This document shows positions 1 to 64,000 of a stretch of 64,000 nt of DNA, piece by piece. Origin of the DNA: a virus (Duplodnaviria; Caudoviricetes); the IMG/VR virus record IMGVR_UViG_3300027780_001580, positions 1-64,000 of that record. One strand, given 5' to 3'. How positions within the stretch are numbered: the first letter of the stretch is position 1; every line of letters begins with the position of its first letter. The translations under genes and the position numbers were made by a program. A model generated the notes under the pieces. The model did not search any database. It worked only from the letters and a program-made list of their open reading frames with translations, and was not told where the DNA came from.

Positions 1-468
1 TAATGTGTAAATTGGTGCGTTTGCCGCTATGTTTGATCCTTGTAATGTTGCTGTAGGTTCGTTTTGTGTAGCGTAGTAGTTTGCAGAATAAATTACCTTT
101 GCACCTTGAATTGATGTTGAATCGTCTTGCACTCTAGGATATGCCATTAATTTAAAGTAAGAATCAGTAACTTCGACTTCTAATTGTATTAAGTCTGATC
201 CTAAATTACTGCGACCGTACACAACAATGTTTGCTTCACTAGTACTAGCTGTAGCTAAACATTTTAATATTTCTTTTCGTGTACTGTTTACGTCACAGGC
301 AATAGTATATTCAACTCCAAAGTAACTACCAACGTACCAGCGGTCCAATTCGGTTCCTGATTCTAATAATGTATAACTAGGTCCAGCGTAAGACAAGTTG
401 GTTCCGTTACGAAACTCAATGGTTTGGTTCTGTCCACGTCTAAAGTATTTTGTGATATCGAAGCTCAT
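1..468 (-). CDS. Hypothetical/virion structural protein, truncated by the window edge
   Basis: Not in the ORF track. ATG at 468 reads MSFDITKYFRRGQNQTIEFRNGTNLSYAGPSY... and stays open to position 1. A late-promoter motif lies at 495-500. Confidence 0.75.
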   Translation of the reverse strand, partial: MSFDITKYFRRGQNQTIEFRNGTNLSYAGPSYTLLESGTELDRWYVGSYFGVEYTIACDVNSTRKEILKCLATASTSEANIVVYGRSNLGSDLIQLEVEVTDSYFKLMAYPRVQDDSTSIQGAKVIYSANYYATQNEPTATLQGSNIAANAPIYTL

Positions 469-524
469 TGTACCTTTTACATTCCTCTTTAGTATATTTA
501 CCTAATTATGGACTGTTACGATTA

Positions 525-1157
525 CTAGCTGTCTAAACGTGTAATACCTAAATACCACATGTCTAAAGGGTATTGTTTGCTTACGAAATGACGTGTAATC
601 TGTAATCCATTGTCGTCAATCATGTCTTGAAATGTGTTAGGATTTGATCCCCACACATTTTCTGCAAGTACAATTACTCCGTTGTCAGTTAAGTAATCAT
701 TAACAGTATTAAAGAAGTTTCTGTGTATAGACCAGTCTAAATCTTTATACTTCCTTGGATCATCATAGTGTGCTACATACGGATCCATATTAAAGTGTGG
801 CGGATTAGCAACAATTAGGTCAAATTTCTGTTGGGGAATGTTTGTAAAGTTGTCGCTTAGAACAAATGTTGCTCTGTCTTGTAAATTGTTTTCTTTAATT
901 GTCTTTAGTACAGCTGGCTTGTTTGGTTCGTATATATCTGCCAAAGTAACATGTTCAGCTATACCGGTTGCTAGTAATCCAAAGCCCCAATAGCCCGGAC
1001 CACTGCACCATTCAAGTACATTTTTAAATTTTGTATCTTGACTTATTGCCTGTGTTGCATCTAAAAAGTCGTCAATCATTTGATTGCCGCAACCATCTGT
1101 ATCTTTAGACCAATTGATCTTTAAATCAAAGTACTGAACAAAGTCTTGCTCTGACAT
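525..1157 (-). CDS. Class I SAM-dependent methyltransferase (HemK/MTS-like)
   Basis: SAM motif I VLEWCSGPGYWG, acidic residue in VTLADI, and DLIVANPPHF (NPPY/F-type) motif. Confidence 0.85.
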   Translation of the reverse strand: MSEQDFVQYFDLKINWSKDTDGCGNQMIDDFLDATQAISQDTKFKNVLEWCSGPGYWGFGLLATGIAEHVTLADIYEPNKPAVLKTIKENNLQDRATFVLSDNFTNIPQQKFDLIVANPPHFNMDPYVAHYDDPRKYKDLDWSIHRNFFNTVNDYLTDNGVIVLAENVWGSNPNTFQDMIDDNGLQITRHFVSKQYPLDMWYLGITRLDS

Positions 1158-2966
1158 TTAATTTTTTACAGTTACTAGTTTGTTGTATTCTGGAAGATAA
1201 AGATATTCAATATCACTGTTAGCAAGTGTACGTATAGCATCGTCTAATGTTTCAACTAACGGTTCACCGCCTAGGTTAAAGCTAGTATTAAAGATAATAC
1301 TAGTTCCTGTTTTTTCTTTAAACGCTTTAATTATATCATAGTAATGTTCGTTTTGTTTTCTATTAACAGTTTGAATACGACAAGTACCATCAACGTGTAT
1401 AATACTAGGTATCTTTTCTGCAATACCTGGTTGACAGTTAACAGCATACATCATTGTAGGTGAACTTTCCATGCCACGCAGGTCAAACCATTCGTGTACA
1501 TCTTCTTCTAAGATACTACCTGCAAACGGACGGAAGTATTCACGTCTTTTAACTTTGTTAATATAATCTTTACCATTAGGATCGCTTGGATCATACATGA
1601 TAGTTCTGTTACCTAATGCACGTGGTCCGTTCTCTGAACGTCCTTGGAACAAAGTAACAATTTTTCTGTCTACAAGTAACTCTACTGCCTTAGCGTTGTC
1701 TGCATCTTCTATTGTAGCACCATATTTTTCTGCTGTCATCCACAAATCTTTTTCGTTATAACAGTATGCTGGTCCTTCATACAATGTTTCTTGTTGTGGT
1801 TCAACTTTATTACTTTTAGTTAATCGTCTATGCATCAACATTGCACCGCCCATTGCTGTTCCTGCATCATTTGAAACAGGTTCAACATAAATTTCAATGC
1901 CTTCGTCTTTAAGAGCTTTTAAGTAATAGTAGTTAGCAACACAGTTAAGTCCGTATCCGCCACTAATAACTACTTTATTCTTACCTGACATTTCAACTGC
2001 TTTACGAATTAATCTTACAACTTGGTCTTGGCTTTCTGTTTGAATAGCATACGCCATGTCACGTCTGTTTTGTATTGTTGTTACGTCAGAGTCATCATTG
2101 CCATGTATAGTTAAGTACTCGTGCATGTTATAGTTAACATGAGCACCATTAGGATATGTTGGAACAATTACAGCTCTATCTGCGCCAGGTACAAGTGTGT
2201 CATCTCTAAAGATTTTAGGTGCTTTAGAGTTTGGCTTACCATATGGAAATAATCCCATAGTTTTGCCTGCTTCAATAAAACTAAATCCACAGTATTCTGT
2301 AACTGCTTCGTATGACTTAACAATACCTGCATTTTCAGATATAACTAATTCGTGTGTTGCGTCTTTAGGTTCATCATACATTTCGCTTGAAAACTCAGGC
2401 ATCCATGCACCCATTAACGGTCCATTAGCACCAATGTGCTTGTATAATGTTTTAAAGTTATCAGGATAATTACAATCGTAAATACTTTCAGTTTCCCAAA
2501 CAGTAGTAGGTTGTCCACCAATGTCTAAAGTAATAAATGTACCAGCGCCGTCAACAATAAGTGCTACAGCATCGTCAAACCCTGAACGATAAAATGCACA
2601 TGCCGCGTGTAATTTGTGATGAATGTTCGACATGTCAATTACTTGAGGATGGCTATTTCCGTCATATGGTGTTCTTTTAATTAGTCCTAGCTTACGTGCT
2701 AATCCAGTATATACATCGTCACCACTAAAGTCTACTTTACCAGCAGTTTGTTCTAAATTCTGTGTATGTGCAACAACTAGAAAATCTAGTTTATCAGTAT
2801 ACTCAAGTATCTTAATCATACTTGCATAAGGACCGCCATCATACTTCTGCCTAGTTAAACGTTCTTCTTCAATTGAGAATATAATTTCTCCATCTTTCAT
2901 TAAACATACGCCACCATTGTGACCCCTGGCAATACCTGCAATCCATACTGGTTTTTTACTTGACAT
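1158..2966 (-). CDS. Carbamoyltransferase, NodU/CmcH/TobZ family
   Basis: Family motifs GHNGG...EEERLTRQKY, HHKLHAACAFYRSGF, VDGAG, SGGYGLNCVAN, DAGTAMG, GPRALGNR, KRREYFRPFA, HVDGTCRIQTV and NTSFNLGGEPLV. Confidence 0.95.
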   Translation of the reverse strand: MSSKKPVWIAGIARGHNGGVCLMKDGEIIFSIEEERLTRQKYDGGPYASMIKILEYTDKLDFLVVAHTQNLEQTAGKVDFSGDDVYTGLARKLGLIKRTPYDGNSHPQVIDMSNIHHKLHAACAFYRSGFDDAVALIVDGAGTFITLDIGGQPTTVWETESIYDCNYPDNFKTLYKHIGANGPLMGAWMPEFSSEMYDEPKDATHELVISENAGIVKSYEAVTEYCGFSFIEAGKTMGLFPYGKPNSKAPKIFRDDTLVPGADRAVIVPTYPNGAHVNYNMHEYLTIHGNDDSDVTTIQNRRDMAYAIQTESQDQVVRLIRKAVEMSGKNKVVISGGYGLNCVANYYYLKALKDEGIEIYVEPVSNDAGTAMGGAMLMHRRLTKSNKVEPQQETLYEGPAYCYNEKDLWMTAEKYGATIEDADNAKAVELLVDRKIVTLFQGRSENGPRALGNRTIMYDPSDPNGKDYINKVKRREYFRPFAGSILEEDVHEWFDLRGMESSPTMMYAVNCQPGIAEKIPSIIHVDGTCRIQTVNRKQNEHYYDIIKAFKEKTGTSIIFNTSFNLGGEPLVETLDDAIRTLANSDIEYLYLPEYNKLVTVKN

Positions 2967-3800
2967 TTATAATCCTCTGTAACTTCTATCCCAATTTGCT
3001 ATTTGCATACTGGTTATTTTTTTAATAGTTTCAATGTAATCATTAGTTTTACAATCTACAACAGTATCTATCATATTTTGTTGCTCATCTGTTAATTCTT
3101 GGCTTAGGTTTGACTGAAGCCAACTTAGATGTTGTTGTGGACTAGGGTGTAATTCTACCCATTTATTATTAGAGTCATCAGTAAACCACCAACTTAGATC
3201 AGGCCTATTCCACCCATGTAATCCAATTGGTTCTAACCAATGATCCTCTTCAAATATTTCATTGTATTCTTGTAGGCCAAACTCTTCCCAAGCATTTGAT
3301 AACTTTGGATTGTTTCTTATATTTTCGCCATGGCCGTCTTGGTGTGGTATATCACTACCTAATGTGTTTAATTTACTAATACTAGTCATAAAAAATTTAC
3401 ATTTAGTACTCTTTAATAGTCCAGTAGTAAGTAGAATATTATTTAAAGTATGTAAAAAATATGCTTTTTCATCAAAAAATGTATCAAGAAAATGCTTACT
3501 AAATTTTTCTACGTTATGATAGTTGAAAATACTACCTTTAGTTTTCCAACTTTCATGATCGTCTTCTGTAAATTTTAACCAGTCATGTCTTAAATGACTT
3601 GACCATTGTATTACTACAGTATCATCTTCTGTAAATTTGTTTTTAAAGTTGCACTCGGCGACACGTTCTGCAATAGCACGATTACCTAGACCCGGTAGGC
3701 CCCAGTTTTCGTAGTAGTCAAATTCTTGTGCATATAAATCTGCCCATGTTGGCCAGTTCCATGATGTATAAGAACATCCGAATACAAATAATCTCTTCAT
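2967..3800 (-). CDS. Hypothetical protein, SGNH/GDSL-hydrolase-like
   Basis: N-terminal FVFGCSYT (GxS block I-like), NWGLPGLGN (block II-like), C-terminal ELHPSP (DxxHP-like). Confidence 0.55.
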   Translation of the reverse strand: MKRLFVFGCSYTSWNWPTWADLYAQEFDYYENWGLPGLGNRAIAERVAECNFKNKFTEDDTVVIQWSSHLRHDWLKFTEDDHESWKTKGSIFNYHNVEKFSKHFLDTFFDEKAYFLHTLNNILLTTGLLKSTKCKFFMTSISKLNTLGSDIPHQDGHGENIRNNPKLSNAWEEFGLQEYNEIFEEDHWLEPIGLHGWNRPDLSWWFTDDSNNKWVELHPSPQQHLSWLQSNLSQELTDEQQNMIDTVVDCKTNDYIETIKKITSMQIANWDRSYRGL

Positions 3801-3802
3801 TA

Positions 3803-4819
3803 CTATACAGTTAGCGGAGCAGAAGTAGCAGGTAAGGCTGAATCACTAGTACTGTTGTACTGAGCCCCAACTTTCTTTTTACCTCGAATACCATTAGATA
3901 CTGACTCAATAATAACATTTTCAACTTTATCGTTCATTGCCATAATGCCATCATTAATTCTATCTGCGTACTCGTCTGTTGTAACTCTAATTGGAGAATA
4001 CACTCTAGCACCCTCGCCCATATCTAAAATATCAATATCTTTATTATCTGGATATGATACGTTAATAGGGAAAGTAGAACCAATTACTACAGTTGCTTTT
4101 TTATCTAGTGCGTGTGCAATATGTTGCCCTACACTATCACATCCTAAGAAGTAATCTGCGTTAGCAATAATTCCGGACCAATGTCTTAAATCTGCTCCCA
4201 TAGGACTTGCTACAGCATCTTTAATACCGTGCTTTGAAAAGTCAATACCAAATTCTGCCATATGAATAACAGCATATTTCTTTGAAAGTTTCTTAACAAT
4301 ATTAACTGAGTTTTCAGCTTCAAAACTTCTACCACTCCAGTCAGTAATAACACCACCTTCATGTTGTACTGCTCTACCAAATGGTTGAAAAACAACTACT
4401 TTGTCTTTCTTAGTTTTTTCTTTTACTTCATCAATAAGTTTCTTACCAAAAAGAAGTTCTTCTCTTGATAGTTTTAAGATTGGCTTTTTTACTTTACGTA
4501 AGCCTTTATTATTGATTTGAATATCATATGCTTCTGAAATACTACATTGTTGGTTGTAGTACTCAAACACCCTATATGGTTCAGGTGTTAATAGATTCAT
4601 ATCTTTAAGTTTATCTTGGAATAAGTTTTTGTGCCAGTGATCGTATGCCTTTGCATGGAGAATCGGATGACCTTTGTAAAAGTCAGTACCGCCCTCGCAA
4701 ACAATGATAAAGTTATCTTCTGGATTTTCCTCAGCGAACTTCTCAAGTGCTGGAATACTAGCAAGAACTCTGCCAGCACCACCATTGATAAAAATAGCCG
4801 TATTTCTTTTATCTGTCAT
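3803..4819 (-). CDS. Glycosyltransferase, GT9/heptosyltransferase-like (GT-B fold)
   Basis: GGAGRVLASIPALEK N-terminus, VVVFQPFG, and IIANADYFLGCDSVGQHIAHALDKKATVVIG matching the GT9 D-S-x-x-x-H-x-A motif. Confidence 0.75.
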   Translation of the reverse strand: MTDKRNTAIFINGGAGRVLASIPALEKFAEENPEDNFIIVCEGGTDFYKGHPILHAKAYDHWHKNLFQDKLKDMNLLTPEPYRVFEYYNQQCSISEAYDIQINNKGLRKVKKPILKLSREELLFGKKLIDEVKEKTKKDKVVVFQPFGRAVQHEGGVITDWSGRSFEAENSVNIVKKLSKKYAVIHMAEFGIDFSKHGIKDAVASPMGADLRHWSGIIANADYFLGCDSVGQHIAHALDKKATVVIGSTFPINVSYPDNKDIDILDMGEGARVYSPIRVTTDEYADRINDGIMAMNDKVENVIIESVSNGIRGKKKVGAQYNSTSDSALPATSAPLTV

Positions 4820-4879
4820 GTTATATCCTTCTACAATTAAAGTGTTGTATTGTACAGATATTTAATGAAGATAGAGGTG

Positions 4880-6247
4880 TTAGCTTTGTTTTCTGGCTGT
4901 TATTGTTCCAGCAATACGAGGATTGCCTAATGCGTCATTTGGTGCCGCTGATAAGCCGTCAACAATGCCATCATCAAATGATGTTCCGTCTGTGCTTAAA
5001 TTTAATCTTGCCAAATCTGCCGCAAAATAGTTACCGCCTGATTCAGGTGGAACAAAGTGTCCAGTTGATGGATGATATGTATGCTCCATTAACCAACCAT
5101 CTGCAGGATCGTTGCGAGCTTCGTCAGTTAAGTAACGTCCTATTGCACCTGGGAATTGATCTCTTTCACCATATACACCCGGTCTTTGAGCGTTTGGACT
5201 TTGTGGGAATCTTACTTTCCAAGGGTCAATTCTAACTACTTTAGCTAAATTAAATACAGCGCCTGAGCCTGCATCTGTAGTTGCTGTAGTTGCTACTGCA
5301 TTAAGAGTTCTTGCTTCTTTAATGTGTCTTGCGTTAAATGCATTACGTGTTCTAACTGCTGTAACTGCACCGCTACTACTAACTGCTGTAACAATAATGT
5401 TTACATCTAATGAATCATTTTCACTAACAATAGCAGTATCGTCCATACCACTAGTTGCCGCTTCAAAATCAAATCCTGGTCGTGTTCCCATTGGCTGACT
5501 TAGGTCATCTAATTTGCCTACATCTGCCGCTGTAAGTCCAAATACACTTGCGTCAACGTTGAAGTTGTCGCCTACTGCATATCCTGAACCTGCTGTTGCT
5601 ATTGCAACTGTCCAAGCCGCGCCATATGTAGCTGGAATTTCTCTTAATGCTGTTCTATAGTCAGTCCAAGCAGTAAGTAAACTTGATGGCATGTCTTCTG
5701 ATACGTGTCCATCCGCCGCATTTAGTTTTGACCAACGTACTTTTTTAATTTCTTCCCAGTTAGTGTGTGGTTTAACAAACGGAAAAGGTCTAACCCATTC
5801 TTGTGAAACTGGATTGTATTCAATTTGGTCTCTATCGTAAGTGTGATCTGGTGTAGGAACTTTAGGTTCAATATGTACAAATGGATTACCTTCCCAATCG
5901 TTAACAGGTAATGTTTCGCTGACCATTTCTCTTCCTTCAAGGAAAAGTGTATCTTGATCAGTTTCCATTAATTCACATAACAACGGATCTTCTTCACAGT
6001 TAATCTTAACCATGTAATCACCTGCGTTTGGCATGTAATTATCTTCAATTTCGTAAGCAAATCTTGTTTGGCCGGTACGCTTATTATCACGCTTTCTTAA
6101 AAATACCCATAACTCTTTAGGCCCTTCATACGTCCACGTACCAACATTACCTTCATTAGCAGTTTGATACAAGTAAGCATCGGGCATATCGTATGAAAAT
6201 TGTTTTGTAATTTCTACGACTTTGTTGTTTGCATTTGGATCTATCAT
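4880..6247 (-). CDS. Tail fibre assembly chaperone-like protein with C-terminal extension
   Basis: WEEIKKVRWSKLNAAD...WTDYRTALREIP chaperone signature; paralog of 7868-8560. Confidence 0.7.
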   Translation of the reverse strand: MIDPNANNKVVEITKQFSYDMPDAYLYQTANEGNVGTWTYEGPKELWVFLRKRDNKRTGQTRFAYEIEDNYMPNAGDYMVKINCEEDPLLCELMETDQDTLFLEGREMVSETLPVNDWEGNPFVHIEPKVPTPDHTYDRDQIEYNPVSQEWVRPFPFVKPHTNWEEIKKVRWSKLNAADGHVSEDMPSSLLTAWTDYRTALREIPATYGAAWTVAIATAGSGYAVGDNFNVDASVFGLTAADVGKLDDLSQPMGTRPGFDFEAATSGMDDTAIVSENDSLDVNIIVTAVSSSGAVTAVRTRNAFNARHIKEARTLNAVATTATTDAGSGAVFNLAKVVRIDPWKVRFPQSPNAQRPGVYGERDQFPGAIGRYLTDEARNDPADGWLMEHTYHPSTGHFVPPESGGNYFAADLARLNLSTDGTSFDDGIVDGLSAAPNDALGNPRIAGTITARKQS

Positions 6248-6268
6248 ATTCTTTTCCTATTGTTACCT

Positions 6269-7075
6269 TTAATAATACACCACGTATACAGCACCTTCAG
6301 CACCAGGTGAACCACAACAGCAACCGCCGCCATATACCTGTCCTGCTTCGCCAGCGCCGCCTGGCCATGAACCAAATCCATTACACTCGCCGCCTCGTGT
6401 ACAACAACCATTTGGACCCATTTTTGGTCCTGATTGTGACATTGGCGCACTTGGTGTTAATTGTAATCCTCTATCACCGCAATGCTGTGATCTTTGTGAC
6501 GAACCAGTTGTACTTGCAATACCAAAGTCAACGTTATTAGGTTGAATTTGACAGTTATGACAGTTCATGCAACATCCGTAACAGCTAAAGAAGCCATGAC
6601 AATGTGTACAGTTACTACAGTATCCACCACAAGCTACAGCACAAAAACATGATGCTCCGTTGGGTGTTCCCATTACAAAACTATTCTCACCTGCGTAGTT
6701 ACCGCCAGCATTTAAACAACAACCTGAGCGTCCTGCACAAATTGTAAACGAATCACCACCTGCTACGTTAGTAGACTTAATAGCGTAACCGCCTGAGTCA
6801 GCTGGGTAACCTTGCATACAGCAACAGCCACCTGTTCCTGACGCACCACCGCCCCACATTTCAAATACTGCAAATGTAGCACTAGTTGGTACAACGAAGT
6901 TACAACATTTTCCGCCGTTGTTGTTACAATAATATCTTGATTCTGGTGGCACACCATATGCTTGTGCTGGCCACGCTTCGTTGTGATCTGAGTTCCATGC
7001 ATAACTTACTGTAAATGCTGTTGGAGCACTTGTGCCTACAACATAACCTGGAATGTAATCTCTTAAATTTGACAT
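6269..7075 (-). CDS. Cys/Gly-rich fibre-tip adhesin-like protein (paralog 1)
   Basis: FEMWGGGASG..CCC, GGxGG motifs and C-terminal GAEGAVYVVYY typical of Gly-rich phage adhesin domains. Confidence 0.6.
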   Translation of the reverse strand: MSNLRDYIPGYVVGTSAPTAFTVSYAWNSDHNEAWPAQAYGVPPESRYYCNNNGGKCCNFVVPTSATFAVFEMWGGGASGTGGCCCMQGYPADSGGYAIKSTNVAGGDSFTICAGRSGCCLNAGGNYAGENSFVMGTPNGASCFCAVACGGYCSNCTHCHGFFSCYGCCMNCHNCQIQPNNVDFGIASTTGSSQRSQHCGDRGLQLTPSAPMSQSGPKMGPNGCCTRGGECNGFGSWPGGAGEAGQVYGGGCCCGSPGAEGAVYVVYY

Positions 7076-7084
7076 CTATATCTC

Positions 7085-7855
7085 CTAACCCACGTCCGAT
7101 TGATAGTAAACAACTACTAATCCACCAGCACCTGGTCCACCACAGTAACAAGAACCGTTGTGAGTGTGCATTGTTCCGCCACCTCCTCCTGGGAAGTCAG
7201 CTGGACCACCTGCATCTCTGCCGTGTGTTTTATAACAGTTATCTCTTGACATTCTAGCACTTTGTCCGCCGTATGGTGCTGATGTCATGTTTTCCCAAGC
7301 TGAGCTTGAACACATTGATGTACCTGCTCCGCCGCCGTTAAAGCCGCACATACTAAAGTCTGCACCTTTTACACAACCGCACATTCTGTTTGGACATCCG
7401 CAATGACCGCCCCATGCAGAACCAAATCCGCAAGTTGCACAACCATATCCGCCGCCACTTGAGCATAAGCACATGTAACCGCCTGAACAACAACCTGTTG
7501 GTGAACATGCATAACTACCGCAACCTACACATCCTTGAACTGGTCTACAGCAACCTGCCGCTCCAGCACATAATGTAAATACTGCACCTGGTGCTACTTC
7601 AGCAATTTTTCTACCGTATGATCCTGCTCCACCTGGAGCCCCTCCCATACAACAACAGCCACCGCCACCATCGCCACCTGCGCCCCATGTTTCAAAAGCC
7701 GCCCATGTTACATCTGAACTTGGTGTCCATGCACAACAGCAACCTGGATTGTTATCTCTTACAGCATCGAACGAACTATGGTAAACATAGATTGTACGTA
7801 GAGCCGCGGCTCCCGAATCTGTTCCAAGCTGTAGTAATGATCTTAATGCAGACAT
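7085..7855 (-). CDS. Cys/Gly-rich fibre-tip adhesin-like protein (paralog 2)
   Basis: CCCAW...FETWGAGGDGGGGCCC...GAGGLVVVYY. Confidence 0.6.
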   Translation of the reverse strand: MSALRSLLQLGTDSGAAALRTIYVYHSSFDAVRDNNPGCCCAWTPSSDVTWAAFETWGAGGDGGGGCCCMGGAPGGAGSYGRKIAEVAPGAVFTLCAGAAGCCRPVQGCVGCGSYACSPTGCCSGGYMCLCSSGGGYGCATCGFGSAWGGHCGCPNRMCGCVKGADFSMCGFNGGGAGTSMCSSSAWENMTSAPYGGQSARMSRDNCYKTHGRDAGGPADFPGGGGGTMHTHNGSCYCGGPGAGGLVVVYYQSDVG

Positions 7856-7867
7856 TTATATTTCTCC

Positions 7868-8560
7868 TTAACCTATTCCTACGCCGTCAGTTGAAGGTGC
7901 TTCAGCGTATCCGCCAACACTTGGTTCTTCTGGAAACTTAACCATGTGTGCTGGAATCTCTGCTGATGTACCTCTGCCGTACGTAACAGGTAGTTCACGT
8001 AATTTTGTTCTAAATGCAATCCATGGATTCTTTACACTATCAGGAGAATCTGCTGATACTCTGTGATCAGTTGAATCCAATCTGTCATTTCTTAATTGTG
8101 TCAATGTTTCCCACGTCTGCCAAGGTTGTTTCCATGTAAGTGTCCAATTACCAGTACCTTCATCGTGTACGCATAAATCTCTTTCGTATCCGTGATCTGG
8201 GTATGGTGGCCATTGTGTTGCATAGTTGCCATAACCTTCTGGTAGTGCAGTAACTACGTCAGCTTGTGTAAGTGTTACTGTATGCGGAAGGAAAATGGCA
8301 CACATTAATGTGTCTTCTCCAGCACAATCTAAAGTAACTAATCTTTCACCTTCTGGTGTAGTATCTGTAGTTGGGTTATAATGAAAATCCTCATCTGGTG
8401 GATTTTGTGATAGGGTGTTTTTCCCTGATGTTGCATCAACGTATATATACAGGCTATCTGGACCTGTGTAAGACGCTGTTGCTGTGTCCCCGTCATTATT
8501 CGTTTGGCTCAAATAAGCGTCGGGGATATCATATGTAAAGTTTTTTGTAATTTCAGCCAT
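7868..8560 (-). CDS. Tail fibre assembly chaperone-like protein
   Basis: WETLTQLRNDRLDSTD...WIAFRTKLRELP signature. The N-terminus EITKNFTYDIPDAYL is shared with 4880-6247. Confidence 0.7.
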   Translation of the reverse strand: MAEITKNFTYDIPDAYLSQTNNDGDTATASYTGPDSLYIYVDATSGKNTLSQNPPDEDFHYNPTTDTTPEGERLVTLDCAGEDTLMCAIFLPHTVTLTQADVVTALPEGYGNYATQWPPYPDHGYERDLCVHDEGTGNWTLTWKQPWQTWETLTQLRNDRLDSTDHRVSADSPDSVKNPWIAFRTKLRELPVTYGRGTSAEIPAHMVKFPEEPSVGGYAEAPSTDGVGIG

Positions 8561-8591
8561 TGTTTATTTCCTTCGTTTGTATTTAGTCATG

Positions 8592-9332
8592 TTAACTATA
8601 TGAAACCTTTACCATGCCGCCTGAGCCCCAATGGCCCCAACAACACGGACCGCCACATGCAGTTCCGTTAAATCCAGCATCACCTGGGTAAGGTTGAGCA
8701 CAACCCCATCCGCAACCCGAACAAGTCATTGGATTACCGCAATAATCTCGACCTTTTCTTGTGTTGCCACTCATTGGTGAACTTGGTACATAATCCCACA
8801 TTTGATTGTGGCAATAATGTGTTTGTAGTGGTTGTCCTCTACTATGTCCTAAACGTAAATCGCCTTGCGTTCCACCTGATATCTGTGAACATCCAAAGCA
8901 ACAGTTATAAGCATAGTGAGCGTGACAGTTAGTTCTGCCTGTACATCCGCCTCTAGCACATGTAGTTGCAATTCCTGAACCTGTAACATGACTAGTTGAA
9001 CCGTCAATTCCTAAGCAATCTCTTTCACAACATGCACCGTTACCTGCCGCACAAATTGTATATTGGCATCCTGCCACTGTATTGACTGACCTTATACTAT
9101 AAGATCCGCCGCCTGCATTTTGTGAACTAAATTGACAGCAACATGCACCTGCTCCTGCGGCACCTGCACCCCATAGCTCAAATGTTACGTTAACAATGTC
9201 TGCTGGTACTGTCCAAAGACAACAACAACCACCATTGTTAATTCCTCTATCATTATTGTATATATAGAAGAATCTAGTTGGAACTGAACGTCCCGCAACT
9301 GAATCGCCTAATAGTGTTCTCAGGTCTGCCAT
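8592..9332 (-). CDS. Cys/Gly-rich fibre-tip adhesin-like protein (paralog 3)
   Basis: CCCLW...FELWGAGAAGAGACCC...GSGGMVKVSY; about 25 Cys in 246 aa by hand count. Confidence 0.6.
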   Translation of the reverse strand: MADLRTLLGDSVAGRSVPTRFFYIYNNDRGINNGGCCCLWTVPADIVNVTFELWGAGAAGAGACCCQFSSQNAGGGSYSIRSVNTVAGCQYTICAAGNGACCERDCLGIDGSTSHVTGSGIATTCARGGCTGRTNCHAHYAYNCCFGCSQISGGTQGDLRLGHSRGQPLQTHYCHNQMWDYVPSSPMSGNTRKGRDYCGNPMTCSGCGWGCAQPYPGDAGFNGTACGGPCCWGHWGSGGMVKVSYS

Positions 9333-9347
9333 AATTTAATTCCTCTC

Positions 9348-9680
9348 TTACGTACCTGACATAATCCAGCCATAAGTGGCGCCGGAATAAATCAATGTAA
9401 TAGCAACGTTGTTGATATCCAAAGTTAAGTCTTCTGATAAGTTCTGGATTTTTGATCCGTTTCTAGCAAGTATGACATTGTTGGTATTAAAATTACCTGT
9501 AACATCTATTACTGAAATAGTATCATTTACAATCAAACTAGCGTTAGCTGGTAATGTAACTGTAAATCCCGAACTGGAAGCGTTAGCTAAGATTCTATCA
9601 TTAACGACAGCATTATAAGCACTAGACACGGTACGAATAACGCTACTAGCAGTTCCTGTTGTTGAAATATATCTTCCCAT
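9348..9680 (-). CDS. Small tail-fibre-associated protein
   Basis: FTVTLPA...DTISVIDVTGNF..NNVILARNGSKI...LIYSGATYGW, a beta module common in T4-like tail fibre proteins. Confidence 0.6.
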   Translation of the reverse strand: MGRYISTTGTASSVIRTVSSAYNAVVNDRILANASSSGFTVTLPANASLIVNDTISVIDVTGNFNTNNVILARNGSKIQNLSEDLTLDINNVAITLIYSGATYGWIMSGT

Positions 9681-9713
9681 TTTAGTGTTTCCCTTTTATT
9701 ACTATATTTATCA

Positions 9714-10034
9714 TTATGCTGTAGATGTCTCGATACCCATCGCGACTGCACTAACATTAACGGCACTACTATAAACAACAAGTATTTGCCCTGCCGCTAA
9801 CGCAATACCTGATCTCTCTAACACACCTTTTGCTAAGACTTCAACATCGTATTCGACGTATTCACTTAACGCTGGTGTACCAGCTGATGCTACAGCAACT
9901 CTAACCGAAATTGCACTATTTCCTCTATTACAAATCGATAGCGTAACAATCCCGAAGGTGTTTGCAGGTACCGTGTATAGAGAAGTATTTGTGCCCGCGG
10001 CTAAATCTGCGTGTCCTAATCTTCCTGTGGCCAT
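9714..10034 (-). CDS. Small virion structural protein
   Basis: LYTVPA..ICNR beta-rich family; paralogous to 21939-22268 and 25882-26214. Confidence 0.55.
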   Translation of the reverse strand: MATGRLGHADLAAGTNTSLYTVPANTFGIVTLSICNRGNSAISVRVAVASAGTPALSEYVEYDVEVLAKGVLERSGIALAAGQILVVYSSAVNVSAVAMGIETSTA

Positions 10035-10046
10035 TTTCTTTCTCCT

Positions 10047-13000
10047 TTAACTCAATATAAACTGTTGCATCGCTACAGGGCCGCCGCTGACGCCGCCTGT
10101 GAAATGCATCTGTGCTGTTGTATTTATTAATACTCCGGTAGTTGTTGTAATCGTATTACCTTGAATATTGATAACACCAGCTGTTACACTATTTACGTTC
10201 AATTCTGACGCTCCTCCACCAATTTGGCTAGTAATATATGTCTTAATAGCTTTTTGGGTTGGAACAATATTGTCACTATTTGCAGTAAATGTACCGTCTG
10301 TACTAAATTCGTTAATTGTTGCACCAGCACCGCCAAGTGCTACTGCTCCAAGTTGTAGTTCTTGTAGTCCTGAAATACTAAACGCATCAGCATTTAGTGT
10401 TGCAATACCAGTTGCCTGTTCAACACTGAACAAATCACCTACTCTAAAGTTACCATCTTGGTCTGTACTTGTAAAGAATACTCTTCCTCCACCGCCTTCT
10501 ACAGCTTCATCTAATGGATCTGCCGCAGTAGTTGGTGTACCTGGATAGTTAGTAGTAGTAAATCCGCCTGTACCAATGTCTAGATAATCGTGTCCTGTTA
10601 ATCTACATTGTGAATATCTAATTCTCATTTCAATATTGTCACCGTGTACTGGACTATCATCTAGTGCCATATTTGGTGATATCTGTAATAATGCCGAGTA
10701 TGGTGAACTACCTGTTAATTGCGTAACACTAACTAGTTTAAAGAATGTTCCTGGAATACTAGCAAACTCAACGTTAGCACCTGCTTGTGGAATACTTTCC
10801 ATTCCCTCAACTTGCATGTACTTGCCGTCTTGTTTAGCATCTCTGTAACCTGCTCCGAATCCAATAGTACCGTTAGCAACATATGGGCTACCATTTGTAA
10901 GTACTGCTGGAAATAGTAACAAATAATCTAAGTAAAGTTGTAATGTGTTACCATCAACAACTTTTACATAGTAGCTGTTACCGTTAACTTGTGATGTTCC
11001 GCCAACTGCACTAATATTTACTTTATCGCCTGCAAGTAAACCATGTGTTGCAACAGTAATATTTAATATGCCTACTCCGCCATTAGTTGGTAAACTTGTA
11101 AGTCCGTTAATTAACCCTTCGTTAATAATATCAATGTGTTCACCTGCTAGTGTAATAGCAGTTGCTTCACCGTTGTTACCATTTGTAGTTTGCGTAGTTA
11201 CAACTGGACTTTGTAGAGTTGTATATGCAGAGTTAGCTAAAATTTTAGTAGTAATTAATGTTCTCAAAAACTCATAAGCCGCTAGTGCTTGACCTTGTCT
11301 GCCTGGCATTGATGAATTACCACCAATCCAATATGTTCTAGCATGTTTAATAGTTTCTTTAGTTCCGCCAAACTTAGCATCATGTGCTAGTGCATCAACA
11401 TAATCATCTACATTTGATTCCCATGTAGCTTTATCGTATGTAAAGGCATCCCATAATGAGCTACCAACAGCCGCGTTTGCAATTTGATTTTCAACATATG
11501 CAATAACTTCGTCTTTGATAAATTCTTTGTTTGCATTATACAATATATAAGCAAACGGATTAGCAGTAAATGTTAAGCCTGTAATATCTTTCTCATATCC
11601 TGCATCAACAACTGCCGCTGTTGCCGTTGTCCAACCTGTTCCTCTTGAAGCAAATACTGGTTGTCCAAGTACACCGTCACCTAAGAATACTTCCAATGGA
11701 GCATCTAGTGTGTTGTTTGGATCAATAAATGTTACTGTTGGAGGTGTTGTATAAGAAGCACCCGGATGGATAATTCTTATTTCACTAATTTTTCCATCTG
11801 CAACTTTTGCTCTTGCAATCGCTTGTGCTATTGCTGTTGATCCATCATTTTGTGGAGCACCAATAACAACTCTTGGTTCAATACTATAAGTTGATGTATT
11901 ATCTAGTTCAGCTTCAACTACTTGTCCTGAAACAGTAGTGTCCCATCCTGCACTATCATCACTGTATTTTTTAATTGTCGCAATCTTTGTACCTGCGTTA
12001 TATGAGTCAATATACCCATATTGTCCAGCACCCTTGCCGCCAACAATAAACAATGCTAATCCTGTGTATGCCGCACTAAGTGAAGCATCAGTGTTAGATA
12101 TTGTGATACTTGTAGTATTGCCAGTTTGTGGTACGTTTGTTGCAGTTTTATAATCAGCGCCACCAAATGTTTCAGCAGTTCCTGTTAGTCTAATTTCCAT
12201 AACACCACCACTAACTATTGTTGGTGCTAATCCTGTAATTCCGTAACCGTCACCTGTATAGCCAATTGTTGTGTTAGCAACTACGTATTCTCTACCTGCA
12301 TGTAAATACTCGTTGTGTATAATTCCTGCGTTGTTAGTTACAACTGCACCAATTACCGCATCAAAACTTCTGTTATCAACTGTTGCTTTAATAGCTGTTT
12401 CTGTTAAGTCAACCCCTTCAGCTACAGTACCAAAGTCACCGTATGAACTGTTACCGTTAGTAGCACGTATCTTACCGCCTTGTTCTGCAAGATAACCAAT
12501 GTGTCCGTAGTATGAGAACACGGAAACAAGCTCTGCTCTTCCTAAGTTAGTAACCCATGCACCAATACCTTCGTCAAGTACTTGTGTAAAGTCGTTGGCA
12601 ACAATCGAATCGTTACCGCCGTTATGGATATCTCCATCAACTTTTAGACCAACACATCTACTACCAAATGTTGTTACGTTTTGTACATATGGCGAACGTG
12701 TAATAATCCACGCATCTTCATCGTCTGGTCCCCAACTTGGGTTTAATGAACAAAATGCACCTGCTGTTGGACGTTTAGTTCCATATGCGTTTGCCGCTCC
12801 TAGTGTTCCTGTTAATCCTTTAATAGTACAGTTTCTTAATCCTGTGCCGTTTTCTAAATAGAACATGTCTTCTGTAAGCGATCCGTTAACAGCATTACTA
12901 AACCATCTACCCATAAGTGTTGAGTAATAGTTACCGTAGTTTTCTAAATCCCAAATAACTGCTTTTACATATTCTCTTAAATCTCTTTTACACTTGCTTT

Positions 13001-16000
13001 GGTTTACTGCCGAAGCTATTGATTCTTGGAAGTCTTTTGTTAGTGTAGCTTGAATAAATTCAAACCCTTCATCAACTAAGAATTCTAAGTTAGCGTAAAT
13101 TTTTCCTCTAGTGTCAGTGTAAGCGGCATCTACTCGTCTACCAACCTGTCCTGTAATTGTTGGTAATGTACCTACTCCGTTAACTTTGTTGTTAATGTAA
13201 TCATGAATATCTGCAAATAATAACTCAGCTGTTGTAACAGCCGCCGCAGTTCCTGCTGGTACTGCAACATTTTGTGTAGCTATATTGCCAAGTGCAATAC
13301 TTGCAACATCCATTGTAAAGTTAGCGGCACCGCCACCTCCTAATACTGAATCATTAAGTGTAATTGTATCGTTAATTGCATGTCCTGAACCAGATGTAAC
13401 AATAATAACGCTTGATACATCGCCGCCGGAGCCAACAATAACGTCAAATGTACCTACTGTACCTGAACCTGCACTTGCTCCAGTTACACCGTTATATGTA
13501 CCTGCAGTTCTACTTGCATCTGCCGCACTAAATGTATCCATTGTTAAGTGACCACCTGCTGGTGTTCTAGTTATAGCATTGTTTAGAATTGCATCTGAAA
13601 GTACTGCTTTGATTCTGTTTATAGCCGCTATAGTTAATTCTGCATCAGCTACGTTAGTTGGTCCTGCTGTTGAAGCACTAATTTCTGTACTACGTAATTC
13701 GTCACCAACAACTGCTGTATCTGCAGGAACAATAATTGGAAGTATTTCTGTATACTGTCCTGTTTTAACAAATAGTGTTACATTTGGTTTAACTTTTTTC
13801 GCTAAAGTTGTAATGTTACCAGCTGTAATAGTACCAGTAACTAATAGTGTTAGTGCGTTAGCTACAGTAGCAATATTTGGTTCTGCAGTTTTAGTAGCAT
13901 CTGTAACTTGTGCTACAGGTGCCGCAACACTATTTAACGTTGCATAGTTTACTGCTGGTGCTAAGTTTGTAATAATGTTTGGCAGTAAGCTCATTGCGTA
14001 ATTAACTACTGCATTAGTTTCTGCTTGTTGTCCTGCAACATAGTTTGCACCTGCTGGTGAAATATAAGATATTGCAACTTCACGCATTCTTACGTTTCCG
14101 CCGTGTCTTAGATCCCATAGTAATGCGTCTAAAATAATTCCAATGTCTCTACGACACTTGACTGCACTATATGTATATGCACTTGTAAATGGAGCAGTAT
14201 TATTTGCAATACTATGTGTAATAAACTCCATTGCTTGTTCTTGAATAAACTGTTTGTTACGTTCAACTAGGTACGTTGCATCTGGGTTACGAGGACCTTT
14301 ACGTATTTGGTCTGCCGCCCATCTTGTTGAAAAGAAAGGCTTATCAATTGTTACACCGTATGCTGGTGCAAATCCGTCAACGCCGCTTCTACCAACATAG
14401 TAAACTTGATCTAACTGGCCAAAGTATGCCCATTCAGGAGCATTGCCAGCAGTATTAACTTTAAGTACTTGTCCATCTTTACCAATTGGTAATCTAGCTG
14501 GACCACTACCACCGTAGTAAACTAAGTCACCAGCGGTTGTTAAGTTTCCTGATTCAACACCACCGGATATTAAGTTCCAGTAATCGCCAGCTACATCTTG
14601 ATCTGGTCTGTTTTGTACTGATACTTGATCTGATGTGTGTGCTTGTATACAAATATATGAGTTAGTATTGTTAATACCTCTAACAGTATCACCTAAATCA
14701 TAGTATGCCGCGTTAGCCCAAGCATCCTTCCAACTCATACCTTCGTTGAGTCTATCCCAATAAGTTACGTTTGGTGGTCTGTTGCCTGTACTATCTTGAA
14801 TAGTAATATATGTGTAACCGCCAACTCTAACAACATCACCTACTTTGTAAGCTGTTGAATTATTGTAGTTACCTTTTAAACTAAATCCTGTTGTAAATAA
14901 ATCCCAAGTTGCCGCGTTACCAAAAGGAACAACGCCATTGTTATTTGCTTTTGCAATATAAGAATAACCACCGTAAGTAACAAAGTCACCAATTTGGTAT
15001 GCTGTAGCAGTTGCCCAACTGTCTTCAAATTCTAAACCTGGAACAAACTGTTGCCACTGAGTTGAAGTTTCAATAGTAGCAATTCTAAATGTAAATGAAG
15101 TTCCTAAGCCGCCAATACTTGCTGGACTAACTGTAATTATATTTGCAACTGCGTGACCTTGACCACCTTTAACAACTGTAATTGTTGCCGCTCCAGAGCC
15201 GTCAATAACAACATTAAATCTATGTCCAGTTCCTGAACCGTTTGATGTTCCTGTAATATCTCTGTAAGTTCCAGCTACTCTGTCTGTGTCTGCCGCACTA
15301 ATTGTATCAATTGTTACAATGTGTCCTGCACTTTCAACATCGTCTGTTAAGCTAGTTGCACTTGATGTATGTTCATGTGTGTTAATCCAAAGACCACCAC
15401 CATACTTAACAACATCATTAAGTTTGTATCGTGTATTAATTGCATGTACTGATTTGTATTCAATGCCGTCATGTACAATATCCCACTTGCTTTGATCAGA
15501 TTCTAAACCTTCTCCAGCCGCCGCATTTGATAAATGACCTTCATTACAAATATATAGTTTTCCGCCATACTTAACTGTGTCTTGGCGTTTATATCTTGTT
15601 GCTACTGACCAGTTTGTTTTCCAATCCATGCCTTTTGAGAAAATATCCCACTTAGCTTGGTCTTTTTCTAAACCGTCTGTGTCTGAAGCTACAGATAGAG
15701 CTGACGTGTGTGCAGTATTAGCAATATATAAATTACCACCATACTTAACAATGTCATTGATTTTGTAAACTGTAGCAATAGTCCAGTTAGATTTCCAATC
15801 AAATCCTTCAGCAAATATATCCCATTTAGCTTGGTCAGTTTCTAATATTCCTGCAACGTCATCTGACACTGAACCATCTGCTGATGATGTGTGAGAAGTG
15901 TTACAAATATATAGCTGTCCGCCATACTTAACAATATCGTTTTGCTTGTAAAGATAATTAGTTGTCCATGACCCGTTCCAAGCACTACCGTCTGTAAACA

Positions 16001-16172
16001 GTTGCCACTTTGCTGTATCATCAGTGGAAAAAAGTGCAGATGAAGTATGCCCAACGTTACAGAAGTAAGTTCTTCCGCCTTGTCTAATAATATCGTCTTT
16101 GTAGTATACAGTACCGGTTACCCAAGCACCTTTCCATACAAACCTAATTCTACCTAGTTTAAATTCTGCCAT
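10047..16172 (-). CDS. Giant tail fibre/virion protein with N-terminal Trp/Tyr repeats and a beta-helix-like domain
   Basis: 2041 aa. Tandem W..T.Y..NDIVKYGG..YIC repeats (CBM5/12-like), YYV..G.D...PF / VGDELRST beta-helix entry, and a C-terminus conserved with 16214-21541. Confidence 0.75.
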   Translation of the reverse strand: MAEFKLGRIRFVWKGAWVTGTVYYKDDIIRQGGRTYFCNVGHTSSALFSTDDTAKWQLFTDGSAWNGSWTTNYLYKQNDIVKYGGQLYICNTSHTSSADGSVSDDVAGILETDQAKWDIFAEGFDWKSNWTIATVYKINDIVKYGGNLYIANTAHTSALSVASDTDGLEKDQAKWDIFSKGMDWKTNWSVATRYKRQDTVKYGGKLYICNEGHLSNAAAGEGLESDQSKWDIVHDGIEYKSVHAINTRYKLNDVVKYGGGLWINTHEHTSSATSLTDDVESAGHIVTIDTISAADTDRVAGTYRDITGTSNGSGTGHRFNVVIDGSGAATITVVKGGQGHAVANIITVSPASIGGLGTSFTFRIATIETSTQWQQFVPGLEFEDSWATATAYQIGDFVTYGGYSYIAKANNNGVVPFGNAATWDLFTTGFSLKGNYNNSTAYKVGDVVRVGGYTYITIQDSTGNRPPNVTYWDRLNEGMSWKDAWANAAYYDLGDTVRGINNTNSYICIQAHTSDQVSVQNRPDQDVAGDYWNLISGGVESGNLTTAGDLVYYGGSGPARLPIGKDGQVLKVNTAGNAPEWAYFGQLDQVYYVGRSGVDGFAPAYGVTIDKPFFSTRWAADQIRKGPRNPDATYLVERNKQFIQEQAMEFITHSIANNTAPFTSAYTYSAVKCRRDIGIILDALLWDLRHGGNVRMREVAISYISPAGANYVAGQQAETNAVVNYAMSLLPNIITNLAPAVNYATLNSVAAPVAQVTDATKTAEPNIATVANALTLLVTGTITAGNITTLAKKVKPNVTLFVKTGQYTEILPIIVPADTAVVGDELRSTEISASTAGPTNVADAELTIAAINRIKAVLSDAILNNAITRTPAGGHLTMDTFSAADASRTAGTYNGVTGASAGSGTVGTFDVIVGSGGDVSSVIIVTSGSGHAINDTITLNDSVLGGGGAANFTMDVASIALGNIATQNVAVPAGTAAAVTTAELLFADIHDYINNKVNGVGTLPTITGQVGRRVDAAYTDTRGKIYANLEFLVDEGFEFIQATLTKDFQESIASAVNQSKCKRDLREYVKAVIWDLENYGNYYSTLMGRWFSNAVNGSLTEDMFYLENGTGLRNCTIKGLTGTLGAANAYGTKRPTAGAFCSLNPSWGPDDEDAWIITRSPYVQNVTTFGSRCVGLKVDGDIHNGGNDSIVANDFTQVLDEGIGAWVTNLGRAELVSVFSYYGHIGYLAEQGGKIRATNGNSSYGDFGTVAEGVDLTETAIKATVDNRSFDAVIGAVVTNNAGIIHNEYLHAGREYVVANTTIGYTGDGYGITGLAPTIVSGGVMEIRLTGTAETFGGADYKTATNVPQTGNTTSITISNTDASLSAAYTGLALFIVGGKGAGQYGYIDSYNAGTKIATIKKYSDDSAGWDTTVSGQVVEAELDNTSTYSIEPRVVIGAPQNDGSTAIAQAIARAKVADGKISEIRIIHPGASYTTPPTVTFIDPNNTLDAPLEVFLGDGVLGQPVFASRGTGWTTATAAVVDAGYEKDITGLTFTANPFAYILYNANKEFIKDEVIAYVENQIANAAVGSSLWDAFTYDKATWESNVDDYVDALAHDAKFGGTKETIKHARTYWIGGNSSMPGRQGQALAAYEFLRTLITTKILANSAYTTLQSPVVTTQTTNGNNGEATAITLAGEHIDIINEGLINGLTSLPTNGGVGILNITVATHGLLAGDKVNISAVGGTSQVNGNSYYVKVVDGNTLQLYLDYLLLFPAVLTNGSPYVANGTIGFGAGYRDAKQDGKYMQVEGMESIPQAGANVEFASIPGTFFKLVSVTQLTGSSPYSALLQISPNMALDDSPVHGDNIEMRIRYSQCRLTGHDYLDIGTGGFTTTNYPGTPTTAADPLDEAVEGGGGRVFFTSTDQDGNFRVGDLFSVEQATGIATLNADAFSISGLQELQLGAVALGGAGATINEFSTDGTFTANSDNIVPTQKAIKTYITSQIGGGASELNVNSVTAGVINIQGNTITTTTGVLINTTAQMHFTGGVSGGPVAMQQFILS

Positions 16173-16213
16173 TTTTTCTTCCTACATGCATGTTATATGT
16201 ATTTATCATTTGC

Positions 16214-19200
16214 TTATATTCCCCCTGGACCATAACCGTTTTCTCCGCCATCATAAAACCCATCTGATCCTTCAAAATCATCTTGGCTTTCTGTTAGCAT
16301 CATGGTATCCATATTACCGTTAAAGAATGCCTGTGCCATCATCATACCACTTGGTATCTTGGTAAAATGCATTGGTACTGGAATATTAATAATTAGTCCA
16401 CCTGTGTTTGATATATGGTTTAAATCACTAAATTTACATGTACCAGCTGTAACAGAATTCGCCGCTACGTTTGATCCACCACCACTAATTCTACCCTGCA
16501 AGTATGCCGCAATAGCTTTTTGTGTTGGAACAATATTGTTACTATTAGCAACAAACGTTTGTTCTTTTGAGAACTCTCTAATTACAGCATTTGTGCCACC
16601 TAGTATAAATGCACCAAGTCTTAATTCATCTAGACCTTTTAAGTCAAACTGCGAAGCATTAATAGTAACAATACCTGTACTTTGTTCAACTTTAAATAGT
16701 TCACCTACTCTAAAGTTACCATCTTGGTCTGTAGAAGCGTAAAACACTCTACCGCCATTATACTCTTGAGCTTCGTATGATTGCTCTGGTGGATTAATAT
16801 TACCGTATCCATCTGTGTATAGTAATGGATAAGCAGTATCACCAAAGTTACCTGTACCAATGTCTAAGAAGTCATGGAATGTTAAACGTACCTGACTATA
16901 GTTCTGTCTAATGTTTGCTGGTACAGCATGTTCAGGCGACTCTTGTACGCCCATATTAGGACTTATTGTAAGTTTTGCTGTTGCATTTGGAGCCGCTCCA
17001 GTTAATACTGTAGCAGTACCCACTTTATAAATTACATCGTTGATGCCGTCAATTCTAAAGTTATCACCTGGACTTGGTATTAGTGTTAAAGCATTAACAA
17101 TAATTTCTCCACCAATTTGGAATAAGTCTGCATAACCATCTCCAGTAATTACTACCTGGTTAAATTTAGTGTATGCCGCACCTCTATTATTAAAGTGAGG
17201 TTGACCTAATACTTTGTTTTTAATTCTAACTGTGTATGTTACTTCTGTAGTTTTCTGTGTATCATGAATATGAAGACTTGGTGGAACACCTAGTGTATAA
17301 CCACTGCCAACATCTGTCATTGTAAACGCATTTACTCGTCCAGCTACTACAGGAAACGCTCTCATTCTTGCTCTTGCACCAAACTTAATTGCCGCAATAT
17401 TTGCCGTTGCTGTAGCTGGGCAAATCATAAATCTTGGACCACTAGTCATTTGTAAAACACTAATCTTTTGTCTATAGTTTTGAGCATTTAGTAACGGAAT
17501 TGCTGTTTTACTATTCCATATGTTTCCACCGTCACTATATAAAATGTCACCCTGTATACTAATTGCCATAAACAATCCGTCACTGAATGCAAGTCCCCAT
17601 ATTCTTGTATTAACGTTGTTTGGATCTGTTACTTCAGTCCAGACTGAATTTAATGCACCTGTTGCTAGGTCAGTAAAGCTAATAAAGAACGTTGATGCTA
17701 AACCAAATATACCTGTTGTAGCACTAGTTGCCGCACTAATCATTGTAGTTGATGGATCGAATGGAAAAACCGCAGTTCCGTTTGGTTGTGCCGCTGTTAC
17801 AAATCTACCATTACCAAATGCAAACCCTGTAACATTATATGTTATTGGGCAAACTCTAGTTGCAGTAGTCCATGATGCACCGTTATTAACACTTTCAATA
17901 GCAGTTCCATCTTCTTTAACAATCATCCACTTACCATTTCCGTAAGCTATAAATTTTTGTCCTGTTCCAAATCCTGTATTAGCATAAGTCCAAGTAGTTC
18001 CGTCTGTTGTACTAATTGCAATCTCATCACTATCGTCTGCCATACCAATTACAGTATGTGATGTTGCGTTGTAAGGACCTTCAACTACTTGTACGTAGTT
18101 GTGTGTGTTAATAGTATACGCTGTCGAACCCCATGCTGTACCAGCAGTTGATAAGTTAACTTTATTACCATTACCTAATGCAATGAAATAACCTAATTTA
18201 CCTTTACACTTAACAATACATGTTGGAGCTATAAAGCCAGCATCAACTGCCGCCGCTGTCCATTGATTGCCTTCTGCATTACTATAAATTGCTTTATCAG
18301 TTCCACTAACTGGAAATGCAACCATTGTTGTTCCTGTTGCAGAAAACGCATCGTGCCATGCTGTTGTTCCGTATCCTGTAGCAAATCCTTCTTCAGCATA
18401 TGGTGGAGCATCAACTTCAACTCTTGACTCAATTCTATATGTAGTTGATCCGTCTAGTACTCCTGAAATAGGCCATCCTGGAACTATATGATCCCAACCA
18501 CGCTTGCCATCTGACTCGCGAAGTATATTCATTTTTTTAGTTGTAGGAAAGTATTCATCAATAATACCAAATTGCCCAACGCCTTCGCCTTCTTCAATAA
18601 TAATTTTCATTGACTCTGTGATGCCGGAAACATTGAATACTAAATTAGCACCGCCAAAGTTACCAATATCACTATCAAGAATTGTAATTTGATCTCCAAG
18701 TCTATGACTATGTCCGCCACCTGTAACTGTAACTGTTGCCTCTCCAGATCCATTAACTCCAACTGTAAATGTTCCAACAGTTGATAGTGCAAATGGATTA
18801 TTTGAAGTTGCTGTAACACCGGTGTAAGTGTAAGGAGCATCTTCTACATTTCCAACTCTACCTGCGTCTGCCGCACTTATTCCGTTAACAGCACTTATAG
18901 CTCTGCCAACGTAATATGCTGGAGTGTTAGCATCTGCTTGTGCAATAGTAATTGAAATAGTATCTCCACTCTGTGCAGAGTTTCTTACACCGGTAATATG
19001 TCCTCTACCACCTGGTGTACTTGAATCACCTGGATCCATTAATCTAACTTCACTAATAGCACCGTTTCTTGTATCAACTGATGTATTGTCAACACTAACT
19101 CCAGCACCTGATCCTGTAACAGCAAATGTTGCAGTTTTATAATTTTCGCCAGCGTGTGTAAATCCTAATCCAAAAATCTGGTTAGCATTACTATAAACAA

Positions 19201-21541
19201 CTGGTGCTTTTGCATCATAATATCTGTTATTAATAGTTGCTGTAATTGGAGTTTCACTTACTAATTCACCTTCGGCAAATGATCCATATTTTCCGTATGA
19301 GTTGTTACCGTTAGTAGCACGTAGTTTACCACCTGATGTACAATAGTAACCAATATGACAGTAATATGTAAACACTGATACAAGCTCTGCTCTACCATCT
19401 TTGTTAGCCCATACACCAATGCCGTCACTAATAACTTGTGTAAAGTCGTTTGCAACAATAGATTTATTACCACCGTTGTGTAGTGCGCCATCAATTTTTA
19501 ATCCAACACATGCACTACCAATTGTTGTTACGTTTTGTACGTATGTTGATTTAGTTGTGATCCAAACACTTGTATCTGCTGGACCCGAACCCGGATCAAG
19601 TGCAACAAATGACCCACCTACTGGAACCTGGGCGCCATATGTATCTGGACTTCCTAGTATACCTTTTAACCCTTCAAGAGTCATGTTTCTAATTCCACAG
19701 CCATTTCTAACTTGGAACATATCGTAATCAGCATCAAATCCTTCTGCTGGTTTTATCGTAGTACTTCTTAATTCGTCTCCAACAATAGCAACGCCTGCTG
19801 GTACTTTAATAGGAAGAATTTCTTCATAAATTCCTGTACTAACAAAAATTGTAGCTGGTGCTCTAGCCGCTTCGTCTGCTAGAATATATTGCGTAGCGTA
19901 TTTAATTGATGCAAATGGGCTTGTCGGTGCAAGTCCTGCTCCTGCGGCATCTACTCCAGTTGTTGCAACATAAAATATTTTAGCTTGTTGCCCCAATGCT
20001 TCCCAAGCGTTTGTTCCACTAACAACCTTAAACGCATCACCTGGACTTCCAATAGCACGTCTTAAATGAGCTGTACCATTGTGAGTTCTTAGGTCACCTC
20101 TGTACTCCATTACGTTGCCTGGAGATCCTTGAATATGTTTAGTCCAATAACTGTTTGTTGCATCTAGCGACGGTTCAACTAGTGACGAATCATCACCTTC
20201 GTGTGCTTGTATACACTTCCACGTTGTTCCTGCTTGTACTACAATATCACCTAATACATAATCAACGGTAGTTTTCCATTCACCTTTATAAGCATTACCA
20301 GTAATTAACAACTGCCAGTACAATGAGTACCCGCCGTTTGCACTTCTAGTTTCGCCTGGATCGTAATAGTTTGCACTTTCTGGATCTAATGAATCAGGTT
20401 GTTGATTAAGACTGTCTTGGACAGCAATATAAACCCAACCACTATTTCTAACTACATCACCAGTTTTATAATTTTCTGCGGCATCCCAGGCGCCCTTAAA
20501 AGCATAGCCTGTGATTAATAATTCCCAATCGTACAGTCCTTGTAAACTTTCACCTTCGTAGAATACACCTGTTACACTTGGCGCACTACCTAAGTTGTTT
20601 GTCATTGATGTGTATGTGTATCCACCGTAACGAACAATGTCACCTGGTTGGTAACTTGTAGCATTATCCCATTCAGCTTCAAATCCTAAACCTGGCATCC
20701 AAATATCAAAGTTTGCTTCTGCAAAGCTCGCTAATGAAGTGTGAGCAGTTTTACATCTCCAAACAGTTGGACCGTATTTAACTAGGTCTCCAACTTTATA
20801 TCTTACGCCAGATGAATCACCGTTGTCTTGCCAGTAGCCTTTATAATCAATACCACTTAGCACAACGTCCCACTTAGTATCATCTTGTTCCAAGCCTAGT
20901 GTTGTTGTTGCCGCTGAAGTATGTCCTTCATTACATCTGTAAACAATAGCACCGTATTTTACAACATCATCTACTGTGTAACGTGTACTAGGAGCCCAAT
21001 CAATTCTAAAATTATTTCCTTTGAATACAACAGTCCATGAAGCTTGGTTTTGTTCTAGTCCTGCTGATATTGAAGATGATGTGTGTTCAGTAACGCATTT
21101 GTAAACAACGCCATTGTAACGTACTACATCATTAAATCTATATCTTGTTAGTGGTCCCCATTGTGATCTCCAATCTGGAGTATATGCGTATCCAATAACT
21201 TTATCAATGTCATTAGTAATACCGTCAGTGGCACTAGTACCTGATACATGCTCTTCAGTAACACGATAAATTGTAGCATTGTACTTGAATAAATCATTAA
21301 CTCTATATCTTGTTTCAACAGCCCAGTTACCTTTCCACTGATAACCGTCTCCCATTAGCAACCATTTAGGTGTTGCATAGCCTAGGTCTGTAGTGAAAGA
21401 AGTTTGGTCTGATAAGTGGCCTTCCATACAAACATAAGTGTTACCACCATGTCGTACAATATCATCTTTAATGTAAGTTGCACCTGCAAGCCAAACATTT
21501 TTCCAAGTATATCTTATTCGTGCTAGATTAAATTCAGCCAT
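16214..21541 (-). CDS. Giant tail fibre/virion protein, paralog of 10047-16172
   Basis: 1775 aa. Same MAEF.L.RIR..WK start and repeat architecture, shared IVANDFTQV, RAELVSVF and STDQDGNFRVG blocks, plus a propeller-like insert. Confidence 0.75.
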   Translation of the reverse strand: MAEFNLARIRYTWKNVWLAGATYIKDDIVRHGGNTYVCMEGHLSDQTSFTTDLGYATPKWLLMGDGYQWKGNWAVETRYRVNDLFKYNATIYRVTEEHVSGTSATDGITNDIDKVIGYAYTPDWRSQWGPLTRYRFNDVVRYNGVVYKCVTEHTSSSISAGLEQNQASWTVVFKGNNFRIDWAPSTRYTVDDVVKYGAIVYRCNEGHTSAATTTLGLEQDDTKWDVVLSGIDYKGYWQDNGDSSGVRYKVGDLVKYGPTVWRCKTAHTSLASFAEANFDIWMPGLGFEAEWDNATSYQPGDIVRYGGYTYTSMTNNLGSAPSVTGVFYEGESLQGLYDWELLITGYAFKGAWDAAENYKTGDVVRNSGWVYIAVQDSLNQQPDSLDPESANYYDPGETRSANGGYSLYWQLLITGNAYKGEWKTTVDYVLGDIVVQAGTTWKCIQAHEGDDSSLVEPSLDATNSYWTKHIQGSPGNVMEYRGDLRTHNGTAHLRRAIGSPGDAFKVVSGTNAWEALGQQAKIFYVATTGVDAAGAGLAPTSPFASIKYATQYILADEAARAPATIFVSTGIYEEILPIKVPAGVAIVGDELRSTTIKPAEGFDADYDMFQVRNGCGIRNMTLEGLKGILGSPDTYGAQVPVGGSFVALDPGSGPADTSVWITTKSTYVQNVTTIGSACVGLKIDGALHNGGNKSIVANDFTQVISDGIGVWANKDGRAELVSVFTYYCHIGYYCTSGGKLRATNGNNSYGKYGSFAEGELVSETPITATINNRYYDAKAPVVYSNANQIFGLGFTHAGENYKTATFAVTGSGAGVSVDNTSVDTRNGAISEVRLMDPGDSSTPGGRGHITGVRNSAQSGDTISITIAQADANTPAYYVGRAISAVNGISAADAGRVGNVEDAPYTYTGVTATSNNPFALSTVGTFTVGVNGSGEATVTVTGGGHSHRLGDQITILDSDIGNFGGANLVFNVSGITESMKIIIEEGEGVGQFGIIDEYFPTTKKMNILRESDGKRGWDHIVPGWPISGVLDGSTTYRIESRVEVDAPPYAEEGFATGYGTTAWHDAFSATGTTMVAFPVSGTDKAIYSNAEGNQWTAAAVDAGFIAPTCIVKCKGKLGYFIALGNGNKVNLSTAGTAWGSTAYTINTHNYVQVVEGPYNATSHTVIGMADDSDEIAISTTDGTTWTYANTGFGTGQKFIAYGNGKWMIVKEDGTAIESVNNGASWTTATRVCPITYNVTGFAFGNGRFVTAAQPNGTAVFPFDPSTTMISAATSATTGIFGLASTFFISFTDLATGALNSVWTEVTDPNNVNTRIWGLAFSDGLFMAISIQGDILYSDGGNIWNSKTAIPLLNAQNYRQKISVLQMTSGPRFMICPATATANIAAIKFGARARMRAFPVVAGRVNAFTMTDVGSGYTLGVPPSLHIHDTQKTTEVTYTVRIKNKVLGQPHFNNRGAAYTKFNQVVITGDGYADLFQIGGEIIVNALTLIPSPGDNFRIDGINDVIYKVGTATVLTGAAPNATAKLTISPNMGVQESPEHAVPANIRQNYSQVRLTFHDFLDIGTGNFGDTAYPLLYTDGYGNINPPEQSYEAQEYNGGRVFYASTDQDGNFRVGELFKVEQSTGIVTINASQFDLKGLDELRLGAFILGGTNAVIREFSKEQTFVANSNNIVPTQKAIAAYLQGRISGGGSNVAANSVTAGTCKFSDLNHISNTGGLIINIPVPMHFTKIPSGMMMAQAFFNGNMDTMMLTESQDDFEGSDGFYDGGENGYGPGGI

Positions 21542-21939
21542 TATCCTACGTATCCTGTCGGGTTATTTCCAAACGCTAAATGATCAGCTGATGCATTTTC
21601 ATCGTATGTATATTTTGTATTAATTCTTAAGACAAGTTCGCCTTCTTCATTTACATAATAATAAATGTTTTTCTCGTCCCAACGCATTTGTTCGTACACT
21701 AAGTTATCAAACACTAGTACGTGGTTTGGATTTCTTCCTTCAAAGAAGTCTTCACCTGTTTGGAAGTCAGCAAAGTTACCATCTGGGCCACCTGGTCTGT
21801 TCATTTGTATCGCATCTGTAGGCGAAGCAATGTCTACTTTAGCGACAAACAATGCACCATCGTCATCTCTACGAAGTGCGTAAAAATATCTATCGCCTGT
21901 TTGCCCCTGTAAAGGTGCTTGTCCTACATATTGTGTCAT
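21541..21939 (-). CDS. Hypothetical virion protein
   Basis: 132-aa ORF whose start and stop overlap the neighbouring late genes. Confidence 0.6.
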   Translation of the reverse strand: MTQYVGQAPLQGQTGDRYFYALRRDDDGALFVAKVDIASPTDAIQMNRPGGPDGNFADFQTGEDFFEGRNPNHVLVFDNLVYEQMRWDEKNIYYYVNEEGELVLRINTKYTYDENASADHLAFGNNPTGYVG

Positions 21940-22268
21940 TATACAATCTCCACGTAACTTAAAATAACATCACAAGCATCATCTTGATCAGCTGTAATTA
22001 CTACTTCATTATTTCCTGGTAGTACTAATTTCTCACCACCATTAATTGCTCTTAATGCCGCATTAGGCGCAATCATAACATCTTTAATATAATATCCTAA
22101 TACACTTGTATCGTCTTTTACTTGAATACTAACTCTTACGTTACCATCTAGTAGGTTAGCAACACTCATACCAATAGCAGTAACTTTACTTGCCGCTGGG
22201 ACTGTTAGTATTGTGATAGGTAATGTCCCTACACTTTTTTCTACTTTATTTTTAAAAAACGTTGCCAT
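21939..22268 (-). CDS. Small virion structural protein
   Basis: Paralog family with 9714-10034 and 25882-26214 (LTVPA...EKLVL...LSYVEI). Confidence 0.6.
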   Translation of the reverse strand: MATFFKNKVEKSVGTLPITILTVPAASKVTAIGMSVANLLDGNVRVSIQVKDDTSVLGYYIKDVMIAPNAALRAINGGEKLVLPGNNEVVITADQDDACDVILSYVEIV

Positions 22269-22276
22269 ATTTTATC

Positions 22277-23752
22277 TTATCCCATGCTCAAAACTAATTC
22301 TAATGCAATATTTTGTGCGTCTGTTTGTGAAACTGATCCCGAACTACCTGCTACTGAATCCCACTGAGTGCTGTCATAAATTTCTAAACGCCCATCAGTT
22401 GTATTCCATCTCATCATTCCAATAACTGGAGCAGGGTGTCTTTCAGATCCTGTTCCTACTGGTACAACAAAACCAGCTGTTCCGTCAATTTCAAAGTAGC
22501 CTGTTCCTGTACTACTAAACGTTGTTACTGCATTGTTACTAGTGTTATTTATTGTACTTCCACCGATATTAATATTGTCAATTTGTACACCACCAGTGCC
22601 GTTTGGTGCTAAAATTAGGTCTGTATTAGCAGTTGTTGTACTAATTGTTTGCCCATCAATACTAATACTATCAACTTGTAGCTTTGCAACATTAAACTCT
22701 GTTTGTGTTATTGAAGCAATTTCTGTGCCACCTGCATAAAAACGAATAGTATCATCGTTTGCGCCTGGCGATAATTCTGCTGTAATATACGTGTCTGCAT
22801 CTAAATCATACACACCTGTTAACACAACCCAGTTGCCATCATAACCTTCAAATTTTGATGTAGTTGTATTATAACGTACCATACCTACTGCTGGTACAGC
22901 TGGTCTTTGTGCAGTAGTACCTGCTGGAATTCTTAAAGATCCAGTACCGTCAATATCTACAATACCAGTTGATGGTGCTAGTGTAATATCATTTGCTGAA
23001 GCAATTCTGCTTCCTTTTAAAACAAAGTCATCAACAATAACACTACCGTTGCCTGCGTATCTTAATTCTAAATCTGCGTTTGAAACTGTGTTTTGAATTA
23101 CACCAGTATCAATTTGAATGTCGTCTATATATGCACTTGTAGCATGTATGCTGTTCCAAGTGTCTGTTGTAGTACCTAAGTTATATGTTGCTGTAGTACT
23201 TGGTAGTAAATCACTTGTGATACCTGCAACAATGTTGATAGTATCATTTTCGTCATCACCAATAGTAACGTTACCTGCAATAGTAATATCGCCTGATGCA
23301 GTAATGTTTCCAGTAACATCTAAGTTACCTGTAATTTGTGCGTTTCCAGTAACGTTTACTTTACCAGAACCGTCTGGTAGAATATCAATATTTGCGTTTG
23401 AAACTGTTGTACTGATTACATTAGTATCAAAACGTAAATCGTCGACTTCTAATGTTTTTAATGCTGTAACTTTGTCGGAACCAACAGTAGTAAGGTTAAG
23501 TGTATCAGCAATAGTGCTAATAGTGTTGCCGTTAATTCTAACGTCACCTATGTATGCTGTTCCTGAGGATATTAAATCAATTGCACGGCCTGTGCCGTTA
23601 ATGTCTAAATCGTATTGAGGAGTTGCAGTCTTAATACCAATGCGGGTATTATTGACATCTAAATAAAGTAAATCCGTCTCAAAAGCTAAATCCACGCCGT
23701 TACGCAATAGATTGGACTTTAATAGCGGACCAGTAATACGACCTACAGCCAC
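22277..23752 (-). CDS. Virion fibre/structural protein with repeats (GTG start)
   Basis: Repeated I.IDG..IST...NADL.L.P.G.G.V modules and IP.GTTAQRP...G..RYNTT...FEGY motifs. SD AGGAG lies 6 nt before the GTG. Confidence 0.7.
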   Translation of the reverse strand: MAVGRITGPLLKSNLLRNGVDLAFETDLLYLDVNNTRIGIKTATPQYDLDINGTGRAIDLISSGTAYIGDVRINGNTISTIADTLNLTTVGSDKVTALKTLEVDDLRFDTNVISTTVSNANIDILPDGSGKVNVTGNAQITGNLDVTGNITASGDITIAGNVTIGDDENDTINIVAGITSDLLPSTTATYNLGTTTDTWNSIHATSAYIDDIQIDTGVIQNTVSNADLELRYAGNGSVIVDDFVLKGSRIASANDITLAPSTGIVDIDGTGSLRIPAGTTAQRPAVPAVGMVRYNTTTSKFEGYDGNWVVLTGVYDLDADTYITAELSPGANDDTIRFYAGGTEIASITQTEFNVAKLQVDSISIDGQTISTTTANTDLILAPNGTGGVQIDNINIGGSTINNTSNNAVTTFSSTGTGYFEIDGTAGFVVPVGTGSERHPAPVIGMMRWNTTDGRLEIYDSTQWDSVAGSSGSVSQTDAQNIALELVLSMG

Positions 23753-23876
23753 TTTTTTCTCCTAATACGGGGATCCTGTCCCTCTAGCCACCTTACATTG
23801 CGGGCTAACCACAGTAATGTCCCACAGCACGGTAATCGGTATCTCTCCTATTACTGGTCTTGTACTATGTTATATG
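23753..23876 (-). promoter_or_regulatory. Structured 5' leader RNA of the 22277-23752 gene
   Basis: GC-rich ~120-nt leader between the late promoter and the GTG, with several stems and a possible pseudoknot. Confidence 0.5.
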
Positions 23877-23894
23877 TATTTATCGATTTTGGAA

Positions 23895-25346
23895 TTAACC
23901 AAGTGCTAACGTATAGATAAACCCGACTTCTTCCATGTACTCTGTGTTAATAGCATCACCTGCTCCTGACACGTTAGCCCATGTAGTTCCGTCCCAGGTT
24001 TCTAAATATCCTAAGGCTGTATTAAATCTTGAAGTTCCAATTGCTTGGCCAGCTGGTCTTGAAGCAACGCCTCCTGTTGGTATTTTAATACCAATAGTTC
24101 CGTCGAACTTAATATATCCGTATTGTCCTGTTTTACTTAATAATAAATTATTTGTAGGATGGGTGTTAGTAATAGTATTGCCTGATAGTTTAAAATTACC
24201 TGCAATAACGCTACCAGTACCATTTGCTGTTAAATTAATAGCATCGTTAGTTCCTGCTGAACTAATTGTACCGTTGTCAATAGTAATACTATCTTGAGAT
24301 ACAAGTTTATGTGCAGTAAGACCATCAGCATTCATGTTAACATTAGTTGTACCATTAGTATAAAAGTCAAATTGATTACTGTTATTTGCTAATACATATG
24401 TTTGCCTGTCAGCACTCCATATACCTTTTAGTGGAGTGTATGCTGTTGAAAATAATTCAAAGAAGTTAGTTGTTGTGTTATATCTAACATCTCTGTAACT
24501 ACTAGGTCTTTGTGCTTCTGTACCATGTGGAACATTTAATGCTCCTGCGGCACTAATACCTATGCTCGCACCTGGATCAAGTACTAAGTCACCTGATGAA
24601 GTTGAAAGTTTACTGCTAGAGAAACGCATATTGTCAACAACAACTGCACCTGTTCCACTAGCACGTATGATTAAGTTGTTACCTGAACTTACAGTAGTAA
24701 TTACGCCAGTGTCAATTTCAATGTCACCGAATCTTGCTTTACCCGTAGTAACATTATTCCACATCTTAGTAGCACTACCTAAGTTTAGTAGATCTTCAGT
24801 TCTTCTAGGTACAATGTCTTGACTAAAGTCAACATTACCAAATGAAACAGTATCACCAGATCCGTCACCAAAGTTAAATGTTCCTCCGGTTGATACATCT
24901 CCTGCAACTGTAATATTTGTGTCAACTTGTAGATTACCTATTTGTATAACAGGCTTTAAAAAATTAGTTTGTCCAGCACCGTGAGGTGTAAATGTAATAT
25001 CGCTGTTTGATAAACTACCAATTGCATGGTTGTTAAATGTTAAATTTTCAGTTCTAAGTTCTTCAGCACGGATTAAATTTATTGCATCTAAATTAATATC
25101 ACCAACTACTGCTCTAGCACCTAGTGTGTTAATTTCAACATTACCACCTGTTAACCGAGTAGCATACGGATCAATAATCTTTATTTGTCCGTTTATCTGT
25201 AATAGGTCTGAAGGTGAAGCGGTCCTAACACCAATACGGGTGTTACTAGAACCTATGTGTAGTAGGTCTGTTTCAAATTTAAGATCGGATTGTGTGCGTA
25301 CTAGGTTTGATGCTAGTAACGGACCTGAAATACGTGCTATTGACAT
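23895..25346 (-). CDS. Virion fibre/structural protein, paralog of 22277-23752
   Basis: Shared N-terminus RI.GPLL.SNL.R...DL.FETDLL and the same repeat modules. Confidence 0.7.
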   Translation of the reverse strand: MSIARISGPLLASNLVRTQSDLKFETDLLHIGSSNTRIGVRTASPSDLLQINGQIKIIDPYATRLTGGNVEINTLGARAVVGDINLDAINLIRAEELRTENLTFNNHAIGSLSNSDITFTPHGAGQTNFLKPVIQIGNLQVDTNITVAGDVSTGGTFNFGDGSGDTVSFGNVDFSQDIVPRRTEDLLNLGSATKMWNNVTTGKARFGDIEIDTGVITTVSSGNNLIIRASGTGAVVVDNMRFSSSKLSTSSGDLVLDPGASIGISAAGALNVPHGTEAQRPSSYRDVRYNTTTNFFELFSTAYTPLKGIWSADRQTYVLANNSNQFDFYTNGTTNVNMNADGLTAHKLVSQDSITIDNGTISSAGTNDAINLTANGTGSVIAGNFKLSGNTITNTHPTNNLLLSKTGQYGYIKFDGTIGIKIPTGGVASRPAGQAIGTSRFNTALGYLETWDGTTWANVSGAGDAINTEYMEEVGFIYTLALG

Positions 25347-25364
25347 TACTGCCCTCCTATACTA

Positions 25365-25372
25365 TATTTATA
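25365..25372 (-). promoter_or_regulatory. T4-type late promoter TATAAATA (representative of many TAAATA sites)
   Basis: Exact T4 consensus here, at 33562-33569 and at 42524-42531. The TAAATA core also precedes genes at 495, 4859, 8580, 9705, 16200, 23877, 27964, 28387, 32648, 37995 (-) and 37969, 42555, 47700, 52887, 53360 (+). Confidence 0.75.
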
Positions 25373-25376
25373 GGAA

Positions 25377-25880
25377 TTACTTGTCGAAGTTATGGAAGAT
25401 TGTTACAGGTTTTCCTGTTGGTACTGCGGCCCCAAATACTACATACCAACCTGTGGCATATCCACTTGGGTTTTGTTCTAAAGTAAAGTTTGTAGTTGGA
25501 ATTTGTAAAACGTTTTCTACCATTACAAGAATATTTTGTACAGCCGCTGGTGCTGGATTGTAAGTATCGCCGTTGTTTAATGGTCCAAACTTTGTTTCAG
25601 AATCGTCACCGTTGCCTGCTGATTGAACAACAATCGCGGCTGGTGCAAATCTACGAACAGGTGCCCATGATCCAGCTTCGTAACTTTCAAATACATTAGT
25701 AGTAGTATTGTAACGCATCATTCCGTTAACCGGACTTGATGGCTGTTGTGCTGTTGTACCCGACGGAACCATAACAGCATTAGTACTGTCAAGAGTAACT
25801 AGTCCGTTAATGTCTCTACGAATATCTTTGTTTCCGTATATACCTCTAGCATTTGTACTTTGTGCTTTTAAAAAACGCAT
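25377..25880 (-). CDS. Virion structural protein
   Basis: VPSGTTAQQP...GMMRYNTTTNVFESY motif shared with neighbours, plus a VMVENVLQIP module. Confidence 0.65.
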   Translation of the reverse strand: MRFLKAQSTNARGIYGNKDIRRDINGLVTLDSTNAVMVPSGTTAQQPSSPVNGMMRYNTTTNVFESYEAGSWAPVRRFAPAAIVVQSAGNGDDSETKFGPLNNGDTYNPAPAAVQNILVMVENVLQIPTTNFTLEQNPSGYATGWYVVFGAAVPTGKPVTIFHNFDK

Positions 25881-25881
25881 A

Positions 25882-26214
25882 TTACACTTCCAAATAACTA
25901 ACGGTTACACTTAAATTTAACGGTGCTTGACTTAGTAACGTAACTTTGTCACCATCTGATAATATAACTTTTTCACTATCGAATGAAAATGTTTCGCCAC
26001 CTGGTACAGGCATTTCTTTAACTACCATGTTAGTGTTGCTTTTAGGAGCTCCACTTTGTACAAAGTGCAAATCAAATGATGTATCATTAGTTCCTGCCGC
26101 ATCATAAGCCGCTGTATTACATACCATAATAGTTGTAATTGCCCATGACTTTCCTGCAGGTACCGTTAGTGCTACTGTGTCTGTTGCGCCGATTGTTGTT
26201 TGTGCTATTGCCAT
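25882..26214 (-). CDS. Small virion structural protein
   Basis: LTVPAG..AITTIMVCN...SEKVILSDGD...VSYLEV paralog family. Confidence 0.6.
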   Translation of the reverse strand: MAIAQTTIGATDTVALTVPAGKSWAITTIMVCNTAAYDAAGTNDTSFDLHFVQSGAPKSNTNMVVKEMPVPGGETFSFDSEKVILSDGDKVTLLSQAPLNLSVTVSYLEV

Positions 26215-26224
26215 TTTTGCTTCC

Positions 26225-27193
26225 TTAAAAAATCATACTTAAAAGTAATGATCTATTTTTACTTACTAATTCGTCTTGAACGCTACTACTATTTACGTAA
26301 TATAATCCTGTTTTACCAACTCCTGGTGTTTTAACATAAAGTTTTAAGCCGTCTGCTGGTACTGAAGGATCTACACTTGCATCATCTGGACTAGGTGTAG
26401 GTAGTATTTGTAACTGGTCATCAATAACTACTGAGCCTGATCCTGGTGCTGATAGTATAAGGTCTGCACTACTTACTGTAGTTTCTATTGTCGAACCTGT
26501 AATTCTTAAATCGTGTAATTCTGTTCTGTTCGCAAAGTATGTAACATTATTAACATCATCTACACTAATTTTAAAGTTACTTGGTAAGCCTGTTGTTTCA
26601 AAGTCTTCTACTTCAATTTGTGTTAGACTCGCTGAGCCCGTTCTTAATCTTGTAAAGTTTGCCGCGGCAACCTGGTTTGAAACCACTACGTCAACATACG
26701 CTTTGTTTGGTATGTCATCATCGTCAGTAACTTGGTCTTCATAGTTGTTAGTACCACTAACACTAATGACCCCTGTTCCTGCGTTAATTAAAAATAAATC
26801 TCCGCCACCAGTTGCAATACTTCTAACGTTCAAACCAATGTTTCCACCAGCTTCGTCAATTAGTGTAAATGCACCAGTCTTAATTGTTTGCGATACCGGA
26901 TCATTCCATGTAATTGTTTCATCAAATAATATTTGTGTATCTGGTAAACTTCCTCTTTCAATCCTAATACCTGATTGGTTAAGAGTAATTCCTGCACCTG
27001 CTTCACCTGCGTTAAGAACAATAATGTTATCGTTAATACTTAAATTTGTACTTGTAACATTTGTCTGGGCACCATTAACAACCAAATCACCTGTTAGGTA
27101 TAATTGGCCAATCTGGTTTCCAGTATCAATAGTAAGTGTACCACCACTTGCTACTTTTATTGTATAATCACCATCTGTTACTAACTGTTTCAT
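26225..27193 (-). CDS. Virion structural protein
   Basis: GDLVVNG.QT.V.STNL.INDNIIVLN...GIRIERG fibre-type motif. Confidence 0.6.
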   Translation of the reverse strand: MKQLVTDGDYTIKVASGGTLTIDTGNQIGQLYLTGDLVVNGAQTNVTSTNLSINDNIIVLNAGEAGAGITLNQSGIRIERGSLPDTQILFDETITWNDPVSQTIKTGAFTLIDEAGGNIGLNVRSIATGGGDLFLINAGTGVISVSGTNNYEDQVTDDDDIPNKAYVDVVVSNQVAAANFTRLRTGSASLTQIEVEDFETTGLPSNFKISVDDVNNVTYFANRTELHDLRITGSTIETTVSSADLILSAPGSGSVVIDDQLQILPTPSPDDASVDPSVPADGLKLYVKTPGVGKTGLYYVNSSSVQDELVSKNRSLLLSMIF

Positions 27194-27216
27194 TTATAAT
27201 TCCCTAGAGCAAACAA

Positions 27217-27239
27217 TGTAGGGGATTGCTCCCCCACAC
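27217..27239 (-). terminator. Hairpin after the 27251-27871 gene (terminator or processing site)
   Basis: TGTGGGGGA-GCAA-TCCCCTACA followed by TTGTTT. Confidence 0.55.
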
Positions 27240-27250
27240 TATAAGTTTTT

Positions 27251-27871
27251 TTACGATGCTTGTGCGTCAACAACAATGTTGCCTGCGCCAACCGCCGCTA
27301 CTGTTACAACACCACCTGATGTATATCCAGTAAATGCTCCACCGTCAATACCAGTTAGTGCAAACGTATTTGTTGCAGTACTTGCTACTGTGTATGCAGT
27401 TTCGATGTTAAGCTCAACCATACCAACTACTTTTGATATAGATACTTTAGTACCGTTTGCAAGTCCGTGATCACTAGATGTAATAACAACTGGATTAGCC
27501 GCTGTTGCACCTGTAATTACTTTTTCAACTGCTGTCGATGCGCCTGCTGTGTTACGTAACCACTTGTGTTTCGTTGCACCTTCAAGCTGAACTTTTCTGT
27601 TGTAAAGTTTAGTAACTTGCTTAGTTACACCATCACTATCAGTAACGTTGATGCAAAATTCACTTGCACCTAAAGCACCGATTGATTTGTTAACTAGTGT
27701 ACAAACTTCAGTTTTAGTTCCATCAGTAACGTTAAACTTGTTAGTTGAGCGTTGTGAAATAATATGCGACTCTGCCGCAGTAATTTCTCCGCCTGCCGCA
27801 AACTTAACCGCAGTTACTTGGATTTTACCTGCACCGTCTCCGATGTGTTTTTTATTAATTGGTCTTCCCAT
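27251..27871 (-). CDS. Virion structural protein with a C-terminal E1-FCCH-like beta domain
   Basis: ITGATAANPVVITSSDHGLANG.KV.I..VVGMVELN module frequent in phage structural proteins. Confidence 0.6.
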   Translation of the reverse strand: MGRPINKKHIGDGAGKIQVTAVKFAAGGEITAAESHIISQRSTNKFNVTDGTKTEVCTLVNKSIGALGASEFCINVTDSDGVTKQVTKLYNRKVQLEGATKHKWLRNTAGASTAVEKVITGATAANPVVITSSDHGLANGTKVSISKVVGMVELNIETAYTVASTATNTFALTGIDGGAFTGYTSGGVVTVAAVGAGNIVVDAQAS

Positions 27872-27963
27872 TTTGTTTTCTCCTTTTGACGTTCTAGGTC
27901 TACGAGGATGGTATTCCCCATAAGTCCGCCGTGATAATCGCGGCTCGCTTTAATAGACACAAG
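27872..27963 (-). promoter_or_regulatory. Structured 5' leader RNA of the 27251-27871 gene
   Basis: GC-rich ~90-nt leader folding as a three-way junction just before the SD AAGGAG. Confidence 0.55.
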
Positions 27964-27974
27964 TATTTATCAGT

Positions 27975-28382
27975 TTACGCAATTCGAACAGTAAGGGAGA
28001 TAAAATCACGAACCCATTCAAACTTTGTTTCTAATACTTCGAATAGTTGGCCGTTTAGACTTGTTTTAGCTAGGCTGTAGCTTGTCTTTCCTATGTGGGA
28101 GTAGTAATGCTTGTCTAATCCGTATCTTGCTCCGTAAGACGGAAATACGCTTGTGACAAACAAACAAGTGTCACCTAACTCTTTTGCTGTTAATCTATAA
28201 GGTCTTTTTAATCTGTGTAATGATTGTGCAAAACTATCATATGGAAGGAAATCTGGTTTGTCTAATTTATCTGCAAGAAGCATTACTACATACGCTTCAA
28301 CTTCTATAGGAAGTTCAAACCCTGTTGTTGACTGAGTTTCTTTTACCAAGTCGTAAAAGACAGTTGTGTACTCATCCTTCAT
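27975..28382 (-). CDS. Hypothetical protein resembling a conserved bacterial helical family
   Basis: EAYVVMLLA...KELGDTCLF....P...G....YY..IG..SY pattern; own late promoter at 28387-28392. Confidence 0.6.
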   Translation of the reverse strand: MKDEYTTVFYDLVKETQSTTGFELPIEVEAYVVMLLADKLDKPDFLPYDSFAQSLHRLKRPYRLTAKELGDTCLFVTSVFPSYGARYGLDKHYYSHIGKTSYSLAKTSLNGQLFEVLETKFEWVRDFISLTVRIA

Positions 28383-28409
28383 ACAGTATTTACCAGAAAA
28401 TTAAGCCAC

Positions 28410-28434
28410 AAAAAAAACGACTGTAAAGTCGTTT
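28410..28434 (-). terminator. Intrinsic terminator
   Basis: AAACGAC-TTTACA-GTCGTTTTTTTT. Confidence 0.65.
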
Positions 28435-28467
28435 GTTAGAAGTTGTTATATGTATTTAGTTGGTCAC

Positions 28468-28496
28468 AAAAAAAGAGCTATATAATAGCCCTTTTT
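28468..28496 (-). terminator. Intrinsic terminator
   Basis: AAAAAGGGCTA-TTATA-TAGCTCTTTTTTT. Confidence 0.7.
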
Positions 28497-28595
28497 AAGA
28501 GTCTAAATTTGATCAATACTTAGACTGCTCCTTTGTTGTGTGCTACTCACTACTGAGTAATATAACTTAAAGTATATATTCTAAGCTATGTATAT

Positions 28596-28624
28596 ACTAT
28601 AACATATATAATAATACTTGTCAA
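28596..28624 (-). promoter_or_regulatory. Sigma70-type promoter
   Basis: TTGACA-17 nt-TATAGT with extended -10 TG. Confidence 0.7.
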
Positions 28625-28647
28625 CCTTTTTGTTAAAAAAAAGTCGT

Positions 28648-28679
28648 AAAAAAAGGGCGACAAATAAATGCCGCCCTTC
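28648..28679 (-). terminator. Intrinsic terminator after the major capsid gene
   Basis: AAGGGCGGCA-TTTATT-TGTCGCCCTT followed by a T-tract. Confidence 0.85.
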
Positions 28680-28704
28680 CTAATACTCTATTTAAGACTA
28701 TGTC

Positions 28705-29871
28705 TTAAGAGAATGTTACGCCTGCGATAGTAACAGTACCTAAGTAGTCTGCCGCATTACCTAGAGACGATGCTGTGTTTGATAACTCAACATATCCGTA
28801 TCTAGTCATAAAGCTAACTACTGGCTCAAAACTATCTGGATCAAGCACAACGCCACTACTCATCAATGGAATGTATGGGCAGTAAAACGCTGGTGCGTCT
28901 GATTCAGAAGAACCTTTGTAACCAACTAGTACTGATGTAGCGTCACCCGCATATGAATCAACATATACTTTCATTGCACTATTCAAAGTACCAACCATCT
29001 TAGTGTTAGTTGGTGCTTCAAAAGAACCCTCAGTTGTTCTTGCGAACGCTGAAGTTGTTGCAGATTGAAGTACAGTTAATGCATGTGGACTAACCACTGC
29101 ATAGTTACCAGCACCACGACGTGTACGCTGAGCAATAGTATTTGCAACGCGGTTGATCATAACAGCTAAAGCCGCATGTTCGTCACCTACGAAAGTTGCA
29201 GTACCACTAACAGCAGTCTGGTCGTATGCCTGTTGGTTTGTAGTTCCAGCTAAAGCACGTAAAGAAGCTAATACTTCTTGATCGATCTCAGCAGTAATTT
29301 CTTGGGCCAAAGCCGCCATAATTTCTGCTTCAATATCGATGCCTTGTTGTGCTTGAGCATCTTGAGCCGCTTCAAAAGTCCAGCGAGCTGATAGCTTTCT
29401 GGTTTTTGCTTCGACTGTTTGCTTTAAGATCTGGATTGACAATCTCTTGCCAGCCGCACCTTCAAGAGCCGCTGTTGCAGATCCTTTTGGTGTTGCATCT
29501 GTAGCATTACCGGAGTAAGCTGATGCGATCTTAAATGGTGAAAGTGCTTCTTCACCTACTTCGTTACCATCAGATGAATCTGAGTAACGTACTCTTAATG
29601 TGTGGATTTGACCCACGGGACCTGTCATAGGCTGTACACCGACTAATTCGTTGGCGATAACAGTTGGCATGACACGTCTGATTACTGGTAGGATAACTCT
29701 ATTTAGAGTTGCAACATTACCTGCGGAAGTTCCGCCGGCTGTAGCAGTCTCATTCAACCACTTGCGTGTGTTTTCAAGAGTGCTTGCCATTGTTGCTTTC
29801 TTATTGCCTTGAAGGCCTTCTAAAAGTGCAACTTTGGTATCCTGCCAGCGACTTTCTAGTAGTTCTGACAT
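28705..29871 (-). CDS. gp23: Major capsid protein (T4 gp23-like)
   Basis: VIRRVMPTVIANELVGVQPMTGPVGQI, KTRKLSARWTFEAAQD, EITAEIDQE, FYCPYIPL and FMTRYG. Confidence 0.97.
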   Translation of the reverse strand: MSELLESRWQDTKVALLEGLQGNKKATMASTLENTRKWLNETATAGGTSAGNVATLNRVILPVIRRVMPTVIANELVGVQPMTGPVGQIHTLRVRYSDSSDGNEVGEEALSPFKIASAYSGNATDATPKGSATAALEGAAGKRLSIQILKQTVEAKTRKLSARWTFEAAQDAQAQQGIDIEAEIMAALAQEITAEIDQEVLASLRALAGTTNQQAYDQTAVSGTATFVGDEHAALAVMINRVANTIAQRTRRGAGNYAVVSPHALTVLQSATTSAFARTTEGSFEAPTNTKMVGTLNSAMKVYVDSYAGDATSVLVGYKGSSESDAPAFYCPYIPLMSSGVVLDPDSFEPVVSFMTRYGYVELSNTASSLGNAADYLGTVTIAGVTFS

Positions 29872-29881
29872 TATTTTCTCC

Positions 29882-30985
29882 TTATTTCAATCCTGCAAGT
29901 CGTCTAATGTCAACAATATTATTTGTTGATTCGACGCTTACACTACTAACGTTAGTTTTTCTATTGCCTGTAATCTCTTTTGCCTCTGACTCTGTTAATC
30001 TCGCCTTCTTCTTCTCCGGAGTCTTCCCGTCAATAACGGCAGTAATATACTTATCAAACGAATTTTTCAATTTGTCTGTTTGTACACTTTCCAGTAAGTC
30101 ATTCATAATCTCACGTTGGTCCTTACTTAAAGGCCCAGTTAATTCGGACATTACGTCTTTTCTCTTAGTCGCTTCTACAAGTTTTGCAATCTCTGCATTC
30201 TTTGTAGCGATAATTTTCTTAGCTTGTTCAGCTACAGCTTTTGCTTCTCCAACTGTTTTGTCTTTCAACGCAACAACCTTCATTAGCTTAGATGTTTCTG
30301 ATTTTTCATTTAAGTATGAATTAGTATACTCATTTGCAAACGTTTCGAAAATCTTGCGACCAAAATCGTTTTTACGTGCTGAATCAATATCATCTTTCAG
30401 TGCAGTAATTTCCTTTTTAAGGCCCTTACTTACTGTTTCAGTTACTAGTTCTGCACTTCTCTTAACAAAGGTAGTTTTAACTTTTGTTAAGTGATCTTTA
30501 GCTTCACGTACAAGGCGTACCTTGGTTTCGGCTAAGTCTTTCTTGTCTTGATGGAACTCTGCAATTTCTTTTGACAAAGCTTCTACTACAAACTCTTCAA
30601 GTGCACCAAATTTCTCTGATACAACTTTTTGATCCTCATGTAGTTCTCCAACTTCCTTCGTTAACTGATTTAGTACAAAGCCCTTTAACAAATCTGCGTT
30701 TTCACGCATTGCAACAGCGTATTTTGCTCTTGCCTCTGCTAGTGCTTTTCTATCTTCAGTAAATTCGGAAATTTCTTCGCTTAGTTTATCGTTGACTAAA
30801 CTGTCAACAGCTTCTACCATATGAGCTTTATCTATCTCATACTTTGAAGCAAACTCTTCGCGAAGCTCGGCAGTGACAGTAAGTTTATTTTCATTAACTT
30901 GCTTGTCCCATGCTTCTTGGATGTCAGCTTTAATCTCTTCAGAAAGAACATTGTTCTCAAAAAGTGATTTTAGTGCTTCCAACAT
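29882..30985 (-). CDS. gp22: Prohead core scaffolding protein (gp22-like)
   Basis: Coiled-coil, Glu/Lys-rich, GRKIFETF motif; lies between the protease and MCP genes. Confidence 0.85.
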   Translation of the reverse strand: MLEALKSLFENNVLSEEIKADIQEAWDKQVNENKLTVTAELREEFASKYEIDKAHMVEAVDSLVNDKLSEEISEFTEDRKALAEARAKYAVAMRENADLLKGFVLNQLTKEVGELHEDQKVVSEKFGALEEFVVEALSKEIAEFHQDKKDLAETKVRLVREAKDHLTKVKTTFVKRSAELVTETVSKGLKKEITALKDDIDSARKNDFGRKIFETFANEYTNSYLNEKSETSKLMKVVALKDKTVGEAKAVAEQAKKIIATKNAEIAKLVEATKRKDVMSELTGPLSKDQREIMNDLLESVQTDKLKNSFDKYITAVIDGKTPEKKKARLTESEAKEITGNRKTNVSSVSVESTNNIVDIRRLAGLK

Positions 30986-30997
30986 TATGGTCTCCTA

Positions 30998-31630
30998 TTA
31001 CCTTAGACCCTTGATGATATTCACCAAAGATTCTTTTAAATATTTTTGTGCCTTCGCATCGCCTGATACTTCACGTGCTATTTCAAGTGCCTTATACCCC
31101 CCACGGGAATTTAGTAAATGCTCGTATATGGGAGTTGGGTATGCACCCGGAGCACTTGGTTGTGCTACGCAATCAACTGTAATGATCTCGTAATCACTTA
31201 CTTCGCCGTCACCGTTTTCTGAAACGTTACCGGAACCACGCGATGAAACACCTAGTTTTACGCCTGCTTCAAGCATCGTTTGTACTAGTTGTCCCATTGG
31301 CGTAGGTAATACTTTTAACTTTCCGTAACCGTTTGGTCCATCCATCCACATCTCTGTGATCATATGGCTTACGCGGTCTAAGTTAATGTTAAGTCCTTCT
31401 GGGTGATCAACTTCTCCAAGAACACTATATCCTCCAGTAATTTGATCGTTGAGAGTTTTGACAGCTCTACCTATCTCAGTAACAGGGTAAACTCGCTGGT
31501 TAGCATTCTTTACACCGCCTTGGATGCAAATACCTTTTAAATAAAGATCTTTGCCGCCTTTCTGGTTCTCAGTAGTCTCGACGACCATATTTGCTTGGTC
31601 GAATGTCAATGTCTCAGTTAGATTGAACAC
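30998..31630 (-). CDS. gp21: Prohead maturation protease (gp21-like)
   Basis: GICIQGGVKNANQRVYP, LGEVDHP, TPMGQ, LGVSSRGSG and D.VAQPSAPGAYP. Confidence 0.95.
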   Translation of the reverse strand: MFNLTETLTFDQANMVVETTENQKGGKDLYLKGICIQGGVKNANQRVYPVTEIGRAVKTLNDQITGGYSVLGEVDHPEGLNINLDRVSHMITEMWMDGPNGYGKLKVLPTPMGQLVQTMLEAGVKLGVSSRGSGNVSENGDGEVSDYEIITVDCVAQPSAPGAYPTPIYEHLLNSRGGYKALEIAREVSGDAKAQKYLKESLVNIIKGLR

Positions 31631-31648
31631 TTATAAGTTCCTTAACAA

Positions 31649-32602
31649 TTATTTACCAACAACACTTTTGCTGTCAGTACCTGATTCGCCTGCGCCTTTT
31701 TTCTCTGCGCCATGGCCTTTTGAGTTAGCACTCATTGACTTTGAAGCTTTTCCGCCTGGTACGTTAACGTTCCCTGCATTATCTTCTTTAGGTCCAGAAG
31801 CTTTTCCGCCCTTTTCCTCAGATGAACCTTTAGCAATATTTGCTGTTGTTCCACCCATGTCATTTTTGCCAGCTACTGGAGATTTGGTGTTATCACCATT
31901 GTCGCCCATATTAGCTGTCACTTTTTCAACATATTCACGCATTTGTGAATTTGCATCTTTTGCGCCTTCATAACGCACTGGTGCTACTTCAAGATCGGCT
32001 TGTGGAGCAAATGCTTCCTCAGCCTCTTCCTCATCACCTTCGTCTCCAGCATCCATTGGCATTTCCATGTCATCTTCGCCTTCGTCGTCACCTTCTTTGT
32101 CGTCACTCATCATGGCGTCAAATTCAGCTTTTAGGTCATCGAAAGTATCTTCTAAATCAGTAACGCGGTCTTCAATGTCCTCGTCATCTGACTCTTCACC
32201 TTCTTCGCCGTCTGTATCAGCGGCAATGTCAGCCATCATATCATCAGCGGCATCGCCACCCATGTCATCATCAGCTTCTGGTGTAATTTGATCTACAAAG
32301 TTTTCTTCAACTTCTTCGTCTGTAGCTTCGTCAACTTCTTCATCAGTAGATTCATCTAAGTCTTCGTCTGACTCATCTACTTCTTCATCGTTTGCTTCAT
32401 CTACTTCTTCATCAGTTGTTTCATCAACTTCTTCGTCTGTTGCTTCGTCTACTTCAACTTCTTCAACATCGTCTTTTAGTAAATTTTCGTATATATCGCG
32501 TGATTTTTCAACCACAATCTCGTGAAACAGGTCTTCTGCACCCGCTCTGTCTTCAGCAATTAGCTTTTCAAGCATTGCTTCAAATTTATTCGTATTAGCC
32601 AT
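31649..32602 (-). CDS. Highly acidic prohead core/internal scaffold protein
   Basis: Asp/Glu-rich repeats; position upstream of the protease as for T4 gp67/gp68. Confidence 0.65.
   Translation of the reverse strand: MANTNKFEAMLEKLIAEDRAGAEDLFHEIVVEKSRDIYENLLKDDVEEVEVDEATDEEVDETTDEEVDEANDEEVDESDEDLDESTDEEVDEATDEEVEENFVDQITPEADDDMGGDAADDMMADIAADTDGEEGEESDDEDIEDRVTDLEDTFDDLKAEFDAMMSDDKEGDDEGEDDMEMPMDAGDEGDEEEAEEAFAPQADLEVAPVRYEGAKDANSQMREYVEKVTANMGDNGDNTKSPVAGKNDMGGTTANIAKGSSEEKGGKASGPKEDNAGNVNVPGGKASKSMSANSKGHGAEKKGAGESGTDSKSVVGK
32300..32465 (-). repeat. Degenerate 24-nt (8-aa DEEVDE(A/T/S)x) tandem repeats
   Basis: DEATDEEVDETTDEEVDEANDEEVDES... in the acidic core protein. Confidence 0.8.
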
Positions 32603-32711
32603 TTTATTATCTCCTCCTGTTGTTTAGATATGATAAGCTGTCAATTGTATTTATGGTTTTTGATTAAAAGGGGGGTTAAACCGGACAAAACGAGCCGGTT
32701 TTACATTAAGA

Positions 32712-33308
32712 TTATAAATCCATGAACTTTTCCATGAATTCCTTGGTTGTCATATGCGACAAGTTACCTAATGGGCGTAAGTTGTCTGGACAGTAGTCAT
32801 CTTTGTTCTCAACTACTCTTATATATCTCTTTTGCACGTTTTTTTGAATTATGATACCTGTTTGTCTAGACCAATTCCCATGGTATGTTGCAACTTCTGT
32901 ACTTCTTTTATAATTTTCAGTGTCTGCGTACAAGTTATTAATCTTTCCTTCTGTACCTTCAAAATCAAACCCTAGTATGTATATCTGATCATGTGTATGT
33001 TCTGTAGTGTTTGTAGCTAACCATAATGCAGTTGGTCCGCTTGACCAGCCTAATGGAGTTGCAAAGTAGTTAAATTTATGAAATTTCTCGAATAATTTGT
33101 TTGGATTAGTCCATACGCTATTATCTATTTGGTACTGTGATCTGTTTATCTCTGTAACCATCTTAGTATCTACTGCAACTAGATAGTCAGGATTTACGCC
33201 TTCTCTATAAACTGCGTTACAAGCGTATAGTAATCCGTGTTGTTTGAGTTTTGTTAAATTTACAGGTTTTCTAGAGGTACCGTTACCTACTACAAACGCT
33301 ATTGACAT
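32712..33308 (-). CDS. MptE/DUF115/Maf-like (sialyltransferase-fold) protein
   Basis: AFVVGNGTS, YACNAVY, PDYLVAVD, SSGPTALWLA and IYILGFDF motifs. Confidence 0.6.
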   Translation of the reverse strand: MSIAFVVGNGTSRKPVNLTKLKQHGLLYACNAVYREGVNPDYLVAVDTKMVTEINRSQYQIDNSVWTNPNKLFEKFHKFNYFATPLGWSSGPTALWLATNTTEHTHDQIYILGFDFEGTEGKINNLYADTENYKRSTEVATYHGNWSRQTGIIIQKNVQKRYIRVVENKDDYCPDNLRPLGNLSHMTTKEFMEKFMDL

Positions 33309-33310
33309 TC

Positions 33311-33556
33311 TTAGACACCTACTTCTGCATTAGCTGAAAGTCCATACATTTGTCTTACAAAATGTAATTCCTTCTCGCTCTCCTCTTTATGTAGTTCAGA
33401 TGCTTGTCTCATTTTATTAATCTGGCGTAGGGTTAGTCGCGTCTTACGTGTGTCATCTTTCTTAAGAATCGAGTCGTCATACGAGGGATCATAAGAGGTG
33501 TTTTCAACAGGCTCTAATGTTTCTTTATCAAAATAAAATAGTTCACGTAGTATCAT
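33311..33556 (-). CDS. Hypothetical head-module protein
   Basis: 81 aa with DTRKTRLTL.QINK.R...MYG; late promoter at 33562-33569. Confidence 0.65.
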   Translation of the reverse strand: MILRELFYFDKETLEPVENTSYDPSYDDSILKKDDTRKTRLTLRQINKMRQASELHKEESEKELHFVRQMYGLSANAEVGV

Positions 33557-33564
33557 GCTAGTAT

Positions 33565-35298
33565 TTATACCTCTCCGCCCGGTAGCGGGGTTTCACCTGT
33601 TACTGTTTCTGGAGGAGTACCATCTCCACCATCTTCTGGTGCTGGTGCGTCCGGATCAACAGCTTCGTCTTCCATACCTGACATGTCAGCAGTCATGCCT
33701 GCGGCACTTACTCCTGCTCCACGCATTTCGCCTGCGGCGTCTGTTGGAATTGGTTCTATGTTTTCATCGTTCTCTTCACGCCATAACTTTTCGTTGTCTG
33801 CAACTTCTTCTGCACTTAGGCCTAAGAAACGTTTTAGTGCAAATCTATTTGAAACATAAGGTACTGCACTCATTTGTGTAAATGTACCAACTCTTGCATT
33901 ATCAAGTTCACTCTGTCTGTAACTTGCAAAGTTTTGTGGTGGTTGCATTCTAAGGTCAAACATTGCTGTGTCAATGTTAATACCTTTTTCTAATAGGTAA
34001 CGTTTAAAATCTTGGTTAAAACTTTCTGTTAAAAGCCCTTGTAGTCTTTCACAGTAGGTATTGAATCGTAACTCTTGTATGTATGCTGTACCCACTCGCC
34101 CATCTTGGAATGCACTAGCACCATCGTCAGGCCCTGTAGGAAGATAAGAACTAGGAATACGCAAGCCGCGTACCAGCTTATTAGTAAAATATCTAAGATC
34201 ATCAATCTCTCCTAGGTTAGTACCGCCTGGTAGTGTTTCAACTTTAGAACCTCTACCTTCAGCAGTTTGTGGGAAGAAGTAATCTTCATTAATACTTAAT
34301 GGGTTATAACTACTATCAATAACATTATTTCCACCGCCTGTAGCACTTGGAATACGTCTTTGATGAATGTCTGTTTTTACACGTTCAACAAACTGCATTG
34401 CTAAGTGACTTGGCATATTACCTACGTCAACGTAAAATACTCTACGCTCAGGTGCTCTTTGCACTCTGTAAATAATAATAGCATCTTCAAGTAATTCTTT
34501 TTGTTTGTATACTTTAAATATTGATTCAAGTAAACTGTTACCAAACGGAAAGTTGTTGTCTAAGCCTTCGCTTAAACTTAAATGCACCATATGCTCTGCA
34601 TCAATTGCAAATTCTGATTCGCCTTTAGCAAAACGTCCACCTTGTAATGCTTGGTTAGGTGCGCCTGTCATTCCTCTTGCACCGCCAGTCATATAACCAT
34701 CACCGCCACCAGTAACGTTTCCGTTAGTCTGTAATGGTGTAGTTGCTACGCCGTCAACAAAGTTTAAATTAACATTCTTAACAACATATTGTTCAGGGGT
34801 TTTGCCTTCGCTTTCGTTAACAATAATCTTTGTAACGTTTGCCGGATCAATGAAGTGCCATTTTTTAGTTTCTGGATCTCTAATAAAAAATGCATCACCA
34901 TACTTAAACACATTACGTAAAATACGAAACATGCGTGTTTCAAACTTCTGTAACTTACACCATTGTTGTAGATATAATTTAAGTGTTGTTACTTCTGTGT
35001 TAGTTGCGTCTTGATTAAAGTCCATCATAAACGGACTTCTATTTGATGTATTCTTTTGGGTTGTAAATTCTGCTAAGATATCTAATGCGGCATTGACTTC
35101 ACTGTCATTGTCCATTGTATTATACTGACCATACCGTTCAACACGATTTGGCGAACCAACATACACATCTGGTAGGTAACTTGAATAGTTTGCTTGGGCT
35201 GGGCCCATGCCGCCGTCTCCGCGACCGCCTAGTGGGGAATAACTTCCATTTTGTGCAGTACCAGTAGGAACTGGCGTAAAATAACGTTTCCAACTCAT
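33565..35298 (-). CDS. gp20: Portal vertex protein (gp20-like)
   Basis: LLEDAIIIYRVQRAPERRVFYVDVGNMP, EDYFFP...GRGSKVETLPGG.NLGEIDD and L.IPSS. Confidence 0.95.
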   Translation of the reverse strand: MSWKRYFTPVPTGTAQNGSYSPLGGRGDGGMGPAQANYSSYLPDVYVGSPNRVERYGQYNTMDNDSEVNAALDILAEFTTQKNTSNRSPFMMDFNQDATNTEVTTLKLYLQQWCKLQKFETRMFRILRNVFKYGDAFFIRDPETKKWHFIDPANVTKIIVNESEGKTPEQYVVKNVNLNFVDGVATTPLQTNGNVTGGGDGYMTGGARGMTGAPNQALQGGRFAKGESEFAIDAEHMVHLSLSEGLDNNFPFGNSLLESIFKVYKQKELLEDAIIIYRVQRAPERRVFYVDVGNMPSHLAMQFVERVKTDIHQRRIPSATGGGNNVIDSSYNPLSINEDYFFPQTAEGRGSKVETLPGGTNLGEIDDLRYFTNKLVRGLRIPSSYLPTGPDDGASAFQDGRVGTAYIQELRFNTYCERLQGLLTESFNQDFKRYLLEKGINIDTAMFDLRMQPPQNFASYRQSELDNARVGTFTQMSAVPYVSNRFALKRFLGLSAEEVADNEKLWREENDENIEPIPTDAAGEMRGAGVSAAGMTADMSGMEDEAVDPDAPAPEDGGDGTPPETVTGETPLPGGEV

Positions 35299-35299
35299 A

Positions 35300-37939
35300 T
35301 TATGCCGCTCCTGATAGTGCTCGTGTCATGTTTTTTCCACCTTTAGTTTGTTTTTTCAACTCTTCAAGTATCAAGTTGTTAACACTATTTAACGAAGTTA
35401 GCATGGAAGAAGACTTATCTTGACTCTCGTTATTAACATTTAGTACTTTGGTAAACGATGCTTTGGTTTCTGCATCCATTGTTTTATACACTTCGTTGTA
35501 TTCTTTAATCTGTTTAATTAATTCTTTTATGTTTTTAGATACAGATTTTAAATTGGCATCGTCCATAGCTTCAACATATGCCGCAATGCCTTGTAATCCG
35601 TCTCCAATATTTTTTAATCCTGCGGCATCAATGTCAGCAAAAGATTCAAGATCTTTAGCCATTTTTGTCATGCCACCATCATTGCCAAATAACCCACCTA
35701 AGAATTTACTAAAGCTATCCATTAAGCCGTCACCAGTAAATGCTGAGATACCTTTTTGTAAACTAGTTAATGCAGGTCCCATCTCTTTCATTGATTTTGA
35801 ATCAATGCCTTCAAAGGATTTAACACCTGCTGATATCTTTTCTAAGGCTCCGTCACCTACAAACGATGCAACAATACCACCTTTGGCCAAGCCCATAATA
35901 TTAGATGTTAACGGACCTAATGATTTACCAACGTCAAGTAACTTCTTAGAATCCATGTCTTCAAACTTCTTAACACCGCCTGCTAGTTTATCAATGCTAC
36001 TAAAAATAGAATCAATTACTGCCGCAATTCCAAACATCGCAACACCAACTCCGGCAAATGCTAAACCAAGCGCCGCAATGCCTGGCGATGCAATTAGTAG
36101 TGGAATTGCCATAGCCTTAATTGCTAAGGTAAATCCAATTAATACTGCCGCGGCACCTATGCCGCCCCACATTAATGCTTTGCCAAATGTTTCAAACTTT
36201 TCAATTATTGGTCCTAAGGCCGCAAACATAGTTCCAAACAGTCCTGCACCTTTTTCACCACTTGCTCCACCTTTGTTACTCTCTGGATGACCAGGTGGTG
36301 GTTTGCTCTCTCCAGTAAACATTCTTTTGATTGGTTCAAAAATATACTTAGATACTAACTCGCCAATCTTCATTGTTTTAAAATCTTTAGTAAAGTTTGC
36401 AATATATGTACCTATACTATCAATAGCTACTCCTAGCCTATCAATAAATCCTTGGATCATTGTTTGCGTTTCAGCTTTGCCAAACCATGCTGTTAACCCT
36501 GATAATGCAGTTTGCATTTTATCAAAGATGCCAGAAGTAATCAGTTTATCCATAATATTACTACGTACTGTTTGGATCACTTTATCAAAGTTGGTCAGTA
36601 TTTTTTCTTTAGCGGCCACAGCATCTAGTTGTTTTTGGTCTGCATCAGAAATTTTACCACCGATTGTTGCCATTCTAGACATTGCTAGTACAGCATCATA
36701 TGTTGTATTCCCTAATACTTGGGAGGTTGAGATCATAGCCGCGTTTTCTTTAACGTACTTTTTTGCCTCTGCAATTTGTTCGTTTGTCTGAGTTGCAAAT
36801 TGTTCTGCTGTTAGAGTTCCATTTCTTAGTCCTATAGCCATCTCGGCAAACTGTGGATTAGTACGTATTAAACTTTTACCAAACTCACTTAGTGGAACAC
36901 CGTTAGTTGCAACCAATTCTTTTAGTGCGTTTTCCATCTCTGGACTTGCACCTTTGATCATTGTTAAACTGGAATTAAGCTGTTGCTTCATTTTGTCATC
37001 CATGTTCATGATCAACGCTGAAATTCTGCCGTCCATACTTTGGCTTTTCATTTCGTCAGCAATCTGCTTTCTACTCATACCAGTAACTTTAGAAAGTTGA
37101 TCAAGTTGCATGACATATTCTGTTGTACCTTTAGCTAAGGATTTTGCAGATCGTCCTTCCATTCTACCTTGTATCATTTGTAGATCAATGTAGTCTGCGG
37201 TAAACTCAGTAACATCTTCCATTGTCATACCTAGTGCAGAAAATTGTTGCTGTGACTGTTGTACAATTTTTGTAATCTTAGAAAATTCATTAGCACCCTT
37301 AGTTGCGCCGCCAAATGCTTGAGCAAATAGTTGTGAGTTCTCGCCGAGCACTCCTGCTAAGGTTTCCATTTTTATACCAGCTTGTGCCGCTTTTGATTGC
37401 ATTTCAAATAAGCTATTACCAAAGTCAATACCACCGTTGGATAATGTACGATAGGTGTCTATCTGACTGTCCATCATATTAAGCATAGTTTGACCAAATT
37501 GTCCTACTACGCCTCCAACTATTGGAAATTTTGAAACTAATCCAGTAACATGCTGACCAAAGTCACTGATTCTGTCACCACCACTAAGTAACTCATTACC
37601 TAGCCCACCAATAGCATTAACAGTATTGCCTATTCCGCTGAATAGACCCATAGTATATCTATCTAGAGCTTTGCCAGCGTTTGCTATCTTTTGAGTAAGT
37701 TTTACTTGTGCTTTAGTTTGGTCTTTTGTACTTTCTGTGCTTTCTTGAGTGGCTTTGTTATCCTCAGTTTGTATCTTAACACCTTTAGATTGGACATCAC
37801 CTGCCATTTTTGACACAGCTCCGCCATTACCGCCCTTTTTTTCCATAAGAGCAACTAATCGTGCTAGTGTAGCTTCTGATGCGGCATTACTAGTAACGCC
37901 ATCCATGCCACCGCCTCTGTATGTAACTTCAACTGCCAT
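35300..37939 (-). CDS. Tape measure-like protein
   Basis: 879 aa, helical and Ala/Gly/Met-rich with a hydrophobic segment (GGIGAAAVLIGFTLAI...); adjacent to the frameshifting chaperone gene. Confidence 0.7.
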   Translation of the reverse strand: MAVEVTYRGGGMDGVTSNAASEATLARLVALMEKKGGNGGAVSKMAGDVQSKGVKIQTEDNKATQESTESTKDQTKAQVKLTQKIANAGKALDRYTMGLFSGIGNTVNAIGGLGNELLSGGDRISDFGQHVTGLVSKFPIVGGVVGQFGQTMLNMMDSQIDTYRTLSNGGIDFGNSLFEMQSKAAQAGIKMETLAGVLGENSQLFAQAFGGATKGANEFSKITKIVQQSQQQFSALGMTMEDVTEFTADYIDLQMIQGRMEGRSAKSLAKGTTEYVMQLDQLSKVTGMSRKQIADEMKSQSMDGRISALIMNMDDKMKQQLNSSLTMIKGASPEMENALKELVATNGVPLSEFGKSLIRTNPQFAEMAIGLRNGTLTAEQFATQTNEQIAEAKKYVKENAAMISTSQVLGNTTYDAVLAMSRMATIGGKISDADQKQLDAVAAKEKILTNFDKVIQTVRSNIMDKLITSGIFDKMQTALSGLTAWFGKAETQTMIQGFIDRLGVAIDSIGTYIANFTKDFKTMKIGELVSKYIFEPIKRMFTGESKPPPGHPESNKGGASGEKGAGLFGTMFAALGPIIEKFETFGKALMWGGIGAAAVLIGFTLAIKAMAIPLLIASPGIAALGLAFAGVGVAMFGIAAVIDSIFSSIDKLAGGVKKFEDMDSKKLLDVGKSLGPLTSNIMGLAKGGIVASFVGDGALEKISAGVKSFEGIDSKSMKEMGPALTSLQKGISAFTGDGLMDSFSKFLGGLFGNDGGMTKMAKDLESFADIDAAGLKNIGDGLQGIAAYVEAMDDANLKSVSKNIKELIKQIKEYNEVYKTMDAETKASFTKVLNVNNESQDKSSSMLTSLNSVNNLILEELKKQTKGGKNMTRALSGAA

Positions 37940-38014
37940 TTATTAAGTACCTATATAAGTCCTGATCATAAATATGTATATGAACAACACTTATTATTTA
38001 TCCGGAGAAAAACA

Positions 38015-38884
38015 ATGCCAGAAATAGAAAGAAGCGGATCCAATCCGTTACAGAAATATTTTAGGCAACCAAAAATATATATCGGCTTACCTAGCAAAGG
38101 TAACTGGTATCCAGATGGAAGTATAGAAAAAACAGAAACAGGCGAATATCCAATTTATGCAATGACAGCAAGAGATGAACTTATGTTTAAAACTCCTGAT
38201 GCATTACTTAATGGACAAGCAACTGTAGACGTTATTCATAGTTGTGTCCCTAACATTAAAAACGCTTGGGACGTTCCTACTATTGATTTAGATACTCTAT
38301 TGGTTGCTATAAGAATTGCCACATACGGCGAAAAATTAGAACTATCAACTAAAGTACCAGGAAATTCGGATCTAGAGAGAAAATTTGATTTAGATCTTAG
38401 AGTAGTATTGGACAAGTTTACAGGCGTTGATTACAACAGTATTATTACAGTTGATGATTTAACACTTACACTTAGACCTCAAACCTACCGAGAGTTTACT
38501 AAAGTTGCAACAAAAACATTCGAAGAGCAACGTATTGCTAGTGCAGTTCAAGATAACGATATGACTGATGATGAGAAGTTAGTAGTCTTTAACAAAGCGT
38601 TTACTGCATTAACATCAATTACTATTGACATGGTAATGGACGGGGTTGCTACTATTCAAACAGCCGAAGGTGATGTTGTTACTGATAAAAATCATATTGC
38701 ACAGTTTATATCAAATGCAGACAAAAAGTTTTATACATCTGTAACTGATAATATGGAAGCAAATAGATCTAAGTTTAGTTTGAAGCCAATCACAATAGAA
38801 TCTACTGAAGAAGAGCTTGAAGCAGGTGCTCCTAAAACATGGGAAATGCCTATTACATTTGATCAAGCAAATTTTTTCGGATAA
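38015..38884 (+). CDS. Baseplate hub/tail assembly chaperone (T4 gp26-like)
   Basis: NPLQKYFRQPKIY..LPS.G..Y, MTARDEL..KTPDALLNG, DLD.LL.AIRIATYG and C-terminal FDQANFF. Confidence 0.8.
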   Translation: MPEIERSGSNPLQKYFRQPKIYIGLPSKGNWYPDGSIEKTETGEYPIYAMTARDELMFKTPDALLNGQATVDVIHSCVPNIKNAWDVPTIDLDTLLVAIRIATYGEKLELSTKVPGNSDLERKFDLDLRVVLDKFTGVDYNSIITVDDLTLTLRPQTYREFTKVATKTFEEQRIASAVQDNDMTDDEKLVVFNKAFTALTSITIDMVMDGVATIQTAEGDVVTDKNHIAQFISNADKKFYTSVTDNMEANRSKFSLKPITIESTEEELEAGAPKTWEMPITFDQANFFG

Positions 38885-38915
38885 GGATATCAGCTCTGGC
38901 TCTGCCTGATATCCT
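38869..38915 (+). promoter_or_regulatory. Programmed -1 ribosomal frameshift signal
   Basis: Overlapping heptamers A AAT TTT and T TTT TTC, a 5-nt spacer after the second, then a perfect 10-bp stem AGGATATCAG/CTGATATCCT. Confidence 0.8.
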
Positions 38916-39108
38916 AAAAATTGTTGACGACTTAGAAAATGAGACCAAGAACTTTAAAATGGAACTAATGCGTACAGTATGGTACATGAGAGGTTCAGTG
39001 AGTCTTGAAGAAATTTATCAAGTAGGTCCTGAAGATAGAGAAATTATGTCTAAGTTAATTAAAGAAAATCTAGAAACTACTAAAAAATCCGGACAACCGT
39101 TCTTTTAG
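38869..39108 (+). CDS. -1 frame extension of the gp26-like gene (gp51/GT-like C-terminal domain)
   Basis: Not in the track. The -1 frame is open from the slippery site: ...RIRISALALPDILKIVDDLENETKNFKMELMRTVWYMRGSVSLEEIYQVGPEDREIMSKLIKENLETTKKSGQPFF*. Confidence 0.75.
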   Translation, partial: KFFRIRISALALPDILKIVDDLENETKNFKMELMRTVWYMRGSVSLEEIYQVGPEDREIMSKLIKENLETTKKSGQPFF

Positions 39109-39269
39109 AGTATACAAAGTTTCAAAAGGATAAATGATATGATTAATCCTTTTGCAAACGCTATCCACATCATTTGATAATTAGTAAGTTTTGTGCATTT
39201 CTGAAATGCAATTAAATGTGCTCTATGCCATCTAGTAAATGCGTATAATGGCGTTGTTAAGTACTTCAT
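39105..39269 (-). CDS. Small membrane protein (54 aa)
   Basis: Not in the track. MKYLTTPLYAFTRWHRAHLIAFQKCTKLTNYQMMWIAFAKGLIISFILLKLCIL*; its ATG overlaps the TGA of the upstream gene (ATGA). Confidence 0.65.
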   Translation of the reverse strand: MKYLTTPLYAFTRWHRAHLIAFQKCTKLTNYQMMWIAFAKGLIISFILLKLCIL

Positions 39270-41944
39270 CCCCGAACCAGCATTGCTCTTACTTGTTTTT
39301 GCACACCTGCATTAGCAATCTTAGTTGCCAAGTCTGGTAAACTAACTTCACTACCTTGTTGTGTTCCACCTTGTTGTGTTCCACCTTGTTGTGTTCCACC
39401 TGTATTACCAAGCATTTTTTTAACTTGTGCTTCTACGCCTGCTTTTTTAATCTTTTGTGCTAAACTTGGAATTGCATTTGGTTGCGATGCTGTTGCACTA
39501 GTTGGTTCAGCACCTGCTTTAGCACCACCTGGAACTTTTGGTTTCTTAGCATTATTTCCAACTAACCCACCACCTGTTGCTTTAGGAGTTTCACCTGGAG
39601 CAGTTGTGCTAGATGGCTCTTGTTTGTCATTTTTAGTTGTTGCTTGTGCTTGTGTAGCTTTAGTGTTATCACCTGCTGTTGGCGCTTGTGTTGCGTCTAC
39701 GGCACCATCTGTCGCTTGTCCGCTGGCGTTTGGATCTTTCTCAAGTGGTTGTCCTGTATCTGTAGCAACTGTACCAATCTGTTCATCGCTTAACCCTTGT
39801 GCTGAAAGTATATTAGTAATAGATCCAGTGTCTGTAGGTTCACCTGCTTTTGTCCAAGCCTTGTTAAGTTTACGTGTTGTAACTTTCTGTCCTAATTCTT
39901 TACCTGCTTTTTTTGCTGTACCTGCAACTGCGCCTACAGCCTTGCCAAGGCCTTTGTTTGCTACTGCACCTGCTTTGTCTAAGCCAGAGCCTACTGCTTT
40001 ACCTGCACCTTTAGCCGCCGCTTTACCTATGTTAGCCGCACCTGCCGCGGCTTTCTTGGCCATTTGTTTAATGTCTATTTCATTAAGAATGTAATCTTCT
40101 AATTCGTAAAAGTATTGTTCTTCTAACTGTTCAGCATTTTTATAAACTTTTGATTCTTTCTTTGCACCTTTTTCTACATATTCTGATTTGGCTAATGCAC
40201 CACCAAGTGCAACTGCCGCCGCACCTTGCATAACTTTTTCTGCAACATCTTGAGCAAAGGTATCTCTAAGTGTATCCATACTTGCTTCTGAGTTGGACAT
40301 TATAACCTTGTCCATAAATTCTTTTACTAATGGGTTGTCTGGATCTGATTCTGCAAGTGCATCAATTGCGGCAAACATTTTATCGTTGAATATTTCTGGT
40401 GCAACTGATAAATTTTTAATTGCATAAACAATATCACCGTTTGCATCTACACCTTCAATTTGCACATCAACTTGAGCCATCCAAGGTTTCTCAGTTCCAG
40501 GCAATTTAGTTTCAACTTTACTTGTAAATGTTTCACCTGCTTCGTATTCACCTTCTATACCACCAATTACTTGTGGCTCACTGCCCATGAAACTGTTTAA
40601 TTCATCACTTGCACTAATTCTAACGCCTTCACGGAAGTTTGATTGATCAACTGCTCTTTGTAATTGTGTAGCCGCTTGTAAATCTTCAAACTCTTGATCA
40701 GACATTCCTGCTTTTAATAAGGCATCTTTATTTTCATCTAACCAACCATTACGTGGAAATTCGCTTGAATCAATATTAAATTTGTCGTTAAGTTCATCTG
40801 CACCGTATTGTGCTTTAACTGTACCTACTTCGTCACCTGATAATTTATCTGCATCTGGTGCACCATCGCCTGCAGGCTCACCGTACTCACCATCTTCGCC
40901 TGGTAGTGGTTCTGCAGTAGTACTTGTTGAAACATCATTAGCAGAAACTTTTACATCAACGCCTCGACCTTCAATACCAAACTCGTCTTGAATTGCGTCA
41001 ATAGATCCTTTGAGGTTATCACCAGCACCAAGTGTGTTAATTTTATCATTTAATTGATCTAACTGTTGCTGTAACACTTCACTTTCTTCAGCACCTAATT
41101 TTGGAATCATTTCTTCCATTGCTGAACGTGCTTGAATTAATTCTTTAGCCGCTGTGGCATCAATATCAGTAAGTGATGTTGCATCCATTGCATCAAGTTG
41201 ACTTATGTCAATAGCACCATCTTGGTTTACAAAGATATTTGTAACATCTGCTGGGAACATATCTTCTGCTGTTCCTGATATAGCATCTCCCAGTCCACCT
41301 GCAATAGCACCAAGTGCCGCGCCTTTAACACCTTTAGCAACTGCCGTTGATAGTTTATCGCCTTTAATAGTGTTGTTTGCTAACTTTAAAAAGAAACCAA
41401 TTGCGGCACCACTTAAAATACCACCACTTGCAAATGCAAGTACTGATGTCATAGCACCAATAATAAATGCACTCTTGGCTGGATTGTCTTTTGCAAATCC
41501 GCCCCACTTATCAACTCCTGCAAGAATCTTTTGTCCTGCTGGGTTTCCTTGTAGTTTAGTTTTTAATTGTGCTTTTAATTTTTCAAATTGTGCATCAAAG
41601 TTTTTAACAGGTCCGCTGTTTGCCGCAACATCCATTAACTTGTTAATTTCAGTTTTCATCTTGCCTGAAACTTCAGAAGTTACTTTACCTGCTTTACCTA
41701 ATGCTGTTAAATTCTCACCGCCTTCAATTGATACTTTTTCAGCCTGTGTAAATATTTTTTGTATTTCGTCTGGTGTAATGTCAGCTTCCATTAAGTTGCT
41801 GTACTGCTCAACTAATGGCCAAACATTCTTTTCCCATGAACCTACATAAAGTCTTTGATGCTCAGTTAACATTTCCCATGACTGAGATTCTGTCAATATT
41901 GCTTCTGACTTAAGGTTGTATGCTATTACTTCTTGTAGTTTCAT
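39266..41944 (-). CDS. Large putative internal head/ejection protein
   Basis: 892 aa, MKLQEVIA start, Gly-zipper hydrophobic segments, acidic middle, Ala/Lys-rich low-complexity C-terminus. Confidence 0.55.
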   Translation of the reverse strand: MKLQEVIAYNLKSEAILTESQSWEMLTEHQRLYVGSWEKNVWPLVEQYSNLMEADITPDEIQKIFTQAEKVSIEGGENLTALGKAGKVTSEVSGKMKTEINKLMDVAANSGPVKNFDAQFEKLKAQLKTKLQGNPAGQKILAGVDKWGGFAKDNPAKSAFIIGAMTSVLAFASGGILSGAAIGFFLKLANNTIKGDKLSTAVAKGVKGAALGAIAGGLGDAISGTAEDMFPADVTNIFVNQDGAIDISQLDAMDATSLTDIDATAAKELIQARSAMEEMIPKLGAEESEVLQQQLDQLNDKINTLGAGDNLKGSIDAIQDEFGIEGRGVDVKVSANDVSTSTTAEPLPGEDGEYGEPAGDGAPDADKLSGDEVGTVKAQYGADELNDKFNIDSSEFPRNGWLDENKDALLKAGMSDQEFEDLQAATQLQRAVDQSNFREGVRISASDELNSFMGSEPQVIGGIEGEYEAGETFTSKVETKLPGTEKPWMAQVDVQIEGVDANGDIVYAIKNLSVAPEIFNDKMFAAIDALAESDPDNPLVKEFMDKVIMSNSEASMDTLRDTFAQDVAEKVMQGAAAVALGGALAKSEYVEKGAKKESKVYKNAEQLEEQYFYELEDYILNEIDIKQMAKKAAAGAANIGKAAAKGAGKAVGSGLDKAGAVANKGLGKAVGAVAGTAKKAGKELGQKVTTRKLNKAWTKAGEPTDTGSITNILSAQGLSDEQIGTVATDTGQPLEKDPNASGQATDGAVDATQAPTAGDNTKATQAQATTKNDKQEPSSTTAPGETPKATGGGLVGNNAKKPKVPGGAKAGAEPTSATASQPNAIPSLAQKIKKAGVEAQVKKMLGNTGGTQQGGTQQGGTQQGSEVSLPDLATKIANAGVQKQVRAMLVRG
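39353..39400. repeat. 15-bp tandem repeat x3 (encodes GTQQG)
   Basis: ACCTTGTTGTGTTCC three times in tandem. Confidence 0.9.
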
Positions 41945-41954
41945 GTTATAATCC

Positions 41955-42500
41955 TTATAGTAATTTCGCTAGTTCTGCTTTGTCCTGAGGACTAAGTGCG
42001 TCGATTGCTTTTTGGATATCTGCTGGTATACCACCTGGAGCACCACCTGGAGCACTACCGCCTGCGGCACCTCCTCCAAACTTATCACCTAAACTTGCTG
42101 GAGCCGCTTTTTGACCCACTGCCGCTTGACCTGCTTGTCCTTTAAATGAATCTTGCGAAACACCTTGTAGAATAGTGTCAACTTCTTTAGGAGTTATTGG
42201 ACCTGTCTTACCTGCTAATTGTTTTGTTGGAAGTTTTTGTTTTTGTAAAAAGTCTATAACTTCTTCTGCATTTGGCTTCTTATGGTTAGCACCTGTTTGA
42301 CCCATAAATGATCTGTACTGCGTAAATATTTCCTTTGCCCTAGCGTTAGCATCTAATCCACCTTGGATACCAGCCGCTGTTGCTTTTGCACCAACTGCGC
42401 CTGCTACTTTAGCACCTGCTTTTTTAGCTAAGTTACCAAGTACGTTGCCGCCAGGAGCCTCAGAAATAGTTGTTTCTGTTACTATCTGATTTATTTTCAT
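41955..42500 (-). CDS. Putative internal head protein
   Basis: MKINQIVTETTISE|APGG N-terminus, Ala/Gly/Lys-rich body, TATAAATA late promoter upstream. Confidence 0.55.
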   Translation of the reverse strand: MKINQIVTETTISEAPGGNVLGNLAKKAGAKVAGAVGAKATAAGIQGGLDANARAKEIFTQYRSFMGQTGANHKKPNAEEVIDFLQKQKLPTKQLAGKTGPITPKEVDTILQGVSQDSFKGQAGQAAVGQKAAPASLGDKFGGGAAGGSAPGGAPGGIPADIQKAIDALSPQDKAELAKLL

Positions 42501-42567
42501 AGCTTAAACTCCTTTATATAATATATTTATACTTAATTAGTCTCAAACTAACCGTAAATACTCGACT

Positions 42568-42753
42568 ATGGTTACACATTATATTGTAATGGATGGAAAC
42601 AACACCGAAGTAGCACAAGTATACAGCTATGAAGAAGCCCTCCTAACACAGCAACAGTTAAATGTCATGAATCCCCAAGAAGAATACACTATTGTTGAAA
42701 AACAACATAGTTATATCAAAGCTGGATTCGGTCGTGATCCTGATCTACATTAA
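42568..42753 (+). CDS. Small hypothetical protein
   Basis: 61-aa ORF ending GRDPDLH, with TAAATA at 42555-42560. Confidence 0.6.
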   Translation: MVTHYIVMDGNNTEVAQVYSYEEALLTQQQLNVMNPQEEYTIVEKQHSYIKAGFGRDPDLH

Positions 42754-42894
42754 TCGCGAGTGTCCATTAAGAATTGTATGTTAATGTATATTATTGTATT
42801 TGTGAGTGTATTGTATTGTTTGGAACAAGTACTACGTACTTGTTGTTTATCGCTATCGCTCAAACACTTCTATCTTTTATATAACAAGTGTTTA

Positions 42895-43325
42895 TATATG
42901 AATAATATAAGTGCGAAGCACTTTAGCATTATCTAGATAGTTAAGCCACAATTCGCCCGTTGCCGGACGAATTAAAAAAAGTGGAAACTCCTACATTATC
43001 TGAGTGAGCATCGCCACAACATGTTAAAGAAGATTTGTATGATATACAATGCATTCAACAATTTTAATAGTTAAATGTATAATATATAGTACAACGGAGG
43101 CGGCGTACCGCATACCCCCTACTTCAGCATTCGCAAATATACGCGGAAAGCAGTTGATCCCTAACAGTCGAAATCACTTACTCAGTGGTTGCTTTTTCTC
43201 AGAGCCACGATCTTTTATACCTAAGTTAGTATTGTCCTTGCAACTCGCTACACCCATCGACAGTATTTCATGCAGAATCTTAGCGGATCGAGCAACCCCG
43301 ATCAATCAATGTTGCTATGTTGTGC
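42895..43325 (-). ncRNA. Putative large structured non-coding RNA (~430 nt)
   Basis: Part of a ~570-bp gap in a gene-dense genome. At least seven stems on the minus strand, with GCAA (42950-42973) and UACG (43096-43119) tetraloops and G-U pairs that work only on that strand. Confidence 0.65.
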
Positions 43326-43748
43326 CTATATGTTTTTTAATGCTTCGATTAAGATTTTAGAACTGCCAACTCGTACATTAATGATACCGTTGTAATATTC
43401 ATCGGTCTCAAGTACTCTACGATCAAACTGTTCTTTTGCCTCTATGTAACTTAAAACGCCTCTGCTAGGACAAAAATGCAAAATTTCTCTTGTAAATTTA
43501 TCTTCGCCTAATGTTGCAACGTCTGCTAATAGCTTGTCACTAGATCCCCAATAAGTTTTCCAGTCACTTTCCTTAGTTCCACGTCTTTTATTTTTTCTGC
43601 CTTTTAGCGGCGGTTTAGTTGTTTTAAATCGGGCTAATTTTTTGCCTATGTACTTGCGGTCGTTAGTTAAGTTTGTTATCAAATATACAAAACCTTCGCA
43701 GTCTGTTGGAAGATCCTCTATTTTCTTGTTTTGATAAGTCCACTGCAT
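43326..43748 (-). CDS. GIY-YIG endonuclease (T4 EndoII/Seg-like)
   Basis: GFVYLITN...KYIGKK, YWGSS, FTREIL, EAKEQ and YYNG.I. Confidence 0.85.
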   Translation of the reverse strand: MQWTYQNKKIEDLPTDCEGFVYLITNLTNDRKYIGKKLARFKTTKPPLKGRKNKRRGTKESDWKTYWGSSDKLLADVATLGEDKFTREILHFCPSRGVLSYIEAKEQFDRRVLETDEYYNGIINVRVGSSKILIEALKNI

Positions 43749-43772
43749 GAACTTACTTACTGTTGCCTGTGA

Positions 43773-43979
43773 TTATTGTTCTTGATTGTGGTTTGTCTTG
43801 TTAGATGTAAAGTCGTCCATGATCTCTACTCGTCGAGCAGAGCATAGTCGTCTAATTTCACTGAGCCACTTACGAGCTTCACGCTTAGTACGTTCGCTTT
43901 TACGAATTTCAAATGATTCGTTAGCTTTATAGTACCGCATGTACGCCTTTGTAAGTAGATCATGTGTATCGTCTTGCAT
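43773..43979 (-). CDS. Small basic helical protein, possibly DNA-binding
   Basis: 68 aa; the REARKWLSEIRRL...RR.EI pattern resembles small histone-H1-like bacterial/phage proteins. Confidence 0.5.
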   Translation of the reverse strand: MQDDTHDLLTKAYMRYYKANESFEIRKSERTKREARKWLSEIRRLCSARRVEIMDDFTSNKTNHNQEQ

Positions 43980-45757
43980 TACTGAATCTCAATATCGTTA
44001 TCGTAGCTAGTAAATCCGTTCTCTTTAATAACTTTAAGCACGTTAGTAACACGCCCAATTAATTCATCTTTGTGTGAAATTAGATATACGTTCTTATTAC
44101 GTTCTCTAGCCATCTTCTTTAAAATACTAATTGAACATTCAACACCAGCAGTATCCATACCACTATCAATAAGCTCATCGATAAACAATAAGTTAATATT
44201 CTGGTACAAACTTTCCCATACGTCACGGAATGACCAACTCATACCAAGTATAAGTCTATTACGCTCTCCTCTTGACAAGTTATCAAAGTCTAAGTCTTGT
44301 CCTAGCTGTTGTATCTCAACAGTAAGATCGTTTTTAAATACAACTGTATGCGGAAGACCGATCTTATCAAGATAGTATGTAAGTCTGTTGTTTAAGTATG
44401 CTAAGTTTTGTTCAATAATCTTTTTACGAATAAAACTATCTTTATTTGTTAACAACTTGTACAAGAAGTCTTGATGTTCTTTTTCACTAGTTAGGTCGTT
44501 AACAACTTCCCAATTAAGTTCTTGAATAGCAGTTTCATTCAAATCATCAATCTGTTCTTGATAAGGATCAAGTTCTTCTTGCTTTGCTGTTAATGCACTC
44601 TTCAAATTATCAACATTACTTCTATGCTCGTATGCTTCTTTAGCATTTTCATAAAATGTATTAGGTTTACTTTCAATATCACCTAGTTCAGAAATCTTTG
44701 TAACAACTTTATCAAACTTATCAGCAATTTCAATTAGGTATGTGTGTGCATCACCGTAATCTTTTTGTAATTTTTCTACAAGTTCTTCTAATTTGTCGTC
44801 ATGTAAGTCTTGCCCACAAGCATAACACTTTGCGTGTTCTAAATCGTCTAGTTCTTTACCAGACTTCTTCATATTCTTGTCAGCTTGTTCTAATGCACGT
44901 TCAACTGTTGATCGTTCTTTGATTAAATTGTTACTCTTGGTAGTTTTTTCTGACCAAGTACTAAGAAGATCGTGAGCTTCTAGCTCAGAGTCAATGTCTA
45001 GCTTTTCTAAATCTTTAATTGCTTTATCTAACTTGTCACAGTCTTGTTTATTTTGAGAAATCCAAGCCTTGCGCCTAGTATGCAATCGATCAATGTTTTC
45101 TTTAATTTTTTCGTTGCTTGTTGTAACTGCTTGTAGTCTAGCAGTTTCTTCTGTAAGCTGATCTTTAGTTTTTTTAGATTCTTCTCTAAGTCTGTCAGCT
45201 TTTTTAGATAATATAGTAATACCTAGTAACTGTTCAATGATCTCTCGTTGATCATTACTCTTTAATGATAGAAAGGGTTCTGTATATGTGTTTAATGCAA
45301 GTATATGCTTAAACATAGTATGACTCATGCCAAGAAGTGTGTTGATATCTTCTTGAGTCTTACGACTATCACCTTGACTTTCGTCAGTAATCTCTTGATC
45401 CTGATCATCAATACTAAATTTTAACAAATTAGGTTTACGTCCACGTTCGATATGATATTTTCTACCATCTTTTTCAAACGTAAGTGTTACCAACATCGCT
45501 TTGTTATTAGTTTTATTAACTAAATTGTCCTTGCGTATGTTAGTTAGTGCTTGGCCGTACAGAGCATATGACAACGCATTAATAATTGTTGTCTTTCCTG
45601 TACCGTTACGGCTCCCAGAATCGTCACCTCCTTGATCTAAGTTTTCACCAAGCACTAACGTCAGTTGTTCGCGGTCAAAATCAACACCTTGTGTAGAATT
45701 ACCTACACTCATAAAGTTTTTAACTGTTAATTCTTTTATCTTAATCATCTCTACCAA
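43979..45757 (-). CDS. gp46: Recombination endonuclease subunit, SbcC/Rad50-like (gp46)
   Basis: KNFMSVGN, Walker A NGTGKTT, zinc hook CYAC, signature LSRGE, Walker B FIDE and ISH. Confidence 0.95.
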   Translation of the reverse strand: MVEMIKIKELTVKNFMSVGNSTQGVDFDREQLTLVLGENLDQGGDDSGSRNGTGKTTIINALSYALYGQALTNIRKDNLVNKTNNKAMLVTLTFEKDGRKYHIERGRKPNLLKFSIDDQDQEITDESQGDSRKTQEDINTLLGMSHTMFKHILALNTYTEPFLSLKSNDQREIIEQLLGITILSKKADRLREESKKTKDQLTEETARLQAVTTSNEKIKENIDRLHTRRKAWISQNKQDCDKLDKAIKDLEKLDIDSELEAHDLLSTWSEKTTKSNNLIKERSTVERALEQADKNMKKSGKELDDLEHAKCYACGQDLHDDKLEELVEKLQKDYGDAHTYLIEIADKFDKVVTKISELGDIESKPNTFYENAKEAYEHRSNVDNLKSALTAKQEELDPYQEQIDDLNETAIQELNWEVVNDLTSEKEHQDFLYKLLTNKDSFIRKKIIEQNLAYLNNRLTYYLDKIGLPHTVVFKNDLTVEIQQLGQDLDFDNLSRGERNRLILGMSWSFRDVWESLYQNINLLFIDELIDSGMDTAGVECSISILKKMARERNKNVYLISHKDELIGRVTNVLKVIKENGFTSYDNDIEIQ

Positions 45758-46757
45758 GCTCCCGGTATATATCTAACAGCTTTTTCTTGTCAAAGTTGTC
45801 TGATTCAATTGCTTCAATCTCTTTAGATACAATCTCGTCAACACTTTCAAACTGTGCAATGTCAATTTCACTGTTCATAGCTTCGTCTTGTGTACTTGGA
45901 ATCAGTGTAATCTCTCTGCATTCATATTCTTGAATAAATGTTTCTTTAATAAAACTTGCTTCTTCGTAACTAATAGGTAAGTCTAATGAAACTCGCAAAT
46001 ACATCTTAGGTTTAATAAGTGTATCTTTCTCATCTAATAGTCGACTTAGTTTTACAGTACGATACTTAGGGCAGTTCCACCAGTTAATATACTCAGGTTC
46101 ACCATCGTGTTCTAAAATCATCATGCCACGTTCGTCATCCCATGCATCTGCATAGTTGTGTGGCAATGCATTTCCAATATAGTGTACAGGTCCTTTAACT
46201 TGACGCTTATGAAAGTGTCCACTAAACACATATTCTTGGTGTTGGAAATGTTCTGCTCTAAGTTCTCCGTGGTCTGGCATCTGTACCATAGCATTCATAT
46301 AGAAACTAGGCAGTTCAAAGTGTCCAAATATATACTTGCTTTTAATTTTACTAATCTTTTTCCACTCATCTCCTACTAACCAAGGAACAAGTGTGCTATC
46401 ACCAATGGTCATAATTTCATTAACCATTGTAATGCCGTCAATATGTTTACCAAATGCAACAGAGTTTAAATCTCTTTTGTCTTTGTAGTATAAATCGTGG
46501 TTTCCAGGAAAGAAGTAAAAGTTTTCAAACGCTTTACCCAACTTTTCTAAAGAACGCAGAGTAGCATCAAGTGTTGTAATGTTCAAACTGTTTCTATTAT
46601 GATGCCAATCGCCCATAAAGATACCAGTCTCACAGCCAGCGGCTTGAGCTTGTTCAATGTACCAATCTATGAATTCTTCACAGTCGTCATTGTGCGTTTT
46701 TGAATTGGACTTTAGTCCAAAGTGTATGTCTGTAAAGACAGCGGCCTTTTTAAACAA
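45741..46757 (-). CDS. gp47: Recombination endonuclease subunit, SbcD/Mre11-like (gp47)
   Basis: Metallophosphoesterase motifs TDIHFG, MGDWHH, GNHD, GHFE and SGHFH. Confidence 0.95.
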   Translation of the reverse strand: MFKKAAVFTDIHFGLKSNSKTHNDDCEEFIDWYIEQAQAAGCETGIFMGDWHHNRNSLNITTLDATLRSLEKLGKAFENFYFFPGNHDLYYKDKRDLNSVAFGKHIDGITMVNEIMTIGDSTLVPWLVGDEWKKISKIKSKYIFGHFELPSFYMNAMVQMPDHGELRAEHFQHQEYVFSGHFHKRQVKGPVHYIGNALPHNYADAWDDERGMMILEHDGEPEYINWWNCPKYRTVKLSRLLDEKDTLIKPKMYLRVSLDLPISYEEASFIKETFIQEYECREITLIPSTQDEAMNSEIDIAQFESVDEIVSKEIEAIESDNFDKKKLLDIYRELGRDD

Positions 46758-46783
46758 ATCATTTACCTCACGAATTATACTTT

Positions 46784-46812
46784 ATTGTACAACATATAGA
46801 TTCAAGTGTCAA
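46784..46812 (-). promoter_or_regulatory. Sigma70-type promoter for the gp47-gp46-GIY-YIG operon
   Basis: TTGACA-17 nt-TACAAT. Confidence 0.75.
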
Positions 46813-46813
46813 C

Positions 46814-47644
46814 CTATTTCTTTTCAGTTGCTTTTTTATGCTTTTCAAGTTCAGCTTCCCACTGACCTTGGTTCTGTCTAGTAAAGGAAGGATTCATATT
46901 GTTCATCTCAAGAATATCATCTCTAATATTTTGATTACGTTTTTCAATATTAATAATTCTTACAAAACTATTTGTAACAGCCGCAGTATAATATGCAAAC
47001 GGATTATTAGACTTTGATTCGTCAAATTGTAGACCAATCTGCGTTAGCTGGAGAATTGCTTGTCCACGCATTTCGTCATTGTATGTATATCCACGTACAT
47101 TACCTCGGGTAGCATAGCGTTCGCACAACTTCATCCACATCAGTGCAAGTTTGTTAGTTGCTTGTCCGCCACTTAAACTAAAGTAACCATTTTCCATACC
47201 ACCTTCCCAATGACTTTTACCTACAAGTTCAAGTTCATCGTTAGCATTAAACCTATAATGCACGTATGGAGGAAAATTTAACTTAACTTTAGTATCAGCT
47301 ATAGTTTTAGGGTTTTTCTTACGACCCGGTTGTTCTGGAACATGATCATATGTCATGACCCTAAATACCACGTCTTGTTTGGTTATTGTTTTATAGTCAA
47401 CTTCGGTTTCAGCTTGTTTAACCTTCTCACCAGCCAGCTTCCTTCGTTCGTATTCTGCATGACCAATACGTTTAGCTTGGGCTCGTTTAGCTTCTGCTAT
47501 AGTTCTAATGTTAATTTTATCAACACTTGGTAATATTAAGTCAAATTGTGCATCCGCAGGGTCCATAAAACTGCTGAACGTGCTCTTTGATTTATGTATC
47601 TCAGACAACAAGTCTCGATTGTTTAAGTAATTCACTTTTCTCAT
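46814..47644 (-). CDS. gp55: Late-transcription sigma factor (gp55-like)
   Basis: VNYLNNRDLL, GYTYNDEM, FDESKSNNPFAYYT....NSF.RI...EK. Confidence 0.85.
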   Translation of the reverse strand: MRKVNYLNNRDLLSEIHKSKSTFSSFMDPADAQFDLILPSVDKINIRTIAEAKRAQAKRIGHAEYERRKLAGEKVKQAETEVDYKTITKQDVVFRVMTYDHVPEQPGRKKNPKTIADTKVKLNFPPYVHYRFNANDELELVGKSHWEGGMENGYFSLSGGQATNKLALMWMKLCERYATRGNVRGYTYNDEMRGQAILQLTQIGLQFDESKSNNPFAYYTAAVTNSFVRIINIEKRNQNIRDDILEMNNMNPSFTRQNQGQWEAELEKHKKATEKK

Positions 47645-47669
47645 TTAAGTTTTCTCCAGGTTATACTCT

Positions 47670-47698
47670 ATTATAAACTACATACTTAATAAAGTCAA
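47670..47698 (-). promoter_or_regulatory. Sigma70-type promoter for gp55
   Basis: TTGACT-17 nt-TATAAT. Confidence 0.75.
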
Positions 47699-47724
47699 CT
47701 AAATAACGTAAAGGAGTTCGCCAA

Positions 47725-48600
47725 ATGTCAGACTTTGATATAGCTAAATTAGGTAATACAATTAAAAAGGGTGTCACAGAGGGTGCATCTGCGTTAGCGG
47801 CCGGCGTACAAAGTGCGGCACAAGATATCTCAGATTTTGTTAATGTAGATGGATTTGCTAAAAATAATCGTTCTAAGAATTTACCAATTGATGGTAATCC
47901 TCTTGCATCTGCTGATGGTAAAGTTGAATTTAAAAGACCAACTGCTAGGGATTGGCGTGTTAGGTTAAGTGTTCCGAATGTTGCTAGTTTCAAATCATCT
48001 CCACTGTTAAAGCCTTTAAGTGATACTAACGGATTAGTATTTCCGTTTACTCCTACTATTATTGTTGCACACTCTGCCAACTATAGTGCAATAGCCCCTA
48101 CACATACTAATTACCCCTATTTTGCTTATCAGAACTCACAAGTGGATCAACTTGTTATTACTGGAGACTTTTTTGTACAGAACGGAATAGAAGCACAGTA
48201 CTGGGTAGCGGCACTACATTATTTGCGTTCAGTAACTAAAATGTTTTACGGAGGGGACTCAGAAACGCTTGGAGCACCGCCTCCAATTGTTAAATTAAAC
48301 GGGTACGGTGACTTTATTTTTAACAATATTCCATGTGTGGTTACTAACTTTACAGTTGACCTTCCACAAGATGTTGATTATATTGCAACAGGACTTGACG
48401 ATATAACGATTGAAAAAACTACAGAATTATCACCAGGCAAACCTGTTACATCATCACGAAACGGGGTAAGCTGGGCACCAACACAGAGTTTAATTACAGT
48501 AACAGTACAACCTATATACAGTAGAAGAGAAATTGAACAGTTTAGTTTACAGAAATATGTAAACGGTGACTATATTAAAAACGGAAAAGGATTTATTTAA
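47725..48600 (+). CDS. Baseplate/tube-initiator-like protein
   Basis: FPFTPTI...HTNY...GAPPP.V.LNGYG...FNNIPCVVTNFTVDLP.DVDY tube-fold motifs; first gene of the baseplate operon. Confidence 0.65.
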   Translation: MSDFDIAKLGNTIKKGVTEGASALAAGVQSAAQDISDFVNVDGFAKNNRSKNLPIDGNPLASADGKVEFKRPTARDWRVRLSVPNVASFKSSPLLKPLSDTNGLVFPFTPTIIVAHSANYSAIAPTHTNYPYFAYQNSQVDQLVITGDFFVQNGIEAQYWVAALHYLRSVTKMFYGGDSETLGAPPPIVKLNGYGDFIFNNIPCVVTNFTVDLPQDVDYIATGLDDITIEKTTELSPGKPVTSSRNGVSWAPTQSLITVTVQPIYSRREIEQFSLQKYVNGDYIKNGKGFI

Positions 48601-48908
48601 TGGCAACTAATTACGGTTCATCAAGTCCTTGGTTTAACACACCTGATAACCAAAGCGGCGAATATTTAGACTTAATGAGAATTCGCACTATACCTGCATC
48701 ACCAGATGATGTATTATATGAAATAGAACCGCAATACAATTATCGACCAGACTTGTTAGCATATGATATGTATGGAAGTCCTAAACTATGGTGGGTATTT
48801 GCACAACGTAACATGGACACTATTAAAGATCCAATATACGATTTAAAAGTAGGCACTAAAATCTATCTACCAAAAGCATCAGCTATTGCAGATAGACTAG
48901 GGGTATAA
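48600..48908 (+). CDS. Baseplate wedge protein (gp53/LysM-like)
   Basis: YRPDLLAYDMYG..KLWWVFAQRN...DP.......IYLP. Confidence 0.8.
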   Translation: MATNYGSSSPWFNTPDNQSGEYLDLMRIRTIPASPDDVLYEIEPQYNYRPDLLAYDMYGSPKLWWVFAQRNMDTIKDPIYDLKVGTKIYLPKASAIADRLGV

Positions 48909-48909
48909 G

Positions 48910-51324
48910 ATGACAACTGAAGGTGAAAAAACCGGCGGCATTGATGCAGAAAAAGACTTTACTACACAAACAGTTGAGCTAGGTGCTACAGCCGTTGACG
49001 ACTTTAACGAATTTAGAAATAACTCAGGGTCCGGTATAAGCATAGGCCAGGGTAGGTTTGGCTTTAGCCCAGGACGATCACAGGCACAGTTTGGTACTCC
49101 AACTAATAAACAATCGTCTGCAACAGTAGAACCAACTGGCACAGGTAAAACTGAAACTAGAAAAGGTGACGGCAAAATTAGAGAAAGTGTTCAGTCTAAT
49201 GAGCTCGAACAGTTCACTTCAATGAACTACATGTTTGGTCTTTACTGTTTAACTACTGAAGAAATATTAGATCCTGACAACACCTATATGAATGGTAATA
49301 GCGAACCAGAAGTTGTTATTATTAAAAGTGGCGGAGGAACTAGAAACCTCGGTGCAAGAAAAGCAATGACGTCTTTGGAAAAAGAAGGCGGCAGAGTTGA
49401 ATATTATATTGACGGCTTGGATATAGACTCAATAATTGGATATAACTCTACTACTCGTGCTGTACAACTGCACAGAGGCAGTTTTAAAGTAATTGAACCT
49501 TATAGTATGGGACAGTTTTTAGAAGCGTTACAAGTTGCGGCAAATATGGCAGGTCATCATACCTACACACAAGCAACGTTTTTGATATCAGTTGAATTTG
49601 TAGGCTATACTGGCGATAACCAAACGGTAAGAGCCGCCAAACGTATGATGCCGGTACAGTTAACAGAAGCAGGTATGACAGTTGACGGTAGCGGAACAAC
49701 ATATGAACTTACATTTTTATCAGCAGGAGCATCTGCTAATAAAAATTCAGTACAACAACTTCAAACTGATGTGCAACTTGTTGGGAATGATCTGCAAGAA
49801 GTATTACAAAGTGGAGAACAAAGTTTAACAGCAATTCTTAATAGCACTCTTATGAAAAGAGAAGAAGGTAATGATAATGAGTATGCTGATCAATATATTA
49901 TATTATTTCCACCTAAGAATGCACTACAAAGTGCTAAGGCACGTAGGGCAAGCGAAATACAAATTAACGAATTAAACTCTGACAATGAAGCCGTAGACGA
50001 TATGTCTGGGTTCTTAGAAAAAATTTCCGGAGTCGAAACTATTAAAATACAATCCGGTAAAGGTGTACAAGCACAATTAGCACAGAGTCTAAAAGAAGAT
50101 GAAATGAATGCAATTGGTAGGTCGAAATTAGTTTCTACGGCATTACAATCAGGTGAAGTACAACCGTTACCAATGGACCAAATGTATGATCCAATTAAAA
50201 AGACATATGAACTAAAACTAAACACTATCCCTGCAGACAAACGTGCATTTAAATTTGAAAAAGGTACTAAGATCAATAACATTATTGAAGAACTAGTATT
50301 AATGAGCGAATACGGAAAACAGATGCTTGAGTCAAAGCAGGTTGCAGGATACCGTGATTGGTTTAGTATTTCAACAATGGTATTTCAAGTTCCAATTGAT
50401 GGAATTGAACAACGCAAAGGTCGCCCACCGTTTATATACATTTTTAAAGTGATACCTTATGCTGTACATGCTAGTACTTGGATGGCTCCAGGAGATATTG
50501 CTCCAGAGGCTCCGATAAATGATATTGCAAGAGAATACAATTATTTGTACACAGGCAAAAACAAAAATGTTTTAAACTTTGATTTAACATTTAACGCAAG
50601 ATTTTTAACACCAATTCCAAGAGATCAAGCGGGAGACACAAGTACAGCACAAAATGCTGGTGATTCGGCAACTGCCAATGAAGAAGATACATCAAAAAAA
50701 ATAGTGGCTGATGCAGGCAAGGAAGAAAAACCAATAGTACCACTTAAATCAACTCTTGAATCTGATATTGAAATTATTACATCAGGTATGCGAGCAGTAC
50801 CTTCGGACACTAAAGAAGTAATTGCAAGAACATTTCATAAAGCACTTGTTAACAGCGGATTAGACTTGGTTGAAGTACAATTAGAAATTATGGGAGATCC
50901 GTATTTCTTAAGTGATAGCGGAACAGGCAATTACCAATCAGCAGAAGGATCAACTTGGTACCAAGACGCAGATGGTCAAATAGATCATGTACGTTCTCAA
51001 CAGTTTGTACGATTGAATTTTAAAACACCATACGATTATAGTTCTAGTAGTTCAACTATAGAATTTCCAACAGTACAATCAGAAACTGATGGAGTGACAG
51101 TTAGACAGTTTAGTGGATTATATAAAGTTAATGAAGTAAAACATACATTTGATAGCGGGAAATTTACACAAATGCTAACGTTACTAAGAATGAACAATCA
51201 AGCAGAGCTTGACTACAAAAACAAACAAGCTGGAGAAAAGGTTGGTGCAAGTTTGGAAGGTGGTGCAGATAAAACTACTACACTTACTAACAGTTCAAAC
51301 TCCAGTAGAGGAATGCAGAGATAA
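48910..51324 (+). CDS. Baseplate hub protein (gp27/late control D-like)
   Basis: EYNY.YTGKN..VLNFDL.FN, LEIMGDPYF and FSGLYKV..VKH.F..GKFTQ.LTL.R. Confidence 0.65.
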   Translation: MTTEGEKTGGIDAEKDFTTQTVELGATAVDDFNEFRNNSGSGISIGQGRFGFSPGRSQAQFGTPTNKQSSATVEPTGTGKTETRKGDGKIRESVQSNELEQFTSMNYMFGLYCLTTEEILDPDNTYMNGNSEPEVVIIKSGGGTRNLGARKAMTSLEKEGGRVEYYIDGLDIDSIIGYNSTTRAVQLHRGSFKVIEPYSMGQFLEALQVAANMAGHHTYTQATFLISVEFVGYTGDNQTVRAAKRMMPVQLTEAGMTVDGSGTTYELTFLSAGASANKNSVQQLQTDVQLVGNDLQEVLQSGEQSLTAILNSTLMKREEGNDNEYADQYIILFPPKNALQSAKARRASEIQINELNSDNEAVDDMSGFLEKISGVETIKIQSGKGVQAQLAQSLKEDEMNAIGRSKLVSTALQSGEVQPLPMDQMYDPIKKTYELKLNTIPADKRAFKFEKGTKINNIIEELVLMSEYGKQMLESKQVAGYRDWFSISTMVFQVPIDGIEQRKGRPPFIYIFKVIPYAVHASTWMAPGDIAPEAPINDIAREYNYLYTGKNKNVLNFDLTFNARFLTPIPRDQAGDTSTAQNAGDSATANEEDTSKKIVADAGKEEKPIVPLKSTLESDIEIITSGMRAVPSDTKEVIARTFHKALVNSGLDLVEVQLEIMGDPYFLSDSGTGNYQSAEGSTWYQDADGQIDHVRSQQFVRLNFKTPYDYSSSSSTIEFPTVQSETDGVTVRQFSGLYKVNEVKHTFDSGKFTQMLTLLRMNNQAELDYKNKQAGEKVGASLEGGADKTTTLTNSSNSSRGMQR

Positions 51325-52877
51325 TGTATAGTCCATTAATAGATCAAGTATCAGTTCACAAAGTTCCGGTAATGTTCCCTGGACCATATCTTGCTAAGGT
51401 TGTTAGTTTTGTTGATTCTGAATATATGGGAACTTTACAAGTTCAGTTATTAAAAACTACAACAACAGGTAACTCAAACTTTGCAAACGGCTCAATGTAT
51501 CAAGCAAGATATTTGTCACCATTTACAGGGCAAACTCCAAGAGCAGGAGTAACAAAAAATGACGGGTACCGAGATTCACAACAAAGTTATGGCATGTGGA
51601 TGATTCCGCCTGATATTGGAACACAGGTTCTTATAATTTTTGCAGAAGGTAATCCCAACCAATGTTATTGGTTAGGGTGTGTACAAGATAGATATTCAAA
51701 TTTTGCAGTTCCGGGAAATGCCGCAACATCACACACTACAAAAACTGAACCTGAAAAAATGCAGGGTGCAAAATTACCTGTAACAGAGTATAACAAAGAA
51801 ACTGAATCAGGTTTAGGTCAAGACCCAACTAAGTTTAAAAAACCGTTCCAAGAAGATTTTACAAATGGTCTTATTGAGCAAGGTCTAATTTTTGACGAAG
51901 CAAGAGGCATTACAACATCAAGTGCTAGACGAGAAGTTCCTAGTGCAGTTTTTGGATTTAATACTCCAGGTCCGATTGACAAACGCCCAGGTGCTCCAAA
52001 AACAAAAATAGGAACATTAGAAGGAAATGCCGATGTCTTTAAATCAAGACTTGGCGGCACATCACTTGTAGCAGATGATGGCGATGATAAATTTTTAAGA
52101 AAAACTACAGCCGAAGATGGTCCTCCAGAGTATGCTGATGTAATGGCTAATGAAACTGATGGTAAGCCAGACCTTCCACACAACGAATTATTCCGTGTGC
52201 GTACTAGAACAGGGCATCAAATACTTTTACATAATAGTGAAGATTTAATTTATGTGGGTAATGCTAGAGGAACAAGTTGGATTGAACTTACAAGCGATGG
52301 CAAAGTTGATATATATGCCGGCGATAGTATTAGTATGCACACTAAGAATGATTTTAACTTTACAGCAGACCGTAATGTTACAATTGAAGCTGGTGCTAAC
52401 TTGTACTTAAAAGCAAGTGGAAATTACACAGGAACAAAAGCTGGCAAAGGAAAAATACAAATAGAGTCAAGTGCTGACACAAACATATTAATCGGTGCAA
52501 ACGGAAAAATTACAACATCAACTAACTTTGATTTAAACACAGGTAGTGCAAACAAGTTCACAGCAGGAACAACGTCAGACTTTAATAGTGGTGGAAATCA
52601 TACAGAAACAGCATCAAACATTCATATGAATGGTCCAACAGCCGCAACAGCTGATCCAGTTAGTGCATTGAATACACATACTGTTCCAGGAGAAGAATCA
52701 CCGGTACTAGTACAGCGTGTTCCACAACATGAACCATGGGGTTGGCATGAAAATTTAAATCCTACAGCACACAAGCCGTTTGCTACAGATAGAGACAATA
52801 ATTTTACAACTAAGAATGATAAACCAACGCCTAGAATTCCTGATACGTTTAATAAAGACAGTAAAACCAATGGATAA
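51324..52877 (+). CDS. gp5: Baseplate spike protein (gp5/VgrG-like)
   Basis: OB-fold SYGMW..PPDIGTQVL..F..G.....YW.GC, RTRTGHQILL and beta-helix repeats. Confidence 0.8.
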   Translation: MYSPLIDQVSVHKVPVMFPGPYLAKVVSFVDSEYMGTLQVQLLKTTTTGNSNFANGSMYQARYLSPFTGQTPRAGVTKNDGYRDSQQSYGMWMIPPDIGTQVLIIFAEGNPNQCYWLGCVQDRYSNFAVPGNAATSHTTKTEPEKMQGAKLPVTEYNKETESGLGQDPTKFKKPFQEDFTNGLIEQGLIFDEARGITTSSARREVPSAVFGFNTPGPIDKRPGAPKTKIGTLEGNADVFKSRLGGTSLVADDGDDKFLRKTTAEDGPPEYADVMANETDGKPDLPHNELFRVRTRTGHQILLHNSEDLIYVGNARGTSWIELTSDGKVDIYAGDSISMHTKNDFNFTADRNVTIEAGANLYLKASGNYTGTKAGKGKIQIESSADTNILIGANGKITTSTNFDLNTGSANKFTAGTTSDFNSGGNHTETASNIHMNGPTAATADPVSALNTHTVPGEESPVLVQRVPQHEPWGWHENLNPTAHKPFATDRDNNFTTKNDKPTPRIPDTFNKDSKTNG

Positions 52878-52899
52878 AAATTAAGGTAAATATAGTACT

Positions 52900-53337
52900 A
52901 TGGCAAGCGAATTATATAAAAATATTACAGTTACATCATCTAGTAGCCCGGGTAACCCGGCAACTGCTAATCGTGCCTATAGAGGGCTTAGTACTGTTAA
53001 CCCAGAAAACGTAAGTAAGACGTTATATGACATTGGGTTAATTAAACAAGATTTATTAAATCATTTTCATATCAGACAAGGGGAAAAACTAGAAAATCCT
53101 GAGTTTGGTACAATTATATGGGACGCTATCTTTGAACCAATGACACCGTCAATGGAAGAAGCAATAGCTGAAAATGTTAAACAGATTGTAAATTCAGATC
53201 CAAGAATAGTTGTTAACAAAATTGTTATTGATTCATACGAGAGTGGTATTATTATCGACTGTGATCTAACATATTTGCCTTACAATATCAGTGAAAAGAT
53301 GCGTCTAACATTTGACGAGAGTGCGGGAGTGAATTAA
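52900..53337 (+). CDS. gp25: Baseplate wedge subunit (gp25-like)
   Basis: IKQDLLNHF..RQGE...NPEFGTIIW..IFEP...DPRI. Confidence 0.9.
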   Translation: MASELYKNITVTSSSSPGNPATANRAYRGLSTVNPENVSKTLYDIGLIKQDLLNHFHIRQGEKLENPEFGTIIWDAIFEPMTPSMEEAIAENVKQIVNSDPRIVVNKIVIDSYESGIIIDCDLTYLPYNISEKMRLTFDESAGVN

Positions 53338-53390
53338 GTACACACTTAACGCAATACAATAAATAGTACTATACTAAGGAAAGCAAACAA

Positions 53391-56300
53391 ATGGCGTCAA
53401 CAGATAGACAGAACAGATTACTAATAGCGGAGGATTGGGCCAAGGTCTATCAGTCTTTCCGTAATGCTGAATTTAAATCATACGATTTTGATAATTTACG
53501 CAGAACTATGATTAATTACCTCAGAGAAAATTATCCTGAGGACTTTAACGATTACATTGAATCAAGTGAATACTTGGCACTTATTGACCTTATTGCTTTC
53601 CTAGGACAAAACGTTGCTTTCCGTGTTGACTTAAATGCTAGAGAAAACTTTTTAGAACTTGCATCTCGTAGAGAAAGCGTACTAAGACTAGCACGTTTAC
53701 TTTCTTATAATCCTAAGCGTAATAAACCAGCTAACGGATTGCTTAAAATGGAAAGTGTTTCAACTACAGAAGATGTAATTGATAGCAACGGAACAAATGT
53801 AGCTAGCCAATCAGTTATTTGGAACGACCCAAGTAACGCTACTTGGAGAGAGCAGTTTGAAAGAGTACTAAATGCCGCATTGCCTTTAAATTCGCAGTTT
53901 GGTAAACCAATTAAAAAAGACTCAGTAGAAGGTGTACCTACAGACCAATACAGATTTAACGCTTCCAATACTGATGTTCCTGTTTATACTTTTAGTAAAA
54001 ACGTTGATGGTAGAAGTTTACAGTTTCAGATTGTTTCTACAGATGTTAGTAACGGTGTAATTTCAGAAGAAGCACCATTACCAGGAAACAGTTTAGGATT
54101 TCTTTTTAGAGATGATGGCAGAGGACCAGGATCAACTAACGCAGGATTTTTTGCACACTTCCGTCAGGGAGTTATTGATACAGGGGCATTTAACATTGAC
54201 ACGCCTAGCACTAACCAAGTTGTAAGTATTGATTCAATAGATGTCAACAACGATGATGTTTGGCTTTATAAGTTAAATTCAATTGGTGCAGAGGACGAGT
54301 TATGGACTAAAGTTGATGCTGTTGAAGGTAATAACATTGTTTACAATAGTACAAGAAAAAATCAAAGAAACATTTTTGCTGTATTAACAAAAACACAAGA
54401 TGCAATTGATATGATCTTTAGTGACGGAGTATTTGGTAATCTTCCTAAAGGGGCATTTAGAGCATACTATAGAAGTAGTGCTAATGATTCGTTTAATATT
54501 GTTCCTAAAGACTTAACAAATATTTCTGTAGCAGTTCCGTACATATCTAAAGCAGGAAATTCTGAAACACTAAATTTAGCATTTTCTTTGAAGTACACAG
54601 TTGACAATGCAAGTAGAAGCGAAACTAACGCAAGTATTAGAGCAAACGCTCCGTCAACTTATTATACACAAAATAGAATGGTAACTGGTGAAGACTACCA
54701 AGTAGCACCACTAGGTATTAGCCAAGAAATTATTAAAGTTAAAACTGTTAATAGATCCGCAAGTGGAATTAGTAGGTATTACGACTTATTAGATTCTACA
54801 GGAAAATATTCAAATACTAGTTTGTTTGGAACAGACGGTCTTCTTTACAAAGAATTAACAGAAAGTAAAGAACAGTTTACATTTAGTACTAGAACAGATG
54901 TTGAAGGAACTATTGAAAATATAATTACACCACTGTTGTCAAAAACATCTGTAATTAACTATTACCTTGATAAGTTTCCAAAGGTCCTAGTTGCAGATTT
55001 ACAAGCAAAATGGTCACAACTATCTACAGCAACAAATTATAGTACGGGTAAGTTTTTAGACTCACAAGATGCTACATATCAAGTTGGAACATTTACTGGT
55101 AGTGGACTACGATTTATTGAACCAGGAAGTTTAATTAAATTTGTAGCACCAACAGGCCAATACTTTAATAGCAACGGAACACTAGGAACGGGTAGTATAT
55201 TACCAACCAATGCAACAGATTACGTTTGGACAAAAGTAGTAAGTGTTGCAGGTGACGGCAGAACAAACAATATTGACGGTACTGGACCAATTGCATTTAA
55301 TGATATTATTCCAGCTAACGCAGTACTAGCGGAAATTAGACCAAAGTTTAGTAAGGCATTAGTAACTGACATTAAGACCCAGTTAATTGATCAAGTGTTT
55401 GCATACAGAACATTTGGGTTAAGATACGATGCTAATTTAAGACAGTGGCGTTTAGTTACAGAAAATAATTTAGATATTACAAGTAATTTTAGTACAGGTA
55501 AAACAGGTGATATTACAAACCAACAACTTGATGCAAGTTGGTTATTATTGTTTGAAACTGACGGAGCAACATATACTATTAGTTATAGAGGACTAAGATA
55601 CGTATTTGAAAGCAATGAAGAAATTAGATTCTTCTACGATAGCGAACAGAAAATTTACGATAATAAAACAGGGCAAATTGTTAAAGATAAAATTAGCGTA
55701 TTATCTATTAATACTTTACCAGACGGTACTGCACCATTTAGTAGTGATTATCCTTGGCAAATTGTTAAAGAATACAGAGACCCAGAAGGGTACATTGATA
55801 GTAAAAAGATTGAAGTTGGATTCTTTGATACTGATGATGATTCGGTAGTTGATGATCCTGATACATTTAACGTATTAATTTCTCCAACAACTAATGTTAA
55901 CTCAAAGTTTATTTTCTTAAAGAAATATATAACATCTGATAACATTGAAGATTTTAAATATTGTGACAATGCTGATGAAAATATTACAGTAGTTACTAAC
56001 GATGGGTTTATACAGCTATCAGGTATGCCAACTGGAAAAGTATTTTATGTTGTAAGCACAGAAGTGTTTAAGAAGTATAATGCAACTACAGGATTGTTAA
56101 CACAAACAACAGACTATAAAGCCTACGTAGGCAGAGACAAATTAAAGTTCCATTATGTGCATACAGCAGATGATGATAATCGTATTGATCCAAGTAGTAC
56201 AAACATTAATGATTGTTACTTATTAACAAAGAAATATGATGCATCGTTTAGACAGTATTTGAGAGGAGTAACACCAGCGTTACCTTTACCTCCAAGTAGT

Positions 56301-56828
56301 GATAATTTGTTTAATAGCTACGGAGCAGAGATTAATAAAATTAAGTCAATTAGTGACGAAGTTATATATCACCCAGTTAAATACAAAGTACTATTTGGTG
56401 CAAAAGCAGAAACAAACATGCAGGCAACATTTAAAATTGTAAAAAATTCAGAACAAGTTGTAAATGACAATGATATTAAATCAAAGGTTATTACAGCAAT
56501 TAACGAATTCTTTGCACTTGAGAATTGGGACTTTGGAGATACATTTTACTTCACTGAACTAAGCACATATGTAATGAATCAAGTTTCACCAGATTTAGTA
56601 AGTTTAATCATTGTACCAAGGCAGACTGAACAGTCGTTTGGTAGTTTATTTGAAATAAGAAGTGAAGCAGACGAAATTTTTATTAGCGGAGCAACAGTTG
56701 ATGACATTACAGTTATTGATGCTATTACCGCAAGTAGAATACAAGCATCAGGAACTGTTGTTACTGCATCAGGCACGACAACAAGCAACGGAATTACAAG
56801 TGGCACTACATACAGTAGTGGCTATTAA
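53391..56828 (+). CDS. gp6: Baseplate wedge subunit (gp6-like)
   Basis: SYDFD.LR..MI.YL...YPEDFND, ENFL..A.RRESV.RLA...SY.PKR, F.DG.FG..P and APSTYYTQNRMVTGEDY. Confidence 0.85.
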   Translation: MASTDRQNRLLIAEDWAKVYQSFRNAEFKSYDFDNLRRTMINYLRENYPEDFNDYIESSEYLALIDLIAFLGQNVAFRVDLNARENFLELASRRESVLRLARLLSYNPKRNKPANGLLKMESVSTTEDVIDSNGTNVASQSVIWNDPSNATWREQFERVLNAALPLNSQFGKPIKKDSVEGVPTDQYRFNASNTDVPVYTFSKNVDGRSLQFQIVSTDVSNGVISEEAPLPGNSLGFLFRDDGRGPGSTNAGFFAHFRQGVIDTGAFNIDTPSTNQVVSIDSIDVNNDDVWLYKLNSIGAEDELWTKVDAVEGNNIVYNSTRKNQRNIFAVLTKTQDAIDMIFSDGVFGNLPKGAFRAYYRSSANDSFNIVPKDLTNISVAVPYISKAGNSETLNLAFSLKYTVDNASRSETNASIRANAPSTYYTQNRMVTGEDYQVAPLGISQEIIKVKTVNRSASGISRYYDLLDSTGKYSNTSLFGTDGLLYKELTESKEQFTFSTRTDVEGTIENIITPLLSKTSVINYYLDKFPKVLVADLQAKWSQLSTATNYSTGKFLDSQDATYQVGTFTGSGLRFIEPGSLIKFVAPTGQYFNSNGTLGTGSILPTNATDYVWTKVVSVAGDGRTNNIDGTGPIAFNDIIPANAVLAEIRPKFSKALVTDIKTQLIDQVFAYRTFGLRYDANLRQWRLVTENNLDITSNFSTGKTGDITNQQLDASWLLLFETDGATYTISYRGLRYVFESNEEIRFFYDSEQKIYDNKTGQIVKDKISVLSINTLPDGTAPFSSDYPWQIVKEYRDPEGYIDSKKIEVGFFDTDDDSVVDDPDTFNVLISPTTNVNSKFIFLKKYITSDNIEDFKYCDNADENITVVTNDGFIQLSGMPTGKVFYVVSTEVFKKYNATTGLLTQTTDYKAYVGRDKLKFHYVHTADDDNRIDPSSTNINDCYLLTKKYDASFRQYLRGVTPALPLPPSSDNLFNSYGAEINKIKSISDEVIYHPVKYKVLFGAKAETNMQATFKIVKNSEQVVNDNDIKSKVITAINEFFALENWDFGDTFYFTELSTYVMNQVSPDLVSLIIVPRQTEQSFGSLFEIRSEADEIFISGATVDDITVIDAITASRIQASGTVVTASGTTTSNGITSGTTYSSGY

Positions 56829-56843
56829 TGGGGAATAGTCTAA

Positions 56844-59800
56844 ATGGCTTTTAATGATAATCAATCTGATAACGCTCTTCCAGTAGGTGCAAATCAGTCG
56901 AAGCGAACTAGTGCAGACCATCTTCCTAAGTATTTTAGAACAGATTCTAATAAGAAGTTTCTAAGTGCTACATTAGATCAGCTTTTAAATCCAGGCGTTG
57001 CTGAAAAAATATCAGCATACTACGGTAGACGAATTGCCAAGGCTAGAACAGCCAGTGATAACTATGTTTCAGATGTAAATGCTGATAGAGAAAATTATCA
57101 ATTTGAACCTGCTACAGTTATTCAAGATGAATTAGACAACGTTACGTTTTATAAAGACTACAACGATTATAAAAATCAGATTAAAGCGTTCAACGGCACA
57201 GTTTCAAACGATAGTGTATTAAACAGACAAGAGTACTATGCTTGGAACCCACATGTTAATTGGGACAAGTTTACAAACTTTAGAGAATACTATTGGTTAC
57301 CAAATGGTCCAATAGGTATTGGTGTTGCTGGCCAAGCCAAAGACATTGATAGTACATTTACAGTTACAAGTGAAGACAATCTTGATAACACAGCGTATGT
57401 ATTTTCACCAGATGGCAAAACACAGAATCCGTCATTAAAATTATTTAGAGGACAAACATATACGTTTATTCTTAATACTCCTGGTATGCCTTTAACTTTT
57501 AGAACGCAAAGAAGTTTAGATTCAGAAGTACTGTATACTGACGGTATTGACGACAGTACACAAACAACAGACATTGGAACAATTACTTTTAGAGTAGATA
57601 TTAATGCTCCGGATACATTATACTATATTAACGGAAACGATATTAATACCAGTGGACTAATTAAAATTTACGATGTTGTAGAAAATAGTTCAATTGATGT
57701 TGATGCAGAAATCATTGGCAAACAAGAATATACAATGTCAAATGGATATAAACTATCCAATGGAATGAAGCTATATTTCCAAGGTACAGTTACTCCTGCA
57801 AAGTATGCACAGGGCGAGTGGTATGTTGAAGGTGTTGGCGAAAAGATTAAATTAGTATCAGACGAAAATGTTATGATACCAGGAACTTATGCTACAGATA
57901 AACCTGTACCATTTGATTCAGACGCATTTGATAGACTTCCTTTTAGTAATGCAAACAGCTTTGCAGGATCTAAAGATTATGTTTGTATGAACAAGTCAAG
58001 TAATGATTTAAATCCGTGGGCAAGGTATAACAGATGGACACATAAAACTGTTATTGAAGCTACTGCAACTATTAATGGTATTATACCTGAAATTGATCAA
58101 GCAAATAGAGCTAAACGTCCTATTATTGAATTTAATGAAAACATTAAACTTTACAAGTTTGGTACATATGCAAAAACAAATGTAGACTTAATTGATACTT
58201 ATACTACTGATGTATTTTCAACAGTTGAAGGTGCGTTAGGTTACAACATTGACGATGTTGAAGTTGCAGACGACATGCGTGTATTGTTTACTGCTGATCC
58301 AGATTCCTTTGTGTCAGGCAAGATTTTCAAAATAAAATATATTACACACAACAATGTTAGACAGATTAGTTTAATTGAAGAAACTGATACAACACCATTA
58401 TTAAATGAAGTAGTGTTAGTTGAATCTGGTACTACTAACAAAGGTAAAATGTGGTATTACGATGGAACTAAATGGTGTCTAGCACAAGAAAAGACAGCAA
58501 TTAACCAAACTCCTATGTTTGATTTGTTTGATAGCAATGGTGTTACGTATTCTAACGCAACAACATATAAAAGCACAACCTTTACTGGTAACAAACTTTT
58601 TAGCTATAAACAAGGAACAGGCACTAACGATGTAGAACTAGGATTTCCAATAAGTTATAGAGCGTTACAAAACACTGGCGATATTGAATTTGATTTTAAC
58701 TTACTAAACAGTACGTTTACGTATCAAGAAAACAATGCAGTAGTAAGTGTTAATTCTGACAAGGGTGTACTAAGACAATATTCTGATAGAGAAACATTTG
58801 CATATGTAAGTGGATGGACTAAAGGTAGTGCTGAAAGTAAACAGCTTGTTAATAGGCAGTATATTGTAACTACACAGTTTAATGATTTTGCTATTGATGT
58901 TTATGACAGAAGCGGCGACCTAAACGATTTATGGGTAAGAGCATATGTTAACGACAAACGTAAACTTGAACTTACAGACTTTGTTATTAATAGAATTAAT
59001 GGTGTAGCATATGTTACATTTACAAAGGATCTAAAAGAACACGACAACGTAGTAATTAAAACTAATAGTGCTACAACAAAAAATAGTAACGGTGTTTATG
59101 AATTTCCAATTAACTTTGAACGTAATCCTAAAAACGAAAATATTGCTTCTTTTACACTAGGCGAAGTTAACGACCATGTTGAAAGCATCACTGAATACAG
59201 AGATGACTGGACAGGAACTTTTCCAGGAACAAGTAATTTACGAGATCTAGGAAACTTATCAGCGTACGGTCATAGATTTACACAGCACAGTGGATTAACC
59301 AACCTTGCACTATATCATATAACTGATAAGAATGCAAATATTATTAAAGCACTTAAATTTGGAAGAAAAGAATACGGCAAGTTTAGAAGAACATTTTTAC
59401 AAACTGCTGAAACTTTAGGGTTTGACGGGCAAACAAGAGTACACTTTGATAAAGTATTATCAGCATTAAATCTTAATAAGACTAATGACATGCCATTTTA
59501 CTTTAGTGATATGATTGGTCATGGAATTAGTAATGTTATTACACACAAAGTTTATGATGCTGATCAAGCATATTATAGTTTAACATCAGACTTCAGCCTA
59601 ACAACTCCAACTAATACAGCAATTAGTGTATACCGCAACGATGCGTTATTGACTCACGGGGACGACTACGAATTTGAAGTAGGCTTTGAAGGATTTATAA
59701 AATTCTTAAAAGTGTTAACTGTTAATGATGTTATTACAGTATACGAATATGAAAATACTGATGGTTCATTTATTCCTGAAACTCCAACTAAGTTAGGATT

Positions 59801-62800
59801 GTATCCAGCATATGCTCCTAGTAAGTTTATTGATAACACATACCAAACACCAACAGAAGTTATCCAAGGACATGACGGTAGTATTTTTGTAGCATATGGT
59901 GATTTTAGAGATGAGTTATTACTTGAATTAGAAAAAAGAATTTATAATAACTTAAAAGTAAAATACGACCCAGCATTATTTGACTTGCACGATTTTGTAG
60001 GTGGCGCCAATAGAAATACAGGTATTCCTAAATCGGCTTTAGACAAGGGTATGATTGCAGAGTTTATTGATTGGCTTGCAGTTGTAGGTAACGCAGACTA
60101 TACAGACTATTCATTCTACGACACAACAAACAGTTTTACTTTTAATTACAGTTCTACTAACAATAACATAGGTAACACTAACCCTGGTTTTTGGAGAGCA
60201 GTATATAAACAAGCATTTGATACAGATCGCCCTCATACACATCCATGGGAAATGTTAGGTATAAGTGTTAAGCCAACTTGGTGGGACGCTGAATACGGAT
60301 TAGCACCATACACAAGTGAAAACAAAATACTATGGAAAGACATCGAAGATGGTCTGTTAAGAACTCCAGGTGCACCTCCAAAATACTTAAAGCATTATAA
60401 GAGACCTGCCCTTACTAAATGGATACCTGTTGATGAAGGTGGAAATTTAATAAGTCCTGTAGATTCTAACTATGCACAAGAGTTTGTGCTAGGCTCAACA
60501 AAAAATGCTTTTAAATTTGGAGATGAATCCCCAACAGAAACTGCTTGGAGAAGAAGTTCAGAGTACCCATTTGCATTAATAATTTCCTTAATCTTAAATC
60601 AACCTAGTAAAGTTATAGGGCTTGGTTGGGATAGAAGTAGAATTATTAGAGATAGTGCAGGAACTGTTGTTTACAAGCCAACTGGAAAACGTTTAAGATT
60701 AGAAGATTTAGTATTTCCAAATACTACTTCAGATGCAACTAGAGTAAACACATGTGGACTTGTAAACGTAATTGCAAACTATTTAAACAGTAGAGATGTT
60801 AATGTTTATTCTGCTTATCAAACAAACTTAAAATCTATTGATAACAAACTAGGAATTAAAATAGGCGGCTTTACTGAAAAGAGTAAGTTTAAGTTAATCC
60901 TTGATTCAAGAACTCCTTACAATGAAGGCAATGTTTTTGTACCAGATGAAAATTATCAGATATTTTTAAACACAAGTTCGCTAACAGAGTTAGTAACTTA
61001 CAGTGGTGTAATTATTGAGAAGAAAGCTGAAGGATTTATTATTAGAGGCTATGATAATGTTAATCCTTACTTTAAATGGTTTACGCCAACACCTAAAGCA
61101 GATGATCCGTTTGTAACAATCGGCGGAATTAGTGACGATTTTGTAGTATGGGCAGAGAAACAACGATATGTTGAAGGTGCAATTATACAGTTTAGCAATA
61201 ACTTTTATGTTGCTAAAGAAAATCACACAACTGATGCAACAGGATTTAATCAAGAGTTGTATCAAAGACTACCAGACCTTCCGTTAAGAGGCGGCCGTTC
61301 AGCGTTCTTTAGACGCTCATTCAATACTGAATTAGTTAAAGAGCCAGCAGAATTAGCGTATGGTACTATGTACAAGACTGAGCAAGAAGTTGTTGACTTT
61401 TTACTAGGGTATAGTAAGTATTTAGAAAGCATTGGCTTTACATTTAACAATTACAATGATAATATTAAAGAAGTAGAAAATTGGAGAGTAAGTGCTAAAG
61501 AATTCTTATTCTGGACAACGCAGAACTGGGCAGAAAATAGTGTTATTGCACTTAGCCCTGGTGCTAACCAATTAAACTTTTACAGAACGCACAATGTAGC
61601 AGATAATATCTTTGATACATTTTATGACTACAGTTTGTTAAAAGCAGACGGTAAGAAATTAATTCAGGAATATGCAAGAGTAGCTAGAAACGACGATAAC
61701 GAATTTGAATTAAAAACTAGAAATACAGGTGATGGAATTTACAACATTAATATTCCGTTAGTGCAAAAAGAACACGTTGTAATACTTGATAATACTACAG
61801 TATTCAAAGATGTAATTTATGATCAAGCACCGGGTTACCGTCAAGCAAGATTAAAAGTTATGGGATATAGAACTGATGCTTGGACAGGCGGATTTAATAT
61901 TCCAGGATTTATATATGACTCTGCTAAAACAACAGTATGGGAAACATGGAATGATTATGCAGTAGGCGACACAGTTAAGTACAAAGAATTTTATTACGTT
62001 GCAAAGGTAAAAATTCCTGGAACAAATATATTTGATAATAAAGACTGGGAGAAACTAGAAGTTCGTCCTGAAGCAGGGTTAAAAGCAAACTTAGATTATA
62101 AAGCAAAACAGTTTGGCGACTTTTATGACCTTGATACAGATAACTTTGATAGTGAGCAACAGCGCCTGGCACAGCATTTAATTGGATATCAAAAGCGTAA
62201 GTATTTAGAAAACATTATTAATGATGATGTTTCACAGTACAAATTTTATCAAGGCTTTATTCAAGATAAAGGTACAAAGAATAGTTTAACTAAATTGTTT
62301 GATGCATTGTCTAATACAGATGCAGATAGCTTAGACTTTTATGAAGAATGGGCATTTAGATTAGGACAGTATGGATCATCAACAGCGTTTGACGAAGTTG
62401 AATATACACTAGACGAAGCAAATTTTAGACTAAGTCCACAACCTATTGAACTAGTAGACACAGTATCAGGAACTGAAACTGATCTAATATATAGAATTAG
62501 ACCTTTTGAAACTTATTTAAAACCTCAACAGTATAATCATAAGCCGTTTCCAACCAGAAACATTCAGAAAAATGCATTACCAACAGCAGGATATGTTAAT
62601 CCGCAAGATGTAAAACTTTCTGTAGCAACATATGACGACATATTAACACAAACAGTATCAGCACTTAATGTTGGTGATTATGTTTGGATTGGTAAACGTG
62701 GTATTACATGGGACGTTGTAAAGTATAATAGAACTGATGATAGAGTGTTAGCTGTACAGACAACTACTAATGCTGGAATAACTGAATTTGTATTAACGTT

Positions 62801-64000
62801 ATCAAAACAATCAAACTATATAATTGACGAAATTATTGGTATTGTTGATGTTGAAGGTGCTGAAAAGTTTTACAAAGTTAAGCGTAACGAACTAGATACA
62901 TTAATTTGTTATCCAAACGGTGAAACTGAAGATGCTGAATTAACAAACGGATTTGTTACTAGATTTACTTCTAATAGAATCTCTGGATTTAATTCTGCAA
63001 ACTTGTTATTGTCAAATTATAATAACGATTTACAAGTTGGAGAAACTATTTGGATTGATACTGATATTAACAACGAATGGTTAGTATTGAAAAACGATCC
63101 AGTACATGTTCAGCAACAAGTTATTTCCAATATTAAAACTAGTGACTCGTCAGTAGAGTTTGGAACAGTTATTGCCGCTGACTCAAGAAATACAACACTT
63201 GCAATTGGTGCGTATGGAAACAACGCAGTATACCTATTTGGTAGAAATACTGATACAGTTGAGTTTACACATCTTCAAACAATTGAAGCACCTGGAACAT
63301 CGTACTATGCAGGCAACGGAAACTTTGGTAAGGCAGTTGCTATATCAGAAGATGCTGAGTTTTTAGTAATTGGCGCTCCACAAGCAAGTAATGTTAAGAC
63401 ATTGTACGAAGGAGAGTTTTCAGACGCTACTAATTACACAGCAAAAGATATTGTATCATACCAACAAGCAATATGGTCAGCTAACTATGACATTGGATCA
63501 GCATCTGGTGTGTTTAATTTTCCTAGTTATTATACTTCACATGATATTGCAGTTGCAAGTTATGCAGACGGAGCATATCCAGAAACAGTATATGCAATTA
63601 GAGGACGCTACAGTTTTGACGGTGCAACAGATCACATATTAGTTAGAGCACCAGTAAACCCATATGAAGGCTCAGCTGTTAATGACACAATTAGCTTACA
63701 ATGGAATCAGTATTCGCAAAACTATCCAAATGGTGTTTTACCGTTTGGTGTTAACGGCCCAGGCACAGCAAGTTTTGAAGGCACAAAAACTATTGTTGCA
63801 AAAATTGATGCTATTCTTTATGTTGAAAACTTATTAAGAATTCCAACAGTTGGCGATATTATTTCAACTAGTACTGGTATTGGTACAGTTCAAGATATTC
63901 TTATTGACAATGTTAGCACAGGAATGATATATGTATCAGATGTTAATGGAGCGTTTGAAGCTTCAGGAACACTAGTTACAAATAGTGTTAGTATGGGAAC
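56844..64000 (+). CDS. Giant baseplate/virion structural protein (>2380 aa, truncated; gp7-like position)
   Basis: Not in the track because it has no stop. ATG at 56844 (MAFNDNQSDNALPVG...LPKYFRTDSNKKFLSATLDQL). The frame was checked open at several points and at the window end. Contains TDRPHTHPWEMLG and FG-GAP-like repeats near 63150-63380. Confidence 0.85.
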   Translation, partial: MAFNDNQSDNALPVGANQSKRTSADHLPKYFRTDSNKKFLSATLDQLLNPGVAEKISAYYGRRIAKARTASDNYVSDVNADRENYQFEPATVIQDELDNVTFYKDYNDYKNQIKAFNGTVSNDSVLNRQEYYAWNPHVNWDKFTNFREYYWLPNGPIGIGVAGQAKDIDSTFTVTSEDNLDNTAYVFSPDGKTQNPSLKLFRGQTYTFILNTPGMPLTFRTQRSLDSEVLYTDGIDDSTQTTDIGTITFRVDINAPDTLYYINGNDINTSGLIKIYDVVENSSIDVDAEIIGKQEYTMSNGYKLSNGMKLYFQGTVTPAKYAQGEWYVEGVGEKIKLVSDENVMIPGTYATDKPVPFDSDAFDRLPFSNANSFAGSKDYVCMNKSSNDLNPWARYNRWTHKTVIEATATINGIIPEIDQANRAKRPIIEFNENIKLYKFGTYAKTNVDLIDTYTTDVFSTVEGALGYNIDDVEVADDMRVLFTADPDSFVSGKIFKIKYITHNNVRQISLIEETDTTPLLNEVVLVESGTTNKGKMWYYDGTKWCLAQEKTAINQTPMFDLFDSNGVTYSNATTYKSTTFTGNKLFSYKQGTGTNDVELGFPISYRALQNTGDIEFDFNLLNSTFTYQENNAVVSVNSDKGVLRQYSDRETFAYVSGWTKGSAESKQLVNRQYIVTTQFNDFAIDVYDRSGDLNDLWVRAYVNDKRKLELTDFVINRINGVAYVTFTKDLKEHDNVVIKTNSATTKNSNGVYEFPINFERNPKNENIASFTLGEVNDHVESITEYRDDWTGTFPGTSNLRDLGNLSAYGHRFTQHSGLTNLALYHITDKNANIIKALKFGRKEYGKFRRTFLQTAETLGFDGQTRVHFDKVLSALNLNKTNDMPFYFSDMIGHGISNVITHKVYDADQAYYSLTSDFSLTTPTNTAISVYRNDALLTHGDDYEFEVGFEGFIKFLKVLTVNDVITVYEYENTDGSFIPETPTKLGLYPAYAPSKFIDNTYQTPTEVIQGHDGSIFVAYGDFRDELLLELEKRIYNNLKVKYDPALFDLHDFVGGANRNTGIPKSALDKGMIAEFIDWLAVVGNADYTDYSFYDTTNSFTFNYSSTNNNIGNTNPGFWRAVYKQAFDTDRPHTHPWEMLGISVKPTWWDAEYGLAPYTSENKILWKDIEDGLLRTPGAPPKYLKHYKRPALTKWIPVDEGGNLISPVDSNYAQEFVLGSTKNAFKFGDESPTETAWRRSSEYPFALIISLILNQPSKVIGLGWDRSRIIRDSAGTVVYKPTGKRLRLEDLVFPNTTSDATRVNTCGLVNVIANYLNSRDVNVYSAYQTNLKSIDNKLGIKIGGFTEKSKFKLILDSRTPYNEGNVFVPDENYQIFLNTSSLTELVTYSGVIIEKKAEGFIIRGYDNVNPYFKWFTPTPKADDPFVTIGGISDDFVVWAEKQRYVEGAIIQFSNNFYVAKENHTTDATGFNQELYQRLPDLPLRGGRSAFFRRSFNTELVKEPAELAYGTMYKTEQEVVDFLLGYSKYLESIGFTFNNYNDNIKEVENWRVSAKEFLFWTTQNWAENSVIALSPGANQLNFYRTHNVADNIFDTFYDYSLLKADGKKLIQEYARVARNDDNEFELKTRNTGDGIYNINIPLVQKEHVVILDNTTVFKDVIYDQAPGYRQARLKVMGYRTDAWTGGFNIPGFIYDSAKTTVWETWNDYAVGDTVKYKEFYYVAKVKIPGTNIFDNKDWEKLEVRPEAGLKANLDYKAKQFGDFYDLDTDNFDSEQQRLAQHLIGYQKRKYLENIINDDVSQYKFYQGFIQDKGTKNSLTKLFDALSNTDADSLDFYEEWAFRLGQYGSSTAFDEVEYTLDEANFRLSPQPIELVDTVSGTETDLIYRIRPFETYLKPQQYNHKPFPTRNIQKNALPTAGYVNPQDVKLSVATYDDILTQTVSALNVGDYVWIGKRGITWDVVKYNRTDDRVLAVQTTTNAGITEFVLTLSKQSNYIIDEIIGIVDVEGAEKFYKVKRNELDTLICYPNGETEDAELTNGFVTRFTSNRISGFNSANLLLSNYNNDLQVGETIWIDTDINNEWLVLKNDPVHVQQQVISNIKTSDSSVEFGTVIAADSRNTTLAIGAYGNNAVYLFGRNTDTVEFTHLQTIEAPGTSYYAGNGNFGKAVAISEDAEFLVIGAPQASNVKTLYEGEFSDATNYTAKDIVSYQQAIWSANYDIGSASGVFNFPSYYTSHDIAVASYADGAYPETVYAIRGRYSFDGATDHILVRAPVNPYEGSAVNDTISLQWNQYSQNYPNGVLPFGVNGPGTASFEGTKTIVAKIDAILYVENLLRIPTVGDIISTSTGIGTVQDILIDNVSTGMIYVSDVNGAFEASGTLVTNSVSMG

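What the first reader, a model, noticed from the sequence alone, without database searches (positions are those of the whole stretch)
42895..43748. Large structured ncRNA directly behind a GIY-YIG nuclease gene: candidate RNA-associated nuclease system
Seen: the largest non-coding gap in the window begins at the nuclease stop codon, on the same strand. On that strand it folds into a multibranch 5' domain (GCAAC/GUUGC and CGCUA/UAGCG, enclosing hairpin 43286-43303). Further stems follow at 43185-43208, 43155-43176, 43132-43145, 43096-43119 (UACG loop), 43035-43094 (long, AU-rich) and 42950-42973 (GCAA loop). The last stem is flanked by a repeated AGAUAAUG (42994-43001, 42927-42934). The tetraloops and G-U pairs favour the minus strand. 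I do not recognise it as tRNA, tmRNA, RNase P or a group I intron core. Known: large ornate RNAs occur in phages (GOLLD, ROOL), and some nucleases partner with an adjacent structured RNA (IscB/omega-RNA, HEARO). Inference: this is an undescribed phage RNA co-transcribed with gp47-gp46-GIY-YIG. It could be a scaffold or guide for the nuclease, or a primer RNA for a neighbouring origin.
Basis: partly seen in the sequence, partly recalled or inferred. Interest (0 to 1): 0.9.

Follow-up and report, generated by a model that had tools for sequence, protein, structure and literature searches.

The report
Twin-box structured RNA of marine phages
The gene-free stretch behind a small nuclease gene of this uncultured ocean phage encodes a real, roughly 500-base, doubly knotted non-coding RNA that shows one short fast-changing word twice; its job is unknown and the nuclease looks like a neighbour, not a partner.

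Summary
Window 43318..42822 (minus strand, about 495 nt) is a structured RNA. On 14 relatives, 97.5% of cells pair against 39-44% in slid controls, and 31 of 80 pairs show compensatory changes. Two pseudoknots are supported.

Rfam has no match for the window. A covariance model of the 3' domain (R1) finds the family in 100 of 100 phage loci searched. In 8 distant loci the 5' domain is the orphan Rfam motif Polynucleobacter-1, RF01718.

The hallmark is two identical single-stranded 7-mers flanking a conserved hairpin. They are identical in 96 of 100 RNAs, with 13 different words.

Metatranscriptome contigs join the nuclease gene to the RNA's 5' half.

The nuclease partnership is not supported:
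- The RNA occurs without the GIY-YIG gene in three distinct loci of another phage group.
- The gene occurs without the RNA in Melnitz, cyanophages and phiN3.
- The nuclease allele is exchanged independently of the RNA.

Function is unknown. My best inference is a trans-acting RNA whose twin boxes bind two copies of one partner.

This scan already found the same family on other DNA.

The parts
46784..46812 (-). Best sigma-70-like promoter (TTGACA-17-TACAAT, 11 of 12) upstream of gp47; likely start of the gp47-gp46-p68-GIY-RNA unit
   Evidence: This is a consensus scan only: 19 sites found against 16.9 expected in shuffles, so the site itself is inferred.
45741..46757 (-). gp47-like (Mre11/SbcD-like) gene
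   Evidence: ORF. The name rests on synteny with PA5oct annotation, where an SbcD-like subunit lies directly upstream of the gp46 match. This ORF was not searched itself.
43979..45757 (-). gp46-like (Rad50/SbcC-like) gene
   Evidence: Pfam AAA_23 at 2.7e-14, plus SMC_N and Rad50 zinc hook below their curated cut-offs. Closest cultured relative is PA5oct at 49%.
43773..43979 (-). p68, a small basic protein of no known family, always just before the GIY-YIG gene in this lineage
43326..43748 (-). Minimal GIY-YIG nuclease gene (140 aa, catalytic domain only)
   Evidence: Pfam SegE_GIY-YIG at 1.2e-34, covering residues 3-123. phrog_447. AF2 model with pLDDT 83; best but weak fold match is the I-TevI catalytic domain.
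42822..43318 (-). The structured RNA, whole length as aligned (about 495 nt)
43240..43315 (-). 5' three-way junction (P1, P2, P3 with a variable inner hairpin)
   Evidence: All 16 pairs are 100% paired; P3 has 4 of 4 pairs compensatory. Coordinates.
43185..43208 (-). P5 with inner hairpin P5a
43157..43174 (-). P6 inner stem. Its loop (43167-43162) pairs with 43026-43021 to form pseudoknot 1.
   Evidence: Pseudoknot 1 has 4 of 6 pairs compensatory.
43103..43144 (-). Pseudoknot 2: 43144-43139 pairs with the P9 apical loop 43108-43103
   Evidence: 4 of 6 pairs compensatory, 100% paired. Found by a scan of all column pairs.
43029..43125 (-). P8 (43125-43122 / 43032-43029) enclosing P9 (43119-43096) and the P10 position. 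In the window an AU-rich insertion of about 45 nt follows P10.
42994..43004 (-). Box 1: CUC + AGAUAAUG
42950..42973 (-). H12, a 10-bp hairpin with a GCAA loop between the two boxes
   Evidence: 7 of 10 pairs compensatory across 33 diverse RNAs
42927..42937 (-). Box 2: UCU + AGAUAAUG
42909..42923 (-). H13 hairpin; terminator-like in the consensus scan
42844..42867 (-). H14: a stem, two facing GA dinucleotides, a 2-bp stem and a GNRA-type loop. This is the most conserved piece of the family.
42825..42843 (-). H15, the terminal hairpin. It abuts the stop of the opposite-strand gene in relatives.
   Evidence: 7 of 8 pairs compensatory. For adjacency, compare the alignment coordinates with the ORF positions.
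42568..42753 (+). Converging 61-aa gene of no known family, with relatives in many loci

Best explanation
This is a stand-alone functional RNA gene. It belongs to a modular family of large phage RNAs with two pseudoknots.

All members share a 3' domain. It holds two arms that each end in the same single-stranded 7-11-nt word (the twin boxes), a hairpin between them, a very conserved GA/GNRA hairpin, and a terminal hairpin. The 5' and middle modules differ between lineages. In one lineage the 5' module is the orphan Rfam motif Polynucleobacter-1.

In this phage the RNA is transcribed at the end of the early gp47-gp46-p68-GIY-YIG unit.

Inferred mechanism: the RNA acts in trans. The two boxes change in concert but have no complement in the RNA or its flanks. 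They are probably the specificity element and bind two copies of one complementary nucleic acid, or the two halves of a dimer. The knotted body would hold them in a fixed geometry.

The GIY-YIG gene is a Seg/I-TevI-like free-standing nuclease gene lodged beside a conserved RNA gene. T4 segB sits among the T4 tRNA genes in the same way. It is a neighbour, not the RNA's partner.

Shown: the RNA, its fold, the twin-box rule, its presence in RNA libraries, and its independence from the nuclease. Inferred: trans action and what the boxes bind.
For: **Fold**
- 80 pairs, 97.5% paired against 39-44% when slid; 31 pairs compensatory against 2-5.
- 3' domain on 33 diverse RNAs: 86.1% against 36-40%; covariation score 0.432 against 0.167 in shuffles, 0 of 500 shuffles as high.
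- Pseudoknots: 8 of 12 pairs compensatory.

**Family**
- Model R1 scores 138.9 bits on the window and hits 100 of 100 loci.
- 53 of 53 gp46-anchored loci with enough DNA carry the RNA.
- RF01718 forms the 5' domain in 8 loci, each followed by the R1 or nhmmer 3' domain.

**Twin boxes**
- Identical 7-mers in 96 of 100 model-aligned RNAs, with 13 words; 76 of 78 by an independent pattern search.
- The GIY-less members have quite different words, each present twice in the printed sequences.
- No complement within -1300 to +800 nt, none in the aligned 3' domain, none among type-A split columns.

**Expression**
- RNA-library contigs cover 43082-43648 (depth 69, with a poly(A)-like loose end), 43117-43800 and 42803-43090, in three studies.

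**Independence from the nuclease**
- RNA without the gene. Gene without the RNA.
- Window against L004: gp46 93%, RNA 3' domain 89%, GIY-YIG 78%.
- Melnitz GIY-YIG is 80% identical while its gp46 is 27%.

**SegB precedent**
- PMC2330249, abstract as shown in the search listing.
Against: - Within the T4-like lineage the link is almost perfect: 90 of 91 RNA loci with at least 1 kb upstream have the GIY-YIG gene on the same strand within 900 nt. A selfish nuclease gene would be expected to be patchier.
- The nuclease has no DNA-binding domain, which leaves room for a helper.
- No partner for the boxes was found. A 7-mer is too short to trace in genomes. The 11-mer of L222 has no complement in its 13.7-kb contig.
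- Contigs cannot show RNA ends, strand or level, and DNA can be present in RNA libraries. The poly(A)-like tail is one contig.
- The GIY-less members are few: three distinct loci, two of them with low model scores (47.5 and 49.4 bits). Only part of two of their contigs was held.
Confidence: 0.6

Rival explanations
1. RNA-guided or RNA-scaffolded nuclease. The minimal GIY-YIG protein, which lacks a DNA-binding domain, uses the RNA, and the twin boxes act as guides that choose the target.
For: - Same strand, about 10 nt apart, and joined in RNA-library contigs.
- 90 of 91 and 53 of 53 co-occurrence in the T4-like lineage.
- The protein is a catalytic domain only.
- The boxes are variable, single-stranded and duplicated.
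Against: - RNA without the gene in L152, L222 and L226/L229.
- Gene without the RNA: Melnitz at 80% identity, and cyanophages and phiN3 at 42-53%, where a coding gene follows directly.
- GIY-YIG-to-RNA identity correlation (0.40) is below gp46-to-RNA (0.58). The window's nuclease allele was swapped while the RNA was not.
- L185's nuclease is 86% identical to the window's, yet its RNA has another box word and another H12 type.
- Two identical guides would address only one strand.
- I recall no RNA-guided GIY-YIG enzyme; paper searches found none.
Confidence: 0.08
2. Homing-endonuclease cargo or target. The GIY-YIG gene is a free-standing homing nuclease whose cut site lies in or near the conserved RNA gene. 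The adjacency, the mosaic RNA modules and the contig breaks are footprints of nuclease-driven gene conversion. The boxes might be DNA-level sites.
For: - SegE-type domain with a weak best fold match to I-TevI.
- The nuclease allele is exchanged independently of its flanks and transferred to Melnitz.
- RNA modules are shuffled: the same box word occurs with both H12 types.
- 14 of 77 gp46-anchored loci with the GIY-YIG gene end 109-324 nt after the nuclease stop.
- SegB sits in the T4 tRNA cluster (PMC2330249, abstract). Nucleases lie at exchange boundaries (PMC10448857, title and abstract start in listing 73).
Against: - The gene is present in every lineage member with DNA at that place (77 of 80; the other three loci end before it). 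It is under strong constraint, with 49 invariant columns among proteins down to 50% identity.
- There is no DNA-binding domain.
- This reading explains the adjacency, not what the RNA does. Helix covariation shows selection at the RNA level.
Confidence: 0.2
3. Self-assembling ornate RNA, like ROOL, GOLLD or OLE. The RNA forms homo-oligomers, and the boxes are contact or cargo sites.
For: - Size, two pseudoknots, conserved unpaired stretches, phage origin and unknown function.
- Cryo-EM showed such assemblies for three large RNAs (PMC12286853, abstract in listing 27).
Against: - No Rfam match to those families.
- Identical, mostly non-palindromic boxes cannot pair with each other (my reading of the words).
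- Nothing here tests assembly.
Confidence: 0.07
4. A cis element of the operon: 3'-UTR stabiliser, terminator or processing platform, or origin or primer RNA (R-loop) for replication.
For: - It lies at the end of an early unit beside converging transcription.
- H13 is terminator-like.
- Contig ends near 43082-43090 in two studies hint at processing.
- An AU-rich tract lies beside it.
Against: - About 500 nt, two pseudoknots and twin boxes are far more than a terminator needs.
- The family also stands behind a late-type TATAAATA box with other neighbours.
- The AU-rich tract is window-specific.
- No RT was found in the 125.8-kb record, which CheckV rates 35% complete, so a template role has no enzyme.
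Confidence: 0.05

Closest known systems
Polynucleobacter-1 RNA motif (Rfam RF01718; Weinberg et al. 2010, PMC2864571; I saw only its row in the paper's table)
   Same: In 8 related loci RF01718 (59.7-118.4 bits, cut-off 37) starts from 1 to about 80 nt after the GIY-YIG stop, in the slot the window's 5' domain fills. It is followed by the same 3' domain. Like the window's RNA, it is an orphan of unknown function from aquatic samples.
   Different: The window's RNA does not match the RF01718 model, even at E up to 10. Nor do types A-C. RF01718 is 141 positions, whereas the RNA here is about 495 nt. RF01718 lacks the twin boxes, H12-H15 and both pseudoknots described here. The table marks it as possibly cis-regulatory; here the next gene is on the other strand.
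GOLLD (RF01998) and ROOL (RF03087), large ornate RNAs often found in phages and prophages
   Same: Hundreds of nucleotides, many helices, pseudoknots, conserved unpaired stretches, phage-borne, no known function.
   Different: No model match. Different architecture. No twin boxes are known to me in those RNAs (recalled).
T4 segB among the tRNA genes (PMC2330249, abstract)
   Same: A Seg-type GIY-YIG gene lodged beside structured RNA genes of a T4-like phage. The nuclease promotes inheritance of the RNA region rather than using the RNA.
   Different: The protein here is only 140 aa, with no DNA-binding part. It is fixed in its lineage. Cleavage has not been tested.
IscB/omega-RNA (HEARO) and other OMEGA systems
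   Same: A nuclease gene with an adjacent large structured RNA that carries a variable segment.
   Different: The nuclease fold differs (GIY-YIG, not RuvC/HNH). The RNA and the gene occur apart. There are two identical short segments instead of one long guide. No co-evolution was seen.

Membership tests
Rfam RF01718 Polynucleobacter-1 | Match to the covariance model at or above 37 bits | tested here: not met
   The window has no match at gathering score or at E up to 10 on 42400-43900. Eight relatives reach 59.7-118.4 bits.
Rfam RF01718 Polynucleobacter-1 | Same genomic slot, continued by the same downstream RNA | tested here: met
   RF01718 hits start from 1 to about 80 nt after the GIY-YIG stop and are followed 70-180 nt later by the 3'-domain hit. 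This holds in 8 of 8 loci: by R1 in 7, and by nhmmer alone in L078, which was not among the R1 sources. The window has the same 3' domain at 138.9 bits.
Twin-box phage RNA family (model R1 built here) | 3'-domain model match | tested here: met
   138.9 bits, E 8e-34, full length 1-177. The window was one of the 33 sequences the model was built from.
Twin-box phage RNA family (model R1 built here) | Two identical words on either side of hairpin H12 | tested here: met
   AGAUAAUG at 42994-43001 and 42927-42934. The rule holds in 96 of 100 RNAs.
Twin-box phage RNA family (model R1 built here) | Two pseudoknots in the body | tested here: met
   on type-A RNAs only (14 sequences). Not checked in the other types.
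RNA-guided nuclease (OMEGA-like) | RNA and nuclease always together | tested here: not met
   RNA alone: L152, L222, L226/L229. Gene alone: Melnitz, S-SRM01, ACG-2014f, phiN3.
RNA-guided nuclease (OMEGA-like) | Co-evolution of protein and RNA | tested here: not met
   Spearman rho for GIY-YIG against RNA is 0.40; gp46 against RNA is 0.58 (82 loci).
RNA-guided nuclease (OMEGA-like) | Physical binding and RNA-dependent cutting | not testable with these tools
   Needs EMSA or RIP and cleavage assays.
Seg-type free-standing GIY-YIG homing endonuclease | GIY-YIG catalytic domain | tested here: met
   PF19835 at 1.2e-34. The Y, G, R, E and N positions I take for the motif residues (assignment recalled, not tested) are invariant in 15 proteins. 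Weak best fold match to I-TevI, TM 0.53-0.60 on the target.
Seg-type free-standing GIY-YIG homing endonuclease | C-terminal DNA-binding domain | tested here: not met
   140 aa, with the domain covering residues 3-123 and no second Pfam hit. The lengths of T4 Seg proteins (about 200 aa or more) are recalled.
Seg-type free-standing GIY-YIG homing endonuclease | Horizontal mobility or patchy distribution | tested here: inconclusive
   Allele swaps and transfer to Melnitz point to mobility. Yet the gene is present in 77 of 80 lineage loci, and the other three end before it.
Group I intron | Model match and insertion inside a host gene | tested here: not met
   No Rfam hit. The RNA lies between genes.
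tRNA / tmRNA | ARAGORN detection | tested here: not met
   0 genes in the window.
GOLLD / ROOL | Model match | tested here: not met
T4-type origin (promoter plus unwinding element, R-loop primer) | Persistent R-loop and replication start | not testable with these tools
   The AU-rich tract is window-specific. The hairpins at 42825-42923 covary as RNA.

The most novel reading that the evidence does not exclude
The family is a programmable RNA. The twin boxes (7-11 nt, 13 or more words, always identical within a molecule) are guides that dock the RNA on two copies of a target sequence. In the marine T4-like lineage, the co-transcribed minimal GIY-YIG protein, which has no DNA-binding domain of its own, is the effector brought to that target. 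This would be the first RNA-directed GIY-YIG nuclease.
Probability: 0.06. Interest if true: 0.9.

Novelty: new variant of a known kind. Interest (0 to 1): 0.6.

Why it matters
Large, intricately folded RNAs of unknown function are rare. Each one solved so far has revealed new biochemistry.

This one is common in uncultured ocean and freshwater phages. I counted at least 112 distinct loci among those fetched from one virus collection. Near-identical DNA occurs in sequencing runs from 15 studies, six of the runs being RNA libraries.

Only a 141-nt piece of some members was ever catalogued, as an orphan motif. The twin-box rule gives a concrete handle for experiments. A word that must be written twice and changes quickly looks like an address, so swapping the word should change the RNA's target.

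For annotation, the result shows two things:
- The Polynucleobacter-1 motif is the head of a much longer phage RNA.
- A nuclease gene next to a structured RNA is not by itself evidence for an RNA-guided system.

Tried and rejected
**Known RNA classes.** Rfam at gathering score on the whole window and at E up to 10 on the region gave nothing meaningful. ARAGORN found nothing.

**Coding reading.** The ORFs inside the gap are not kept. Relatives differ by 1-2-nt indels, and the box spacing varies from 50 to 67 nt without a period of three.

**Partner for the boxes in cis.**
- No exact 7-mer complement from -1300 to +800 nt.
- No complementary column in the 3' domain.
- None among the columns that split the two type-A box groups.
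- AGATAATG occurs 12 times in the 125.8-kb record against about 6.3 expected, which is uninformative.
- No complement of L222's 11-mer in its contig.

**Template-jumping reverse transcription** (direct repeats around a template). No RVT_1 in the record, which is only 35% complete by CheckV's estimate.

**EndoII/DenA reading of the nuclease.** The position after nrdB in Melnitz and ACG-2014f recalls T4 denA (recalled gene order). No PDB sequence match appeared with the protein or a 15-sequence profile, and Foldseek put I-TevI first, weakly.

**Cellular genomes.** One pattern scan of GTDB representatives gave 15 hits. None is the RNA; R1 matched only 18-22-nt pieces.

**The first pattern scan of viral contigs.** It mixed in a conserved coding sequence (53 of 120 loci), which I set aside after nhmmer.

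**Relatives of L152.** A search through its neighbouring gene found only L152 itself.

**p68 against the small protein upstream of the GIY-less RNAs.** No similarity.

**The RNAalifold pairing of GGCUCAA with UUGAGC**. Dropped, because other types break it and a local hairpin (H14) covaries instead.

**Parts of the stretch without RNA-library cover** (42501-42700 in X15 and X16) prove nothing.

**Papers.**
- No description of this RNA turned up in searches.
- I saw only passages of the 2026 Minerva preprint; it does not mention GIY-YIG.
Full report
**What is there.** On the minus strand the window carries a late-sigma-like gene, then gp47 (45741-46757), gp46 (43979-45757), a 68-aa gene (43773-43979) and a 140-aa GIY-YIG gene (43326-43748). 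A 572-nt stretch follows, then a converging 61-aa gene on the plus strand (42568-42753). The record is a 125.8-kb fragment of an uncultured virus. Its gp46 is at most 49% identical to any cultured phage. The nearest is the Pseudomonas jumbo phage PA5oct, which shares the sigma-gp47-gp46 order but has neither the nuclease nor the gap.

**The observation.** Rfam gives nothing for the window and ARAGORN finds no tRNA or tmRNA. A gp46 search of IMG/VR returned 80 loci with 65-100% identity.
- 77 of these carry p68 and the GIY-YIG gene in the same order. The other three end before that place.
- All 53 loci with at least 600 nt after the nuclease carry a conserved non-coding element there.
- On 14 RNAs of the window's type, RNAalifold found 25 of 80 pairs with compensatory change.
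- A hand-refined structure of 80 pairs in 16 helices is paired in 97.5% of cells, against 39-44% when partners are slid. It has 31 compensatory pairs against 2-5 in the slid controls.

Two long-range pairings make the RNA doubly knotted: 43167-43162 with 43026-43021, and 43144-43139 with 43108-43103. Together they have 8 of 12 pairs compensatory. The AU-rich 'stem' at 43035-43094 is an insertion found only in the window. The RNA continues to about 42822 through three more covarying hairpins. Another first-stage note read these as DNA mini-hairpins of an origin.

**The family.** The 5' and middle parts come in several versions, but the 3' domain is universal. A covariance model of it (R1, 177 positions) scores 138.9 bits on the window and hits each of 100 loci searched. 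On 33 diverse members its helices are 86.1% paired against 36-40% when slid, with a covariation score of 0.432 against 0.167 in shuffles (0 of 500).

In eight of the more distant loci, the part directly after the nuclease gene is the Rfam family Polynucleobacter-1 (RF01718, 59.7-118.4 bits), followed by the 3' domain (by R1 in seven, by nhmmer in L078). No other type, the window included, reaches that model, even below threshold. The only paper in the library that names this motif is Weinberg et al. 2010. There I saw one table row: Burkholderiales and fresh water/estuary, possibly cis-regulatory. So the window's RNA is a divergent relative of a catalogued orphan motif, and that motif is only the head of a much longer RNA.

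**The twin boxes.** The word before hairpin H12 (after CUC) and the word after the conserved strand that follows H12 (after UCU) are the same 7-mer.
- This holds in 96 of 100 model-aligned RNAs, with 13 different words.
- A pattern-based count gave 76 of 78, and the two misses were my regular expression's fault.
- The four exceptions are one alignment gap, one RNA with a single difference at the seventh letter, and two low-scoring members that the model misaligned.
- In the printed sequences those two, and a third divergent member, each show a quite different word twice, 7 to 11 letters long.

The best covarying partner of each box column is the same column of the other box. I found no complementary partner in the 3' domain, in the type-A body, or within -1300 to +800 nt.

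Read by eye, the similarity extends upstream of each box. Each box ends a comparable arm: a helix, a short conserved strand, then the box (outputs). The 3' half therefore looks like a tandem duplication. That is my inference, not a test.

**Expression.** Near-identical DNA is held by runs of 15 studies, six of the runs being RNA libraries. I laid four RNA libraries from four studies.
- Contigs cover 43082-43648 (depth 69) and 43117-43800, joining the nuclease gene to the RNA's 5' half.
- Another contig covers 42803-43090, the 3' half to just past the last hairpin.
- The first contig carries a 29-letter T-rich loose end before 43082. On the minus strand that is a poly(A)-like tail.
- Two studies' contigs stop at 43082-43090.

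These are contigs, so level, ends and strand are not proven, and DNA carry-over cannot be excluded. The uneven cover and the tail are hints, no more. The best sigma-70-like promoter lies before gp47. Some relatives have about 70 extra nt with a TTTACA-N17-TATAAT-like site just before the RNA (my reading).

**Is the nuclease a partner?** Within the T4-like lineage the link is nearly perfect: 90 of 91 RNA loci with at least 1 kb upstream have the gene. Four results speak against a functional pair.
1. Three distinct loci of a different phage group (L152, L222, L226 = L229) carry the RNA (R1 at 49.4, 70.9 and 47.5 bits) with no GIY-YIG gene in the DNA held. There it lies behind a TATAAATA box or a small basic ORF.
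2. The gene stands alone elsewhere. In Melnitz it is 80% identical, lies after nrdB and has no RNA anywhere in the genome (best model hit 16.5 bits, inside the polymerase gene), while Melnitz gp46 is only 27% identical. In S-SRM01, ACG-2014f and phiN3 a coding gene follows it directly.
3. The gene is swapped independently. The window and L004 share 93% in gp46 and 89% in the RNA's 3' domain but only 78% in the nuclease, whose nearest alleles sit in phages with 58-62% gp46 identity.
4. Over 82 loci, nuclease-to-RNA identity correlates less (rho 0.40) than gp46-to-RNA (0.58).

The protein is a bare catalytic domain (Pfam SegE_GIY-YIG at 1.2e-34 over residues 3-123). Its AF2 model (pLDDT 83) matches the I-TevI catalytic domain best, but weakly. 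The closest precedent for the arrangement is T4 segB among the tRNA genes (PMC2330249, abstract).

**Most likely working.**
- Shown: a conserved, knotted RNA present in RNA libraries, with twin boxes, which does not depend on the nuclease gene.
- Inferred (about one chance in three for the specific mechanism): the RNA acts in trans. Its two equivalent arms present the same word to two copies of one partner, either a complementary RNA or DNA, or a dimeric protein. The word sets the specificity.

The rivals are scored in their own sections: homing-nuclease cargo (explains the adjacency, not the RNA), RNA-guided nuclease, self-assembling ornate RNA, and cis element or origin.

**Earlier notes of this scan.** After reaching the above, I found that follow-up agents had described the same family on other DNA as a 'twin-box' relative or extension of Polynucleobacter-1. 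Their remark that it is 'doubly knotted' made me look for the second pseudoknot, which I then tested myself.

**Verdict.** The nuclease-RNA system is not supported. The RNA is a new variant of a known but unexplained kind, with a striking and testable feature.

Noticed in passing
L152:1540-1852; L222:about 12950-13381; L226:about 8490-8827 (same as L229): Divergent members of the RNA family in a different phage group, beside tail-fibre-like, holin-like and zinc-finger-like ORFs. They have no GIY-YIG gene, lie behind a TATAAATA box or a 66-73-aa basic ORF, and each has its own twin word of 7-11 nt.
   Followed up: partly
window 43643-43650 and 43318-43325; also just upstream of the RNA in L011, L025, L222 and L226: A short AUAGGCA-like word sits at the RNA's 5' border in many loci. 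In the window it also occurs inside the nuclease gene, across the YIG codons. One RNA-library contig ends exactly there (43648) in an adapter. It could be a start or processing site, or chance.
   Followed up: no
Loci (for example L016, L040, L044-L046, L049, L058, L062, L067, L068, L080) and (for example L083, L093, L099, L103, L114, L122, L140): Many assembled contigs end inside the RNA gene. 14 of 77 gp46-anchored loci stop 109-324 nt after the nuclease stop. 21 of 112 RNA loci have under 1 kb upstream, 10 of them under 45 nt. This fits conserved ends around swappable middle modules breaking assemblies. A physical genome end is not excluded.
   Followed up: partly
window 43326-43748 compared with L004, L168, L185 and Melnitz (L001:4964-5407): The nuclease allele of this phage is closer to those of distant phages (85-86%, and 80% in Melnitz, whose gp46 is 27% identical) than to that of its nearest relative (78%, where gp46 is 93%). 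This points to horizontal exchange of the gene alone.
   Followed up: yes
window 43196-43201-equivalent strand (A1 columns 196-201) and H12 (42950-42973): A GCGAA(U/G) strand in the middle domain repeats the 3' strand of H12 and changes with it. It could pair with H12's 5' strand instead (6 pairs, 2 compensatory). This may be a switch, or a trace of the tandem duplication.
   Followed up: no
window 43483-43526: A 44-nt piece of the nuclease gene is held at high depth by separate short contigs in all four RNA libraries, with unlike sequence on both sides. It is a conserved core shared with other phages' alleles.
   Followed up: no
window 42518-42546 and 41955-42500: A TATAAATA-type late-promoter box precedes the Ala/Gly-rich 181-aa gene, and an 892-aa gene of no known family follows it. 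The RNA therefore sits at the border between an early unit and late genes.
   Followed up: no
L211 (ACG-2014f) and L001 (Melnitz): In two cultured phages the homologous minimal GIY-YIG gene lies a few small ORFs after the ribonucleotide reductase small-subunit gene. As I recall, T4 denA sits at that place. The databases label the family 'NAD synthetase', which looks like a mis-annotation.
   Followed up: partly
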